Shown here: piece after piece, positions 1-64,000 of the stretch | Layout of the letters: the number at the start of each line of letters is the position of its first letter | Position numbering within the stretch: position 1 is the stretch's first letter | Source of the DNA: Gemmatimonadota bacterium | GTDB lineage: Bacteria > JAAXHH01 | Direction of reading: 5' to 3' | Length of the DNA stretch: 64,000 nucleotides | NCBI GenBank assembly: GCA_009838645.1 | Contig: VXRC01000025.1 | Span: forward strand, 19,173 to 83,172 | Translations under genes and position numbers: made by a program | Notes under the pieces: generated by a model | Told to the model about the DNA's origin: nothing | Seen by the model: only the letters and a program-made list of their open reading frames with translations | Database searches by the model: none

Positions 1-1149
1 GGGCCTGCGGGGGCCCGCCATGCTCGGCTCGACGGTGCCGAGGTCGAGCTCCAGGGCGTCGGAGAAGACCGGGTCGGGGGTGCCGGGCGTCCGGAACAGG
101 CCCTGTGCCTTTGTATAGGCTTCCGCCAGTTCGATCTCGCCTGCGTCGCGGCCGGTCAGTTCCATGTAGGACAGCGTCTCGCCGTCCACCGGAAAGAACC
201 CCACGGTGGCGCCATATTCGGGTGCCATGTTGGCGATGGTGGCCCGGTCGGGCAGGGACAGGCTGTCCAGTCCGGGACCGTAGAATTCGACGAACTTGCC
301 GACGACGCCGTGTGCCCGGAGCATCTGGGTCACCGTCAGGACCAGGTCCGTCGCCGTGGCCCCGGCCGGGAGGGCACCGGTCATCCTGAACCCCACCACG
401 GACGGGATGAGCATGGATACCGGTTGGCCGAGCATGGCCGCTTCCGCCTCGATGCCGCCCACGCCCCAGCCGACCACGCCGAGCCCGTTGATCATGGTCG
501 TATGGGAGTCCGTCCCCACCAGGGTGTCGGGATAGGCGATCGATTCGCCGTCCCGCTCCCGGGCGAAGACCACCTTGGCCAGGTACTCGAGGTTGACCTG
601 GTGCACGATGCCCGTGCCGGGCGGGACGACGCGGAAGTTGTCGAAGGCCTGCTGTCCCCACTTGAGGAAGCGGTACCGTTCCAGGTTCCGGTCGAATTCA
701 CGGTCCACGTTGGCCGCGAAAGCGCGGCGGGAACCGAACTCGTCCACCTGGACGGAGTGGTCGATGACCAGGTCCACGCCCTGCAGGGGATTGATGCGGT
801 CGGCCGCGCCGCCCAGTCTGCGGATGGCGTCCCGCATGGCGGCCAGGTCGACGACGGCCGGCACGCCCGTGAAGTCCTGCATCAGCACTCGTGCCGGCCG
901 GAAGGCGATCTCCCGTTCGGAGGATCCGCCCGCAACACTTCCGACGACCGCGGCTACGTCTTCGGCGGAAACCGACACGCCGTCTTCGTGGCGCAGCAGG
1001 TTCTCCACCATGACCTTGAGGGAAAAGGGAAGGCGCGAAATGTCTCCGGCGCCGCCTTCCTCGGCCCTGGAAAGCGAATAGTATATACTGGCGCTTCCGC
1101 CCACTTTCAATGCGGCGCGGGCATCGAAGCTGTTCAGGTTACGCGGCAC
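1..1149 (-). CDS. acnA: Aconitate hydratase AcnA, N-terminal part (runs off the window start)
   Basis: Manual translation from GTG at 1149 (GGGAG 9 nt upstream) gives ...[13 protein letters not shown]...[21 protein letters not shown], the typical AcnA N-terminus. Not in the ORF track because it is truncated. Confidence 0.93.
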
Positions 1150-1294
1150 TGTGCCTGGCTCCCGGTCTTCGATCCATGGATTTTACAAGAATCCTCAAAC
1201 TAACGGCTTCAACCGGTCGGTGTCAAGGACATTCCCGTAGCCGGCCACGCCCGATATGCCCGTTCCATCGGGGTTCGCGACAGGTACAGATGTC

Positions 1295-1323
1295 TTGACA
1301 CCGGGTGTGCTCCGTCCTATCAT
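1295..1323 (+). promoter_or_regulatory. sigma70-type promoter for DUF1207-thrC
   Basis: TTGACA(1295-1300)-17 nt-TATCAT(1318-1323). Confidence 0.65.
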
Positions 1324-1404
1324 CGGTACGCCCTGAATCCGATATACCGGATTTCATCACGACGCGGTCCGACTGTTGTTTATCTTTCGTAACCCATTGA
1401 TATC

Positions 1405-2286
1405 ATGGTGTTTATATCCAATATCCTGCGAAGGTTCCCGTGGTTCGCCGGCATGGGCCTTCTGTATCTTGCCGTCAGCCCGGCCTTTGACGTAGCGGAT
1501 GCATCCGGCGGGACCTGGCGCTTCGCCGCCCCGCAGCAGCGGCTGTTCCGCCCGCTGCTGGCCGACCCGACCGAGGCGCGGCTGGCGGTATCGTCCAACC
1601 TGGACGACCGGCTGAACGGCGACATCGGCGGTTCCTGGGAGGCCGCCGACTATGCGTGGGACGCGGACAGCGGGCTGCGGCTTCGGACCGGGATCCATGC
1701 CGGCGTCTTCTCGAAACTGCGCCGGTCGGGAACGACCTTCCCCCTCGAGACCGCCGACTACCTGATCGGTTTCCACGCGGACCTGGGCAACGACCGGATC
1801 ACCGGGCGGTTCGAATACGCCCACGTGAGCGCCCACCTGGCCGACGGGTACGACGGTCCGGAAAAGTCCATGACCTACAGCCGGGAGTATTTCACGCTGT
1901 ACGGCGCCCGCGAGATGCGTTTTGCGCCAGGGTCCGCCATCGGTTCCGCGATCGGCTCCGCCCGCGTCTACAGCAGCCTGCGGTGGTCGAACCACGCCAT
2001 CCCGGACGTGCGGCGATGGCGGGTCCAGGGCGGCGCCGAACTAATCTTCCGGCCCCTCACGGGCGAAGGCGGCGCAACCCGGGCCTACCTAGCCTGCGAC
2101 GTGCGACTGTTCCGGGACGGGGACATCTCCATCAACCGCACGGCCCACGCGGGCCTGCTGTTTCACAACGAGGCTTCACGGGGCCTTCGTCTCGCCTTCG
2201 TATACTACGGAGGCCGCAGCGAACACGGACAGTTTCATCGCCTGGAGGACGACTACGCGGGGATCGGGCTGTTCTTCGATCTGTGA
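1405..2286 (+). CDS. DUF1207-like exported protein, probable outer-membrane beta-barrel
   Basis: Signal-like N-terminus, F+PLLADP+E.R motif, amphipathic beta strands, C-terminal GIGLFFDL. Confidence 0.65.
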   Translation: MVFISNILRRFPWFAGMGLLYLAVSPAFDVADASGGTWRFAAPQQRLFRPLLADPTEARLAVSSNLDDRLNGDIGGSWEAADYAWDADSGLRLRTGIHAGVFSKLRRSGTTFPLETADYLIGFHADLGNDRITGRFEYAHVSAHLADGYDGPEKSMTYSREYFTLYGAREMRFAPGSAIGSAIGSARVYSSLRWSNHAIPDVRRWRVQGGAELIFRPLTGEGGATRAYLACDVRLFRDGDISINRTAHAGLLFHNEASRGLRLAFVYYGGRSEHGQFHRLEDDYAGIGLFFDL

Positions 2287-2298
2287 GAACGAACGTTC

Positions 2299-3489
2299 AT
2301 GAACTTCCTCATCCACCTGGAATGCAGCGATTGCGGCAAGCGACTGCCTGCGGACCGGTTGCGAAATCTGTGCCCCGACTGCGGGCGGCCGCTGCTCGCC
2401 CGGTACGACACCGAAGTAGCAGGCAAGGCATTGACCCCGGACATCCTGGCGATGCGCGAACCGACCCTGTGGCGTTACCGCGAGATGCTCCCCGTGCAAG
2501 ACGAATCGGCCATCGTCACCCTGGGCGAGGGCGGCACGCCCCTGATGCATGCCCGGCGCCTGGGTGAACGGCTGGGCATGGACGGGCTTTACATCAAGGA
2601 CGAATCCGTCAATCCCACCGGCTCGTTCAAGGCCCGGGGCCTGGCCATGGCGGTGTCCCGCGCCCTGGAACTGGGGGCGGCATCCCTGGCCATACCCTCC
2701 GCCGGCAACGCGGCGGGCGCGCTGTCGGCCTACGGCGCCAGGGCGGGCATCCCCGTGCACGTGTTCATGCCCCGGGACACGCCCCGGCCCTTCATCGTGG
2801 AGTGCCGGGCCCACGGCGCGTCGGTGGAACTCGTAGACGGCCTGATCACGGATTGCGGCAAGCTTGTGTCCGCACGGAAAGACGCGGAAGGCTGGTTCGA
2901 CGTCTCCACCCTGAAGGAGCCCTACCGCGTGGAGGGCAAGAAGACCATGGGGTACGAACTGGCCGAACAGTGCGGATGGGTCCTGCCGGACGCGATCCTC
3001 TACCCCGCGGGGGGAGGGACCGGACTGATCGGCATGTGGAAGGCCTTCTCCGAGATGGAAGCCCTCGGGTGGATCGGGCCGGAGCGGCCCCGCATGGTCG
3101 CGGTGCAGGCCTCAGGATGCCAGCCCATCGTCCGGGCCTGGGAACAGCAGTGGCCGGACGCCCCGGAGTGGGAGAACGCCCGCACGCTCGCCAGCGGGCT
3201 GCGCGTGCCCGCCGCCGTGGGGGACAAATTGATGCTGGCCGCAATCCGGGAGAGCGGAGGAGACGCGGTGGCCGTTCCCGACGGCGACATGGTGCGCGGC
3301 GTGCGGGAGATCGGGGCCTGCGAGGGCATCTTCGCGGCGCCCGAAGGCGGCGCAGTGCTGGCCGGACTGCGAAAGTTGATCGCGCTGGGACGCATCGACC
3401 GGTCCGACCGGGTGGTGCTTTTCAATACGGGCAGCGGGCACAAGTACGTGGACAACCTGGATGCGTTGCACGGCGACCAGGACGCCTGA
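2299..3489 (+). CDS. thrC: Threonine synthase (PLP, fold type II)
   Basis: N-terminal CxxC..CxxC, TLGEGGTPL, NPTGSFKARG (PLP Lys), PSAGNAA, YPAGGGTG. Confidence 0.9.
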   Translation: MNFLIHLECSDCGKRLPADRLRNLCPDCGRPLLARYDTEVAGKALTPDILAMREPTLWRYREMLPVQDESAIVTLGEGGTPLMHARRLGERLGMDGLYIKDESVNPTGSFKARGLAMAVSRALELGAASLAIPSAGNAAGALSAYGARAGIPVHVFMPRDTPRPFIVECRAHGASVELVDGLITDCGKLVSARKDAEGWFDVSTLKEPYRVEGKKTMGYELAEQCGWVLPDAILYPAGGGTGLIGMWKAFSEMEALGWIGPERPRMVAVQASGCQPIVRAWEQQWPDAPEWENARTLASGLRVPAAVGDKLMLAAIRESGGDAVAVPDGDMVRGVREIGACEGIFAAPEGGAVLAGLRKLIALGRIDRSDRVVLFNTGSGHKYVDNLDALHGDQDA

Positions 3490-3543
3490 GGTTTTTTTCG
3501 CACCGGTTGCTAGATTGCAGTTCACGCTCCGACTACTCATTAT

Positions 3544-3579
3544 ACAGGGCCGCTGTAAATATAACAGGGCCGCTGTAAA
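3544..3579. repeat. Tandem 16-bp direct repeat (20-bp period), each unit internally palindromic
   Basis: ACAGGGCCGCTGTAAA at 3544-3559 and 3564-3579; each contains ACAG-N5-CTGT. Confidence 0.8.
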
Positions 3580-3750
3580 CTACGTTGCCCATGCGGGTTC
3601 GAATCCGTGAGGCGATAACGGGGTACGCGATCTGTTTCCGTTGACCATGGGGAAAACCCGCGTCATATTTTACCAGCGGACGGTGCCGCTGGGCTGCTTC
3701 CAACGGTCCGTATAGCCCGCACGGTCCGCGCAATCGAAGAGAAGATCACC

Positions 3751-4044
3751 ATGAAGACCAGAGTTACCGTTGTCATTGAAACTGACGGCGAACAGTTCCA
3801 TGCGTTCTGCCCTGCATTGCCCGGTATCCACAGCAATGCGCCCACGTTCGAGGAAGCCCGTGATCGGACGATACCTGCGATAGAACGGTATCTGGACTTT
3901 CTGGACGAGCAGGGAGGTCCAAATCCCGTGGGGCCGGACCTGAATATGGATGCAGGCAAGGAGATCATCCATTTCCTGCCCAGTTCAACCGAGTCGACCA
4001 TCCAAAGTGTTGAGGTACCTTGGCCGTCCTACGATCCTCGCTAG
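3751..4044 (+). CDS. HicB-family antitoxin-like protein, no adjacent hicA
   Basis: TVVIETDGEQFHAFCPALPGIHSNAPTFEEARDRTIPAIERYL matches the HicB partial RNase H fold pattern. Confidence 0.8.
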   Translation: MKTRVTVVIETDGEQFHAFCPALPGIHSNAPTFEEARDRTIPAIERYLDFLDEQGGPNPVGPDLNMDAGKEIIHFLPSSTESTIQSVEVPWPSYDPR

Positions 4045-4103
4045 CATGACGGCTCAATGAATCGTCCTTCCGGCCATCCTGCTTTCATCTCATACGGAAA
4101 AAC

Positions 4104-5354
4104 ATGCGTCGTCTTATCTTCCTGTTCGCACTGCTCTTACTACTGCCGACCCCCGCTGGCGCCCAGAAGATGCTCATCTTCATGGACCTGGAACAGCAGG
4201 ACCATCTCAAGGCCTACGGCATCGCCTTTCAGGCTCTGGAGCAGGGCTATACCGTCGAATGGCTGCTGAACTACCGCGGCGGGTCCTTCGTCATGGACCC
4301 CACGGCCGACCGCGTGCGGTCCTGCCACCTGCGGGGCGTGAGCTTCCAGGTGATCGACGGCGCGGAACTGGTCCGGATCTACGCCGAAATCGAGGAAAAC
4401 AACATGGACCGGGTGCTGCTCGAAAAAGCGCCCGAAATCGCTGTATACACCCGGCCCGACCAGCGGCCGTGGGACGATGCCGTGACCCTGGCGCTGGAAT
4501 ACGCCGAGGTGCCCTACGGCAAGATCTTCGACCAGGAGGTGCTGGACGGAACGCTAAAGCAATACGACTGGCTGCACCTGCACCACGAGGATTTCACCGG
4601 GCAGTACAGCAAGTTCTACAGCTATCACCGCACGCCATGGTACCAGCAGCAGCAGGCCACCGACGAGGCCCTGGCGCGGAGCCTCGGGTATCCCTCGGTC
4701 GCGGAGGCCAAGAAGGCCGTGGCACAGGGCATCAAGTCCTACGTGGGGAACGGCGGTTTTGTTTTCGCCATGTGCGCGGCGACGGAAACCCTGGAGATCG
4801 CGTTGGCCTCGGCCCAAACCGACATCGTGGCGCCGGAGTACGACCACACTCCCGTCGATCCGGAAGCCCAGTCCAGGCTGGACTTCGGCAAGACCTTCGC
4901 CTTCGAGAACTTCACGCTGCAGCTGAACCCGCTCGTCGGTTCCTTTTCCAACATCGACGTGAACCAGGTCAACGCCGGAAAAGTACTGACCGGACCCTTC
5001 ACCCTCTTCGATTTCTCGGCCAAGTACGACCCGGTGCCCACCATGCTCACGCAGAACCACGTAAACTACATCGCCGGCTTCTACGGCCTGTCCACTTCCT
5101 TCCACCGCGACGTGCTCAAGCGCACCGTGGTCGTCCTCGCCGAAGAAGCCGGGACCGACCACGTCAAGTACCTCCACGGCAACTACGGGATGGGGACGTT
5201 CACCTTCTACGGGGGGCACGATCCGGAGGACGAGGAGCACCTGGTGGGCGATCCGCCGACCAATCTCGCCCTCCACAAGAACTCCCCCGGTTACCGGCTC
5301 ATCCTGAACAACGTCCTCTTTCCCGCGGCCAAGAAGAAGAAGCGCAAGACCTGA
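4104..5354 (+). CDS. Conserved exported protein (family often mis-annotated as asparagine synthetase B); function unknown
   Basis: Signal peptide; IFMDxxQxDHLKAYG, WLLNYRGGSF, WLHLHHEDFTGQY, FAMCAATET, YGGHDPED and NSPGYRLILNN motifs. Confidence 0.65.
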   Translation: MRRLIFLFALLLLLPTPAGAQKMLIFMDLEQQDHLKAYGIAFQALEQGYTVEWLLNYRGGSFVMDPTADRVRSCHLRGVSFQVIDGAELVRIYAEIEENNMDRVLLEKAPEIAVYTRPDQRPWDDAVTLALEYAEVPYGKIFDQEVLDGTLKQYDWLHLHHEDFTGQYSKFYSYHRTPWYQQQQATDEALARSLGYPSVAEAKKAVAQGIKSYVGNGGFVFAMCAATETLEIALASAQTDIVAPEYDHTPVDPEAQSRLDFGKTFAFENFTLQLNPLVGSFSNIDVNQVNAGKVLTGPFTLFDFSAKYDPVPTMLTQNHVNYIAGFYGLSTSFHRDVLKRTVVVLAEEAGTDHVKYLHGNYGMGTFTFYGGHDPEDEEHLVGDPPTNLALHKNSPGYRLILNNVLFPAAKKKKRKT

Positions 5355-5450
5355 CGGCAAACCTGGCCGCACGCCTCGCGCCGGCGGGCAGAACCCGGCG
5401 GCAATCCCTGACGGCCCGCGCCACGCCGGGTGAGAAAAACTCAAAAACTC

Positions 5451-5479
5451 TTGCAGGCCGGCGCCGCATCAGGTATAAT
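5451..5479 (+). promoter_or_regulatory. Strong sigma70-type promoter of the putative 6S RNA
   Basis: TTGCAG(5451-5456)-17 nt-TATAAT(5474-5479); predicted start ~5486 coincides with the 5' end of the RNA closing stem. Confidence 0.8.
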
Positions 5480-5485
5480 GATGGT

Positions 5486-5666
5486 TACCTCACACAGGTT
5501 TCCAGCAAAGTCATTTTAAAAGAACCTTTGCTATACCATAGGGAATCCTGCTCCGGGTATCGATGGCATGCCTCACCAGAACGGAGGACGTCAGAACTGC
5601 CCGGGGGGACAACCACTGTTCCGAACAGGTTCTCCTAAAAATACTTATGCTCGCCTGTGTGGGGTA
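5486..5666 (+). ncRNA. ssrS: Probable 6S RNA
   Basis: ~181-nt rod: 5486-5498 pairs 5654-5666 (13 bp, one G-U), 5504-5511 pairs 5643-5651, AGAACCT 5521-5527 pairs AGGTTCT 5627-5633, then a central bubble and stem 5551-5559/5598-5606; followed by a T-run. Confidence 0.72.
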
Positions 5667-5802
5667 TTTTATTGCCTGGACGCGACCGTGGGGCGTCGAC
5701 CGTGAAGCGTGATGTTCCCGTCCTTCGCGGCCTGCTCTTCCCGGTCCGCCCGGCCCGCCTGGCTCACCCCGCCTTGCAGATGATTTCAGTACAAGAACCC
5801 CC

Positions 5803-6624
5803 ATGCTCCAGAACCTGACGCTGGGACAGTACTATCCCGGCGAGTCTTCCATTCACCGGCTGGACCCGCGCACCAAGCTGTACGGCGCACTGGCGCTGAT
5901 GGCGGCGCTGATCTGGATAAAAACCCTGCCGCTGTTCTTCTTCATGCTGGCCGTGGTCGCGGTCCTGGTACGGGTCTCCGGCGTTCCGCTCCACCTGCCG
6001 ATGAACAACCTGAAGGCCTTCCGCCTGATCCTGATCATCACCTTCGCGGCGCATGCGTGCTTCACGCCGGGAGAAGCCGTGATCATCGCGGGATACACCG
6101 TGCCGGGGCCCACCTGGGAGGGGATGTTCCAGGGGGCGGTGTTCAGCATGCGCCTGGTGGTCATCATGCTGATCGCGGCGCTGCTGATGCTGACCACGGC
6201 GCCGTTGGACGTATCGGACGGCATCGAGCGACTGCTCAAGCCCCTGGAACGGTTCGGTCTTCCCGCCCATGAGCTGGCCATGATGATGGTCATCGCCTTG
6301 CGGTTCATCCCGACGCTGGTGGAGGAAGCGGACCGCCTGCAGAAGGCCCAGGCCGCCCGGGGCGCGGACTTCACCGGCAATCCGATCCGGCGCGTCCGGA
6401 AGATGACCGCCCTGCTGGTACCCCTCATGCTCTCGGCCTTCCGGCGGGCGGAGGAACTGGCCGTCGCCATGGAATCCCGCTGCTACCGGGGCGGCGCCGG
6501 ACGCACCCAGTTCCGTGTCATGGCCCTGGCCCGGAACGATTTCGTGGCCATCGCGGCGGTGGCGGTCCTGCTCGTCCTCGGCGCGGCCTTCAACCGCATT
6601 GGTCCCGTCGACCATCTGTTCTGA
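5803..6624 (+). CDS. ecfT: Energy-coupling factor transporter transmembrane component T
   Basis: GQYYPGES.IHRLDPRTKL N-terminus, LRFIPTL, two Ala/Ser-Arg-Gly/Cys motifs (ARG, SRC). Confidence 0.92.
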   Translation: MLQNLTLGQYYPGESSIHRLDPRTKLYGALALMAALIWIKTLPLFFFMLAVVAVLVRVSGVPLHLPMNNLKAFRLILIITFAAHACFTPGEAVIIAGYTVPGPTWEGMFQGAVFSMRLVVIMLIAALLMLTTAPLDVSDGIERLLKPLERFGLPAHELAMMMVIALRFIPTLVEEADRLQKAQAARGADFTGNPIRRVRKMTALLVPLMLSAFRRAEELAVAMESRCYRGGAGRTQFRVMALARNDFVAIAAVAVLLVLGAAFNRIGPVDHLF

Positions 6625-6660
6625 TCCGCGCTTAACCTCGCCATTCCGCCAGAATCCGCC

Positions 6661-7407
6661 ATGCGCACCCTGGTCCTCACGATCGAATACGACGGCACCG
6701 ACTTCCTCGGCTGGCAGCTCCAGCCCGAGGGGCGGACCGTTCAGGGCGTCCTGGAGGAAGCGGTGCGCACCATCCTGCGGGCCGAACTCCGGGCGACCGC
6801 GGCGGGCCGCACGGACGCCGGGGTGCACGCCACCGGGCAGGTCGTCCACTTCAGGACGGATTCGGACATGGTGGTGGACCGGCTGAAGATGGGGCTGAAC
6901 GGGGTGCTGCCGCCGGACGTGCGCGTGCTCGAAGCCACGCAGGCGCCCGATGATTTCCATGCCCGGTTCAGCGCGGTGGGACGACGGTACGTTTACCGGA
7001 TCATCCGGCGCCCGAGCGCCATGCGAAGGCACCAGGCCTGGCACGTGGCCTACCCGGTGGACGTGGACGCCATGCGCCGGGCCTGCGCTCCCCTGTTGGG
7101 CCGCCACAACTTCACTTCCTTCTGCCAGGCCACGTCGACGGCCGACGGCACGGTTTGCGAGGTGCGGGAACTGGAATGGATCGAGGCGGAGGACGAACTC
7201 CGCCTGCGTATCGAGGCGAACCGCTTTCTCCACCACATGGTGCGGACGATCGTGGGCACGGCCGTGGATATCGGACGGGGACGGTGGCCGGAGAGCGTCA
7301 TGGCGGAGATGCTTGCGGCGAAAGACCGCCGTGCCGCGGGCGCCAACGCCCCGGCCCGCGGGCTCTGCCTCGAGGCGGTGCGCTATCCTTCCGAATTCGG
7401 GATCTGA
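6661..7407 (+). CDS. truA: tRNA pseudouridine(38-40) synthase
   Basis: IEYDGTDFLGWQ, AGRTDAGVHA, FLHHMVR. Confidence 0.96.
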   Translation: MRTLVLTIEYDGTDFLGWQLQPEGRTVQGVLEEAVRTILRAELRATAAGRTDAGVHATGQVVHFRTDSDMVVDRLKMGLNGVLPPDVRVLEATQAPDDFHARFSAVGRRYVYRIIRRPSAMRRHQAWHVAYPVDVDAMRRACAPLLGRHNFTSFCQATSTADGTVCEVRELEWIEAEDELRLRIEANRFLHHMVRTIVGTAVDIGRGRWPESVMAEMLAAKDRRAAGANAPARGLCLEAVRYPSEFGI

Positions 7408-8195
7408 GGGTCGGGCGGACCAGGCGGGTCGGGCGATATCGAGCGGCGGTCCACGAACGTGTCGATCTCGTCGCATACCTTGTGCAGCACGGCGACGTCG
7501 CGCTGTTCCAGCCGCAGACTGCGGCGCAGGACGCGGCGGATGGTGCGCAGGAAGGTCTCCTCGTTCGGCGTGGACTCAAAACCGAGCCGGAGCAGCGTCT
7601 CGTGCACGCGCCGGGTAACGCGCTCCACGGCCCGGTGCTCCGCCAGGCGCACATTGGACGGGGGCGGCGCCTCGCCACTTTGGCGAAAGAGTTCGTACGC
7701 GCAGACCATGACCGACTGGGCCAGGTTTAAGGAAGGGTAGGCCGTCGCCGCGGGGATCCGGGCGATGACGTTGCAGCGCTGGAGTTCGTCGTTCAGCAGG
7801 CCGCGGTCTTCCCGGCCGAAGAGGATGCCGCAGGGCTGGCCCCGCGCCACGGCCGACAGTTCGGCGCAGGCCGCTTCAATGGGCTGTATGGGACTTAGCC
7901 AGATCCCGCGGGTGCGGTTGGTCGTGCCGACGACGAGGGCCAGATCGTTCACCGCCTCGTCCAGCGCCGGGACGACGCGGGCGTTGTCAAGGATCTCCCC
8001 GGCCCCGTGGGCCATCCAGCGGGCCTCGGCCTCGTGGCGGAATTCGACCGGATTGACCAGGACGAGGCGGGAAAGCCCCATGGTCGTCATGGCCCGGGCG
8101 ACGGCGCCGATGTTCCCCGGCACTTTCGGTTCTACGAGAATGATGTGAATGTGCGAGAAATAGTCCGGCGCGGTACTTTCCGTTCGATCGGCCAT
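7383..8195 (-). CDS. trmJ: SPOUT RNA methyltransferase, TrmJ/TrmH family
   Basis: ILVEPKVPGNIGAVARAM, FGREDRGL, SLNLAQSV; 3' end overlaps truA by 25 nt. Confidence 0.85.
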   Translation of the reverse strand: MADRTESTAPDYFSHIHIILVEPKVPGNIGAVARAMTTMGLSRLVLVNPVEFRHEAEARWMAHGAGEILDNARVVPALDEAVNDLALVVGTTNRTRGIWLSPIQPIEAACAELSAVARGQPCGILFGREDRGLLNDELQRCNVIARIPAATAYPSLNLAQSVMVCAYELFRQSGEAPPPSNVRLAEHRAVERVTRRVHETLLRLGFESTPNEETFLRTIRRVLRRSLRLEQRDVAVLHKVCDEIDTFVDRRSISPDPPGPPDPQIPNSEG

Positions 8196-8301
8196 GGGTC
8201 AGATCCGGGTCAGGTCCGAGTCAAGTCCGGGTCAGGTTCGGGCCCTGGCCAGCGTCAGGCCGGCGTCAGGCCCGGGTCCGGGCCGGCGTCAGGCCCCTGT
8301 G

Positions 8302-8469
8302 TCAGGCCCGCCCCTCCTCTTTCGACTCCAGCTCCTCCACGGCGGCCTTCAGTTCGGCGATCTCCGCCTCCAGCTTCTTTTCGCGGCCGGCGATCGTGAA
8401 GAGGTACAGGAACAGCCCGACCCATATCAGCGTGTAGGCGGAAAACAGATACCAGAAGTTCTGATCCAC
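8302..8469 (-). CDS. ccmD: CcmD-family heme exporter small subunit (55 aa; not in ORF track)
   Basis: Manual translation from GTG: MDQNFWYLFSAYTLIWVGLFLYLFTIAGREKKLEAEIAELKAAVEELESKEEGRA; TM plus charged helix, directly after ccmC. Confidence 0.82.
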   Translation of the reverse strand: MDQNFWYLFSAYTLIWVGLFLYLFTIAGREKKLEAEIAELKAAVEELESKEEGRA

Positions 8470-8527
8470 GGTTCAATCGCTCCTTTAACACGCACAGGAC
8501 GGTAGGCCCGGATCCCGTGCTGCCTTA

Positions 8528-8566
8528 CGCTCAAATTACCCGCTCAAATTACCCGTTCAAATCCCC
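8528..8566. repeat. 13-bp tandem repeat x3 containing the ccmC stop codon
   Basis: CGCTCAAATTACC CGCTCAAATTACC CGTTCAAATCCCC. Confidence 0.8.
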
Positions 8567-9285
8567 ACGCTGCCGGGATGCCGGTGCTCCACGCGCTCCC
8601 GCAGGGCCTCGGTCTCGTCGCGCAGCCGCTCCAGCGCCATCCGCCGGCTCATGAGATAGAAGAACAGGAGGGTGAAGACGACCGCCGACACGCCCAGTGC
8701 GATGCGCATGTCCACTTCCATGCCCGCGCCGAGGCCTTCCTCCGTCATGACCAGGGAGTCGGGATGCAGGCCCCGCCACCACAGGGTCGCGAAGTGGATG
8801 AAGGGGATGTCGATAGTGCCGAGAATACCCAGCACGGCAAGGAAAGTCTTCACCTGCGGCAGGTCGTCGCCGTAGACGCGCAGCATCAGGTAGGCGACGT
8901 AGATGAGCCAGAGGATCATGGAAAAAGTGAGCCGGGGGTCCCAGGTCCACCACGTGCCCCACACGGGCTTGCCCCAGATCGGCCCGGTGATCATGACGAA
9001 GCAGCAGAAGACGAACCCGACCTCCGCGGCGCTGTAGGCCACGATGTCCCACCTGCGTTCCCGCAGCCACAGGTAGATGACGCTGGAAACGCCCACCAGC
9101 ACGAAGGCGAACTCCGCGATCCAGGCGGAAGCGACGTGAAAATACATGATCCGCTGCACGTCCCCCATGACCCGCTCCCGGGGCGCCCAGATCAGCGACA
9201 GGTACAGCGAGGCGACCAGGCCCACGAGGCAGATGAGGCCGAAGGGCGAGATGCGCAGGCGGGCGGCTATGCCGGCCATATTCAT
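8557..9285 (-). CDS. ccmC: Heme chaperone/exporter CcmC
   Basis: QRIMYFHV, WWD motif GPIWGKPVWGTWWTWDPRLT, LWWRGLHP. Confidence 0.95.
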   Translation of the reverse strand: MNMAGIAARLRISPFGLICLVGLVASLYLSLIWAPRERVMGDVQRIMYFHVASAWIAEFAFVLVGVSSVIYLWLRERRWDIVAYSAAEVGFVFCCFVMITGPIWGKPVWGTWWTWDPRLTFSMILWLIYVAYLMLRVYGDDLPQVKTFLAVLGILGTIDIPFIHFATLWWRGLHPDSLVMTEEGLGAGMEVDMRIALGVSAVVFTLLFFYLMSRRMALERLRDETEALRERVEHRHPGSVGI

Positions 9286-9962
9286 TCCTCCACGATGTAC
9301 TCGAACAGCATGACGGACGCGACCAGGAAGACGACCGTGAACACCGAAAGCAGCCTGATCCAGTTCGTCATGTCCTGCCAGTCCCCGCCCTCGAAAGTGG
9401 TCCGCGTCGTTTCCACCAGCGCGATCAGCACCGGGGAGGCGACGGGCAGCAGCAGGACAGGCAGCATGACGTCCCGCATGCGCGTGTTGACGGCCACGGC
9501 CGCGAACAGGGTGGCGACGGACGAGAATCCGACGGTTCCCAGAAAGAAGATCACCAACAGTTTAGACAGATACGGCAGGATTGTCATGTTGAAAAACAGG
9601 ACGAAGAAGGGAAGCACCGCCAGCTGGACCAGGCCGATGAGCGTGACGTTGCCCAGCAGCTTGCCCAGGAAGATGGATCCCCGGTCGATGGGCGCGAGGA
9701 GCAGTCCTTCGAAGGTGCCGCGGTCTTTTTCCGGTGAAAAGGACCGGCTGGCGCTCAGCATGCCCGCGAAGGCGAAGGCCACCCAGATCATGCCGGGCGC
9801 CACCCGTTGAAGCACGTCCGCCCCCGCGTTGAAGGCGAAGTTGAAGATGATCACGACGATTAGCGAGAAGACGAACATGGTCACGACCCGCTCGCGGGTC
9901 CGGTATTCCACGAGCATGTCCTTGCGGTAGATTTGCCAGGACTGGGCGAGCATGGATCTCAT
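9282..9962 (-). CDS. ccmB: Heme exporter membrane subunit CcmB
   Basis: Six-TM pattern, E.DRGTFEGLLLAP, LLPVLLLPVASPVL; stop overlaps the ccmC start. Confidence 0.93.
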   Translation of the reverse strand: MRSMLAQSWQIYRKDMLVEYRTRERVVTMFVFSLIVVIIFNFAFNAGADVLQRVAPGMIWVAFAFAGMLSASRSFSPEKDRGTFEGLLLAPIDRGSIFLGKLLGNVTLIGLVQLAVLPFFVLFFNMTILPYLSKLLVIFFLGTVGFSSVATLFAAVAVNTRMRDVMLPVLLLPVASPVLIALVETTRTTFEGGDWQDMTNWIRLLSVFTVVFLVASVMLFEYIVEE

Positions 9963-10016
9963 CGTTGTGGTAACTCCCTTTACGTGTCCGAACCCGGCGG
10001 GCCGGGCGGGCCGGCC

Positions 10017-10817
10017 CTACACCGCGTGATCGCGGTAGGTCTGTTCGAAATCCGATGCGGACAGCTCGCTCGTCTCGGCCTCGAACACCAGGCGTCCATG
10101 GTTCAGGATGGCGACGCGGTCGGCGGATTCCAGTCCACGGACCAGGTCGTGCGTCACCAGGAGGATCGTCTTGTTCCGGGCGGTCAGGACCGTCTTGAGC
10201 ATGACCATCGCGTCCTGGTCCAGTCCCGAGTAGGGCTCGTCGAGCAACAGGATATCTGGATCGTGCAACAGGGCGCGGGCCAGGGCTACCCGCTGGCGCA
10301 TGCCGCGCGATAGCGTCCGTACCGGACTCCCCGAACGGGCCTCCATGCCCACCGTCTGCAGCAGTGAACCAATCCGCTCCTCGCGGTTTTCCACCCCGAA
10401 GAGCCTCCCGTAGAACCGCAGGTTCTCCAGCACGGTCAGTTCGTCGTAGAGATAGGTCTGGTAGGACAGCGCGCCGATGCGCTTCCCCAGGTCTTCGTCG
10501 CGGTCCTTCGTGATTTCCTCACCGTCCAGGAACACCTGGCCGCGGGATGGGCGCACGAGCCCGGCAATGATGCCCAGCAGGGTCGACTTTCCCGCGCCGT
10601 TGGGACCGAACAGGGCCAGGAAGGATCCCGGGGCCACGTCCAGGTCCACCCGGTGCAGGGCCCGGAAACGCCCGTAGGACTTCGTCAGTTGGCGGACGCT
10701 GATTCCAGGGGCGCCAGTAGCGCCAGGGATGCCAGGGGACCCGGCGACGCCGGTCGTGCCGGGAGCGCCGGTGACACTGGAGGTGCCAGCGAGGTCCGAG
10801 GCGGATCGATCACCCAT
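10017..10817 (-). CDS. ccmA: Heme ABC exporter ATP-binding subunit CcmA (start re-called at 10817)
   Basis: GPNGAGKST, LSRGMRQR, LLDEP; low-complexity Gly/Ala/Pro N-terminal extension. Confidence 0.9.
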   Translation of the reverse strand: MGDRSASDLAGTSSVTGAPGTTGVAGSPGIPGATGAPGISVRQLTKSYGRFRALHRVDLDVAPGSFLALFGPNGAGKSTLLGIIAGLVRPSRGQVFLDGEEITKDRDEDLGKRIGALSYQTYLYDELTVLENLRFYGRLFGVENREERIGSLLQTVGMEARSGSPVRTLSRGMRQRVALARALLHDPDILLLDEPYSGLDQDAMVMLKTVLTARNKTILLVTHDLVRGLESADRVAILNHGRLVFEAETSELSASDFEQTYRDHAV

Positions 10818-11997
10818 CTCCGCTCCCGGGTTGGCGCAGCCGGAGCGCCCGGTCCTTGAGGCGGGCACGGCGGGTCCTGTAGGCGTCCGGGTCCAGTCCT
10901 CCCGCCGCGAACTGGTCGTCCAGGGCGGCAAGGGCCTGGACGATCGCGGCGTACTTGCGTTCGTCCTCCGGCGAGAGATCGCTGAGGGCGGGCGGTTCGT
11001 CCGGCTGATCGGGCTTGACGCGGATGCCCACCACCAGCCCCGCGGCCACGATGAGCACCACGAATCCGAGCATCCCCCACTTCATGACGTCCTGCCAGGC
11101 CAGCACGCGGGGGAAGGCGACCTCCACCGACATGCCCCTGCCCACGCCCACGCGGTTCGAAAGCAGCAGGTACTCATCGTTGGCAATCTGCTGCACGCCG
11201 TCGTTAGTCAGGTTGGTGGCCGTCACCGTCTGACTGCTTGGTGAAACCAGCACCTGGACGCGTTCGACGTCATAGTCCATCTGCCTGTTGAACCGGTGAT
11301 CGATGGACGCCCGGTCCACGTTGTATGCGTATACGATACGCGAGACCCCGGGAGGCACGGGCGCCGAGAAAAGAAGGCCGCGCTCGGTGTGCTGAAGCCC
11401 TTCCATCATCGGCTGCAGTCCGAAGGCGGCCGCGGGCAGGTTATAGACGAGACCCAGCCCCACGCCGGGCGGCGGCGCGAAGGTGAGGATGCCCCGGTTC
11501 TCTACCACGATGATCTCCGTGAGGTTCAGGATCTCGGGTCCGGCATCGATGACCAGGTGGACCGCGCTGTGGACCAGGGCCGATTCGTCGGTCGTGATGT
11601 CGAAGACCTGCAGCAGGGTGTCTACGCGGCCGGCGCCCGGTACGAGGGGAATGTGGCCGGTCAGGTAGGGAATCTCCAGGTATCGGGTGGCGATCACGTA
11701 ATGCGACCCGTCGGCCCTCAGTCCGGTGAATTCGTAACGCCCGTCGCCGTCGGTAACGACCCTCGCAAGGGTCTGGTCCGGGCCCTCTTCGGCGCTATGA
11801 TTCAGCAGCACCACCTCGTGTCCCGCCATCGGCTGGCCCGTCGTGCCGTTCACGACGGTGAGCCCGATGCTGCCCGTTCCCTGGGCCTGCGCGGTCCGGA
11901 CCGGACAGAACACGCAGACCGCCAGGGCGGCCCAGGCCACCAGGAGTGCACCAAAAACAAAAAGCCCCGAAGGGCTCGCGGGCGGGCGATGCTTCAT
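10810..11997 (-). CDS. Membrane protein with carboxypeptidase-regulatory-like beta-sandwich, C-terminal TM and CcmI-like cytoplasmic tail
   Basis: Signal/TM, VVNGTTGQP...TDGDGRYEF, TM near C-terminus, tail AIVQALAALDDQFAAGGLDPDAY; start re-called at MKHRPP. Confidence 0.6.
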   Translation of the reverse strand: MKHRPPASPSGLFVFGALLVAWAALAVCVFCPVRTAQAQGTGSIGLTVVNGTTGQPMAGHEVVLLNHSAEEGPDQTLARVVTDGDGRYEFTGLRADGSHYVIATRYLEIPYLTGHIPLVPGAGRVDTLLQVFDITTDESALVHSAVHLVIDAGPEILNLTEIIVVENRGILTFAPPPGVGLGLVYNLPAAAFGLQPMMEGLQHTERGLLFSAPVPPGVSRIVYAYNVDRASIDHRFNRQMDYDVERVQVLVSPSSQTVTATNLTNDGVQQIANDEYLLLSNRVGVGRGMSVEVAFPRVLAWQDVMKWGMLGFVVLIVAAGLVVGIRVKPDQPDEPPALSDLSPEDERKYAAIVQALAALDDQFAAGGLDPDAYRTRRARLKDRALRLRQPGSGDG

Positions 11998-12007
11998 GAG
12001 ATCACCA

Positions 12008-12688
12008 CTAGGACAGTTTGCCTCCGCACTGGGCGCAGAACCTGGCCGATGCCGGGTTTTCGGCGCCGCAACCTGCGCAGGTGACAACTTTCAGCGAAGC
12101 GCCGCACCCGATGCAGAATCTGGCGGACTGCTCGTTGGCCGTGCGGCAGATCCTGCATTCCTGGACGCGAGCGGACGGAACGGGCGGTGCATCCCGGGCG
12201 GGCGCGTCTGCAGCGGGGGCGTGTTCGGCTGCTCGCACATTTTCATCGGGCGCATCAACGGCGGCCAGGTCACCAGCGGCCTCGTCTTCGGCTGCATTCT
12301 CTTCCGCCGCCTCGTCATCGACGGTCACGGGTTCGCCGGACGCCGGCTCTCGGCCTCGCCGGATCTCCCGCACCGCCTCCTCGATCTGCTCCTCCACGGG
12401 AAGGTCGCTGACGGCGGTCCGGTCCAACTCGTCCAGCACGTCCGACGCTTCCTTCATGTACTCCTGCCGGAGCGCCTCGTGATCCTCGGCGGCCAGCTTG
12501 CCCATGTTGTAGTCGATATTCAGTTCGCGGATGGAAGAATAGATGAAATCCTTCTTCTTCAGCAGGTCGTCCCGGCGGGACCCGGCGGACCTGGCAATCC
12601 CGGGGCGGCGGACCGAACCGTCCAGCATCGGACTGATCATGTAGGCGAGGACGCCCAGCGCGAGCAGCCCGCACGCAATCAGTGTCAT
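12008..12688 (-). CDS. CcmI-like N-terminal anchor plus acidic linker and double zinc-ribbon domain
   Basis: TM then IYSSIRELNIDYNMGKL..EDH..LRQEY; C-terminal CxxC-CxxC twice. Confidence 0.7.
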   Translation of the reverse strand: MTLIACGLLALGVLAYMISPMLDGSVRRPGIARSAGSRRDDLLKKKDFIYSSIRELNIDYNMGKLAAEDHEALRQEYMKEASDVLDELDRTAVSDLPVEEQIEEAVREIRRGREPASGEPVTVDDEAAEENAAEDEAAGDLAAVDAPDENVRAAEHAPAADAPARDAPPVPSARVQECRICRTANEQSARFCIGCGASLKVVTCAGCGAENPASARFCAQCGGKLS

Positions 12689-12697
12689 GGTCTAAGG

Positions 12698-12753
12698 CCG
12701 GCTCCTCTCGTGCGCGGCACGGCTGAACCGGTTCCTCTCGTGCGCGGTACGGC
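12698..12753. repeat. Imperfect 26-bp direct repeat (30-bp period) in the ccmE downstream spacer
   Basis: CCGGCTCCTCTCGTGCGCGGCACGGC / CCGGTTCCTCTCGTGCGCGGTACGGC. Confidence 0.75.
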
Positions 12754-12773
12754 CGGACCGGAACGCCGGCCGG

Positions 12774-13247
12774 CTAGGATTGGGGAAGCGGTTCCGGCGA
12801 CTGCGGCTCGGTCTGCTCATACTGGCCGTATCCCCCCTCGGCCTCGTACTTGGACGGACACTTGGCATACAGCGTATGGGCGGTGAAAGTGCCGTCCCGG
12901 CCGTATCCGCCCTCCACGACCACTTCCGAATCGTCCTTGAAGGTGTCCGGGACTACGCCGGTGTAGACGACGGGGGCCTCGACACCGCCCTCGTGGGCGA
13001 CGAAACGGATGCGCATGGTGCCCACCTCGTCGCGCTGGATCGACCCGTTCACGACCTTGCCGTGCAGGCGCATGTTCTCGTCGTAGGCCACGTCGCCCGT
13101 TGCCACGGCGGCCTTCAGTTCGCTCACGGTGAGGTAGTACATGGTCGCGTCGGTCGCACCGGTATAGATCAGGTAACCGATGGCGGCGATCACCAGGCCG
13201 AAGCCCACCAGGAACTTTCGCTGCTTCTTCCGCTTGCGTTCTTTCAT
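12774..13247 (-). CDS. ccmE: Heme chaperone CcmE, Cys-type (CxxxY)
   Basis: TM anchor, YYLTVSEL, VPDTFK...VVVEG, LYAKCPSKY; start re-called at MKERKRKKQ. Confidence 0.92.
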   Translation of the reverse strand: MKERKRKKQRKFLVGFGLVIAAIGYLIYTGATDATMYYLTVSELKAAVATGDVAYDENMRLHGKVVNGSIQRDEVGTMRIRFVAHEGGVEAPVVYTGVVPDTFKDDSEVVVEGGYGRDGTFTAHTLYAKCPSKYEAEGGYGQYEQTEPQSPEPLPQS

Positions 13248-13408
13248 GGCTTGCTCCTGCTGTTTTCCTGAATTGCTCGACCCCCGCAATATAGGCCATA
13301 CGGTCCGTTTCGGCAAGCACAATCTGGTCCGGAGCATACGCCCGCGACCGCTCGTGTGCAGAGGTCTTGGGCTGCGAGATCACCGGCCCGGCGCGGGGGT
13401 AAATGTGC

Positions 13409-13437
13409 TTGACTATCGCCCCGGCCGCGCCTACCTT
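13409..13437 (+). promoter_or_regulatory. Possible sigma70 promoter for the MoxR operon
   Basis: TTGACT-17 nt-TACCTT. Confidence 0.5.
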
Positions 13438-13540
13438 ACGCCGGAGTCGACGCCCTTTGGAATCACGTCCGGAGATCATGGCGCCTGCCCCGTAACCACC
13501 CGTTTTCGCGCCCCGATTCGTCTTTGTCTTCAGGAGCATC

Positions 13541-14458
13541 ATGACCGCTTTCACGTCTGCCCAGGATGTCTTCCAACGCTTCGAAGCCCAGCACTATATC
13601 TGCGGACCCGACCTGGCCACGCCCGTGTTCCTCATGGAGCGGCTCGAGAAGCCGCTGCTGGTAGAGGGACCGCCCGGCGTGGGGAAGACGGAGATCGCGA
13701 AGATGCTCGCCGGCGCGCTGGACCGCCGCCTGATCCGCCTTCAGTGCTACGAGGGGCTGGACGAATCCAAGGCCCTCTACGAATGGGAATACACCAAGCA
13801 GCTGCTGTACACGCAAATGCTTAAGGACCGCATCGGCGAACTGCTGAAGAGTACGGACACGCTCGGCAACGCGGTGGAGACGCTCAACCGGGAGGACAGC
13901 GCCTTCTTCTCCCGTAATTTCCTGCTGCCGCGCCCCCTGCTCGAAGCGATTCTCGCGCCGCAACCCGTCGTCCTCCTGGTCGACGAGATCGACCGGTCGG
14001 ACGATGAATTCGAGAGCTTCCTTCTGGAGGTGCTGAGCGATTTCCAGGTCAGCATCCCGGAACTCGGCACTCTGACCGCGGCCCAACGCCCCCTCGTGGT
14101 GTTGACGAGCAACGCCAACCGTACGCTTTCCGAGGCGCTCAGACGGCGGTGCCTGTATCTTTACATCAACTATCCCTCCCTCGAGCAGGAGGTCCGGATC
14201 GTCCTTCGCAAGACTCCGGGCATCGACGAGGAGCTGGCCAACCAGGTCGTCCGGTTCGTCCAGAAGATCAGGACGCTCAACATGCGCAAGCCCCCGAGCA
14301 TCGCCGAAACGATCGACTGGGCGCTGGCACTGGTGGTCCTGAACGCCCAGCACCTCTCGCGCGACATCCTTTCGAGCACGCTGAACGTCCTGATGAAGGA
14401 CCGGGAGGACATCGAAAGGATCATGCGGGACGGCTACCATGATCAAGCGGCTGGTTGA
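13541..14458 (+). CDS. MoxR-family AAA+ ATPase (CoxD-like)
   Basis: LLVEGPPGVGKT, RLQCYEGLD, LLVDEIDR, LTSNANR..SEALRRRC. Confidence 0.9.
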   Translation: MTAFTSAQDVFQRFEAQHYICGPDLATPVFLMERLEKPLLVEGPPGVGKTEIAKMLAGALDRRLIRLQCYEGLDESKALYEWEYTKQLLYTQMLKDRIGELLKSTDTLGNAVETLNREDSAFFSRNFLLPRPLLEAILAPQPVVLLVDEIDRSDDEFESFLLEVLSDFQVSIPELGTLTAAQRPLVVLTSNANRTLSEALRRRCLYLYINYPSLEQEVRIVLRKTPGIDEELANQVVRFVQKIRTLNMRKPPSIAETIDWALALVVLNAQHLSRDILSSTLNVLMKDREDIERIMRDGYHDQAAG

Positions 14459-15674
14459 ATTCGCCAGGCTGCTCAGGCAATCCGGCGTACGCGTATCCAT
14501 GGCCGAGACCCTGGACGCCGCCGAAGTCCTCCGTCACGCGCAGGTCACCGAACGGCCGGCCTTCAAGGCGTCCCTGCGGTCCACCCTGGTCAAGACCCGC
14601 GAGGACATCCCCGCCTTCGACGAGGCCTTCGAACGGTTCTTCCTGGTCCAGGTGGGCGAAGACGCGGAGGAGCTCGACGATCCCTGCGGGGAAACCGAAG
14701 GGCCGCCCGACGGCCAGCCCGACCTCGACGACGGGCAGGACGAGGGGGACCAGGATATCAGGCGTCTCCAGGAAGAGCAGGGCGAGGCCGTGGCGGGGGA
14801 CGGGGAAGGAGACCCCGCGGACGGAGATGATACCGAGGAACTCGAAGGCGAACTGGAGCGGATGCTCGCCCGCGTGCAGGTGGGTGAGCAGGCGTCCGAC
14901 GCGGTCACCGAGCCCGGCACGCAGCCGAACCAGCAGGCGGAGGACGTCGACCTCTACCAGGAACTGCCTCCGGGTGACGTCGAGAACCTGTACGAGGCGG
15001 TGGAGGAACTCGCCCGGAACCTGGTGACGCGCAAGTCTCTGCGTTTCAGGAAGTCGCGCCATGGCCGGGTGGACATCAAGAAGACGATCCAGCGGAGTTT
15101 CCGCACGGGAAACCTGCCCTTTCACATCATCTACAAGCACCGCAAGATCAAGAAGAACGAACTGGTCGTGCTGTGCGACGTGTCGGGATCGGTCTGGGAG
15201 GTCGCCCGGTTCTTCATCAAGCTGGTCCACGAAATGCAGAACCAGTTCAGCCGGGCCCGGAGCTTCCTCTTCGTGGACCGGATCAACGAGGTGACCGACG
15301 AGTTCGACCGCAGGCCCTTCGAAGAGATCGTCGAGAACATGAAGGACGACCACGCGCTGAATTTCTTCGGGCTGAGCGATTTCGGCAGGGCCTTCTACCA
15401 GTTCCACGACGAACACCTGCTCTCCCTCTCGCGGGATACGGTGCTCGTCATCCTGGGCGACGCGCGGACCAACTGGTTCGACCCCCAGGACTGGGTGCTG
15501 GGTGAGATCCAGGGAAGGGTCCACCAGACGATCTGGCTGAACCCCGAGCCCGTGCAGTACTGGGACACCGACGATTCCGTCATGTCCAGGTACAGCCCGC
15601 ACTGCGATCACGTGCTGGAATGCCGGAACCTGGCCCAGCTCCAGGATGTCGGTGAACTGATCCTCAGGGCGTGA
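14439..15674 (+). CDS. VWA-domain protein, CoxE-like
   Basis: LRQSGVRVS N-terminus, LVVLCDVSGS MIDAS, ILGDARTN, IWLNPE. Confidence 0.88.
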   Translation: MIKRLVEFARLLRQSGVRVSMAETLDAAEVLRHAQVTERPAFKASLRSTLVKTREDIPAFDEAFERFFLVQVGEDAEELDDPCGETEGPPDGQPDLDDGQDEGDQDIRRLQEEQGEAVAGDGEGDPADGDDTEELEGELERMLARVQVGEQASDAVTEPGTQPNQQAEDVDLYQELPPGDVENLYEAVEELARNLVTRKSLRFRKSRHGRVDIKKTIQRSFRTGNLPFHIIYKHRKIKKNELVVLCDVSGSVWEVARFFIKLVHEMQNQFSRARSFLFVDRINEVTDEFDRRPFEEIVENMKDDHALNFFGLSDFGRAFYQFHDEHLLSLSRDTVLVILGDARTNWFDPQDWVLGEIQGRVHQTIWLNPEPVQYWDTDDSVMSRYSPHCDHVLECRNLAQLQDVGELILRA

Positions 15675-15692
15675 GCCCGATCGGATACAAAA

Positions 15693-16484
15693 ATGAAACA
15701 CGCCCGCATTCCAAAAAGCATCGGAATGGCCCTGGCGGTCTGCCTGGCCTGCCTGGCCGGCGTGGCGCTGTGGACGGCCCGCGGCAGCGGAGATTCCGGC
15801 CACGACCTCTTCCTGCGCAATGATTTTACTTTCGGCCGGGTCGTGTACCAGAACTCCGGCGGGTTCTACCGGGGATGGGGATGGGGGCGGTGGTCGGTGG
15901 ATTTCCCGTCGGCCGACGCCAACGTGATCCGCGCCCTGCGGGCCACGACCTCCCTCAAGATAAACGAACCGCAGGCCGTGGAGCTGACGGACCCCGATCT
16001 GTTCGATATTCCCTTCCTGTATATCCTGGAAGTCGGATCCTTGCAGTTCAGCCAGGAGGAAGTGGACGCCCTGCGGGAGTACCTGCTGCGCGGCGGATTC
16101 CTGATGGTGGACGATTTCCACGGATCGCGCCAGTGGGCGGTATGGGAATCGCAAATGAAGCGGGTATTTCCCGAACGCGACATCGAGGAAGTCCCCGCGG
16201 GCCACGCGATATTCCACTGCTACTACGATTTCGACGAGTATCCCCTGGTGCCCGGTACCGCGGCCCTGTGGAGACCGGGCAACTACGAGCGGGACGGTGC
16301 GTTGTACGGCCACCGGCTGCGGGGCATAACCGATGACGGCGGCAGGCTCATGGTGCTGATGAACTGGAACGCGGACCTGGGCGACGGATGGGAACACGCG
16401 GCCGATCCAGGGTACCCGCGCGCGTATTCCGTGATCGCGTACCGGCTTGCCGTGAACTACGCCATCTACGCGATGACGCACTGA
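15693..16484 (+). CDS. DUF4159-domain protein
   Basis: W..D.PSAD.N, LFDIPFLY, LREYLLRGGFLMVDDF, DLGDGWE, NYAIYAMTH. Confidence 0.8.
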   Translation: MKHARIPKSIGMALAVCLACLAGVALWTARGSGDSGHDLFLRNDFTFGRVVYQNSGGFYRGWGWGRWSVDFPSADANVIRALRATTSLKINEPQAVELTDPDLFDIPFLYILEVGSLQFSQEEVDALREYLLRGGFLMVDDFHGSRQWAVWESQMKRVFPERDIEEVPAGHAIFHCYYDFDEYPLVPGTAALWRPGNYERDGALYGHRLRGITDDGGRLMVLMNWNADLGDGWEHAADPGYPRAYSVIAYRLAVNYAIYAMTH

Positions 16485-16576
16485 GCGGCGACGGGGTGCC
16501 CGGCGGTTCGTTGGGGGGCCGCCCGGTGGCATAGCCCTGGGGGAAAGTGGATCTATGCGACCGACCTGAAGACTTG

Positions 16577-17629
16577 TTAAGCAGTTGAGGTCAGCTGCTT
16601 CAGCGCGACCGTCAATACCTCGACGGAGCGCAGGTACTCTTCCAGGACGATGTGCTCGTCCGGCGTATGGTCCAGGCTGGAGTCGCCGGGTCCGTAGGCC
16701 GCGATCGGGCACTTCCAGGCCGGTCCGACGATACACATGTCCGACGTGCCCGTCTTCTTCTTGAAGGTCGGCCGGCCGCCTTTCTGGCGGATACCCCGCA
16801 ACAGCGCCCGGATCAGCGCCGTGTTCTTAGCGGCGACCACGCCCGGCAGCCGCTGGTCGCATTCGATCTCCGCCGGGCCCGCCTGTTCCATCACGAAACC
16901 GATCAAACTTTCCAGGTCGTAACCGGGCGGCACGCGCACCGAGAAGTACGCCTCGACGCCCTCGGTCAATCCCTCGTCCGTAGTGTTGAATCGTCTCAAC
17001 TCGAGCCGGGGCGACCCGAATTCGCTTCCCGTGGCCTGGTCGGCGACGCGGGCTTGCATGGCGTTGTACAGGTCGATCGCCCGTTCGGCGGCGCGCCTGT
17101 GGTCGCCGGCGTGATGGGCGTTGGGCTGCTCGAGGCGATAGTCGAACCCCACATGGCCCTTGTACCCGATGGTGACGCTGTCCCAGCCGCTCGGTTCGCC
17201 GATGAATACGCAGTCGGGACGCATGCGGTCCACCAGGTGGCGGGCGCCCTTCGAGGTGGGGCATTCCTCCTCCACGGCGCCGACGACGGTGATCCGGCCG
17301 CCGGTGGTTTCCGTGAGCCGGCTCGCGGCGGCGGCGAAGGCGGCCAGGGGACCCTTGGCGTCCACCGTGCCGCGGCCGTAGAGCCTGCCCGATTCCTCCC
17401 GGATAGGAACGATCCCGGGTACCGTGTCAATATGCCCGATCAGGGCAATGTGCGGTTCGCCGCGGCCAATCTCGCCCACCGCGTTCCCGGCCTCGTCCAC
17501 GCGGGCGCGGAGGCCCCGACGATCCATGGCGTCCACCAGGCAGGAAACGGCCTCGCCCTCCTGCGTGGAAGGGCTGTACCGCTCGACCAGGTCCCGCAGC
17601 AGCGCGATGTCGTCACGGGCGGTACTCAT
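16577..17629 (-). CDS. lysK: [LysW]-lysine hydrolase (M20 family)
   Basis: LIGHIDTVPG, GRGTVDAKG, VEEE, GTSDM, YGPGDSSLDHTPDE; last gene of the LysW operon. Confidence 0.92.
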   Translation of the reverse strand: MSTARDDIALLRDLVERYSPSTQEGEAVSCLVDAMDRRGLRARVDEAGNAVGEIGRGEPHIALIGHIDTVPGIVPIREESGRLYGRGTVDAKGPLAAFAAAASRLTETTGGRITVVGAVEEECPTSKGARHLVDRMRPDCVFIGEPSGWDSVTIGYKGHVGFDYRLEQPNAHHAGDHRRAAERAIDLYNAMQARVADQATGSEFGSPRLELRRFNTTDEGLTEGVEAYFSVRVPPGYDLESLIGFVMEQAGPAEIECDQRLPGVVAAKNTALIRALLRGIRQKGGRPTFKKKTGTSDMCIVGPAWKCPIAAYGPGDSSLDHTPDEHIVLEEYLRSVEVLTVALKQLTSTA

Positions 17630-18799
17630 TTAAGCCTCCAACGATCCCAGCACCGCGCCCACGGTCTCTACGACCCGGTCGATCTCCTCCCTGGTAATCG
17701 ACAGGGGCGGGAGGAAGCGCAGCACCGTGTTGCCCGCGGGCAGGGCCATCACGCCGCGTTCCATGAGTCCGCGGAGGACGGGGGTGACCCGTCCCTTCAT
17801 CTCGACGCCGATGATCAGGCCCATGCCCCTGATCTCCCGGACGAAAGGCGCGTCCAGTGCCGCGAGGGCATCCCGGAAATACGCGCCGTTCTCCCGGGCG
17901 TTCTCGATGAGTCCTTCCTCCTCCAGCACGCGCAGCGTGGCCAGGCCGGCCGCGCAGACCACCGGACCGCCACCGAAGGTGTTGCCGTGGGACATGGCGG
18001 GGACGCCCCGGACCGTTTCGGCGCAGAGCGTCGCGCCCACGGGCAGGCCGCCGGCCATGGCCTTGGCCAGGCAGAGCATGTCCGGCCGGAGATCCTGGTG
18101 CTCGCAGGCGAACATGGCACCGGTCCGGCCGAATCCGGTCTGCACTTCGTCCACGATGAACAGGGCGCCGCGCTCCCGGCACAGGCCCGCCACGCGGTTC
18201 AGATACGCGCCGTCGCCGATGCGGACGCCGCCCTCGCCCTGCACCGCTTCCAGGATCACCGCCGCCGTCCCGTCGCCGATGGATTCCTCCATGGCGGAGG
18301 CATCGTTGTATTTCACGTGGGTGAAACCGGGAACGAGGGGTTCGAAGGGAGCGCGGTACTTGGGGTTCCAGGTCGCGCTCAGGGCCCCGAAGGTACGTCC
18401 GTGAAATCCGCGCTGGGCCGCGATGATGCCGGTCCGCCCCGTGGCGACACGGGCGAATTTAAGCGCCGCCTCCACCGCCTCCGTACCCGAATTGCAAAGG
18501 AAGAGCCGGTCCAGCCCCTCCGGGGCGACCCGGGTCAGGGCCGTGGCCAGTTCCGCCCGGAGGTCGTTGTAGAAGGTGTCTGGACAGATCACGAGCCGCT
18601 CCGCCTGCCGCGCGATCGCCTCCGTCACGGCCGGATGGCAGTGGCCTACGTTGGCCGTGCCGATCCCGCCGATGCAATCGATGTACTCCTTGCCGTCACT
18701 GTCCCAGAGGCGGGCGCCGCTGCCCCGGACGATCACCACGTCCCGCTTGGGCAGAATGCCCATCGACGCCTGGTTTTCCAGAGCCTGGTAGTCAGTCAT
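17630..18799 (-). CDS. lysJ: [LysW]-aminoadipate semialdehyde transaminase (class III)
   Basis: YIDCIGGIG, CNSGTEAVE, FHGRT, DEVQTGFGRTG, LAKAMAGG; start re-called at MTDYQALE. Confidence 0.9.
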   Translation of the reverse strand: MTDYQALENQASMGILPKRDVVIVRGSGARLWDSDGKEYIDCIGGIGTANVGHCHPAVTEAIARQAERLVICPDTFYNDLRAELATALTRVAPEGLDRLFLCNSGTEAVEAALKFARVATGRTGIIAAQRGFHGRTFGALSATWNPKYRAPFEPLVPGFTHVKYNDASAMEESIGDGTAAVILEAVQGEGGVRIGDGAYLNRVAGLCRERGALFIVDEVQTGFGRTGAMFACEHQDLRPDMLCLAKAMAGGLPVGATLCAETVRGVPAMSHGNTFGGGPVVCAAGLATLRVLEEEGLIENARENGAYFRDALAALDAPFVREIRGMGLIIGVEMKGRVTPVLRGLMERGVMALPAGNTVLRFLPPLSITREEIDRVVETVGAVLGSLEA

Positions 18800-18942
18800 T
18801 TTTCGCTCCGATTTACGATTTCGTATCGCCTCGAGTCGTCCTGCGCGGTGCGCTGGGTTCCCCGGATGGCCGCTTCGTTCGGCCGCCGCTGTCCGATCAT
18901 TCTTCTCCGCGGCCACAACGCGATCGTTCTGTCCGGCGGCCG

Positions 18943-19740
18943 CTACCCGATCACCGTGCCCGCGCCGCGCAGGGCCGCCGTGACCGGTTCGGGTATCCGG
19001 CCGTCCCCCAGGATCACCTGGTCCACGCCGACCTCCAGCGCCTCCTTCGCGCCGAGCAGCTTCTTCTTCATGCGGTCCCTGGCGTGGGTCGCGATCGCTT
19101 CGTCGATTTCGTCCCGGGATATCCGGGGTATCAGTGTCTCCTCGTCATCCGCATCCTCCAGGAACCCCGGCGTGTTGGAGAGGATGACCAGCCGTTCCGC
19201 GCCGAGGGCGTCGGCGATCACGGCGGCCGCGCGGTCCCCGTCAATGTTGATCATCTCGCCTTCGTAGCTGATGGCGGGGGGACTGACGACGGGCAGATAA
19301 CCCTGGTCGAGGAGCGTGGTCAGGAGCGACACGTTCGCCCTTTCGACCCGGCCGGTGTAGTCGTCCCGCAGGATCTTCGTCCTGCCGTCCTCCACGATGC
19401 GGATATTGGGTTTCCGGCGGCCCTCGAGCAGGCGGCCGTCCACGCCGCTCAGGCCGACGGCGTTGACCCCGAGCTGCTGCAGTTTCTCGACGATGCGGGT
19501 GTTGCGCTTTCCGCAGTACACCATGGTGAAGATGTCCAGTGTTTCCTGATCGGTGACCCGGCTCGTGTATCCCGACGGCGACGTGACCATGCGGGGCGGC
19601 TTGCCCAGCTGCTCGGAGATCTGGTTCAATTCGTCGGAAGCGCCGTGCACCAGCACCAGCGGCTCGGTCTGCCGGGCGAGGTCTTCCAGGACGTAATCCA
19701 GGTTGATGCCCCGGCTTCCGCCCGTCTTCACCACGATCAT
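18943..19740 (-). CDS. lysZ: [LysW]-aminoadipate kinase
   Basis: VVKTGGS, LVHGAS, SPSGYTSRVTD, NIDGDRAAA. Confidence 0.92.
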   Translation of the reverse strand: MIVVKTGGSRGINLDYVLEDLARQTEPLVLVHGASDELNQISEQLGKPPRMVTSPSGYTSRVTDQETLDIFTMVYCGKRNTRIVEKLQQLGVNAVGLSGVDGRLLEGRRKPNIRIVEDGRTKILRDDYTGRVERANVSLLTTLLDQGYLPVVSPPAISYEGEMINIDGDRAAAVIADALGAERLVILSNTPGFLEDADDEETLIPRISRDEIDEAIATHARDRMKKKLLGAKEALEVGVDQVILGDGRIPEPVTAALRGAGTVIG

Positions 19741-21008
19741 TCAGCATTCCCTTCCTTAACGGCGGTCACGGCCTCCGGCCGGGGCACGGACGCCTGGGTG
19801 CTGTCCGCCATGCGCCGGATCATCACGACGCCGTTTCTCACCTCTTCTTCGCCGAGGATCAGGGTATAGGCGGCGCCGAGGCGGTCGGCCTGTCTCATCT
19901 GGGCCTTCAGGCTCCGGTCCTCCCACAGTGCCGTCGCGCCTACGCCGGCCGCGCGCAGCTCCTGCGCCAGGACCACCGCGGCAGACTTGGCCTCCGCACC
20001 GAGATAGGCGACGAATACCCGCGGCTTCGGCACCCCGGGAGGCTCGATCCCCTCCTGCTTCATCGTGAGTATGATGCGTTCGATGCCCGAGGCGAATCCG
20101 ATCGCCGGCGTCTCGGGACCGCCGACCATGCCGATCAGCCCGTCGTAGCGGCCGCCGCCGCATACCGCGTTCTGCGCCCCGATGCCCTCGGCCCAAACCT
20201 CGAACACGGTCTTCGTATAGTAGTCGAAACCCCGCACCAGGCGATGGTTGACCTGGTAGGGCCGCCCCAGGTCGTCCAGGTAGGACCTCAACTTGCCGAA
20301 GTGGCTTTCGCATTCGTCGCACAGGGAATCCGCGATCCGCGGCGCTTCGTCCGCGATCGCGCGGCAGGTCTCGTTCTTGCAGTCCAGCAGCCGGAGCGGG
20401 TTCTGCTCGTAGCGGCGCGCGCATTCGCCGCAGATCCCGTCCAGGCGCTCCGCGTACCAGGCCCGCAGCGTTTCGATGTATCCCGGACGGCACGCCGGGC
20501 ACCCCGTGCTGTTCACCTGGAAGGACAGGTTCTTGATGCCGACCGCTTCGTAGATCTGCCAGGCGACCTGCATGACCTCGAGATCGATTGCCGGGTCCTG
20601 GCTGCCCAGCACTTCCACGTCGATCTGGTAGAACTGGCGGTACCGGCCCGCCTGGGGACGCTCGTACCGGAAGGCCGGACCGATGGTGAAGAGCCGCAGG
20701 GGCTGGGGCCGGCCGTGCAGCTTGCGCTCCGCGTAGGCCCGGCAGATCCCGGCGGTGAACTCGGGGCGCAGGGTCATTCGCTCCTCGTTGCGGTCGAGGA
20801 AGGTGTACATCTCTTTCTCGACGATGTCGGTGGATTCGCCGACGCTCCGTTCGAAGAGGCCGGTCTGCTCGAAGACCGGCACGTCGATCTGCTCGTAGCC
20901 GAAGAGTTCGCAGACCCGGCGCGTGGTCTCGGTGACGTGGCGCCAGTGGGCCTGGTCTTCGGGCAGGATGTCGTAGGTGCCTCTCGGTGCCCTGTAGTTC
21001 ATATTCAT
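19737..21008 (-). CDS. hisS: Histidine--tRNA ligase
   Basis: APRGTYD, LRPEFTA, FRYERPQAGRYRQFYQ, LVRGFDYY, GGGRYDGL, anticodon-binding domain present (so not HisZ); ATGA overlap with lysZ. Confidence 0.96.
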   Translation of the reverse strand: MNMNYRAPRGTYDILPEDQAHWRHVTETTRRVCELFGYEQIDVPVFEQTGLFERSVGESTDIVEKEMYTFLDRNEERMTLRPEFTAGICRAYAERKLHGRPQPLRLFTIGPAFRYERPQAGRYRQFYQIDVEVLGSQDPAIDLEVMQVAWQIYEAVGIKNLSFQVNSTGCPACRPGYIETLRAWYAERLDGICGECARRYEQNPLRLLDCKNETCRAIADEAPRIADSLCDECESHFGKLRSYLDDLGRPYQVNHRLVRGFDYYTKTVFEVWAEGIGAQNAVCGGGRYDGLIGMVGGPETPAIGFASGIERIILTMKQEGIEPPGVPKPRVFVAYLGAEAKSAAVVLAQELRAAGVGATALWEDRSLKAQMRQADRLGAAYTLILGEEEVRNGVVMIRRMADSTQASVPRPEAVTAVKEGNAE

Positions 21009-21021
21009 CCTATACCGGGTG

Positions 21022-22065
21022 CTAGACCGGGTGGAGGCCCGGAAACTCCAGGCCCGTCCGCTCGTCCCACCCGTGCATGATGTTGAGGGCCTGCACGGCC
21101 TGTCCGGCCGCGCCCTTGACCAGGTTGTCCAGCGCGCCCATGACCACGACCCGGTCGCTGTGCTCGTCGCGCTCGAACCCGATGTCGCAGTAATTGGTCC
21201 CCGCGAGAAACTTCGGATCGGGATACCGGAACACGCCCTGGCGTTCCTTGATGATGCGGATGAAGGGTTCTTTCTCGTAGGCTTCCCGGTAGATTCCCCA
21301 GATATCCCTGTCGGACAGATTGCCGTTTGCGAAAGCGTGCGTGGTCATCAGGATGCCGCGCACCAGTTCGATGGCCGTCGCCGAGAAATGGACCCTGGGC
21401 GCCTGCTCGCCGAAGGTGAGCTCCTGCACGATCTCCGCCGTGTGGCGATGGCCCGTGGGCTTGAAGGACCGCACGGCCCCGCTGCGGTCCGGGTGATGGG
21501 TGGACCGGTCGGCCCGGTGTCCCGCCGCGGAGGAGCCGATCTTGCCCTCCATGAACAGCCGGGAGGGGTCGACGGCGCCGGCCCTGACGAGGGGCGCCAG
21601 CGACAGGATCGCCGTGGCGGCCAGGCACCCGGTGCACGCGACGCATTCGGCGTCCCTGATCTCGTCCCGGTAGAGTTCGGCCAGGCCATACACGAACCGG
21701 CCAAGGACGCCGGGATGGGCATGGGCATGTCCGTACCAGGTCGGATAGTCCGCCGGATCGCGCAGGCGGAAGTCCGCGCTCAGGTCGATGACGCGGGCCG
21801 ACAGGCCGGAGAAGTCGTCCCATCTCTTCATCGCCTCCCCGTGGGGCAGGCACAGGCACAGGACGTCGCAGGGCTCGAGGTCGGCCAAGGCGCCGAACTT
21901 GAGGTCCGTGACCCTCCGAAGGTTCGGATGGGACCGGCCGACGGGCTTGCCCGCGAGCGATTCCGACGTCACCTGCCCGATTTCGATTTCCGGGTGGAAC
22001 AGGAGCAGGCGGAGCAGTTCCCCACCGCCGTATCCGGACGCGCCGGCGATAGACACCTTGATCAT
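21022..22065 (-). CDS. lysY: [LysW]-aminoadipyl-phosphate reductase (ArgC family)
   Basis: [42 protein letters not shown]. Confidence 0.92.
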
Positions 22066-22901
22066 GATTGGGCCACCTTTACCAGATAATCGATGATTCG
22101 GCCGGGAATGTCCACGCCCGTCGGTTGTATGCTGTTCCGGAATTCCATGGTGTAGTTGACCTCGTTGACCAGGATCCCGTCCGGCGATTCCAGCAGGTCG
22201 ACGGCCACCACGCCGCCACCCACCGCTTCCGCGGCGCGGGCGGAAAGCATCCCCACGTCACCCTCCACGGGACAGTCGGCCGTCGTCCCGCCCAGGGCGG
22301 TGTTGGTCTTCCAGTGGTCCGAGTACCGGTAGACGGCGCAGATGGTCTCGCCGTCGACCACGAAGGATCGGATATCGCGGCCGGGCTTCTCCACGTACTC
22401 CTGGATGTAGATCACCGAATGCTGATAGGACCCCAGCGTCTCCTTGTGCTCGAGCACCGCTTCGGCGGCATGACGGTCGTTGACCCGCGCGATGAGGCGC
22501 CCCCACGAACCGATGGGCGGCTTGACCACGACGGGATAGCCCATGGATTCCATTTCCTCCAGGGCCGACTCGGCGGTAAACGCGACGCGGGCCTTCGGCG
22601 TGGGCACCCCGTGGTCCACCAGCGCCATGGTCGTCAGGAACTTGTTCCCGCACACGCGGGCCACCTCGTAGTTGTTGACGGTCCTGATGCCGCCGGCGTT
22701 GAGTATCTTCAGCGAGTTGAGGGCCCTGGAATGGTTGATGCACCGCTCGAGTATGACGTCGTGGTCGTACCGGTGGTTCTCCAGGTCGAAGACGATGCGC
22801 CGGTCGTCCAGCCGGTCGAAGACGATACCCCGTTTCGCCGCGGCCTCGAAGAGCATCTTCTGTTCCGTGGAAACGATGGACAGCAGCATGCCGATCTTCA
22901 C
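22062..22901 (-). CDS. lysX: Alpha-aminoadipate--LysW ligase (RimK ATP-grasp), catalytically intact copy
   Basis: [46 protein letters not shown]. Confidence 0.92.
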
Positions 22902-23752
22902 GAGTTGCGTCCCCCCTGTGCCACCGTGTCCGCCACGTAGTCCATGATCTTCCCCGGTATATTGACGCCGGTGACGTCCGATGCGTCCGAAAGCCCGGAC
23001 GGCGGGCCCATCTCCTGTACGAACCAGGCATCCTTCGTGCGAACCATGTCCACCACCGCGATTCCGCCGCCGATCGCCCGGACGGCTGCGACCGCCAGGT
23101 CGTTCAGTTCCTCCGTGACGGGCTCCTGCTTCATCAGGCCGCCGGCGGTGATGGTCCCGATCCAGTGGTGGGTCAGCACCGATACGGCGGCCACCGTCTC
23201 GTCGCCGACCACGTACGCCCTGATGTCGTGTCCGGGCGAATCGATGTGCTTTTGCATGAAGAAGATGGAGTGGTGATAGGCGCCGAGGATGCGTTTGTGC
23301 TCCAGGACCGTCGCCGCCGTATACTTGTCCCCGATCCGGGAAACGAGCTGGCCCTCGGGACCCTCCACGGGCCGGAGGACGACCGGGTACCCCATGTCCT
23401 CCATGGCTTCCAGGGCGGAACGCGGCGTATACGCCACGCGCACTTCCGGCACCGGCACCCCGTTCTCCCGCAAGGCCAGGGACGTCAGCAGCCGGTTCCC
23501 GTACGTCTCCACCACCGGCTGGCGGTTCACCGTCGGAATGCCCCAGTGGTCGAAGACGGTCAGCGCGTACACGGCGCGATGGTGATCGATACAGCGCTCC
23601 AGGACCACGTCCAGGTCCATATGACGCCGATCCAGTTCGAAGACCAGCCGCGTGTTGTCGATCGTCGTCACGTCGATGCCGCGGCGGCCCGCCTCGGCGA
23701 TCAACCGCTTCTCGTCCTTCCTGATACGCGACAGCACGATGCCCAATTCCAT
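22898..23752 (-). CDS. LysX/RimK-like paralog with degenerate ATP-grasp motifs
   Basis: Colinear with lysX but [21 protein letters not shown] and QEMGPP replace the catalytic motifs; start re-called at MELGIV (GGAGG upstream). Confidence 0.82.
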
Positions 23753-23831
23753 TAATTCCACGTCCTCCGGGTATCCCGCGTCCTTTCGGATATCCCGCGT
23801 TCCTTGCGCCACATGCAATGGCGCCGAATGC

Positions 23832-23878
23832 AAAAAAAAGAGCCGGCCTCTTCGCTCAATCGAAGAGGAACACGGCTC
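23832..23878 (-). terminator. Rho-independent terminator/attenuator upstream of lysX'
   Basis: Minus strand GAGCCG-tgtt-CCTCTTCG-attgag-CGAAGAGG-c-CGGCTC followed by T8. Confidence 0.88.
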
Positions 23879-23916
23879 CCAACTGTTCCCGTGGTCCCGT
23901 AATCCCTTTCGCAGGA

Positions 23917-23994
23917 TTACCGAGGGGCCCGATGAGCGGACGAACGCAAATCACAATCATGTTTACCATGTTTATGTTTCATTCGTTTGCTCAT
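23917..23994 (-). CDS. Putative Lys/His leader peptide MSKRMKHKHGKHDCDLRSSAHRAPR (25 aa)
   Basis: AAGGA 7 nt before ATG; four Lys (AAA) and four His (CAT) codons; followed by hairpins and a terminator. Confidence 0.7.
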   Translation of the reverse strand: MSKRMKHKHGKHDCDLRSSAHRAPR

Positions 23995-24022
23995 CGTGAT
24001 TTCCTTCCATCCGTCCGCGGGC

Positions 24023-24190
24023 TTACTCTCCCCAGTCTTCCTCTTCTTCCGGTGCCAGCGCGAACTCCAGCGGGTCTACGCTGACCACTTCCAATTCCGC
24101 GCCGCACTCCGGGCACGTGATGATTTCGCCAACCACGACATCATAATCCAGGGTGATCTCGGCGCCACATTCCGGGCAAATCCCGCTCAT
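24023..24190 (-). CDS. lysW: Amino-group carrier protein LysW (55 aa; not in ORF track)
   Basis: [55 protein letters not shown]: two CPEC motifs and C-terminal EDWGE. Confidence 0.97.
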
Positions 24191-24288
24191 GATACCCCCG
24201 TTTTACACAAATGCAGCCTTGGAACGCATCTTTTTCGAAGGTCCATTCACCCTACGGGGAAGGCCTTTCCTCCTCAAAGAACGGACGC

Positions 24289-24316
24289 AATATAGGGTGC
24301 GCGCTAAGGGTGTCAA
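24289..24316 (-). promoter_or_regulatory. sigma70 promoter of the lysW operon
   Basis: Minus strand TTGACA(24316-24311)-16 nt-TATATT(24294-24289). Confidence 0.65.
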
Positions 24317-24325
24317 GCGCTTTTT

Positions 24326-26824
24326 TCAACCCTCCTCGTCGCCGTCCGATCCGGGTGATTCGTCCGTCTCGGAAGTCGCCGGATCGTCCTCTTCGTCGCC
24401 CGGCGTAATCCTGGAAACATCGATCACCCGGTCCCCCTCGCCCAGGTTGATGAGCCGGACGCCCTGAGTGTTCCGGCCGATGGGGCGCAGGTCGCGGACC
24501 GGCAGGCGTATGATGAGGCCGTTCGTGGTAATGATCATCAGCTCGTCTTCGTCGGAGACCGCGTGAATCGACACGACGGGGCCGTTGCGTTCGCTGGTGC
24601 GTATGTTGCTCACGCCCTTGCTGTGGCGGCGGGTCAGCCGGTAGTTCTCGATGTCCGTCCGCTTCCCGTAGCCGTTCTCCGTGACGGACAGCAGCGTGGT
24701 GTCCCGATCCGACGCCAGCATGCCCACGACCCGGTCGCCTTCGCCGAGGCGTATGCCCCGCACCCCCTGAGCGCCGCGGCCCATCGTCCGGACGTCGCTC
24801 TCGTGGAAGCGGACGGCCTGGCCGTTCTGGCTGGCGATGACGATGTCGTTGTCGCCGTCGGTCAGCAGGGCCTCGATGAGGGCGTCGCCCTCGAGGATGT
24901 TCAGCGCCACGATGCCGTTCCGCCGGGGATTCCCATAGGCCGACAGCACGGTTTTCTTAACCAGGCCACCCCGCGTCACCATCAGGATATAATGCTCGTC
25001 GTCGAAGTTCCTGATCGGCAGGAAGGCCGCGATGCTCTCTCCTTGGTCGAGCTGCAGCAGGTTGACGACGGCCTTGCCGCGGGCGGTGCGGCCGGCTTCG
25101 GGGATCTCCCACACCTTGAGCCAGTAGCATTTGCCGCGGTTCGTGAAGAACAGGATGTAGGAGTGGGTCGAGGCGGAGAAGAGGTGCTCGACGAAATCCT
25201 CTTCCCGGGTCTTCATGCCGGTGATCCCCTTGCCGCCGCGGTTCTGGCTGCGGTAGGTGTCCATGGGCAGGCGCTTGACGTAGCCGGCGTGAGATATGGT
25301 GATGACCATTTCCTCGTCGGCGATCAGGTCCTCGATGCTGAGATCGCCCTCGATGTCGATCAGCTCGGTCCGCCGTTCGTCGCCGTAGCGCTCCTTCAGG
25401 TCGATCATCTCGTCCTTGATGATCTGCATCCGCCGTTCCAGGCGCGAGAGGATGTCCCGGTAATCGGCGATCCGCGCGACCAGCTCTTCGTATTCTTCCT
25501 CCAGCTTGTCTCGTTCCAGCCCGGTCAGGCGCTGCAGGCGCATGTCCAGGATGGCCTCGACCTGGGCGCGGGACAGGGCGAACTCGTCTCCCAGGACCTC
25601 CATGGCCTCCTCGCCGGTATGCGATCCGCGGATGACTTCGATCACGCGGTCCACGTTGTCCAGCGCGACGCGCAGGCCTTCCACGATATGAGCCCGCTGC
25701 TCGGCTTTCTCGAGGTCGAAGGTGGTCCGGCGCACCAGCACCTCGTGACGGTGGTCGATGAAGTGCTGGATGCACTCCTTGATGTTCAGGACCCGGGGCC
25801 GCCCGTCCACGAGCGCCAGCATGGTGACGCCGATGGTGGTCTCCAGCGGCGTCATCTTGAAGAGGTGGTTGAGCACGATGTTGCCCGGGATGTCCCGCCG
25901 CACGTCGATGGCGATGCGCATGCCCGACCGGTCCGACTCGTCCCGTATGTCGGTAATGCCCAGGATCTGCTTCTCCCGGACGAGGTCCGCGATCTTCTCG
26001 ATCAGGCTGGACTTGTTGACCTTGTAGGGGATCTCCGTGACGACGATGGTTTCCTTCTCGCTTTGCTCGTGCACCTCGATCGTCGTGCGGGCGCGCACCT
26101 TGATCTTCCCGCGGCCGGTGTGGAAATACTCGTTGATCGCGTTGCGGCCGTAGATGATGGCGCCGGTGGCGAAATCGGGTCCCTGGATGTGCGCGGCGAG
26201 CTCCCCGATCGTGATTTCCGGGTGGTCGATCACCGCCACGATACCGTCCACCACTTCGCCGAGGTTATGGGAAGGGAGGTTGGAGGCCATGCCCACGCCG
26301 ATGCCGAGCGAGCCGTTGCAGAGCAGGTTGGGGAACTTGCCCGGCAGCACGGTCGGCTCGTCTTTCGACTCGTCGTAGTTGGGCATGAAATCGACCGTGT
26401 TCTTGTCTATATCCTCCATCATCTCGATGGCCAGGCGGGACATCCGCGATTCGGTGTACCGCATGGCGCCCGGCGGATCGCCGTCGACGGATCCGAAATT
26501 GCCCTGGCCGAAGACCATGGGGTAGCGCATGCTGAAGGGCTGGGCCATCCGCGCGAGGGTATCGTACACGGCCAGGTCGCCATGGGGGTGGTAGTCCCCG
26601 ATCGTCTGGCCGACGATCTTGGCGCACTTCCGCGTGGGCCGTCCCGGCGTGAGGTTCAGGTCGCGCATCGCCACGAGAATGCGCCGCTGGGACGGCTTGA
26701 ACCCGTCACGGACGTCCGGGATCGCCCGGGACAGGTTCACGCTCATGGAGAAGTCGAGATAGGAACTCTTCATCTCGTCTTCGATGAAGATCGGCTGGAT
26801 GTTGTCGTGTTGTTCTACCGCCAT
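24326..26824 (-). CDS. gyrA: DNA gyrase subunit A
   Basis: RAIPDVRDGFKP, YHPHGD, AMRYTE, GyrA-box QNRGGKG, six-blade C-terminal domain. Confidence 0.97.
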   Translation of the reverse strand: MAVEQHDNIQPIFIEDEMKSSYLDFSMSVNLSRAIPDVRDGFKPSQRRILVAMRDLNLTPGRPTRKCAKIVGQTIGDYHPHGDLAVYDTLARMAQPFSMRYPMVFGQGNFGSVDGDPPGAMRYTESRMSRLAIEMMEDIDKNTVDFMPNYDESKDEPTVLPGKFPNLLCNGSLGIGVGMASNLPSHNLGEVVDGIVAVIDHPEITIGELAAHIQGPDFATGAIIYGRNAINEYFHTGRGKIKVRARTTIEVHEQSEKETIVVTEIPYKVNKSSLIEKIADLVREKQILGITDIRDESDRSGMRIAIDVRRDIPGNIVLNHLFKMTPLETTIGVTMLALVDGRPRVLNIKECIQHFIDHRHEVLVRRTTFDLEKAEQRAHIVEGLRVALDNVDRVIEVIRGSHTGEEAMEVLGDEFALSRAQVEAILDMRLQRLTGLERDKLEEEYEELVARIADYRDILSRLERRMQIIKDEMIDLKERYGDERRTELIDIEGDLSIEDLIADEEMVITISHAGYVKRLPMDTYRSQNRGGKGITGMKTREEDFVEHLFSASTHSYILFFTNRGKCYWLKVWEIPEAGRTARGKAVVNLLQLDQGESIAAFLPIRNFDDEHYILMVTRGGLVKKTVLSAYGNPRRNGIVALNILEGDALIEALLTDGDNDIVIASQNGQAVRFHESDVRTMGRGAQGVRGIRLGEGDRVVGMLASDRDTTLLSVTENGYGKRTDIENYRLTRRHSKGVSNIRTSERNGPVVSIHAVSDEDELMIITTNGLIIRLPVRDLRPIGRNTQGVRLINLGEGDRVIDVSRITPGDEEDDPATSETDESPGSDGDEEG

Positions 26825-26879
26825 GCTTTCCCCTTGAACGTGTTAACCGTGTCGTATCGCGCCGGGCAGGCGCCGGGTA

Positions 26880-29660
<2,781 letters not shown>

Positions 29661-29668
<8 letters not shown>

Positions 29669-30770
29669 AGGGCGTCACCGCGCCTCCGTGGACGCGGAAC
29701 CGGGTGATCCCCCGGCGGTAGTCCCCGATATCGCTTTCCTTGGCCGTCGTAATGAAGGTCTGGCCGTAGGCGGGTACCATTTCCATCAGGCGGTCCGTCC
29801 TGGCGGCGTCGATCTCCGCGAATATATCATCCAGGAGCAGCAGCGGCGGGGCCTGCAGCCGGCGCCACAGAAAGCGGGCTTCCGCCAGCTTCAGGGCCGT
29901 CGCCGCCGTCTTGTGCTGTCCCTGCGAACCGAACGCCTGCAGCGAGACTCCGTTCATCCGGATGGAGAGGTCGTCCCGGTGGGGGCCCACCACCGTCATG
30001 CACCGCGCCCTCTCCCGCGGCTCGGCGCGGTCCAGCGCCTCCTCGAAGGCGTGCTCTACATCGGCGAGGGCCTCGTATTCGAAGGAGGGCGCGTAGTCGA
30101 TCTCGAGGCACTCGTTGTGGTCGCTGACGGCGGCGTGAATGCGGCTGGCTTCTTCCTTCAGGTCCTCGACGACTTCCACCCGCTTTCTCATGATGCGGCA
30201 GCCCAGCGCGACCAGCGGGGCGTTCCAGACCTCCAGTCCCTCCGTCTTGCCCGGCCGCTCCTGGTACGCGCGCAACGCTTCGTTTCGTTGGCGGACCACC
30301 CGCCTGTATTCCTGCAGGGCCGAAAGATACGCCGCGTTGGACTGCGAGATCGCGATGTCGAGGAATCGCCGGCGCGAGCCCGGCGAGCCCTGGACCAGCC
30401 TCCGGTCGTCCGGCGAAATCACGACGGCCGCCAGAATACCGTACAGGTCCGAAAGGTTCCGACGGGGTGATTCGTTTACAAAAACCTTCTTCCCCGACGG
30501 GCGGGCGTACCTGATCTGTACCTCGACCTCCCTGCCCTCCGCGGACCGGCCCTGCCCCTGTATCAGGAAGTGGTCCGCACCCATCCGCACGAGATCCCGG
30601 TCCTGTGCCTCGCGGCAGGACCGGGCCACGCACAGGTAGTATACCGCTTCCAGGAGGTTGGTCTTTCCTTGTCCGTTCGATCCGATGAAAACGTTCGTTT
30701 GTAAATCACAGGACAGCGACAGAGATGCATAATTCCTGAAATGACTGAGGGACAGCCCTAGAAGGTGCAC
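29661..30770 (-). CDS. recF: DNA replication/repair protein RecF
   Basis: FRNY, GSNGQGKTNLLEA, RRRFLD, GPHRDD, GSQGQ, LLLDD. Confidence 0.96.
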
Positions 30771-30771
30771 C

Positions 30772-31902
30772 TTAGCTTTCCGCCTCGGTCGTCCTGAAGG
30801 GCATGATCAGGCACTGGTAGTCCTCGCCCTCCGCTTCTTCCCGGGAGGGGGTGATGATCCCCGCACTGACCGGTGTATCCAGTTTGAAGACCACGTCTTC
30901 GCTCTCGATCCGCTCCACGACGTCGAGGAGGTAGCGGAAATCGTAGGTCGTATCCATGGCTTCACCTTCGTATTCGGCCGGCACTTCTTCCCGGGCCTCG
31001 CCTCCGATATCGTGGCTGAAGGAACTCAGTTCGACGAAACCCGGCCGGAACGAATACCGGATCTGCCGGGTGGTGGGGTTGGACAGCACGGACACGCGGC
31101 GGACCGCGCTTTCGAGCTCCTCGCGGTTAACCTTGACCACCTTGTCGTTGCCCGTGGGAATCACCCGCTCGTAGTCCGGATAGGTCGCTTCGATCAGCCT
31201 GGCGAACAACCGGGCGTTTTCCAGTTCGAACAGGACGTGGTTCTCGCCGATGGTGATCCGGGACGGCGAATCCGATTCCCCGATGAGGCGCGAGAGATTG
31301 TTCAGCGCTTTGGGCGGCACGATGATCCCCTCCGTGGCCGCGTCGGAAACTTCGCAGGGGAGCGTCGTCTTGGCCAGCCGGTGCCCATCGGTGGCCACCA
31401 TCCGGACGGCGCCGAGGCCAATGCGGAGGAACGCGCCCCAGAGACTCGGGTGGATCTCGTCCTTCGATACGGCGTACACCGTCTTCCGGATCAGCCGCTG
31501 CAGCGAAGACGAGGGAATCTCTATGGTCTGTTCGGACGTCACGTCCGGCAGCGCCGGGTACTCATCCTTGCTGATGCCCACCAGGCGGAAAACCCCGCGG
31601 TCACACCGGATGATCACCTTGACCCCGTCCACCTCGATATCCACGGGCGCGTCGGGCAGCTCGCGCACCATTTCCGCAAATTTCCTACCGGGCACCGTGA
31701 TCGATCCCTCCCCCGATATCTGGGCGGGGATCTTCGTCATGATGAATATGTCCAGGTCGGTGGCCCCTATGGTCAGGTGGCCGTCTTCCGTCTCCAGCAG
31801 CATGTTGGACAGGATGGGCAGGGTGGTCTTCGGCGGAACGACATTCAGAACGGTCTGTATACCGCTCATCAGGGTGGAACTGGACGGAATGGTGATTTTC
31901 AC
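30772..31902 (-). CDS. dnaN: DNA polymerase III beta clamp
   Basis: TLPILSN, ATDLD, VATDGHRL, YPDYERVIP, LIMP. Confidence 0.96.
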   Translation of the reverse strand: MKITIPSSSTLMSGIQTVLNVVPPKTTLPILSNMLLETEDGHLTIGATDLDIFIMTKIPAQISGEGSITVPGRKFAEMVRELPDAPVDIEVDGVKVIIRCDRGVFRLVGISKDEYPALPDVTSEQTIEIPSSSLQRLIRKTVYAVSKDEIHPSLWGAFLRIGLGAVRMVATDGHRLAKTTLPCEVSDAATEGIIVPPKALNNLSRLIGESDSPSRITIGENHVLFELENARLFARLIEATYPDYERVIPTGNDKVVKVNREELESAVRRVSVLSNPTTRQIRYSFRPGFVELSSFSHDIGGEAREEVPAEYEGEAMDTTYDFRYLLDVVERIESEDVVFKLDTPVSAGIITPSREEAEGEDYQCLIMPFRTTEAES

Positions 31903-32039
31903 AGGGTACTCCTTTGGGCAGTCTTCTGGGTGTTCTTCGCCGGTTACCTCGTCGGGTCCGCACTGTACAGAATGAACCGGGAGGTGCTTGTACAGTAACC
32001 TCTTAAAACTATTGAATATAATATAGAATTCGCTCAGGA

Positions 32040-32640
32040 CAGCGCAAGGGTTTTGTGAGGCAAAACTACCCTATATTGTATAACGTCGCGGTATGTCTCA
32101 ATAAATCGTACAATATATTGTGTATACTTAGTTTTTTTTCTTTATGTTTTTGAATAGAATAATACTAATAAGGAATGTGGATATGTGGATAATTGCGTAT
32201 TTGTTATAATAAGTGTTTATAAAACCAATCAATTGTGAAAAAACAAAGGTGTGGAGAAACAGGCACCTAAACAGGTGTTTATCCACACAATCCACACACT
32301 AGAAACCGAAATGGGATAAAACGCCCACTTATACACAAAACATCGACACGCCGCCTCCCCTTATCCCCCGGGTTATCCACATCATCTTCAGCGTGGAAAG
32401 GCGCCTGATCTAGGGCGGTGCGCAATCGGGCGTATCCGAGCCGGATCGGGGCCGTTTGGAGGTCGAAACTGGGCCCTTTGTGACTGCGGCCGGAGATCTT
32501 TCCACACCGCGGTGCACTACCCTTGGTGGATTGGTGTGGAAATTCGGTATATACAATATGCAACATTATGCCGGAAAAGGAGTTACGAAAGGTATGATTT
32601 GTTGACAAGTTGTGGATAAGTTGATGGTTATCCACAGGTT
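32040..32640. other. Chromosomal replication origin oriC (dnaA-dnaN spacer)
   Basis: Perfect DnaA boxes TTATCCACA/TGTGGATAA at 32184-32192, 32279-32287, 32373-32381, 32611-32619 and 32628-32636; near-boxes at 32176, 32329 and 32361; AT-rich stretch ~32080-32250. Confidence 0.92.
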
Positions 32641-32687
32641 TGGGAGCGTTACTACCGTGTGGTGGGCGTTGCTGAACAGCAGGCGGG

Positions 32688-34103
<1,416 letters not shown>

Positions 34104-34292
34104 CGCGTATTACCTTGTGGACCGAAGGGAATGGAACGCCTGTGCACGGACCGGTGGTTTTCCGGTCCGAAAACATACTCGTACGCTCGCATGCAACATG
34201 CTAAATAGTTGTAATTACTACATTTAAGGTGGTATTAGGTGCGACAACAAATCCACGGCAGGCGGAAACGTTGCGGGTCGTATCTTCATCTT

Positions 34293-34321
34293 AGTATGTA
34301 TGGTGAGTGAGGTGCTGTCAA
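34293..34321 (-). promoter_or_regulatory. Possible dnaA promoter
   Basis: Minus strand TTGACA(34321-34316)-17 nt-CATACT. Confidence 0.5.
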
Positions 34322-34368
34322 GAGAATATCTCGAAAAGATTTGCTCACCTGTAACGACCAAAAACAAC

Positions 34369-34397
34369 TTGACTTTAGCGCGCTCCGGGGGTAATAT
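34369..34397 (+). promoter_or_regulatory. Possible rpmH promoter
   Basis: TTGACT-17 nt-TAATAT. Confidence 0.55.
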
Positions 34398-34446
34398 GCA
34401 GGGCTGTTGTTTTTACGAAAACAGGTAGAAAAAACGGGAGTAAACG

Positions 34447-34581
34447 ATGAAGCGGACCTTTCAGCCGAGCAATCTCAAGCGGCACCGCAGGCACGGGTTT
34501 CGTCGAAGGATGAGCACCAGGGCGGGACGGTTGATTCTGAACCGCCGACGGGCCAAGGGAAGGATACGCGTTGCCGTTTAG
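34447..34581 (+). CDS. rpmH: 50S ribosomal protein L34 (not in ORF track)
   Basis: [44 protein letters not shown]. Confidence 0.97.
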
Positions 34582-34613
34582 GCGCCGCCCGAACGCGGCA
34601 GGACCGATGCACC

Positions 34614-34985
34614 ATGGCCGCCGGTTCCCGACGTTTTCCCCACGACGAACGCATGAGACACCGGTGGGAGTTCGAACGGGTCAGGAAATGCGGACTGACC
34701 GTCCGCGGACTTTCGATGACCCTGTCCCTGGCCGCGTGTCCGGACCGGCTCGAGCGCCGGGTCGGTTTCATCGTGACCCGGCACTACGGCGGCGCGGTCA
34801 AGCGTAACCTGGTCCGCCGGAGAATGCGGGAGATCTACCGGTTGAACAGGTGCCGCCTGAAGAGGGGGGTGCACCTGGTGCTCATCGCCCGCAGTCCCGG
34901 CCGGGAATGGACCTATCGCCAGATGAATGAAGAGTTCCTGTCCCTCTACCGTACCGCGGTGACACGATTATGTGGAAACGGCTGA
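34614..34985 (+). CDS. rnpA: Ribonuclease P protein component
   Basis: [25 protein letters not shown] (RNR motif); canonical synteny. Confidence 0.92.
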
Positions 34986-35314
34986 CCAGGACAATCACGA
35001 CCACGCTCGTCTGGGGCGTCCGCGGCTATCGGCTCGCAGTCTCCCCGCTCCTCCCGCCAAGCTGCAGGTTTACCCCCACCTGTTCGAATTACGCCATCGA
35101 AGCGCTGGAACGCAAGGGCCTGTTCACCGGGATCCGCATGGCCGCGTGGCGGCTGCTGCGCTGCCATCCCTTTCACCCGGGCGGCTACGATCCGGTGGAG
35201 CGGCCGGCTGGACCAGTCGGATCACCCGGGCCGGACAGCCGGGCCGGACGTGTCGAGTCAGGCGGACCGGCCGAACAGGGCGGACGACAAGATCAGCCGC
35301 ATCCCACGGCTTGA
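34970..35314 (+). CDS. yidD: Membrane protein insertion efficiency factor YidD
   Basis: [39 protein letters not shown]. Confidence 0.95.
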
Positions 35315-35335
35315 AACCCCGGAATAACAACGACT

Positions 35336-37120
35336 ATGGAAAAACGGGTACTCGGCGCATTCGGACTGATCATTCTGACCTGGATCGGTTACTACTACAT
35401 TATATATCCCATGTACGCGCCCCAGCTTCCCGCGCCGGTCGACCGGGCGGTCCCGCAGCAGCAACCGGGGGATTTCGCGACCGGGGACGATCCCGCGGAC
35501 GCCTATCCTTCCGGCGAGGCTTCCGAACAGGCTTTCGACGCGCCGTCGTCCTTCGACGCGCCTCCGGACGCCGCCGTAACGGAGCCCGGGCGGACGCCGC
35601 CTCCCCGTATCGAAGACCGCCCCCGGCAGGACCTGGCCGCCGACAGCTGGGACCGCTCCGAACGCGTGTTGTTCCTCCCCCCGGCCGAAAGCGCGCCGGC
35701 GCCCCGTGAAATCGTCGTCGAAAACCAGTACTTCCGTGGTGTGATCAATACGATGGGCGGAGTGATAACCAGTTGGAAACTAAAGGGTTATCGGGGAATC
35801 GGCGGGGAAGAAGTGGAACTCGTCCCCCCCGATCGGGAAGCCGGCCCCGACATCGTGCTCACCACGGAGCGGGGGCCCCGCAGCACCCGCGCCCTGCGAT
35901 TCGCCGCGGACCGCGACGCCGTCGTGCTGGGTCCCGGACAGTCCTCGGGATCCGTGACGCTGACGGCCGACGCGCCGGGGGGCCTGACCATCACCAAGGC
36001 CTTCGTGATCAACCGGGACGATTACGCCGTGGATCTCCAGGTGAGGATCGACGGCGGACAGGATCTGGCCCTGGGCAGCAAGTACTATCTCCGGTGGGGC
36101 GGCGGGATCAACGTGACGGAGCAGGACTGGGACCAGGATCTGTATGCCTTCAGGGGATTCGCCTCGCTCAACGACACGGTGATCGATGAAGACCTCGGGA
36201 CCGAGTTCGAAGATCCGCGGCCGGAGACCACGGGAGAGACCCACTGGGTCGGCGTGCGGAGCAAGTATTTCTTCACCGCCATGGTGCCGGTGGACCGGAA
36301 GGCCAGGGGATACCGCCTGAACGGCCGGCCGGTGCAGCGCCCCCAATACGACGACCGGCAGATCGCCGCGGAACTGTCCATGGGACTCGCCTCCCCGCTC
36401 ACGGACAACTTCCTCCTCTATCTCGGCCCGGTCCACTACGATACCCTGGAAAGTTACGGGTACGGCCTCGAGGGCGCCGTCGATCTCGGATGGACGATCA
36501 TACAGCCGATCAGCAGGATCACACTCATTTCCCTGGTCTGGCTGCACCAGTTCATCACCAATTACGGCGTCGTTATCATCGTACTGTCCATCATCGTGAA
36601 GATCCTGCTCTTTCCCCTGACCCACAAGAGCATGAAGGCCACGCAGGGCATGGCCGCGCTCCAGCCGAAAATGGAATCGCTCAAGGAGAAGCACAAGAAC
36701 GATTCGACCAAGCTGAACCAGGAGATGATGAAGCTGTACCGGGACGCGGGGGTGAACCCGCTGGGCGGCTGCCTGCCGCTGCTGCTGCAGATGCCGATCC
36801 TCATCGCGCTCTACACCATCTTCAGCAGCACGATCGAACTGCGGGACGCGCCTTTCATCGGGTGGATCCAGGACCTGTCCCTCCGGGACCCGTACTACGT
36901 GCTGCCCGTCCTCATGGCGGCCACGATGCTTATCCAGTCCAAGATGACGATGAAAGACCCCCGGCAGGCCATGTTCGTCTACATCATGCCCGCGGTGCTT
37001 TTCTTCATCATGATGAACCTGCCTTCCGGACTGATTCTGTACTGGACCATGATCAACGTACTGACCATCGTGCAGCAGGCCTTTCAGAACCGGTTCTTCC
37101 CCGTACAACCCGCCAAATGA
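35336..37120 (+). CDS. yidC: Membrane protein insertase YidC
   Basis: N-terminal TM, large periplasmic domain, NYGVVII, NPLGGCLP.LLQMPI, GLILYW. Confidence 0.96.
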   Translation: MEKRVLGAFGLIILTWIGYYYIIYPMYAPQLPAPVDRAVPQQQPGDFATGDDPADAYPSGEASEQAFDAPSSFDAPPDAAVTEPGRTPPPRIEDRPRQDLAADSWDRSERVLFLPPAESAPAPREIVVENQYFRGVINTMGGVITSWKLKGYRGIGGEEVELVPPDREAGPDIVLTTERGPRSTRALRFAADRDAVVLGPGQSSGSVTLTADAPGGLTITKAFVINRDDYAVDLQVRIDGGQDLALGSKYYLRWGGGINVTEQDWDQDLYAFRGFASLNDTVIDEDLGTEFEDPRPETTGETHWVGVRSKYFFTAMVPVDRKARGYRLNGRPVQRPQYDDRQIAAELSMGLASPLTDNFLLYLGPVHYDTLESYGYGLEGAVDLGWTIIQPISRITLISLVWLHQFITNYGVVIIVLSIIVKILLFPLTHKSMKATQGMAALQPKMESLKEKHKNDSTKLNQEMMKLYRDAGVNPLGGCLPLLLQMPILIALYTIFSSTIELRDAPFIGWIQDLSLRDPYYVLPVLMAATMLIQSKMTMKDPRQAMFVYIMPAVLFFIMMNLPSGLILYWTMINVLTIVQQAFQNRFFPVQPAK

Positions 37121-37193
37121 CGCACCCGCAGGGCACCGGATCCGCAGGGCACTGCCGCAGGCACCGGGCGCGGCACCAGGCCTCAATAACCCC

Positions 37194-38576
37194 ATGACCT
37201 CGCAGGCCCCGAACGATACCATTTCCGCGATTGGCACGCCGCCCGGCGAGGGCGGACTGTGCGTGGTGCGCATGAGCGGTTCCGACACTTTCGCCATCGC
37301 CGACCGGGTCTTCAAAGGCGCCAGCCGTCCTTCGGAGTGCGGGACCCACACCATTCATCACGGCCACGTCATCGATCCCCGGAGCCGCGAGCGGGTGGAT
37401 GAAGTGCTCATGTCCGTATTCAGGTCGCCCCGTACCTACACCCGGGAGGACCTGATCGAGTTCAGCGGCCACGGCGGCATGGTCCCGGGCGGGATGATTC
37501 TGGATGTGCTGATCCGGTCGGGCGCCCGGCTGGCGGAACCGGGAGAGTTTACAAAGCGCGCCTTTCTCAACGGAAGGATCGACCTGCTGCAGGCGGAAGC
37601 GGTGGGTGAATTGATCCGGGCGCGGACCGATGCCTGCGCCCGGGCGGCCCTCAGGCAGCTGAACGGGACCTGCTCGCAACAGATCGACGAATTCAGGATT
37701 AAATTAATACAAATAATTGCGTATATTGAAGTTACGCTGGATTTCACCGAGGAGGGCCTCCCCGATATTACGCCGCGGACCTTCCTGGACCAGCTCCGGC
37801 CGGTCCGGGAAGCGCTCGGCCGTCTCATCAAGTCTTCCCACGAAACGCGCGTGTTGAGGGACGGGATCCGTGTCGCGTTGCTCGGCAAGCCGAACGTGGG
37901 GAAGTCCAGTTTGCTCAACATGCTGACGGCGCGGGACCGTGCGATCGTGCATCCGGAATCGGGGACGACGCGGGACACCATCGAGGAAAGCGTCGACATC
38001 CGGGGCGTGCCCATCGTCTTCGTGGATACGGCCGGCATCCGGAAGACCTCGAACCGGGTGGAACAGCAGGGCGTTATCCGGTCGCGCTCGGAACTGGAAC
38101 AGGCCGATATCCCACTGGCCGTCTTCGACGCCACAAGCCCACCGGACGACGACGACCGGCAACTGGTGAAGATGTTGTCCGGCCGGGCTGCCGTGTTTAT
38201 ATTCAACAAGTGCGACCTGGATGCTTACGATCCGAACGCATACCTGGAATTGACGGCGGGCGGGCGATGGATCCGGACCTCGGCAAAGCACGGCGATGGC
38301 CTGGAGAATCTCAGGGAAGCGATTCTCGAGACCGCGCGGTTCGATCCCGCCGGTTTCGAGTCGGGACTCGTCGTCAATGCCCGTCAGGGCGAGCTGCTCG
38401 ACCAGGCGAAAACGAGTCTTGACCGGGGCATCGGGGTCCTGGAAGAAGGGCTCGGCGCCGAAATGGCCGCCGTCGATCTGAGAGAATGCGCGCATCGGCT
38501 GGGTGTGCTCGTGGGAAAGGAAATCGGCGATGCGGTACTGGATCATGTGTTCTCCAGGTTCTGCATCGGGAAATGA
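37194..38576 (+). CDS. mnmE: tRNA modification GTPase MnmE
   Basis: AIGTPPGEG, GEFTKRAFLNG, GKPNVGKSS, GTTRD, DTAG, FSRFCIGK. Confidence 0.96.
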   Translation: MTSQAPNDTISAIGTPPGEGGLCVVRMSGSDTFAIADRVFKGASRPSECGTHTIHHGHVIDPRSRERVDEVLMSVFRSPRTYTREDLIEFSGHGGMVPGGMILDVLIRSGARLAEPGEFTKRAFLNGRIDLLQAEAVGELIRARTDACARAALRQLNGTCSQQIDEFRIKLIQIIAYIEVTLDFTEEGLPDITPRTFLDQLRPVREALGRLIKSSHETRVLRDGIRVALLGKPNVGKSSLLNMLTARDRAIVHPESGTTRDTIEESVDIRGVPIVFVDTAGIRKTSNRVEQQGVIRSRSELEQADIPLAVFDATSPPDDDDRQLVKMLSGRAAVFIFNKCDLDAYDPNAYLELTAGGRWIRTSAKHGDGLENLREAILETARFDPAGFESGLVVNARQGELLDQAKTSLDRGIGVLEEGLGAEMAAVDLRECAHRLGVLVGKEIGDAVLDHVFSRFCIGK

Positions 38577-38592
38577 TGTTCCACGTGGAACA
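38577..38592. promoter_or_regulatory. parS site 1
   Basis: Perfect palindrome TGTTCCACGTGGAACA in the mnmE-mnmG spacer. Confidence 0.9.
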
Positions 38593-38603
38593 GGGAAAAG
38601 GCA

Positions 38604-40541
38604 ATGGTTGAAAACGAACGGCTGACATCGGTTGAAGTCCTCGTCATAGGCGGAGGCCACGCCGGATGCGAAGCCGCCCTGGCTTCGGCGAGAATGGGCG
38701 TAAAGACCGCGCTCGTCACCCTCGATGCTTCGAAGATCGGGCAGATGTCCTGCAACCCTTCCATCGGCGGCCTGGGCAAGGGGCAACTGGTGAGGGAGGT
38801 CGACGCGCTTGGCGGTGAGATGGGCAAGGCCGCGGACGCGACGGCCGTGCAGGTCAGGATGCTGAACACGCGCAAGGGCCCGGCGGTACAGTCCCTGAGA
38901 TCCCAGAACGACCGTGTGGCTTACCGGGATTACATGCAGCGGGTCATCGGGGAGACGCCTAACCTGACGGTAGTGGAAGGCGAGGTCTCGTGCCTGAACG
39001 TCGACCAGCGCCGCGTGACGGGGATCCGGACCAGCGATGGACGCGCCATATCCTGCCGTGCCGTGGTCGTGGCTTCGGGCACGTTTCTGAACGGGGTCAT
39101 GCATCGGGGCGCGAGCAATTCGTCTGGAGGACGTCTCGGAGAAAGGGCGGCCACGGAGCTGTCCGATTCCCTGCGGGATCTGGGGTTCGACATCGGCCGG
39201 CTGAAGACCGGCACGCCGCCCAGAATCGATGGCAACTCCATAGATTACAGTGAGTTGGAGGTCATCGCCGGTGACGAATACCCCGATCATTTCTCTCAGG
39301 AAAGATTGTCACCGGCCGACGAGCAACTGCCCTGTTACCTGACCTTCACGAACGCCCGGACCCACGACATCATCCGCTCCGCCCTGGACCAGTCGCCCAT
39401 GTACTCCGGTCGGATCACCGGCCGCGGTCCCAGGTACTGTCCATCCGTCGAGGACAAGATCGTACGGTTCGCGGATCGGGACAGCCACCAGATCATCCTG
39501 GAACCCGAGGGTTGGAATACCGACGAAGTATACGTAAACGGCTTCTCCACCAGCCTGCCGGAACCGGTGCAGGACCGGGCGCTGCACACGATAAAGGGCC
39601 TGGAGCAGGCGGAGATACTGCAGTTCGGGTATGCCGTCGAATACGATTTCATCCCTCCCGACAATCTGACCCGGTCCCTGGAAACCCGCCAGGTAGACGG
39701 GCTGTACCTCGCGGGTCAGATCAACGGTACCACGGGCTATGAGGAGGCCGCGGCACAGGGTATACTGGCCGGGATCAATGCCGCGCTGAAGGTCGGTAAC
39801 CGGCCGGCGTTTACCCTAGACCGGGGCGAGGCCTATATCGGCGTGATGATCGACGATCTCATTACTAAGGGAGCGGACGAACCTTACAGGATGTTCACTT
39901 CGCGTGCCGAATACCGCCTGCTGTTGCGGCACGACAACGCGGATATGCGCCTGTCGGACCGCGCCTTCGAGATCGGTGTGATTTCAAGAAAACGTCACGA
40001 GGCCACGGTAAGGCGGCGCCGGCTGGTGGAAGCGGAAACAAACCGGCTGAAAGGGGAATACCTGGCTCCAGACAGGATAAACCCCATACTCGAGACCAAA
40101 ACCTCGACGCCGGTATCTGAACCCGTGTCCCTGCACAAACTGCTATCCCGCCCCGAGATACAGTATTCCGACCTTTATGCCGTAGACCCGGATCCCATGG
40201 ACCATGAACCGTCTGTCATCGGCCAGATACAGACCGCGGTCAAATACGCCGGGTACCTCGAGCGCCAGCAGAAGGAAATCGAACGCATGCGGTCCTGGGA
40301 GTCCCGTGCGATACCCGAGGAATTCGATTACGCATCCATAAGGGCCATGTCTCACGAAGCGCGCGAAAAGCTGGCCAGCATCCAGCCGGCAAACGTGGGT
40401 CAGGCGTCGCGGATCCCGGGCGTAACACCCGCCGATCTGTCCATCCTCGTTGTACATCTCGAACGCGATACGGCCAGGTCCCGCATCAGAAAATCCCGTC
40501 CTGAAAACCAGGTGTTCCACGTGGAACATTCCAAGATATGA
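38604..40541 (+). CDS. mnmG: tRNA uridine-5-carboxymethylaminomethyl modification enzyme MnmG (GidA)
   Basis: [49 protein letters not shown]. Confidence 0.97.
40513..40528. promoter_or_regulatory. parS site 2 (inside the mnmG 3' end)
   Basis: Perfect palindrome TGTTCCACGTGGAACA, read as VFHVEH in MnmG. Confidence 0.9.
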
Positions 40542-40542
40542 C

Positions 40543-41211
40543 ATGGACACCATCAAACATTTCGTCCATGGTGTGGAGCAACTCGGTCATCGGCTTGACA
40601 CCCGTAAAATCGGGGCATTCGAGCGGTACCTGTACGAACTCCGGCGTGTAAATCACGTACTCCGCATCATATCTACGAACAACCTGGAACGCATTCCGTC
40701 GCGCCATTTCCTCGATTCACTCATGCCTGCGTTAAAAGGCGTCCTGCCCACGGGCGGAGTAATCGTGGACATCGGAAGCGGCGGCGGTTTTCCCGGGATA
40801 CCCCTCGCCATTTTCCTGCCTGGAACACACTTTGTTCTGGTCGAATCGAACTACAAGAAATGCGCTTTCCTTCGGATGTTAAGGCGCGCGCTGTCACTGG
40901 ATAATCTGAATGTCTGCAATGTCAGGATAGAACGGCTGTCGGAGAAGTCGTCGGAAACATTGTATGACGGCGCGGTGGCGCGGGCTGTCGGATCAATCGG
41001 CCAACTTGTGGAATGGGGCTGGCCCATTTTGAAACCCGGAGGAAAACTGATATGCTACAAGGGCCCCGGTCCGGATGAAGAGATCGATTCGGCAGCGTCG
41101 GTCATGGAGGCGCAGGGCATGGTATGGGAGGCCACCGTTCCATATGAAGAAGGGGTTGTTAACTCTCCCACCCTCGTTGTGCTGACAAAGTGCGAGAAGG
41201 AAGGACCGTGA
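40543..41211 (+). CDS. rsmG: 16S rRNA m7G527 methyltransferase RsmG (GidB); start re-called at MDTIK
   Basis: HFLDSL, DIGSGGGFPGIPL, ES..KK..FL, ARAV, YKG. Confidence 0.93.
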   Translation: MDTIKHFVHGVEQLGHRLDTRKIGAFERYLYELRRVNHVLRIISTNNLERIPSRHFLDSLMPALKGVLPTGGVIVDIGSGGGFPGIPLAIFLPGTHFVLVESNYKKCAFLRMLRRALSLDNLNVCNVRIERLSEKSSETLYDGAVARAVGSIGQLVEWGWPILKPGGKLICYKGPGPDEEIDSAASVMEAQGMVWEATVPYEEGVVNSPTLVVLTKCEKEGP

Positions 41212-41377
41212 TTCAAAATGATGCGACGTAACGGAAAATGAACTTCTGGTAGCAGAAAAACGACCGATGAAACAGACTACCCCTTTCCCGATCGGTCAAC
41301 GAAGAAGAAAAACGACTATACATAATAATATATATTGTTTTCAAACGTATTGAAAACGGTCGTAACCTACACAATTA

Positions 41378-42619
41378 TCAGTAGTTACGGTCAGAAGAGA
41401 GCTCGCTGTAACCCCCAAGTAACATAACCTCTATTTCCTGGCCGGCCGGCATGATTTCCTGGTCTTCGTGACTTACGGCCAACCCGTCGGCGATGGACAT
41501 GGATCTAAGAATGCCTGAGCCCTGCGCGCCGGTGCGTGACGCGAAGTATTGATCTCCCCGTTTCTGTAGGGTCACGCGAATGAATTGTTTGCGGCCGAGC
41601 GATTTCGTCAGGTCTTCCAGGAGGCGGGCCTTGATCGTGGGGCGGTAGATGTGGGTGTACCCCTGCATCTTGAGCAGGGCGGGACGCATGAAGAGCTCGA
41701 AGGTAACCATGGAAGCCACCGGATTGCCGGGCAAGCCGAAAACGATGGTGTCGTCTATGGAGCCGAAGGCGAGGGGGCGTCCGGGTGTCATGGACACCTT
41801 CCAGAAGGCCATGGAGGTGCCGACGGCCTCGAGGGCGGCCTTGACGTAGTCGTATTCTCCCACCGAGACCCCGCCCGAGGTGATGACCGCGTCCGCGAGG
41901 AGTCCGTCGCGCAACGCCTCTTCGAGTGCTTCCTGCGTATCGGGAATGATGCCAAGGCGCAGGGGTATGCCGCCGGCGTCCGCCACCAGCGCGGAAAGGG
42001 CGTATCCGTTGCTGTCCACGATCTTGCCGTCCTCGAGGGGTTCGTCCACGTCGACGATCTCGTCGCCGGTGGACAGCACGGCAACGCGGGGCCGGCGGTA
42101 GACCGATACGTGGGAACGGTTGGTCGAGGCCAGCAGGCCGACTTCGGCCGGCCGGATCAGCATGCCGGACGGGATGATGAGGTCCCCATCGCGGATGTCT
42201 TCGCCGGCCCGGCGGAGGTCCGTTCCGGATTCCACGGCCTGGAGTATGCGTACGCGGCGCGCATCGACCCTTAGCGCGCGTTCGGCGCGGACGATGGTAT
42301 CCGCGCCTTCGGGCACCGGCGCGCCCGTCATGATGTGTATCGCCTGTCCCGGTCCGACGGAACGTTTGGCCACGTATCCGGCGGGAAGGTCTTCGACGAT
42401 CTCCAGTTCCGCCGGGGAATCCGGCGACGACGGTACCGTATCCGCGGACCGCACCGCGTAGCCGTCCATGGCCGAATTGTCCCAGGGCGGCTGGTTCCTC
42501 GTGGCGTGGACGTCTTCAGCCAGTACCCGGCCGCGCGCTGAGGCGATATCGACGCGCTCCACGCCGATCGGCCGGATCCGGTCCAGAATGGCGTCCCGGG
42601 CTTCGATAACGGAGATCAT
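41378..42619 (-). CDS. moeA: Molybdopterin molybdotransferase MoeA, copy 1
   Basis: PPWDNSAMDGYAV, IMTGA, STGDE, SGGVSVG, PGRP, GLPGNPV. Confidence 0.93.
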   Translation of the reverse strand: MISVIEARDAILDRIRPIGVERVDIASARGRVLAEDVHATRNQPPWDNSAMDGYAVRSADTVPSSPDSPAELEIVEDLPAGYVAKRSVGPGQAIHIMTGAPVPEGADTIVRAERALRVDARRVRILQAVESGTDLRRAGEDIRDGDLIIPSGMLIRPAEVGLLASTNRSHVSVYRRPRVAVLSTGDEIVDVDEPLEDGKIVDSNGYALSALVADAGGIPLRLGIIPDTQEALEEALRDGLLADAVITSGGVSVGEYDYVKAALEAVGTSMAFWKVSMTPGRPLAFGSIDDTIVFGLPGNPVASMVTFELFMRPALLKMQGYTHIYRPTIKARLLEDLTKSLGRKQFIRVTLQKRGDQYFASRTGAQGSGILRSMSIADGLAVSHEDQEIMPAGQEIEVMLLGGYSELSSDRNY

Positions 42620-42629
42620 CGCGTGTTCC

Positions 42630-43883
42630 TCACGGTACACCCTGTCCGGCCGCGCCCATCAACAGCACCTGGACCTCGGATCCGCGGGGCAAGGAGGTTA
42701 TGCCCGTTTCCACGACGACGAGACCGTTGGTCCCGGTCATGGAGCTGAGCATGCCGGACCCCTGTCCCGCGACGGTCGAGGCGTAGAACCGGCCTTCGGT
42801 ACAGGTGATTCTGGCGCGCAGATAGTGCCGCCGATCCCCGCCGGCCGTCAGATCGTTCTCGAGTTCCGCCTGAACCGTGGGCAGGCGCCAGTCGTGGGGG
42901 CTGTAGCCCATCATCTTACGCATGGCGGGCCGTGCGAAGAGGAGGAAGGAGACCATGCAGGAAACGGGATTGCCCGGCAGGCCGAAGAACGGCTTCCCCT
43001 GCAGCAACCCGTAGGCGAGGGGCTTGCCCGGTTTCATCTGTACCCGCCAGAATCTCATGTCCGCGCCGAGGTCTTCCAGCACTTTTTTCACGTAGTCGTA
43101 GTCGCCCACGGAAACGCCGCCGGTGGATAGGACGATATCGGCGCTCAGCGCCGACCGGATGGCCTTCGCGATCTCCGCTTCGCTGTCTCTGGCGATGCCC
43201 AGGTTGACCGGCCGGCCATTGCATTCCCGCACGAGCGCGGCCAGGGAATAGCTGTTGCTGTTGACGATCTTTCCCGGTACGAGCCGCTCGTCGATTTCGA
43301 CGACCTCGTCGCCCGTGGAAAGGATGGCCACGGCCGGACGCCTGCGCACCGCGACCTGGGACCGTTGGAAGGCCGCCAGAAGGCCGATCTCGCCGGGACC
43401 GATTTCGGCACCGGCGAAAAGGACACGCTGGCCCTGTTTTACGTCTTCCCCCCGGTAGCGTACGTTCTGGCCCTGTTTTACCGCCTTCAGGATCTCCACG
43501 CCTTCCGCATTCTGCCTGGTATTCTCCACCATGACGACGGCGTCCGCACCTCCGGGGAGGAAGGCGCCGGTCATGATGCGCGAAGATTTGCCGGAAACCA
43601 CGTGCGCGGCGGGAACGGTGCCCGCGGGAATCTCTTCGAGGACCCCGAGGCGGCGGGGGGCGTCCTCGGATGCGCCCGAGGTGTCCGTGGCCCTGACGGC
43701 ATAGCCGTCGACGGAGGAGTTGTCCTGGGGCGGCACGTCGAACCTGGGCGCCACGTCTTCGGCGAGCACGCGCTTCTGGCTCTCGGACAGCGGTACGCGC
43801 TCGATGCCCGAGACAGAGACCGAATCCAGCACGATCTCCTGGGCCTCCTCCACGGTGAGCATTCGGTCAGATGTCATGTTCAT
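42630..43883 (-). CDS. moeA: Molybdopterin molybdotransferase MoeA, copy 2
   Basis: PPQDNSSVDGYAV, IMTGA, STGDE, TGGVSVG, MKPGKP, GLPGNPV. Confidence 0.93.
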   Translation of the reverse strand: MNMTSDRMLTVEEAQEIVLDSVSVSGIERVPLSESQKRVLAEDVAPRFDVPPQDNSSVDGYAVRATDTSGASEDAPRRLGVLEEIPAGTVPAAHVVSGKSSRIMTGAFLPGGADAVVMVENTRQNAEGVEILKAVKQGQNVRYRGEDVKQGQRVLFAGAEIGPGEIGLLAAFQRSQVAVRRRPAVAILSTGDEVVEIDERLVPGKIVNSNSYSLAALVRECNGRPVNLGIARDSEAEIAKAIRSALSADIVLSTGGVSVGDYDYVKKVLEDLGADMRFWRVQMKPGKPLAYGLLQGKPFFGLPGNPVSCMVSFLLFARPAMRKMMGYSPHDWRLPTVQAELENDLTAGGDRRHYLRARITCTEGRFYASTVAGQGSGMLSSMTGTNGLVVVETGITSLPRGSEVQVLLMGAAGQGVP

Positions 43884-43956
43884 GTGTCCATCCCGGAAAC
43901 GGGAGGTACGGCTTGCCGGCCGTCTGTGGGTGAGCGCATGGCTATCGGCCTGACCT

Positions 43957-45576
43957 TCAAGGAGCGGGATTCGCCATGAAGGCTTCGACGTCCTCGATCG
44001 TCCGGGGCGTGCCTTCCGACAGCACCTGGTGTCCGTCTTCGGTCACCAGCACGTCGTCTTCGATGCGCACCCCGATATTCCGGTACCGTTCGAAGGCGGG
44101 CCGTATCGCCTCGATCAGCGCACGGTTCCGCGGAGTGTCGTCCAGGTTCTCCAGCGTGTCCTCCCGGACGTAGATGCCCGGTTCCACCGTGATCACCATG
44201 CCCGGCCTGAAGGGCATGTCCCTTCCGCCCACGTCATGGACGTCCAGTCCGATCCAGTGGCTCGTGCCGTGCATGTACCACATGCGGTACTGGTTATCGG
44301 ATGTACTCGTGATCAGCCCCAGTTTCAGGAGTCCGTCCGCGATCACCTTCCGCGCCACTTCATGCACCCTGCGCATGGTCATGCCCGGCCGGACGGCGGC
44401 GACGCCCCGGGCATGGGCGTCGAGGACGACCTCGTACACTTCGCGCTGGACCTCCGAAAAGACCCCGCCGACCGGGAACGTCCGCGTAACGTCGGCCGTG
44501 TAGTATCCGACGGCCGCGCCGATATCGGCCAGGACGAGTTCGCCGCTTGCGATCTTGCGGTTGTTTTCCTCGTAGTGGAGGGTCGTGGCGTTGGGTCCCG
44601 AGGCCACGATGGACGGGAAACCCCAGTGGGCGCCGTGCGCGCGATAGGTGGAAAGAATGATGCCGTCGAGTACGGATTCGTTCAATGGTCCGCCCGGTCC
44701 GCCTGGTACGCTTGCCCTGCGCATGATGGCGCGCTGCGCCAGGCGGGTGATGTCGACGGCGCGCTGCAGCCGCTGGAGTTCCCAGTCCGATTTGACGACG
44801 CGCAGGTCCCGGAACAGGCCGGACGCCAGCCGTACCTGGACGGCGGGAAAACGGGCGGCCTCCGCCGCGAACCGGAGGGCTTGCGGATACCGGCTGCCGT
44901 ACCGGGAACTGGCGTCGGCCAGGAGCCAGACGGCCACGGGCGTTCCGTTCTCGACGGATTCGCCGATGGCCCGGTAGTCCCCTGCGTCATCGGAGGGGCG
45001 TTTTTCATAGGCCGATCCGTGGAGGACGGCCTCCACGAAGGCGTCGAATTCCTCAATCGGCCAGACATGGGCGATCCCGGTCCGTTGCCGGGCCTCTTCC
45101 ACCCCGATCATGTGTCCGGTCCAGATCTCACGGGCGGGGTCGCGCCTGGGGAGGAAGAGGATCTCCTTCTGGCTTCGGTTTCCGGGCAGCAGCACGAGGG
45201 CGGCGCCGGGCTGGCTGATGCCGGTCAGGTAGAAGAGGTTGCTTTCCTGGCGGTAGGGAAAGTTTACGTCGTTGCTGAACACCTTGGGCTCCGCCCCGAA
45301 GAGGATCATGATCCCGCTGCCCATGCCGTCGAGGATCCGTTCCCGCCTTTCCGCCAGCTCCTTCACAAGCGCCGGCCCGGGGTCCTCCGTGATCGACAGG
45401 GACTCGGTCTGGGCGTCGGCCGGGGGAGCCGAGTTTACGCCGTATAGGACCATTCCCCAGAGCGCGGCAGTGAAGATCGAGCGCAGCGCGGCGGAAAAAA
45501 CCGGGCCGAGTGTAGTACCGGCCGCGCGCTGCGCGTTACCGGCCTTAAAAAGACCAGTTTTATAACGTGGATTCAT
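43957..45576 (-). CDS. Xaa-Pro aminopeptidase (M24B) with signal-like N-terminus
   Basis: FPYRQESNLFYLTG, TLHY, DIGA..GYYTADVTRTFP, HGTSHWIGLDVHD, TVEPGIY, VRIEDD. Confidence 0.9.
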   Translation of the reverse strand: MNPRYKTGLFKAGNAQRAAGTTLGPVFSAALRSIFTAALWGMVLYGVNSAPPADAQTESLSITEDPGPALVKELAERRERILDGMGSGIMILFGAEPKVFSNDVNFPYRQESNLFYLTGISQPGAALVLLPGNRSQKEILFLPRRDPAREIWTGHMIGVEEARQRTGIAHVWPIEEFDAFVEAVLHGSAYEKRPSDDAGDYRAIGESVENGTPVAVWLLADASSRYGSRYPQALRFAAEAARFPAVQVRLASGLFRDLRVVKSDWELQRLQRAVDITRLAQRAIMRRASVPGGPGGPLNESVLDGIILSTYRAHGAHWGFPSIVASGPNATTLHYEENNRKIASGELVLADIGAAVGYYTADVTRTFPVGGVFSEVQREVYEVVLDAHARGVAAVRPGMTMRRVHEVARKVIADGLLKLGLITSTSDNQYRMWYMHGTSHWIGLDVHDVGGRDMPFRPGMVITVEPGIYVREDTLENLDDTPRNRALIEAIRPAFERYRNIGVRIEDDVLVTEDGHQVLSEGTPRTIEDVEAFMANPAP

Positions 45577-45637
45577 GGGTCGTCGTCCTTGTATTCCGTG
45601 GTGGCAGCCCGCCAGGCCGCGTGGAATCGAGTATGTC

Positions 45638-46849
45638 TCAGGTGGTATATTCCGCGTTCACGGTCACGTATTCGTGGGACATGTCGCAGGTCCACACCGT
45701 CGCCGCGCCGTCTCCCAGCTTGAGGTCGATCTCGACGGGTATTTCACTGGCGGAAAGGGCCTCCCGCATGGCCGGTTCGTCGAGGGGGAGCCCCTGGCCG
45801 TCGCATGTCAGCTGGTAGCCGCAGAGGTACAGGTCGATCGTGTCCGGATCCGATTCGGCGCCGGCGTACCCGACGGCGCAGAGGATCCGGCCCCAGTTGG
45901 GATCGTGGCCGTAGATGGCCGTCTTCACGAGGGCGGAGTTCGCCACGCTCATGCCGATCGTCCGGGCGTCCTCGTCCGAAGAGGCGCCCCGCACGCGGAT
46001 CTCCACGAGTTTGGTCGCGCCTTCGCCGTCCCGGGCGATCTTCTTCGCCAGGTCGGTGCAGACGTGCTCGAGGGCTTCGGTGAACCGCTCGTAGGCGTCC
46101 CCGGAAGGCTGCGTGATCGGCGGATTGCCCGCGGCGCCGTTAGCCAGGATGAACACGGTGTCGTTCGTGCTCATGTCTCCGTCTACGGTGATGCAGTTGA
46201 AGGACTTGCCCACGGTCCGTCGGAGGGCCGACTTGAGGGCGCCCGGCGCGATGGCGGCGTCCGTCGTGACCACGCCGATCATCGTGGCCATGTCCGGGCA
46301 GATCATGCCCGCGCCCTTGGCGATCCCGCCGACTGTCACGGCCGCACCGTCCAGATCGCACCGCACCGCACAGGTCTTGGGCACCGTGTCGGTCGTCATG
46401 ATCGACTCGGCGGCGTCCGGGTCAGGCCCAAGCGGCTGCCGGCCCAGCGCTTCCCGGATGCCTTCGCGGATCACGTCCATGGGCAGGGGCCGTCCGATGA
46501 CCCCGGTGGAAGCGACGAGGATCTCGCTCGCGGGCACGGACAGCCCCTCGGCCACCAGGGCGGCCATCTCCCGGGCGTCCGCCATGCCGGGTTCCCCGTT
46601 GCACGCGTTGGCGTTGCCGCTGTTGACCACGACGGCCCGCGCCATGCCGGTCTGCAGATGGGCTTTGGAAAGCGTCACCGGTGCGGCCTGCACCCGGTTC
46701 GTGGTGAACACCCCCGCCGCGGAGGCGGTGCCGCCCGCGTCGATCACCACCAGGTCCTTGCGGCTGCCCTTCGGACTGTTGATGCCGCAACCCGCCGTGT
46801 TGGCCAGGAACCCCTTCGGGGCCAGTACGCCGCCGTCTAACGTCTGCAT
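45638..46849 (-). CDS. argJ: Bifunctional glutamate N-acetyltransferase/ornithine acetyltransferase
   Basis: AGVFTTN, NSGNANA, STGVIG, IMTTD, KGAGMICPDMATM, DGDMSTND, ARDGEGATK, NAEYTT; start re-called at MQTLDG. Confidence 0.96.
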   Translation of the reverse strand: MQTLDGGVLAPKGFLANTAGCGINSPKGSRKDLVVIDAGGTASAAGVFTTNRVQAAPVTLSKAHLQTGMARAVVVNSGNANACNGEPGMADAREMAALVAEGLSVPASEILVASTGVIGRPLPMDVIREGIREALGRQPLGPDPDAAESIMTTDTVPKTCAVRCDLDGAAVTVGGIAKGAGMICPDMATMIGVVTTDAAIAPGALKSALRRTVGKSFNCITVDGDMSTNDTVFILANGAAGNPPITQPSGDAYERFTEALEHVCTDLAKKIARDGEGATKLVEIRVRGASSDEDARTIGMSVANSALVKTAIYGHDPNWGRILCAVGYAGAESDPDTIDLYLCGYQLTCDGQGLPLDEPAMREALSASEIPVEIDLKLGDGAATVWTCDMSHEYVTVNAEYTT

Positions 46850-46851
46850 GG

Positions 46852-49800
46852 TCAAGCCCTCGCTTCTTTCAACGTCTCGTGCCACTCCTGCAGGCTCTTC
46901 ACGGAGATCTCGCGGCCTTCGTTCTTGAGCGCCTGGATGGCCTTGACCGCGGACCAGGCCGCCGAGAGCGTGGTGATGCACGGGATGTTCGCCTCGATGG
47001 CTGCGCGGCGGATCATGTAGTCGTCGTCCCGCGCGCTTTTGCCCAGGGGCGTGTTGATGATGAGTTGAATGTCGCTCCGCCGGATGTGGTCCACGATGTG
47101 CGGTTCGCCCTCCCAGACCTTGTTGACCCGGACCACCTCCAGGCCGGCGTCCTCCAGCGTGCGGCCGGTGCCGCTCGTCGCCATGATCGTGAAGCCCAGC
47201 ATATCGAGCTCCCGGGCGATATCCACGACATTCTCGTGGTCGAAGGCGTTGACGCTGACCAGGACGGTGCCGGACAGGGGCAGGGAGCCGCCTGCCGCGC
47301 TCTGCCCCTTGGCGAAGGCGATCCCCGGCTCTTCGTAGATGCCCATGACTTCACCGGTCGATTTCATTTCGGGCCCGAGCAGGCTGTCCGAACCGGCGAA
47401 TTTGACGAAGGGCAGCACGACCTCCTTCACCGAAGCGTAGGGCGGGATGATCTCCTCGGTGAACCCGAGTTCGCGCAGCGTCTTCCCGGCCATGACCTGC
47501 GCCGCGAGCTGGGCGAGGGGCACGCCGATGGCCTTGGACACGAAAGGTATCGTACGCGAGGCCCGCGGGTTGACCTCCAGCACGTAGACGACGTCATTCT
47601 TGATGGCGTACTGCACGTTGATCAGGCCGACGACCTTGAGGCTTCTCGCCAGGGCGTGGGTGTAGGTCCTCATCGTGTCGATGTGCATGGGCTTGACCAT
47701 GTAGGGCGGTAGCACGCAGGCGCTGTCGCCGGAATGGATGCCCGCCTCCTCGATGTGTTCCATGATCCCGCCCAGGACGACGTCCGTCCCGTCGGAGATG
47801 GCGTCCACGTCGTACTCGAAGGCGTCCTCGAGGAACTTGTCGATGAGGATGGGATGTTCGGGCGACACGTGGACGGCGGTCCGCATGTAGGTCTGCAGGG
47901 AGTCGTCGTCGTAGACCAGAGCCATGTTGCGGCCGCCGAGGACGTAGGAAGGCCGCACCAGCACGGGGTATCCGATCTCGCCCGCCACCTCGCGGGCCTC
48001 TTCGAAGGAGAAGACCGTCCCGTGGGGCGGATGGGGGATGCCCAACTCCGTCGTCAGGGCGCCGAACCGCTTGCGGTCCTCGGCCAGGTCGATGCTGTCG
48101 GGCGAGGTGCCGATAATGGGCACGCCCGCGCGCTCGAGCGGCAGGGCCAGCTTGAGGGGCGTCTGCCCGCCGAACTGGACGATCACGCCGTCCGGCTTTT
48201 CCGTCTCGACGATGTTCATCACGTCTTCGAAGGTGAGAGGCTCGAAGAACAGCCGGTCCGAGATGTCGTAATCGGTGCTCACGGTCTCCGGGTTGCTGTT
48301 GACCATGATCGTCTCGTACCCGTCCTCCTTCAGCGCCATGACCGCTTGCACGCAGCAGTAGTCGAACTCGATCCCCTGGCCGATGCGATTCGGCCCGCCG
48401 CCAAGGATCATGATCGTCTTCCGCGTCTTGGGCCGGGTCTCATTCTCGGTCTCGTAGGTCGAATAGTAGTAGGGCGTCATGGCCTCGAACTCGGCCGCGC
48501 AGGTGTCGACGGTCTTGAACACGGCGTCCACGCGCGCCTCGATGCGCCGGGCGCGGACCGACCGCTCGTCGCTGCCGGTCAGGTGGGCGATCTGCACGTC
48601 GGAGAAACCGGCCTGCTTGGCCCTGTGCAGCAGTTTTCGGGGCATGGACCCGTTCCGGTGCGCGCCGATTTCGCCCTCGAGCTCGACGATGTCCCGCAGG
48701 TTGTGCAGGAACCAGGGATCGACGCCGGTCAACGTGTAGATCTCTTCGATGGGCATGCCGAGCTGAAGGGCGGTCTTGATCTGGAAGATGCGCTCCGCCG
48801 TGGGCCGGGACATCTGCTCCCTGAGGTCATCCAGCACGCCGTCCGCCCGTCCGTCCGCCCGTCCCGCGGCCAGGGTGCCGGCGTCCACCGCGTCCTTCCC
48901 GTCCGCCCGTCCCGCGGCCAGAGTGCCGGCGTCCACCGCGTCCTTCCCATCCGCGCCGAGGCCGTGGCGGTCTATCTCCAGGCCCCTGAGCCCTTTCTGG
49001 AGCGCTTCCTTGAAGGTCCGGCCGATGGCCATGGTCTCGCCCACCGACTTCATCTGCGTACCGAGCTGGGTGTCGGCGTTGGGGAATTTTTCGAAGGCCC
49101 ACCGCGGGATCTTCACCACCACGTAGTCGATGGTGGGCTCGAAGGAAGCCGGGGTTTCGCGGGTGATGTCGTTCGGGATCTCGTCCAGCGTATATCCGAC
49201 CGCCAGCTTCGCGGCGATCTTGGCGATGGGGAAGCCCGTGGCCTTGGAGGCGAGGGCCGAGCTGCGGGACACGCGGGGGTTCATCTCGATGGCCAGGATG
49301 CGGCCGTTTTCGGGGCTGACGGCGAACTGGATGTTCGATCCGCCCGTCTCCACGCCGATTTCCCGGATCACTTTGATTGAGGCGTCCCGTAGGGCCTGGT
49401 ATTCCTTGTCCGTGAGGGTCTGCGCGGGCGCGACCGTGATGCTGTCGCCGGTGTGCACGCCCATGGGATCGAAATTCTCGATGGAGCAGATGATGACCAC
49501 GTTGTCGGCCAGGTCCCGCATGACCTCGAGTTCGTATTCCTTCCAGCCGATGACCGACTCCTCGATCAGCACCTCGGTGATGGGACTGGTGGACAGGCCC
49601 CATTCGACGGCTTCGGCGTATTCCGACTCGCTGCGCGCAATGCTCCCGCCCGCGCCGCCCAGGGTGAAGGCCGGTCGGATGATGGCGGGAAAGCCCGTAT
49701 TCTTCACCAGTTCCCAGGCCTCGTCGACAGTCCGCGAGAAGCCGCCCCGGGGCACCTCCAGGCCGATGCGTTCCATGGCCTGCTGGAACAGTTCCCGGTC

Positions 49801-50181
49801 CTCCGCCATCTTGATCGCCCCGAGCTTGGCGCCGATGAGTTCGACCCCGTAGCGGTCCAGCGTGCCCGACTCGGCGAGCTCGACGGCGACGTTCAGGGCG
49901 GTCTGTCCCCCGAGCGTGGGCAGCAGCACGTCGGGGCGCTCGCGCCGGATGACCTTCTCCACGTATTCCGCGGTGATGGGCTCGACGTAGGTCCGGTCCG
50001 CCATGTCCGGATCCGTCATGATCGTGGCCGGGTTGCTGTTAATCAGTACGACCCGGTAGCCTTCTTCGCGGAGCGCCCTGCAGGCCTGCGTGCCGGAATA
50101 GTCGAACTCGCAGGCCTGTCCGATGACGATCGGCCCGGAGCCGATGATCAGGATGGATTCGATGTCGGTGCGTTTCGGCAA
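46852..50181 (-). CDS. carB: Carbamoyl-phosphate synthase large subunit (TTG start, LPKRTDI)
   Basis: [18 protein letters not shown], duplicated ATP-grasp, [20 protein letters not shown] domain. Confidence 0.97.
48839..48954. repeat. In-frame 48-bp tandem duplication inside carB
   Basis: 48851-48898 and 48899-48946 differ at one base; encodes ([16 protein letters not shown])x2 plus partial copies. Confidence 0.92.
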
Positions 50182-50265
50182 GCTGACCCTCAAAAGGGAC
50201 CGCGGTGAGGCGCCCACGGCGGGGCGCCCGCGCGTCACCTGCGTTCAGTTGGAGCAAATCGTTTG

Positions 50266-50294
50266 AATATAAAGTGAGAAGGCCCGAATCGCAA
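50266..50294 (-). promoter_or_regulatory. Possible carB-argJ promoter overlapped by an inverted repeat
   Basis: Minus strand TTGCGA-17 nt-TATATT; GCCCGAATCG...CGATTCGGGC arms at ~50282-50318. Confidence 0.5.
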
Positions 50295-50411
50295 CGTTAA
50301 AACCGGGCCGATTCGGGCACGGCGGATGCTGGAGGGCTGTGCGAGGCGGGGTGGGTGGACCGTGCTCCGCGGGTGCGGATGGATCAGGCGCGGCGGGGCG
50401 GACCAGCGCGC

Positions 50412-53168
50412 TTATTCCAGCGACCGGAGCAGGACTTCCTGGGCGGCTTCGAATCCGGGCGCGTCCTCCAGGGCTTTCAGTGCGGCCTTCCTGGCGTCGT
50501 CCTTCCTTCCCGCCGCCAGGTATGCGCGGGCCAGGTCGTACTGCGCCTGCACCCGGTCGGTGGTCTCGACCGCCAGCACGGCTTCGTACTCCGGCACGGC
50601 TAGGTCCGGCCTTCCATCCCGTTCGTACAAACCGGCGCGTATCTTGCGGATCTCGGCGTCGAAGGGATCGATCATGACGGCCCGTTCCAGGATGCGGAGG
50701 GCGTCCCCGCGCCGGCCTTCCCGGGCGTAGAGCCCGGCCAGGGTCTTGCAGGATTCGATGTCGTCCTCGTCAACGGCGGTGAGTGCCTCGAGGGCCTCCA
50801 TCGCCGCTTCCGTGTTCCCCTGTTCGAGGTAGATTTCCGCCAGCAATGCGTGGGGATTTCCGGCATGGGTGTAATGTGCGTAGAGGGTCCGGGCGCGCTC
50901 AAGCGGCGCGATGGCTTCTTCGTACCGTTTCTGCATGTGCAACGCCTGGCCCAGCATCAGATGGGCGAAGAAACTCTCCGGATGTTCGGTCGCCATCGCC
51001 TCCAGTTCGGCCATGGACGGTTTCTCGTCGCGCGACGGCTTGAATTGCAGGACGCGCCTGAGCCCGGCGATCCGCTTTTCGGTATAGTCCGCGAAAGCCT
51101 GGTCGAAGTCTTCCATGGACCGGCCCGTTACCTCGCGAACGACTTCGGCAGTGGTCCGATTCCGGTTGTACAGGTCCAGCATGTGCCGGACCGCCTCGAA
51201 TCCGAAGGTGTCCACGATGTATTCCACGACGATCGAGGCCTGGTAGTAGGAAAGGACGATCTGGTTCCGTGACTTCGGCCGGGTGAAACCCCGGTTCAGC
51301 TCGCTGACGGCGAGCAGTTCGCCCTGGACCGCCGCCTCGGTGAACTCCGCTTCCAGGTCCATGTCCCATTCCGGGCGGGCGAGGCGCGTCTCGTAGACGG
51401 CGATGCCTTCCGCCAACCAGCGGGGGATGCGGTTGCGCGTCTGCTGCAGATGGGTGACGTGGACGTACTCGTGCCAGAGCGTCTGCCCCCAGTTGAACGT
51501 CCCCTTCGGCCGGGCCCTGGGCGAATTCGCCACCACCACCTCGCCGAAGCAGACCCCCAGCAGGCCGCCCGTTCCCGGCACGCCGGCGATGCGCACCATG
51601 AAATCGTCGTTGTCCGGCAGCATCTCGACATGCACGTGTCCACCCGGCGTGAATCCGTACCGCGGAGCGATCGTCCGGTGGGCTTCTTCGAGCAGATCGA
51701 GGGCCAGCTTTCCGTACACGGCGTCTTCGTCCCGGTGGATCTTCAGGATAAACGGGCCGCGTTCCCGTGTCTCGAAATCCTCGAAGGAGTCGAGCAGCTC
51801 CAGCGTGTTGTAGGTCCGGGTGTCGAAGGGATCCCGGTCGAAGGCCTGTTCCAGCATCCGGCGGGCCTCATCCATCTCGCCGACCCGGGTCAGGCTGATC
51901 CCCAGTCCGGCATAGGCCGACCAGAGCACGGGATCGGTCTCGATCGCCCGGCGGCCCATCTCCACGGACTCCCGGAACCGGTAGCGCCGCGTGAGGTGGT
52001 TCGCGATGATTTCATACATCCGGCCATAGGAAGAATTGATGTCCAGGACGCGCTGCCGGGCGCCTTCGAAATCGGCCTGGCGGCCTTGGCCGTGGTAAGC
52101 CGCCGCCAGGAGGGCATGGGTTCCGGGTGATTCCGGGTTGACCTCCAGGGCCTGGTCCAGTTGGCCGATCGCATCCTCATAGGCCTCGTCCGTCAGGTGA
52201 AGACCCGCGAGAAAATGGCGTCCCTCCATGAGCGCGGGGTTGATCGCGAGCGCCTTCCTCACCACGGCCTCCGCCGGCAACGGCTGTTTCTCCGCAACCG
52301 CCTCGGCCAGGCCGATCAGCGCGGGCGGATATCCAGGGTCGATCGTCAATGCGTCCTCGAAAATCCCGGTCGCTTCCGCGCTGTTGTGCTTGTCGAGGAA
52401 GAGGCGCCCCCACGCTACGTAGGCATCGAGGTGCCCGCTGTCGGCACGGGTGGCCGCGGCCAGAAAGGCATTGGCCTCGTGAGAAAGCTCCAGGTACCGC
52501 GCGGCGAGCCCCGCGGCCATCAGGTTCGGTGCGTTCGCCGGCCCTTGCGTTCCCGTGTCCCTCAGGACTTCGCGGCACAGTTCAAGGCCCTCCTCGGTCC
52601 TGCCCGTCGTGAAATACACCTCCGCGAGCCGAACGGAAGCCAGCGCCGGCCCGCCCCGGCGGGACCGGGCGGCGGCCAGGGCGGACTCCGCTTCGTCATA
52701 CCGGCCCAGGCGCAGGAGAAGTCTACCGAGCAACGCGCGCATCTCGCCGATCGCGGTCGTCGCGCCGGTTTCGGCCGCGTCGCTCGTCGCGCCCGCGGCT
52801 CCAGGTGCGCCCGCATCGCCAGTCGCATCCGCCCGCTCCACCTCGCTCTTCAGGAGTTCGACGGCCTGCCCATACTGTCCGACGGTTGCATGAAGCCTCG
52901 CCAGCGCCAGGATCGTCTCGTTGCGCCGCGCCTGCTCCTCCGAATTGCCGGCGCCAGCGGTGCGCAGGCGGGCGTTCTGCCGTGAAACCTCCGCCTGGAG
53001 TTCCTCGATCCGGTCCACGTAGTGCTGGCGCGCAACGCGGCCTTCCTCGGTCGCCTGTTCGAAGGCGGCGCCGTCCTGGGCTGTTGTGCCCTGGGCGGTT
53101 GCAGGAGGAGGGGTTTCCACCGCGGAGAGCAGCAGAAACACCACGAACAGACGGGCGGTTCTTATCAT
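50412..53168 (-). CDS. Exported TPR-repeat protein with central peptidase MA-like (gluzincin) domain
   Basis: Signal peptide, many TPR helices, WHEYVHV..Q...IPRWLAEG.AVYE (HExxH plus downstream E). Confidence 0.82.
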   Translation of the reverse strand: MIRTARLFVVFLLLSAVETPPPATAQGTTAQDGAAFEQATEEGRVARQHYVDRIEELQAEVSRQNARLRTAGAGNSEEQARRNETILALARLHATVGQYGQAVELLKSEVERADATGDAGAPGAAGATSDAAETGATTAIGEMRALLGRLLLRLGRYDEAESALAAARSRRGGPALASVRLAEVYFTTGRTEEGLELCREVLRDTGTQGPANAPNLMAAGLAARYLELSHEANAFLAAATRADSGHLDAYVAWGRLFLDKHNSAEATGIFEDALTIDPGYPPALIGLAEAVAEKQPLPAEAVVRKALAINPALMEGRHFLAGLHLTDEAYEDAIGQLDQALEVNPESPGTHALLAAAYHGQGRQADFEGARQRVLDINSSYGRMYEIIANHLTRRYRFRESVEMGRRAIETDPVLWSAYAGLGISLTRVGEMDEARRMLEQAFDRDPFDTRTYNTLELLDSFEDFETRERGPFILKIHRDEDAVYGKLALDLLEEAHRTIAPRYGFTPGGHVHVEMLPDNDDFMVRIAGVPGTGGLLGVCFGEVVVANSPRARPKGTFNWGQTLWHEYVHVTHLQQTRNRIPRWLAEGIAVYETRLARPEWDMDLEAEFTEAAVQGELLAVSELNRGFTRPKSRNQIVLSYYQASIVVEYIVDTFGFEAVRHMLDLYNRNRTTAEVVREVTGRSMEDFDQAFADYTEKRIAGLRRVLQFKPSRDEKPSMAELEAMATEHPESFFAHLMLGQALHMQKRYEEAIAPLERARTLYAHYTHAGNPHALLAEIYLEQGNTEAAMEALEALTAVDEDDIESCKTLAGLYAREGRRGDALRILERAVMIDPFDAEIRKIRAGLYERDGRPDLAVPEYEAVLAVETTDRVQAQYDLARAYLAAGRKDDARKAALKALEDAPGFEAAQEVLLRSLE

Positions 53169-53224
53169 AACGGACCGGGTAGGAATAGGGGGTTAAATAT
53201 ATGATTGGTAATGACTTATGTGTG

Positions 53225-55732
53225 CTACCGGAATATAGACCGAGGGGATTTTCCTGTCAAGAGAAACCCATCCACCACCTGCCCGGGCGTGGGACCGAGG
53301 GGTCGTGGCGGCGCAAAGTACGCCATGTCCCAGGACCGGCCGTTGCTACGGATCATGACCGCGCCGCCCTGGTCCGTTCGAAACACCTCCGCTCCCCGCC
53401 GCCTGTACCGCTCGATGACCTCGGGCGAAGGATGGCCGTAGTTGTTGTACATGCCGGCGGAAACGGCCACCGCCTCCGGGTCGACGGCGTACAGGAAGAC
53501 CGTTCCGCTTGACGAGCTGCTCCCGTGATGGGGTGATTTGAGCACCGTGCTTTTCAGGGAGGACGGCAAGCGGACGGTCGCGGCCTCGCCTTTATCCTCG
53601 ATGTCGCCGGTCAGCAGCATGCTGAACGCGCCAAAGGACAGGCGCAGGACTACGGACGCCTCGTTGGTGTTGGTTCTCGCCGGGCCGGACAAGAACAGGG
53701 AATCCGGATGGAGAAAAAGGCCGCGCACGTCGCCCAGCGCCGCCAGGGTGTCTCCCTTCGCGACCGCGCGGTACGGGATGCCGTGCCGATCGATGGCCTC
53801 GCGCCAGGCCCGGTAGGAACCGGATTCCGAACCGACCCCGCTCGAAATGACCTCGCCCACTTCTACGGACTCCACCACGGCTCGGAGTCCGCCGTAGTGG
53901 TCCAGGTCGGGATGGGTGACGATGATCGTGTCCACTCGGCGGTATCCCTTCGCACGCATGAAGGGCAGGATGACGCGGGCGCCCGCGTCGTAAAATGGCG
54001 TACGGACGCCACCGTCGACCAGGAGGGTGCGCCCGTTGGGACAGGTAATGAAGATGGCGTCCCCCTGTCCGACGTCGAGGACGGTGATCCTCAGCGACCG
54101 GTCGGGCAGCAGGTTGTAACAAAAGAGGAGGAAGGAAAGCGCCAGCAGGCCCTGCCGCGTCCGCCGCCCCCGGTTCCCATCCGGTTTCCAGAGTAGCAAC
54201 AGTCCCGCGCCGTAGAAGGACGCAAAGAAGAGCGTGGAAGGCGCCGGCACTTCAACCAGCGCGGACGGCACGCCGGAGAGGGCCTTTGAGAGATGGATCA
54301 TGGCGAACAGGACCAGCGCGTTGGCCGCGCTGAAGAGGCGGGCGATTTCGATGGCCAGGGGGCCGGTCATGGCGGTGAGCACGCCGAAGGTCGTATTCAG
54401 GAACACCAGCGGCCCGATGAATAGATTCGCCACCGCCGACATCCAGGAGACCTGGTAGAACGTACCCGCCACCACGGGCAGCGCGCCAAATTGCGCCGCG
54501 ACCGAGACCAGCAACCCGTCCCGCAGCCAGCGGGCCCACCATTTCTCCGACCGGGAGATCCGCTCGGGGAGCAGTTCCTTCATCCTGGGATAACCCGTGA
54601 TGATGGCATAGGTCGCCAGGAAGGAAAGCTGGAAGCTCAGGTCGAACAGGGCCGATGGCCAGATCAGGAGAATGACAATGGCCGCCACGGCCAGGATGTT
54701 GACGGTGTCGGTCTGACGGTCCAGCTGGCGGCCCGCCAAGAAGAGCGCCGCCATGATCGTGGCCCGGATGACCGACGGCGTCAGGTTGGTGATGAAGGCA
54801 TAAAGCACCAGGACACCCAACGTACCGGCGACTACGATGTTCCGCGGCAGTCTCAGGACGGACAGCAGCGTATGGATCACCAGGGTGATCAGGCCGACGT
54901 GCAGTCCGGACACGGCCAGGATATGGGCCAGGCCGATCGTCCTGAAGGTGTCGAGCAGGTCCTCGGGCAACTGCCGCCGCGCGCCCAGCAGGATGCCTTT
55001 CAACAGGGCGGCGGAATCGCCCCGCATGGTCCGGTCGATGGACCGGTCGATGCTGTTGCGCAGCGGGTCGATGACCCCGGTCCGCCAGGTGAAAGACGTG
55101 TTACGCCGCGTCACGCGATAACTGCGCGCATCGCGCACGCTCATCAGCGCGTAAACCCCCCTGCTTCCGTAGTAGGTGTTCGCATCGAATCCGCCGGGGT
55201 TGCGAGCGGGTTGAGGGCTGCGCAGGCGTCCCGATACGAGGACGCGGTCGCCGTACCGGCCGGGATCGATGTCGCTGTTCAGGCGGACCTGCAGGCGGCC
55301 AGTCACGGGTACCGCTTGATCGGTGGCGGTCGCCATGCCAGGCGACTCTCTTGAAGCCCAGCCGGCAACGCCCAACGAAATGGAGTCCACGTCCACCGTA
55401 ACCAGGGTGAAACGTGCTCTCGCATCGGGCGATCGGACGATCGTCCCGGTCAGCACATGCCGTTGCCGCTGGTCGCAGAATCGCCGGATGTCGTTCGCCG
55501 GCACGACCCGCACCTGCACCGCGTACCAGAAGGCGCCCGCGAACACTAGGCCCAGGGCCATACAGACACGGAGGGCCAAAGCGTCGGTTCCTCGAGTCCG
55601 GTAAAGCGCGTAACCCATCGCGATCGCCGCTGTTGCAACCAGCGCGAAAAGGACGGGTGATACCTCGACGCGGTGTCCCAGCAGAATCCCGATTACAAAA
55701 CACACCGCGATGAACAGGGCCGGGCGTTGCAT
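53225..55732 (-). CDS. comEC: DNA uptake channel ComEC/Rec2
   Basis: DUF4131 OB region, HILAVSGLHVG, PSVIRA, FQLSF, LDVGQGD, THPDLDH, SPHHGS, YGHP. Confidence 0.96.
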   Translation of the reverse strand: MQRPALFIAVCFVIGILLGHRVEVSPVLFALVATAAIAMGYALYRTRGTDALALRVCMALGLVFAGAFWYAVQVRVVPANDIRRFCDQRQRHVLTGTIVRSPDARARFTLVTVDVDSISLGVAGWASRESPGMATATDQAVPVTGRLQVRLNSDIDPGRYGDRVLVSGRLRSPQPARNPGGFDANTYYGSRGVYALMSVRDARSYRVTRRNTSFTWRTGVIDPLRNSIDRSIDRTMRGDSAALLKGILLGARRQLPEDLLDTFRTIGLAHILAVSGLHVGLITLVIHTLLSVLRLPRNIVVAGTLGVLVLYAFITNLTPSVIRATIMAALFLAGRQLDRQTDTVNILAVAAIVILLIWPSALFDLSFQLSFLATYAIITGYPRMKELLPERISRSEKWWARWLRDGLLVSVAAQFGALPVVAGTFYQVSWMSAVANLFIGPLVFLNTTFGVLTAMTGPLAIEIARLFSAANALVLFAMIHLSKALSGVPSALVEVPAPSTLFFASFYGAGLLLLWKPDGNRGRRTRQGLLALSFLLFCYNLLPDRSLRITVLDVGQGDAIFITCPNGRTLLVDGGVRTPFYDAGARVILPFMRAKGYRRVDTIIVTHPDLDHYGGLRAVVESVEVGEVISSGVGSESGSYRAWREAIDRHGIPYRAVAKGDTLAALGDVRGLFLHPDSLFLSGPARTNTNEASVVLRLSFGAFSMLLTGDIEDKGEAATVRLPSSLKSTVLKSPHHGSSSSSGTVFLYAVDPEAVAVSAGMYNNYGHPSPEVIERYRRRGAEVFRTDQGGAVMIRSNGRSWDMAYFAPPRPLGPTPGQVVDGFLLTGKSPRSIFR

Positions 55733-55741
55733 GGTGGGTGC

Positions 55742-56047
55742 TTATTTCCCCTGTTCAAGCAAAATGCGCTCGAGCCGGTCGAAACGAGCGTCGACCTTCC
55801 CGGCATCTTCCCGGATATGGTCTGCCAGTCGATCGAACTTCGCGTCTACCTTGTCAAATTCTGCGTCTACCTTTTCAAATCGTTCCCATATATTGTCTTC
55901 GAATCGGTTGAATCTCGCGTCGATCTTGTTGAGCTCTTTTTGGATATCCTCCTTCAGTTCGCGCCGGCTTCCCTTCGCCTCGCGCAAGAAGAAGATGAAG
56001 GCGGTCAGCAGGATCAGGGGCTGAAGCCAGAGTTGCGCGTGTTCCAT
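55742..56047 (-). CDS. Small membrane-anchored coiled-coil protein with KVDA(R/E/K)FD heptad repeats
   Basis: N-terminal hydrophobic helix; repeats KIDARFN/KVDAEFD/KVDAKFD/KVDARFD; AAGGAG RBS. Confidence 0.72.
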   Translation of the reverse strand: MEHAQLWLQPLILLTAFIFFLREAKGSRRELKEDIQKELNKIDARFNRFEDNIWERFEKVDAEFDKVDAKFDRLADHIREDAGKVDARFDRLERILLEQGK

Positions 56048-56115
56048 GATACTCCTTTCATGGTTTAAGGTTTGATCGTGGATATCGTTTAAGAACTGGT
56101 ATGTGTCTCCGCCTA

Positions 56116-56370
56116 TCAGGTCTTCTTTTCCGATTCAAAGGGGTTGCTTATGCGGGCGAAGGCTCCAAGCAGCCCCTCTATCCGGGATACGCGTTCGCCC
56201 AAATGCGCAATCCGTTCCTCGATCTGCGAGACCCGCTCATCAAGGTGATCGATACGGTCACTCAGACGCTTGTCGAGTTGAGATATCCGCATGTCGAGAC
56301 TGCGCCAGACAAAGAGCAGGATCCCGATTACAACTACATTGCTTATGACGTTGGTAGCGTCCATATTCAT
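56116..56370 (-). CDS. Small membrane-anchored coiled-coil protein
   Basis: TM VVVIGILLFVW then heptads RISQLDK/RIDHLDE/RVSQIEE/RIAHLGE/RVSRIEG; AGAGGA RBS. Confidence 0.72.
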   Translation of the reverse strand: MNMDATNVISNVVVIGILLFVWRSLDMRISQLDKRLSDRIDHLDERVSQIEERIAHLGERVSRIEGLLGAFARISNPFESEKKT

Positions 56371-56514
56371 CCTCTTATAAAATGATTTGGAAATTCCAGT
56401 GTGTGTATTCTACGGTCCCTGTCTTTGGTCCTCGTGAATCCGCCCGTTTCGCAGTCGAACGATCCGTTTAGAACATCCCATCAGGAAATCGAACGATCCT
56501 CCTCGGTCACCCCT

Positions 56515-57219
56515 TCAAGCAACCAACCGATCCTCTTCAATCACGCCATCGCGCAATCGGATGATCCGCCTGCAGTGCCCGGCGACGTGCGCTTCGTGCG
56601 TCACCAGTACGATCGTATGCCCCTCTTCATTCAGCCGATCGAAAATCGCCATGATCTCCTCCCCGGTCCCGCTGTCCAGGTTCCCGGTTGGCTCGTCCGC
56701 CAGTATGATGGACGGTTCGCCGACCAGCGCACGGGCGATGGCCACGCGCTGGCGCTGTCCGCCCGACATCTCGTTGGGCTTGTGGCGGGCGCGGTCGCTC
56801 ACGCCCACCGCTTCCATGGCTTCCATGGAGCGCCAACGCCGTTCCCTGCTGTCCATGCCGCGGTAGAGGAGCGGCAGTTCCACGTTGTGCAGCGCGTCCA
56901 TTCTCGGAAGCAGGTTGAAGGCCTGGAAAACGAACCCGATCATCCGGTTTCGGATGAAGGCCTGTTCGTCGTCCGTGAGATCTCCGACGGACCGGCCGTC
57001 GAGGGCGTACCTGCCCGCCGTGGGCGTGTCCAGGCAGCCCAGGATGTTCATCAGGGTGGATTTGCCGGATCCCGACCGGCCCATCACGGCCACGTATTCG
57101 CCCCGGCTGATGGTGGCGGATACGCCCCGGAGCGCGGGAATGCGGCCGTCTCCCATCGGGAAGGACTTATACAGGTCTTCGATGGAGATCAGGGATGGGG
57201 AATGAATGGAATGACGCAC
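56515..57219 (-). CDS. ABC transporter ATP-binding protein, MacB/LolD type
   Basis: [46 protein letters not shown]. Confidence 0.93.
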
Positions 57220-57359
57220 GACGCCTCCCTGTGACCGGGTGTGTGATTCGGTGCTATACAGGAATGGTCGTGTTTACGTGAGGGAATCTCGTGGGAAATG
57301 CGGATTTTGAAGGAAGCTTTAAGAGGAAAGCGTAAATGTCGTACGAACAGGATTAATCC

Positions 57360-59759
57360 CTACTCGGAACGCAACGCATCGGCGGGATTCGCCGTGGCGG
57401 CCTTCAGCGCATGGTATCCAACCGTCAGCCAGGTGATCAGCATCGCGGCAAGTCCAGTGAGGATGAATACCCACAAACCCATTTCGATGCGATAAGGAAA
57501 ATCCTCCAGCCACTCCTGCATGATGTAGTAACTGATGGGAACGCCAACAACGAACGCGATCAGGATCAGCCTGGTAAAGTCCTTCGGCAACAGCAGAATT
57601 ACGTTCGAAATCGTCGCGCCGAGGACCTTGCGAACGCCGATCTCCCTAGTCCGTTGTTCGGCCATGTAGGACGCCAATCCCAGCAGGCCCAGGCAGGCGA
57701 TTAGAATGGACAGGACCGTGCCGGCGATGAAGACGGAACCCAGCCTTTGCTCAGCGGCGTACTTTTGATCGAGATCCTGGTCGAGGAAGTAGGATTCCAT
57801 GACGGGATGGTTCGGATAGGATTCGCGCCACTGATCCTGCAGTATTTCTAGTCCCCGGGCCAGGCTCTGGCTGCTCAGCCTGACGACCATCGTATTGCCG
57901 CCTTCCCAAAACAAAATCAACAGGGGTTCAATGCGTTGGTGAAGCGAATGATAGTGAAAATCCGCCATGACGCCGACAACGTGCATGGGGGGATAATCGG
58001 GCGTGTGGGTATACGTAAACACCTTTCCGATCGGATCTTCCCATCCAAAGGTACTGACTGCCGTTTCATTGACAAGAACGGAGTAGTCGTCCGAGGCGAC
58101 GGAGCGGGAAAACGATCGGCCCGAGACGATCTTGATTCCCATTGTTTCTACGAAGTCGAAACCGGTCCAAATGGTGGAGATGAGCGGGGTATCCTCCACG
58201 ATGTATCCTTCCGGCTGAATGAAACTGGTCGCAGTCAGCCTGCCGGGAACGCTGGTTGTCGTACTCAAGTTAACGATTTCAGGATACTGCAAAACCTTGT
58301 CCTTAAAGGCCGGATAGCCCTGAACGGCCTCATTGTCGGGCAGTCGGACAACCACCACGTGCTCTTTGTCGAATCCCAGTTTCTTATTTCTCATGTACTC
58401 CAGTTGCGCCAGTATTACAACGGTTCCGACAATCATGATGATCGAGGCGACGAACTGGAAGGTGATCAGCGCTTTTCTCAAAAACGATTGGGAAACTCCC
58501 GCCTTCAACACTCCGCTCAGTACGGCAACCGGTCTGAAGGAGGAAAGCACGAAGGCGGGATATCCGCCGGCGACAATCCCGGTACAAAGTGTGATGGCCA
58601 GCAGGACCGGCATCAACCACGTGGATTCGTAATCCATTTCCAGTTCTTTTCCGGAGAACCGGCTGAATTCGGGAAGGATCAGGTGTACCAGTACTAGGGC
58701 GACGGCCAGTGCGATGAAGGAGAAGAGTACCGACTCACCGATGAATTGCCCGGTCAACTGGACCCGCCGGGCACCCAGCACTTTCCGAATGCCGACCTCC
58801 CGCGCCCTTCGTGCGGAACGGGCTGTGGAAAGGTTCATGAAGTTCACGCAGGCGATCAGTAATATGAATACAGCCAACGAGGTAAAGATGTAGACATATC
58901 GGATGTCGCTGTTCGCCTTAAGCTCCAGTTTGAGATTGGAGTGCAGGTGGATATCGGTGAGCGGCTGCAGATAGGGTTTGAATTCCATGCCCAGCGTCTC
59001 CAGTCGTTCACCGAGGTACCTTTCCGGAAACTGGCGAAGTTTGACTTCCAGGTCTTCCGGCGCGTAACCCTCTTTAATCAGGAGATAGGTATACAGAGTA
59101 CGGTCCATGTTCTGAATCGTGGTCGGCTCGTTGTATATCCCGCTTGCCGCGAGCGTAGAGAACGAAGCAAGAAAGTCAGCGTGAAAATGAGAGCTTGTTG
59201 GCATGTCCCGCATGATACCCGTAACGGTGAACATATAGGTGTCGTCGACGGAAACCACTTTCCCTACCGGGTTTTCATTCCCGAAAATCAACTCTGCCAT
59301 GGTTTCCGATACGACCACGGTATGGGGTTCCGCCAGTGCCGTTCTGGGATTGCCCTGAACCAGAGGGATGGTGAAAATGTCAAATACGGATGAATCCGCA
59401 AAAATGAAAAACTTCTCTTCATAACGTTTTTCGTTGTAACCAATGAGCCAACTGGTGTTCGGCGGCTTCCACCGGGTGAACTGCTCGATTTCAGGATACT
59501 CTTCCTTCAGTACCGGAGCCCACGCTGAGGGCGTTCGCGCCCATTCGTCCGTTCTTCCTTCCGCTGTCGTAGTTACCACTATCCGGTAAATCCGGTCTTT
59601 GCGCTCATGGTGCTGGTCGTAGCTGAGTTCGTCCTGCACGTAGAGCAGGATCAGAATGCAGGAAGCAAGGCCAATGGCCAGGCCCAGGACGTTGATCGCC
59701 GAATAGCCCCTGTACCTGAGCAAGTTCCTCAGAATGACGTTGAGGTAGTTTCTGAACAT
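57360..59759 (-). CDS. Duplicated MacB/FtsX-type ABC permease (~800 aa)
   Basis: MFRNYL..ILRNL..YS.INVLGLAIG, LQPLTDIHL, ACVNF.NL.TARS..RAREVGIRKVLGA, EQRTREIGVRKVLGA, ANPADALRSE. Confidence 0.92.
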   Translation of the reverse strand: MFRNYLNVILRNLLRYRGYSAINVLGLAIGLASCILILLYVQDELSYDQHHERKDRIYRIVVTTTAEGRTDEWARTPSAWAPVLKEEYPEIEQFTRWKPPNTSWLIGYNEKRYEEKFFIFADSSVFDIFTIPLVQGNPRTALAEPHTVVVSETMAELIFGNENPVGKVVSVDDTYMFTVTGIMRDMPTSSHFHADFLASFSTLAASGIYNEPTTIQNMDRTLYTYLLIKEGYAPEDLEVKLRQFPERYLGERLETLGMEFKPYLQPLTDIHLHSNLKLELKANSDIRYVYIFTSLAVFILLIACVNFMNLSTARSARRAREVGIRKVLGARRVQLTGQFIGESVLFSFIALAVALVLVHLILPEFSRFSGKELEMDYESTWLMPVLLAITLCTGIVAGGYPAFVLSSFRPVAVLSGVLKAGVSQSFLRKALITFQFVASIIMIVGTVVILAQLEYMRNKKLGFDKEHVVVVRLPDNEAVQGYPAFKDKVLQYPEIVNLSTTTSVPGRLTATSFIQPEGYIVEDTPLISTIWTGFDFVETMGIKIVSGRSFSRSVASDDYSVLVNETAVSTFGWEDPIGKVFTYTHTPDYPPMHVVGVMADFHYHSLHQRIEPLLILFWEGGNTMVVRLSSQSLARGLEILQDQWRESYPNHPVMESYFLDQDLDQKYAAEQRLGSVFIAGTVLSILIACLGLLGLASYMAEQRTREIGVRKVLGATISNVILLLPKDFTRLILIAFVVGVPISYYIMQEWLEDFPYRIEMGLWVFILTGLAAMLITWLTVGYHALKAATANPADALRSE

Positions 59760-59797
59760 GACGTATTTATCATAGCCTTTGTATGGACGATCGTCGG

Positions 59798-61672
59798 TCA
59801 ACCATGTTCAGGATCCTTCAGCACTTCAATGCTGGCCTGTCCGCTTTCCGTAGCGAGTACGACATCGGTATTTCCATATTCATAGGTAGTCCCTAATGAC
59901 ATCCTGATATCGTTACTCGACCATGCATTAAGAGGCATCAACTCTTTTGCCTCTTCATACTTCAGTACACCGCAACGGGTATGCATAACCAGGCTGGTAT
60001 TTTTTGCTGCTTTTTCGGTTAACGCCAGTATCACGTTACCGGAAACGGTACGGAGGTTGCACCTGCCCATTCGAATCCCGCCAGTGCGGCACAACCGGGT
60101 TGTGCCATAGCGGTTTAAAATGGAAACATCTCCGTTTAAATCACGTGCATCCAACGCAGTGCGACAGACGTCAATATCCACACCGCCACTGATGGACTCG
60201 ATTTTACCTTCCCACTGATCGGGGCGTGCTAACATGTCGTGATCCAGACTACTTCCCCCGCAGCCGTACATACGCTGATATACCAATCCGCTAACCCGTC
60301 GAATTCTGGAGAACTCGCTGTTGAAAAGGTAAACATCTCCCGTAATTTCCTGTATGTGGCAGGAATAGCAGGAATACGTTAAAAGTGAACCTTTCAAACC
60401 ATCCGCATTGACCTTACTCGATCTGAACACCGACATAGTCATCCCGGCGGGAACCGAAATCGACATATGACAATACGTGGCATGACCAAATAGATTCGTT
60501 TCGTCGGTACAAACAGCTCTGAAAACAGCCTCGACTTTTCCTGTCACGGCCGTTCTCGGCAATTCTATGGGGCGTACATTCGCAGTGTGAACGGTGATTC
60601 GTATTGATTTCCCCAGACTGGTTTCCACAGGTTTCGGCAGGGGCAGAAACCCATTTACTTCATGCTGCAAATCCGGAAACATGTCGACCGTTCTTACACC
60701 GCCGACATTATCCTCCAGCACGCGGTCATTAACGAGATCACTTTTCCAGTATTTACTGATTTGCGACGTAGCGGCGACGTAATCGAATCCATACGGGTTG
60801 CTGGTGCCAAGAAACAACTCTCCTTCATGAGGTCCCGTTTCAAGGAAATTGTCTATCTTGTCATAGCATATTTGAAACCCGCTGACATTGCTATGTGCCT
60901 TATCATCGGACATACCGAGTGCGATTTTTGTACCTTTAACAACCACCTGATCTCCTGGTGCAGGTACAATATCCACCTCCGTATTGACACCGCAATACAG
61001 GACGATGTTCTCTAAGTCTCCCTTTTCTATGGTTTCTTGGAAATCCTCTCTGGCGATCTTGCAAACCACATCCTGGACATCTTCGGTGACATCGATCTGG
61101 CTCATGGCGATAGTCTCCTGTTCCTGGGGCGACAACGCATCTCTCAGCCGGATTCGGGACTGATAAAGCCGTCCTTTCGCCGTCGATTCGGGAATGTCAA
61201 GAAAGGCGGCAATCTCTCTTAGTGTGAACCCGGTGTAGTAGTACAATTTGACGACCTGGCGATAGTGTTCGGGCAGTCTCTCGACTTCATCCCAAAGCTC
61301 GAGGTACTCGAGGTATTTCCGATGGATCCGGTCCGCCACGGGGAATTCGTCGCGAATGTGTTCAGCATCCGGATCGACACGGACCAGGCGGCTGACTTTC
61401 TTCCGACGGCTCCATTCCTTGCATCGGTTGACGACGATCCTGTGCAGCCAGTTTCCGAAGATGGCAGGATCCTTCAACTGTGACAGCTTGCAGTAGGCGG
61501 CAACAAAAGCTTCCTGTACCACGTCCTCGGCGTCTGTCCTGTCCCGAAGGTAACCCAGCGCCACGGCGAAAGCGGCGTTCTGGTACCGCCGGACCAGAGG
61601 CTCGAAGGCGTTGGCGTTGCCTGACAGGCAAAGGCGGATGTTGTCAGTGTCGTCGTGTGTCGTTGTCGTCAT
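59798..61672 (-). CDS. ECF sigma factor with ~430-aa C-terminal beta-repeat (DUF4097-like) extension, copy 1
   Basis: sigma2 AEDVVQEAF...F.NWLHRIVVN, sigma4 LPEHYRQVV.L.YY.G...EIA..L.IPESTAKGRL; CTD with ISVP and GDV/GGVDI beta repeats. Confidence 0.85.
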   Translation of the reverse strand: MTTTTHDDTDNIRLCLSGNANAFEPLVRRYQNAAFAVALGYLRDRTDAEDVVQEAFVAAYCKLSQLKDPAIFGNWLHRIVVNRCKEWSRRKKVSRLVRVDPDAEHIRDEFPVADRIHRKYLEYLELWDEVERLPEHYRQVVKLYYYTGFTLREIAAFLDIPESTAKGRLYQSRIRLRDALSPQEQETIAMSQIDVTEDVQDVVCKIAREDFQETIEKGDLENIVLYCGVNTEVDIVPAPGDQVVVKGTKIALGMSDDKAHSNVSGFQICYDKIDNFLETGPHEGELFLGTSNPYGFDYVAATSQISKYWKSDLVNDRVLEDNVGGVRTVDMFPDLQHEVNGFLPLPKPVETSLGKSIRITVHTANVRPIELPRTAVTGKVEAVFRAVCTDETNLFGHATYCHMSISVPAGMTMSVFRSSKVNADGLKGSLLTYSCYSCHIQEITGDVYLFNSEFSRIRRVSGLVYQRMYGCGGSSLDHDMLARPDQWEGKIESISGGVDIDVCRTALDARDLNGDVSILNRYGTTRLCRTGGIRMGRCNLRTVSGNVILALTEKAAKNTSLVMHTRCGVLKYEEAKELMPLNAWSSNDIRMSLGTTYEYGNTDVVLATESGQASIEVLKDPEHG

Positions 61673-61766
61673 TGGGGTCTCGTTAAACAAAATGAAGCAA
61701 ATCGCTACGTAACGTAGTAAAGGACGACTTTGCAGCCTTAAAAGTTAAAAACAGAATCGTGATTGA

Positions 61767-61871
61767 CACTGTCACGTATTCGCACCGGTTTTCTGTGGCG
61801 GATACATCCTGGAGCAAGGGAATGCGGTCGTCTCTCAGCGGGAAGGACTTTTTGAGGTCGATACAGAGGAT
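61767..61871 (-). pseudogene. Remnant of an ABC ATP-binding gene 5' end
   Basis: ILCIDLKKSFPLRDDRIPLLQDVSATENRCEYVTV aligns with [35 protein letters not shown] of 56515-57219; similarity ends before Walker A. Confidence 0.75.
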
Positions 61872-62025
61872 TTGAGGTCGGTTCGTACCGGAAGGTTCAG
61901 TTTCGAAAGGCTGCAAGACTCATGCCCGGTAACGCAGGGGCGTTCAGATTCTTATAAGGCATCTTAGTCTGGATCGAAACCTCAAACGTGGAGTTTCCTG
62001 CGGAGTTTTCTTTTTGCTGAATTCA

Positions 62026-63894
62026 CTACGAATCGGAGCCATTCAACAACTCGACTTCAGCTGTGCCACTTTCTGTAAGAAGCAGGTAGTCCGCTTGGGT
62101 TGTATCGTACGTAGTTCCAGCTGTGATGCGATGCCCGTCGTTATACGTCGAATATATCCGCATCTCGTCCTTCGCCTTACCTAATTTCAAGACCCCACAG
62201 CGTGTATACATCACCAGGCTGACCTTTTTCGCGAGGCTTTCATCCAACACCAGTTTTGTCTCCCCTGATACGGTCCTGAGGTTACACCGGGTCCCGGATT
62301 CCCGGGATGACTGGCTCAAGCGGGTCGTACCGAATCGATTGTAAATGGATATGTCACCCGCCAAATCCTGAGCATCCAGTACTAAACGACCGACATCGAT
62401 ATCTACACCACCCTTTACGTTGGAGAGATTACCTTCCCACACATCTTTGTTGCGTATAGTTCCCTCATGGTAGTTCGCGGCACCGAATTCGTACATGCGC
62501 TGACAGAACATTCCACCTACTTCATGTATATCTGAAAACATGCTGTTAAACAGGTACACATCCTTCGCGATATCGGTTATCTGGCAGGATTGGCAGGCAT
62601 ATACCATCAGACTACCATTCAAACCCTCCGCGTTGATTCGCTTCGCTCTGAACACCGAAATGTTCTTTCCGGTCGGAACCTCAATGGAAACATGACAGTA
62701 CGAGGCCGGTCCGAACACCTTGGAAGCGTCGGACCAGTAAACCTGAAAGACGTCTTTGATACTTCCCGTCATGGCGGAGTTCGGTACATGTATCGGCCGT
62801 ACTTCCATCGAATGAATCGAAATCCTTATTGATTTGCTCAAGCTCGCTCGTATTTGCTTTGGCAGTGGAGGAAACGCATCGATATCGGATTTAAGATCCG
62901 GATACAGATCGACCAGCCTGACGCCGATACACACTTCGTCCAGCATCCAGTTGTTCATCAGGTCCCGTCTCCAGAGGTCGCTGATTCGGCTGGTCATGGC
63001 TGTGTTCTCGTTGCCTGTTGAATCTACACCGACGAAAAGTTCGCCTTCATGGGGACCGGATTTATAGAAATCATCGACGGTATCGTGGGAAACGGCAAAT
63101 CCGCCAAGGTTGTGACGTGCCTCTTCTTCGGAATAGCCAAGTCCGATTTTCGACCCTCTGACTAGCAACTGCTCTCCTTCGGTCCGGACGATTTCCACTT
63201 CCGTACTGACACCACAATAAAGGACGATGTTCTCTACGTCGCCCATGTCGATCGTTTCTTCGAAATCCTCCCTGGCGAGCTTGCAAACGACATCCTGAAC
63301 TTCCTCCGTTACGTCGATCTGGCTCATGGCGATAGACTCCTTTTCCTGGAGCGACAGAGCGTTTTTCAGACGGATTCGGGATTGATACAGCCGTCCTCTC
63401 ACCGTCGACTCTGGGATATTTAGAAAAGCAGCTATTTCTTTCTGTGTAAAACCGGTGTAATAATACAACGTGACGACCTGGCGATAGTGTTCCGGGAGTT
63501 GTTCGACTTCATCCCAGAGCTCAAGACGCTCTATGTATTTTCGGTGGATACGATCCGAAATGGCGTATTCTTCGCGTAATCCACTGGAATCCGCATCAAC
63601 GTGGACTTTTCGACCGATCCCGCTTCGGCGAACCCACTCCTTGCACCGGTTGACAACGATTCGGTGAAACCAACTGCCGAAAACGGCCGGGTCCTTCAGT
63701 TGCGATAACTTACAGAAGGCCGAGATAAAGGCATCCTGCACCACATCCTCTGCATCTGACCGGTCCCGGAGGTAACCCAAAGCCACGGCGAAAGCAGCAT
63801 TCTGGTAACGCCGGACCAGTGGCTCGAAGGCGTTGGCGTTTCCCTGTAGGCAAAGTTGGATGTTGTATGTGTCGTCTTGTATGAGTGTCGACAT
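62026..63894 (-). CDS. ECF sigma factor with C-terminal DUF4097-like extension, copy 2
   Basis: Colinear paralog of 59798-61672, nearly identical in the sigma domains and more diverged in the CTD. Confidence 0.85.
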   Translation of the reverse strand: MSTLIQDDTYNIQLCLQGNANAFEPLVRRYQNAAFAVALGYLRDRSDAEDVVQDAFISAFCKLSQLKDPAVFGSWFHRIVVNRCKEWVRRSGIGRKVHVDADSSGLREEYAISDRIHRKYIERLELWDEVEQLPEHYRQVVTLYYYTGFTQKEIAAFLNIPESTVRGRLYQSRIRLKNALSLQEKESIAMSQIDVTEEVQDVVCKLAREDFEETIDMGDVENIVLYCGVSTEVEIVRTEGEQLLVRGSKIGLGYSEEEARHNLGGFAVSHDTVDDFYKSGPHEGELFVGVDSTGNENTAMTSRISDLWRRDLMNNWMLDEVCIGVRLVDLYPDLKSDIDAFPPLPKQIRASLSKSIRISIHSMEVRPIHVPNSAMTGSIKDVFQVYWSDASKVFGPASYCHVSIEVPTGKNISVFRAKRINAEGLNGSLMVYACQSCQITDIAKDVYLFNSMFSDIHEVGGMFCQRMYEFGAANYHEGTIRNKDVWEGNLSNVKGGVDIDVGRLVLDAQDLAGDISIYNRFGTTRLSQSSRESGTRCNLRTVSGETKLVLDESLAKKVSLVMYTRCGVLKLGKAKDEMRIYSTYNDGHRITAGTTYDTTQADYLLLTESGTAEVELLNGSDS

Positions 63895-63927
63895 GTGCGA
63901 ATCAAATCAAGTTCTGAATACGGACGG

Positions 63928-64000
63928 TTATTCGAGATATGTATCCAACGCTTTCAGCAATGCAGGATAGTAATCCTCGAAGGACATATCTTGAATGTGA
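63928..64000 (-). CDS. Possible C-terminus of a gene entering from beyond the window
   Basis: Open frame ...HIQDMSFEDYYPALLKALDTYLE-TAA ends 33 nt before the sigma copy 2 start; too short to assign. Confidence 0.35.
   Translation of the reverse strand, partial: HIQDMSFEDYYPALLKALDTYLE

Follow-up and report, generated by a model that had tools for sequence, protein, structure and literature searches.

The window analysed here, a 64,000-nucleotide stretch from an uncultured marine bacterium, carries on its minus strand one operon in the order lysW, leader with presumed attenuator, XA, XB, lysY, hisS, lysZ, lysJ and lysK, where XA and XB denote two adjacent genes of the LysX family (Table 1). 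The products of these two genes are 42% identical over 279 residues, and the genes overlap by 4 nt, GTGA, with the XB Shine-Dalgarno sequence lying within the C-terminal codons of XA. XB is encoded directly downstream of XA and is translationally coupled to it. The first, sequence-only reading of this DNA had located both genes, their strand, their overlap and the peptides it quoted correctly. By tblastn of the genome, lysW is present as a single copy and hisS gives a single match, making it the only histidyl-tRNA synthetase gene of the genome. The genome has no lysA and therefore the LysW route is the sole lysine pathway of this organism. The neighbourhood of lysW with lysY/Z/J/K that marks LysX/ArgX genes is present in the window, and the order lysW-XA-XB-lysY-hisS-lysZ-lysJ-lysK is identical in 27 related loci, which come from metagenome-assembled genomes labelled Gemmatimonadetes, Latescibacterota or Zixibacteria.

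Table 1. Features of the lysine operon, in window positions
Feature	Position	Strand	Description
lysW	24023..24190	-	Amino-group carrier protein with C-terminal EEEEDWGE tail; TIGR01206 75.7 bits, above cut-off
Leader ORF	23917..23994	-	MSKRMKHKHGKHDCDLRSSAHRAPR*; rich in Lys/His codons, between lysW and XA
Terminator-like hairpin	23832..23890	-	GAGCCG..CCUCUUCG-AUUGAG-CGAAGAGGCCGGCUC then U8; upstream of XA
XA	22898..23752	-	LysX paralog of 284 aa with degenerate catalytic motifs, candidate pseudoenzyme; TIGR02144 238.3 bits, below cut-off
XB	22062..22901	-	Catalytically intact LysX, 279 aa; GTG start on the XA stop (GTGA)
lysY	21022..22065	-	ArgC family reductase; overlaps XB stop; TIGR01850 379 bits
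hisS	19737..21008	-	Histidyl-tRNA synthetase inside the operon; TIGR00442 490 bits
lysZ	18943..19740	-	[LysW]-aminoadipate kinase; NF010659 391 bits
lysJ	17630..18916	-	Aminotransferase, start codon uncertain; TIGR00707 440 bits, NF042418 454 bits
lysK	16577..17629	-	[LysW]-lysine hydrolase; NF003367 403 bits

The spacer between lysW and XA is 270 nt long and contains a short leader ORF that is conserved nearly base for base across loci L001-L023 and is still K/H-rich in L024. The region of this ORF is predicted to fold strongly (z = -5.8), and the hairpin that lies between it and XA, together with the U8 run behind it, presumably forms an attenuator terminator. A scan of positions 16000-25500 with Rfam returned nothing relevant, and so no riboswitch.

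Pfam assigns LysX_preATP_grasp and RimK domains to both XA and XB, and each also passes TIGR00768, a broader subfamily model for the RimK family. Against the curated equivalog model TIGR02144, which has a cut-off of 275.6 bits, XB scores above (324.2 bits) and XA below (238.3 bits). The best match for both is the Thermus thermophilus LysX 3VPD, with E values of 7e-87 for XB and 2e-56 for XA. An AF2 model of XA (pTM 0.76, with confidence below 50 in the central domain) gave as its top Foldseek matches the LysX structures 3VPD, 1UC9 and 5K2M at TM 0.70-0.75, with 3VPD the best at 0.75, and on this model XA is predicted to retain the LysX parent fold. Compared with the LysX/ArgX family as a whole (TIGR02144; PDB 3VPD, 1UC8, 5K2M, 3VPB), XB is an ordinary member by its catalytic residues, its GSWGR motif, its substrate signature and its lysW/lysYZJK context, although it departs at Arg10 and Glu13 from 53 of 53 outgroup sequences and from the three solved enzymes. 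XA resembles the family in fold, length, N-terminal pre-ATP-grasp domain and operon context, but in addition to its score below the TIGR02144 cut-off it lacks GSWGR, Asn251, Asn202, Arg194 and Arg205.

The extent of these losses was determined from a motif alignment of 27 XA, 27 XB, 53 single-copy LysX from other phyla, the T. thermophilus LysX and the Escherichia coli RimK (T. thermophilus numbering). XA keeps the basic N-terminal SRIRKDEK as well as Asp237, Glu249, Arg180 and Gln169. The GSWGR motif, found in XB and in all 53 outgroup sequences, is changed in XA by S134P, W135E and R137Q (IGSWGR to EGPE(D/G)Q), while N202 to T/S/P, T203I and R205A/D turn TNTARGG into GTIxAGG. N248Q is joined in 27 of 27 XA by the replacement of Asn251, the conserved Mg ligand of ATP-grasp enzymes, with Gly or Ser (NEVN to QEMG). 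Further changes, which the sequence-only reading had not listed, are R194V, Y193S, R177H and K89R, and the YTMEF segment is gone from every XA. Lys129 has become Arg in 23 of the 27, all in the crown group, and is retained by the basal XA. The ATP-grasp set of Lys129, Asn202, Asp237, Glu249 and Asn251 is therefore incomplete in XA, while all five residues are present in 27 of 27 XB. Of the 130 positions with a conservation of at least 90% among ordinary LysX, 36 are replaced in XA but kept in XB and 5 are replaced in XB; the XA-specific pattern of replacement is far beyond chance. Thus, when set against the 53 LysX, the initial claim of motif loss in XA is borne out for GSWG, for the Asn202 motif and for EVN to EMG, but the change from QEY to QKH that it also counted is no loss, as Lys170 occurs in 18 of the 53 ordinary LysX. 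The description of GSWG as an ATP-grasp motif likewise needs widening: its loss is real, yet its role goes beyond the ATP loop, since GSWG(R) is also reported to recognise the EDWGE tail of LysW (PMC10433800).

The character of the XA cleft has changed along with its motifs. Its five-residue substrate signature, Y-V-I-D-A, matches no described type, these being F-I-T-NS for LysX, I-Y-V-GF for ArgX and Y-I-T-NA for bifunctional enzymes (PMC12998189). Arg137, Arg177, Arg194 and Arg205 have been lost from the cleft, and Glu132, Glu135, Asp136 and Asp/Glu258 gained; the last of these is D/E in 26 of 27 XA and lies at a position lining the distal end of the substrate pocket (PMC12998189). The net charge of XA is -9.7, compared with -5.3 for XB and -4.6 for ordinary LysX.

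XB keeps every residue for ATP, Mg and LysW recognition, and its signature, F-V/I-T-N-S, is of the LysX (aminoadipate) type (cf. PMC12998189). The view that this second copy retains all catalytic motifs holds for the catalytic residues, but XB is not fully canonical, because its clade has changes of its own in R10 to S/T, E13Q, I200K and R205L. The last two represent a known working variant, as the S. tokodaii ArgX is an active enzyme with R200/L205. The N-terminal SIVSTEQK of XB had also been singled out as unusual. Its Ile8 is ordinary (the outgroup has R24/L20/I6/V3), and its true deviations are R10 to S/T and E13Q, since Arg10 and Glu13 are invariant in all 53 outgroup LysX and in the Tt, Tk and St enzymes. 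XA keeps both of these residues, and their loss from XB occurs within the locus data set only where XA exists, as a single evolutionary event. The sequence-only reading took such complementary loss as an argument for an obligate heteromer, and this argument proved weak. In a set of family representatives at 50% identity, Arg10/Glu13 are also missing from several proteins that are catalytically intact (P0168, P0194, P0203, P0221, P0240), and P0203 and P0168 are each the sole LysX next to lysW on the contig that carries them (L090, L091; both short). The intact partners of degenerate copies elsewhere, L087_2 and L085_2, both retain Arg10/Glu13. Since natural LysX without these residues stand alone beside lysW, the losses in XB need no partner, and XB may be self-sufficient.

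Despite its lost residues, XA is under strong constraint. Over 221 genome pairs the median dN/dS (Nei-Gojobori) was 0.114 for XA and 0.105 for XB. The two genes are adjacent in 32 of 33 species genomes, spanning three families, of the GTDB phylum to which the window genome belongs, and the one remaining genome, which is 83% complete, has neither. The XA frame is intact in 26 of 27 loci, and several of its new residues are fixed, with Glu132, Lys170, Val194 and Trp245 invariant. Constraint on its central (lid) domain equals that in XB, and it is only in the catalytic loops at 200-214 and 245-259 that XA is relaxed. In the tree, the stem of XA has a length of 2.06 substitutions per site versus 0.40 for XB; the history of XA is one of many substitutions in a burst along the stem, with strong constraint thereafter. 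XA thus combines lost catalytic residues with purifying selection and phyletic stability, and the proposal that the first copy is a pseudoenzyme is supported by its motif losses relative to 53 LysX together with its dN/dS of 0.11. On sequence grounds, reading XA as a pseudoenzyme, and not as another ligase or an ArgX, is well supported.

We also searched an XA-clade profile against 1.84 billion representatives, which returned a single XA cluster, scoring 549 bits, with no other match exceeding 304 bits. By this search, XA proper is restricted to this lineage. The same list, however, includes further LysX-like proteins in which parts of GSWGR, Asn202 or Asn251 are missing, and degenerate LysX copies adjoining lysW/lysX recur in unrelated metagenome contigs: P0127 in L087 (lysW, P0127, LysX), P0143 in L085 (argG, argH, lysW, P0143, M20 hydrolase, LysX), P0142 in L084 (LysX, P0142, lysY) and P0138 in L083 (argH, lysW, P0138). 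These four proteins have the LysX fold and, like XA, stand beside lysW and/or an intact LysX and partly lack GSWGR/Asn202/Asn251 while keeping Arg10/Glu13 and Arg180, although their sets of lost residues differ from that of XA. The literature searched contains no description of a LysX pseudoenzyme, these copies included.

Our preferred explanation, to which we would assign a probability of roughly 55%, is that XA is a dead LysX paralog kept by purifying selection across a small, mostly marine or sponge-associated phylum, that it is non-catalytic at the step performed by XB, and that it is likeliest a co-assembling subunit. XB would load aminoadipate onto LysW in an ATP-dependent reaction, and XA would act at this loading step without catalysis, most likely as a predicted subunit assembled with XB. 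Co-assembly is suggested because LysX/RimK enzymes are oligomers; members of the RimK family form tetramers with their substrate sites facing the core (PMC10092738). When the evolutionary rates of XA and XB were compared against five other operon proteins, their covariation was the highest (partial r 0.77) with three distant taxa included, a value confounded by linkage; within the genus it is not special, a partial r of 0.38 being equalled or exceeded by other pairs of neighbouring genes. The cleft of XA, having shifted from basic to acidic, may hold a putative ligand site, and being acidified it should no longer hold the acidic tail of LysW or aminoadipate. A basic ligand such as lysine could bind there instead, a prediction from the charge and from one pocket residue. 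Taken one step further, XA would be a subunit that regulates a hetero-oligomeric XA/XB ligase, binding lysine or another basic end product in its own acidified former substrate pocket and conveying allosteric feedback at LysW loading, with pseudo-LysX as a recurrent and hitherto unreported extra component of LysW pathways; in this complete form we regard the proposal as speculative and quite unlikely. At the more general level, XA probably helps or regulates without enzymatic activity, in a way that the literature has yet to describe.

XA might alternatively work without assembling with XB, as a stand-alone non-catalytic binder or regulator that holds LysW or a LysW-bound intermediate, or that senses lysine or a nucleotide on behalf of another target. 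The placement of the degenerate copies lends this some substance, as one follows directly after lysW in four of five lineages (the XA operon, L083, L085 and L087) and the copy in L085 is set apart from the working LysX by the M20 hydrolase gene. In addition, the basic N-terminal motif that XA retains lines, in RimK, the belt that binds an acidic tail. Binding of the LysW tail is nevertheless hard to reconcile with the loss of GSWGR and the acidic cleft, and it is to XB rather than to lysW that XA is tightly coupled, the presumed attenuator lying between lysW and XA. We consider such independent action rather unlikely.

That XA is still an enzyme, namely an ATP-grasp ligase that uses an unorthodox active site on another substrate or acceptor, seems improbable. 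With Asp237, Glu249, Arg180 and Gln169 kept, and Lys129 still present in basal members, XA might yet bind nucleotide or carry out a residual or altered reaction; the lid segment LEHKxxLGxYHHS is conserved as well, and the VEGxxG loop and xPxGL segment of XA resemble those of active RimK (VEGTQG, ASPGL). Against this, every XA has Gly or Ser in place of the Mg-binding Asn251, Asn202, Arg194 and Arg205 are all gone, the catalytic loops are the least constrained parts of the protein, and a second carrier protein is absent from the genome.

The same losses bear upon the idea that XA and XB form a LysX/ArgX pair for aminoadipate and glutamate, as in Sulfolobus. Two LysX-family genes do lie by one lysW, and XA shares Tyr182 and Ala259 with bifunctional LysX/ArgX (PMC12998189). 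In this outward respect XA/XB resemble both the Sulfolobus LysX and ArgX and the pairs of KSB1, Calditrichota and Cytophagia (L053, L062, L064, L068), each with two LysX-family genes in one LysW cluster. In all of those pairs, however, both copies retain all residues for catalysis and LysW recognition and only the specificity signature differs, which is not so for XA/XB, where XA has neither the catalytic residues nor the LysW-recognition motif. The genome also has its own canonical argR-argC-argB-argD-argH cluster with an N-acetyltransferase on another contig, so that no ArgX is needed. Instead of two intact ligases in a pathway that serves arginine too, the locus therefore has a degenerate XA and a separate arginine cluster, and we agree with the sequence-only reading that this is not a LysX/ArgX pair, an interpretation we find very improbable. 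Hardly credible at all is that XA is a decaying duplicate heading for loss, which its non-synonymous change of ~1.5 times that in XB and the two frameshifts near the 5' end of the L023 XA might suggest, but which its dN/dS of 0.11 rather than near 1, its intact frame in the other loci, its presence in 32 of 33 genomes across three families instead of patchy loss, and the conservation of the replaced motifs themselves all contradict.

HisZ, a catalytically inactive HisRS paralog, is the regulatory subunit of the short-form ATP phosphoribosyltransferase. Like XA, it is a dead enzyme paralog retained in an amino-acid biosynthesis pathway. HisZ forms a hetero-oligomer that conveys end-product feedback, whereas both the complex and the ligand of XA are predictions; moreover, the catalytic partner of HisZ is non-homologous, whereas XA would partner its own active paralog. 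If XA were indeed regulatory, it would be a HisZ-like solution derived from the enzyme's own duplicate. Trypanosomatid prozymes are dead paralogs that activate AdoMetDC and deoxyhypusine synthase (PMC5201418, PMC3663545), and their heteromers of an impaired catalytic subunit with a dead paralog are the closest formal analogue of the complementary-loss idea. They are, however, eukaryotic and of other folds, and XB shows no clear catalytic impairment. The retention of dead paralogs beside enzymes is thus familiar, and what would be new here is one in a pathway where none has been described. The components of the LysW route to lysine and arginine are regarded as completely listed, with LysW, X, Z, Y, J and K. 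A strictly conserved, coupled and dead LysX in a sole lysine pathway would add a seventh, non-catalytic player, whose candidate roles are regulation, carrier handling or complex assembly. The comparable copies by lysW in several unrelated lineages suggest that the role of pseudo-ligases in carrier-protein pathways may be a general question.

The XA/XB pair would also offer a clean bacterial case of a tandem duplicate becoming a pseudoenzyme. In one of our trees XA falls in a polytomy and in another it is placed at the base beside the RimK outgroup, the latter position probably reflecting long-branch attraction. A tree constrained to an XA+XB clade improved the log-likelihood over the quick free-search tree by 48, and one constrained to a clade of all degenerate copies by 28. 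As both constrained trees beat the quick free tree, no topology among these is rejected, and an origin of XA by tandem duplication is slightly favoured. Nor did the tree that placed XA at the base support orthology of XA with the second, ArgX-like copy in FCB relatives.

The spacer separating lysW from the gene for the catalytically degenerate LysX paralog (XA) contains a 25-codon leader ORF (MSKRMKHKHGKHDCDLRSSAHRAPR*) with many Lys and His codons, downstream of which are a series of hairpins and then a terminator composed of a GC stem and a U8 tract. The leader ORF is near-identical at the base level across the related loci L001-L023, and the folding z-score of the region is -5.8. The region resembles an attenuator of the ribosome-mediated type that responds to both Lys and His, a reading that agrees with the content of the operon, which combines lys genes with hisS. 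The gap between lysW and lysX in the outgroup loci is only ~10-20 nt. hisS is the sole copy in the genome (a single tblastn hit) and lies between lysY and lysZ in every related locus long enough to show its position. Thus, its placement within the operon puts an essential tRNA synthetase under the putative lysine-operon attenuator. The stretch from the terminator to the start of XA also contains direct repeats that vary in copy number (the window, L005, L006, L007, and L021), which some close relatives have and most do not.

Features of the lysine operon in the window
Feature	Position	Strand	Location
hisS	19737-21008	minus	between lysY and lysZ
~17-nt direct repeats, GACGCGGGATATCCGAAAG-like	23755-23830	minus	between terminator and XA start
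Leader ORF, hairpins, and terminator	23832-23994	minus	lysW-XA spacer

A search of the whole genome (97% complete) found no lysA, which encodes diaminopimelate decarboxylase, and lysine therefore appears to be derived entirely from the LysW/aminoadipate route. Among the relatives, the XA ortholog of one long-read MAG (L023:7001-7854) has two apparent frameshifts within its first 120 nt, which could reflect a misassembly or mark a rare pseudogene; every other copy of XA is intact.

Four metagenome contigs from unrelated lineages (L083, L084, L085, and L087) also encode LysX-like proteins in which parts of the GSWGR loop, Asn202, or Asn251 are missing and whose genes adjoin lysW and/or an intact LysX. 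The presence of such copies suggests that LysW clusters recurrently carry degenerate LysX genes. MAGs of KSB1, Calditrichota, and Cytophagia (L053, L059, L062, L064, L068, and L075) have the order LysX, lysY, and a second LysX-family gene, which is fully intact and has an ArgX-like pocket (I/L182, A203, and G/S258), such that the two genes look like a bacterial LysX/ArgX-type pair. In a GCA_902384555.1 contig (L092), the cluster encodes, in order, homocitrate synthase, an AsnC regulator, homoaconitase, homoisocitrate dehydrogenase, lysW, LysX, an OTCase, another lysW, another LysX, and lysY, and this single locus thus contains two carrier/ligase pairs.

Follow-up and report, generated by a model that had tools for sequence, protein, structure and literature searches.

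A conserved Lys/His-codon leader and intrinsic terminator inside a LysW operon of uncultured bacteria: a candidate ribosome-mediated attenuator

The spacer between lysW and lysX in a 64,000-nt stretch of Gemmatimonadota DNA (the whole of which is called the window here) contains what is almost certainly a real, conserved cis-regulatory element. A 25-codon open reading frame rich in lysine and histidine codons is followed by a hairpin over its stop codon and by a strong intrinsic terminator, and a further hairpin spans most of the frame itself. The leader sits within the operon, between lysW and lysX and not at the 5′ end of the transcript, as lysW (24190-24023) adjoins it on its upstream side. 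We consider it probable that this is a translated leader whose translation controls the terminator, and we lean towards the more specific reading of a ribosome-mediated transcription attenuator inside the operon that senses the charging of tRNA-Lys. That the leader senses lysine and histidine together, its interleaved AAA and CAU codons making a single ribosome responsive to how well tRNA-Lys and tRNA-His are each charged, is a tentative proposal; sensing of lysine alone through the leader seems to us rather unlikely.

The genes on either side of the element lie on the minus strand in the following order.

Ending at 24329, minus strand: gyrA.
24289..24316, minus strand: promoter-like site of the sigma-70 type, TTGACA-16-TATATT, 11/12, from a consensus scan only.
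24023..24190, minus strand: lysW, amino-group carrier protein (PF21344; TIGR01206 at 75.7 bits against a cutoff of 53.2).
About 270 nt, minus strand: the lysW-lysX spacer, which holds the leader ORF, the hairpins and the terminator.
16577..23752, minus strand: the putatively regulated block, all seven genes from lysX-like to lysK.
23752-22898, minus strand: lysX-like, the first ligase (238 bits, below the NCBIfam LysX equivalog cutoff of 275.6).
22901-22062, minus strand: lysX, the second ligase (324 bits, above the NCBIfam LysX equivalog cutoff of 275.6).
22065-21022, minus strand: lysY.
21008-19737, minus strand: hisS, full-length HisRS (equivalog, 490 bits against a cutoff of 287).
19740-18943, minus strand: lysZ.
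18916-17630, minus strand: lysJ.
17629-16577, minus strand: lysK.

The two LysX-type ligases, lysY, hisS, lysZ, lysJ and lysK bear out the preliminary description of this DNA, which had named lysine-pathway enzymes plus hisS as the genes downstream of the leader. The promoter-like site lies just past the gyrA stop and about 90 nt 5′ of lysW, and a consensus scan of the interval from lysW to the leader found no further such site. Gene order in the operon is identical in four genera and one metagenomic sister lineage, and hisS is placed between lysY and lysZ in all of them. The tandem pair of LysX-type ATP-grasp genes (22062-23752, minus strand) is likewise kept in all four genera; the ligase that fails the LysX cutoff is the gene directly behind the candidate attenuator. 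The operon is probably one for lysine, because paralogues of lysY and lysZ (40% and 32% identical, of the argC/argB type) sit together on another contig (G000 contig C27, 62905-64657), which suggests that a separate conventional arginine route is encoded there. Arginine was considered as the product of the operon and set aside on this ground, since with canonical argC/argB paralogues elsewhere the operon need not make it.

In the same genome, which is 97% complete, hisS is single-copy; a genome-wide search for a second copy found none. Throughout the phylum hisS lies between lysY and lysZ, so that an essential synthetase gene is located behind a strong terminator, and with the only hisS in that position substantial read-through must happen anyway. 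ARAGORN lists 45 tRNA genes, tRNA-SeC among them, and no tRNA-Lys, presumably owing to an assembly gap. One sister lineage (L159) has a lysY-hisS gap of 307 nt (6773-7080) in place of 13 nt, in which a small hairpin precedes a U-rich tail (CUGGAUUUCAUAUCCAG UACCGUUUUAUU); Rfam gave no match in this gap. The same lineage carries the leader with the fewest His codons (MNRRNKFKQKHIWDEPRSSVYTVHL).

Within the spacer itself we noted the following features.

24002..24006, minus strand: Shine-Dalgarno AAGGA, 7 nt 5′ of the leader ATG.
23917..23994, minus strand: leader ORF MSKRMKHKHGKHDCDLRSSAHRAPR, 25 codons plus TAA (ATG at 23994, TAA at 23919-23917).
23959..23979, minus strand: codons 6-12, K-H-K-H-G-K-H (AAA CAT AAA CAT GGT AAA CAT).
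23930..23996, minus strand: hairpin H1, at whose base the start-codon region GAUGAGC pairs with codons 20-22, GCUCAUC.
23893..23929, minus strand: hairpin H2, whose 5′ arm consists of the last ORF codons and the stop codon.
23920-23899, minus strand: stop-codon hairpin pairing GUAAUCCU/GGGAUUAC.
23884..23890, minus strand: GGGAACA segment, candidate short antiterminator core, pairing with UGUUCCU of the terminator 5′ arm.
23832..23878, minus strand: intrinsic terminator GAGCCG..CCUCUUCG / CGAAGAGG.CCGGCUC + U8, about -22 kcal/mol.

All the parts that had been read from the sequence at the outset, namely a 25-codon ORF with an AAGGA ribosome-binding site and Lys and His codons, a hairpin over its stop codon, a segment able to pair with the terminator, and a 14-bp terminator with T8, are present on the minus strand. 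The pairing segment, GGACCACGG, is complementary to CCGUGUUCC at 8/9 positions with one C.U mismatch, and this pairing appears in the minimum-free-energy (MFE) structure of transcripts cut after the terminator 5′ arm. The terminator stem has 6+8 = 14 bp (23878-23840) and is followed by U8 at 23839-23832; the 3.8-Mb genome, at 62% G+C, has only 627 T-runs and 92 terminator-like sites, and this one ranks with the strongest 13. The spacer as a whole, taken as 273 nt, folds far more stably than shuffled versions of itself (z = -6.5).

The codon content of the leader is skewed. It has four Lys codons, each AAA, and four His codons, each CAT, one of them at codon 21, so that Lys and His occupy 8/24 codons, compared with a background of 5.5% in nine real genes from the window (binomial p = 2.8e-5). 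In those nine genes both are minor codons: Lys is encoded by AAA 15% of the time and His by CAT 30% of the time. A genome-wide scan for other leaders with a Shine-Dalgarno sequence, an ORF with codon runs and a terminator returned only this one and so gave no precedent in the lineage. The Shine-Dalgarno sequence is of the AGGAAA/GGGAAA type in nearly all same-genus genomes and of a weaker, AGAGAG type in the most divergent one.

We examined the conservation of the element in the 33 species or genomes, belonging to 6 genera, that represent the phylum in our genome collection. The lineage is uncultured; its public MAG records carry Gemmatimonadetes or Candidatus Latescibacterota labels, and the isolate names in those records suggest a sponge and coral origin. 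A DNA similarity search recovered the spacer from 24/24 same-genus genomes and from 0 other genera. When lysW-lysX spacers were extracted instead, the conserved Lys/His leaders that the preliminary description had proposed to look for in relatives were found in 28/28 genus members, each with a 25-codon ORF, and in a diverged sister version in genus G041 and metagenomic relatives (MNRRTKFKHKHIWDNTHSSVRTVHL, ...KFKPKH..., ...KFKQKH..., MIRRFKFKHKHIGDETRSSVHTVHL and MNRRNTFKHKHAWNKIRSSVRTVHS). These five sister-clade variants also have 25 codons, despite two compensating 2-codon indels between the clades. Across the 28 genus members the ORF is free of internal indels and both of its flanks have them, and in every leader variant the stop codon varies (TAA/TGA/TAG) at a constant position. 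Synonymous changes occur within the genus at codons 2, 3, 10, 13, 16, 22, 24 and 25; those seen in the leader variants include AGC/AGT, AAA/AAG, GGT/GGC/GGA, TTG/CTG/TTA and CCT/CCG/CCA.

Genus and sister clade together yield 13 distinct peptide variants, and what they all have in common is the length, [K/R]-R at codons 3-4, a core K-x-K-H (K6-x-K8-H9) and a Ser-Ser pair located in the H1 3′ arm. Every variant has at least three Lys codons in codons 2-15; the exceptions to the usual pattern are one variant with AAG at K6 and another that lacks K6 and has a Lys at codon 15. The His count over the same codons runs from 1 to 4, with one His universal, and two of the sister-clade variants have Pro or Gln where the core has its first His. 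The dual Lys/His reading first given to this leader is best supported for lysine, with three or more codons everywhere, and only partly supported for histidine, whose codons vary in number and are in several cases structural, as set out below. If the leader does sense both amino acids, arginine might be a further input, through the [K/R]-R pair at codons 3-4.

The peptide itself has changed considerably. The two clades have about 9/25 leader residues in common, compared with about 72% identity in LysW and in the first ligase, so selection at the protein level cannot be strong for the leader peptide itself; its divergence outside the Lys/His core fits a leader in which the codons matter and not a folded peptide. 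Within the genus, codons 1-21 are almost invariant and their third positions are as conserved as the others, a pattern that points to RNA-level constraint acting on top of coding and that could account for much of the apparent conservation of the peptide. These comparisons bear on a very improbable alternative, in which the basic peptide, with its His, Cys and Asp residues, would sense a metabolite or metal and halt the ribosome making it, in the manner of TnaC, SpeFL or CruR, and the halted ribosome would control the terminator. The high conservation of the peptide within the genus (KHKHGxHDCDLRS) speaks for such a sensor, as does folding, which suggests that in some orthologues the effect is largest when the ribosome is close to the end of the ORF; ornithine, tryptophan and copper are known to be sensed by leader peptides (reviewed in PMC12360218). 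Against it stand the loss of HDCD between clades (IWDNT/IGDET), with so few residues kept, and the equal conservation of synonymous sites within the genus, which points to RNA and not to peptide. The known examples, moreover, act on Rho-dependent termination, whereas the terminator here is intrinsic.

The terminator is more widespread than the leader. The lysW-lysX spacer measures 165-322 nt in this phylum, compared with 0-76 nt, and mostly under 10 nt, in other phyla, and a terminator stands between the two genes in all five lysW-carrying genera, including those without a Lys/His ORF. Its presence in both groups suggests that the terminator probably predates the leader. In the leaderless genera (L050/L077 (G026), L090, L165, L166 and L051/L078 (G045), L088, L163; G027 groups with G026) the spacer of 165-250 nt combines conserved hairpins with a strong terminator, such as AAUCGGGGAGGAAACUCCCCGAUUUUGUUUUU, and lacks a Lys/His leader ORF. 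One of these, the G045-like metagenomic contig L163, has an ORF preceded by a Shine-Dalgarno sequence at about 150-235 of the spacer that starts after the terminator and shortly before lysX and opens, like the leader, with MSK (MSKSMGGRGKGVRLFAYSPIRFLLHPF). Two genera that have the spacer terminator and lack the Lys/His leader also carry hisS in the operon, so operon content, and the presence of hisS in particular, does not predict a Lys/His leader. Of the original proposal that an attenuator matches the operon content, the conserved leader ORF and terminator stand and the match to hisS is weakened.

This distribution would also suit a constitutive partial terminator that merely sets stoichiometry, with more LysW carrier than enzymes, a non-regulatory small ORF and hairpins that serve mRNA stability or processing. 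The terminator is there with or without the Lys/His ORF, LysW is a stoichiometric carrier, and the only hisS lies beyond the terminator, where read-through is needed in any case. Such a terminator would, however, be expected to drift by compensatory change, and in the relatives, all of which have it, the terminator, including its loop, is nearly invariant, as is H1, with LysW differing by up to 30%. The fixed 25-codon frame, the constant stop position and the Lys/His bias would also be left unexplained, and we judge this account improbable.

The predicted RNA structure places several of the conserved codons in a new light. The H1 5′ arm contains the Lys and His codons, and its loop consists of codons 10-11, which are the variable ones. 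Since H1 is nearly invariant within the genus, covariation there is uninformative, and the same is true of the terminator; between the clades the base of H1 is maintained, AUG pairing with CAU, CGU or UAU at codon 21, and the basal stem in the sister clade shows G:C -> A:U (pair 5) and U:A -> U:G changes. H2 varies in sequence and is kept as a hairpin in all genus members, with C:G -> U:A compensations in its basal helix in two subgroups. These folds give several His codons a structural role: that for H21 is paired with the AUG, and the His9 and His12 codons pair with each other in a CAUG:CAUG stem in this genus. At codon 21, where the preliminary description had thought the stalling geometry clear, the sequence is the start codon's reverse complement and covaries with the AUG pairing, so the His at this position is better understood as a by-product of start-codon pairing. 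In the sister clade the K-x-K-H core codons are unpaired in the predicted H1.

Sequestration of the start codon raises the alternative of an attenuator that is gated by translation or by a factor and has no amino-acid-specific sensing, the Lys and His codons being incidental to the hairpin sequence. H1 would hide the start codon, and a ligand, a protein or folding kinetics would decide whether ribosomes load; a ribosome at the ORF end would then melt H2, whose 3′ strand would pair with the terminator 5′ arm and bring about read-through. The AUG is indeed paired by H1 in all lineages, with compensations, and H1 is nearly invariant at synonymous sites too. Yet the core and the number of Lys codons are kept in the sister clade even though those codons are unpaired there, and a gated attenuator acting alone would silence a biosynthetic operon whenever translation became slow. 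Nor did Rfam supply a riboswitch or T-box match. At gathering score Rfam matched nothing in the whole window, and at E <= 10 it returned for 23500-24500 only two chance miRNA matches on the opposite strand. A T-box leader was rejected as a candidate, no T-box covariance model matching at gathering score or at E <= 10, as was a lysine riboswitch (L-box), which had no Rfam match in the window or at one sister-clade locus.

Folding with a stalled ribosome bears on this alternative as well as on the preferred one. We computed equilibrium folds with a 28-nt ribosome mask at each codon, once keeping the RNA 5′ of the ribosome and once leaving it out. In full-length RNA the terminator stayed formed (P about 0.95) at nearly all ribosome positions; a full-length equilibrium that prefers the terminator would hold for classical attenuators as well. 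Transcripts ending after the terminator 5′ arm or loop and before its 3′ arm were folded too. In these, a 13-bp antiterminator candidate can form between the H2 loop plus 3′ arm (CGAAAGGGAUUACGG) and CCGUGUUCCUCUUCG of the terminator 5′ arm; in the window and close relatives it becomes the MFE structure, but only once the A site has reached codon 22, as a gated attenuator would have it. The cost of freeing the terminator arm is likewise highest with ribosomes at codons 16-24 in several orthologues, those of the sister clade included. The long H2-arm antiterminator is, however, absent from the second subgroup of the genus, and, taking these observations together, we regard gating of this kind as unlikely.

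An arrangement that would fit classical attenuation logic is also predicted. With the A site in codons 2-15, and at no other position or in ribosome-free RNA, the H1 3′ arm is set free and pairs in the MFE structure with the terminator apex; most genus members tested behave in this way, three of the eight intermittently. The pairing is no better than that of dinucleotide shuffles and was not seen in the sister-clade folds. The conserved GGGAACA:UGUUCCU helix, mismatched in this register in 5/28 sequences and represented by GUAACA:UGUUGC in the sister clade, forms in all folded states. The H1 3′ arm with the terminator top and GGGAACA:UGUUCCU are our antiterminator candidates. Over 15 orthologues, the ensemble cost of freeing the terminator 5′ arm had no consistent dependence on stall position. 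Masked folding at each codon, the check put forward with the original proposal, therefore gave no stall-dependent antiterminator that was consistent across orthologues, at the Lys/His cluster or at any codon.

The preferred model, leader-peptide attenuation, builds on the conserved ORF, its codon bias, H1, H2, the terminator and the operon content; from these we infer that the ORF is translated and that stalling at its Lys or His codons is the signal. Transcription would start in front of lysW, so that the carrier protein is always made, and the 25-codon leader would be translated next. When charged tRNA-Lys is scarce, the ribosome would stall in the H1 5′ arm at the three to four AAA codons among codons 3-11, and scarcity of charged tRNA-His may cause the same stall at CAU codons 7, 9 and 12, the putative tRNA-His sensor. 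A ribosome stalled there would keep H1 from forming, the downstream RNA would refold and the terminator hairpin would fail, allowing RNA polymerase to continue into lysX-lysX-lysY-hisS-lysZ-lysJ-lysK. With ample charged tRNA, the ribosome would finish and depart, H1 and H2 would form, and the terminator would stop most transcripts. Because hisS is single-copy and tightly coupled within the operon, a leader with His codons would place HisRS under homeostatic feedback.

If confirmed, the element would add to the known range of leader-peptide attenuation a candidate phylum whose members are uncultured and live mostly in association with sponges and corals. Its position inside the operon would mean that LysW, a stoichiometric carrier, is made constitutively and the enzymes are regulated, and a single leader would tie the control of an amino-acid pathway to that of an essential aminoacyl-tRNA synthetase specific for another amino acid. 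Should the bivalent reading be true, a shortage of lysine would raise the LysW-pathway enzymes and uncharged tRNA-His would call forth more HisRS, with LysW escaping control. The principle is a textbook one, and the gain lies in diversity and design logic and not in a new mechanism. Two design features lend themselves to testing: the K-H-K-H alternation, which takes the place of an uninterrupted series of AAA codons, and the sequestration of the start codon at the foot of H1. The literature library that was searched contained no description of a leader within a lysW operon.

By analogy, the nearest functional relative of the element would be the Lys-codon leader of Thermus thermophilus. Tsubouchi et al. 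(J Biol Chem, 2005) are said to have described a leader-peptide attenuator of the lysine (alpha-aminoadipate/LysW) gene cluster in that organism; the leader reportedly sits at the cluster's 5′ end, with tandem codons for Lys alone. Both combine a short Lys-codon ORF with an intrinsic terminator placed to control lysine genes of the AAA pathway. The present leader differs in lying inside the operon, after lysW, and in alternating Lys with His (K-H-K-H) ahead of a block that includes the only hisS; the likeness considered here is one of function.

Multivalent attenuators are familiar from enterobacteria, where thrL responds to Thr and Ile and ilvL to Leu, Val and Ile, and the hisL leader has a six-segment structure. 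Like them, the element described here has one leader with interspersed codons for several amino acids and successive hairpins before a terminator, although its mutually exclusive pairing scheme is only a candidate. The amino acids read by thrL and ilvL share one pathway, whereas here the second would match an aminoacyl-tRNA synthetase embedded in the operon. For histidine, leader peptides upstream of a hisS paralogue and of hisZ have been reported in bacilli (Naville and Gautheret 2010, PMC2965389). These also place His codons in a leader ORF before a gene of the HisRS family; theirs form a run of His codons and the gene is controlled directly, whereas here one to four His codons are interspersed with Lys codons, and hisS comes only fifth among the genes behind the terminator. 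Taken as analogies, the multivalent leaders and the His leaders of bacilli offer precedents for the two halves of the dual-sensing idea.
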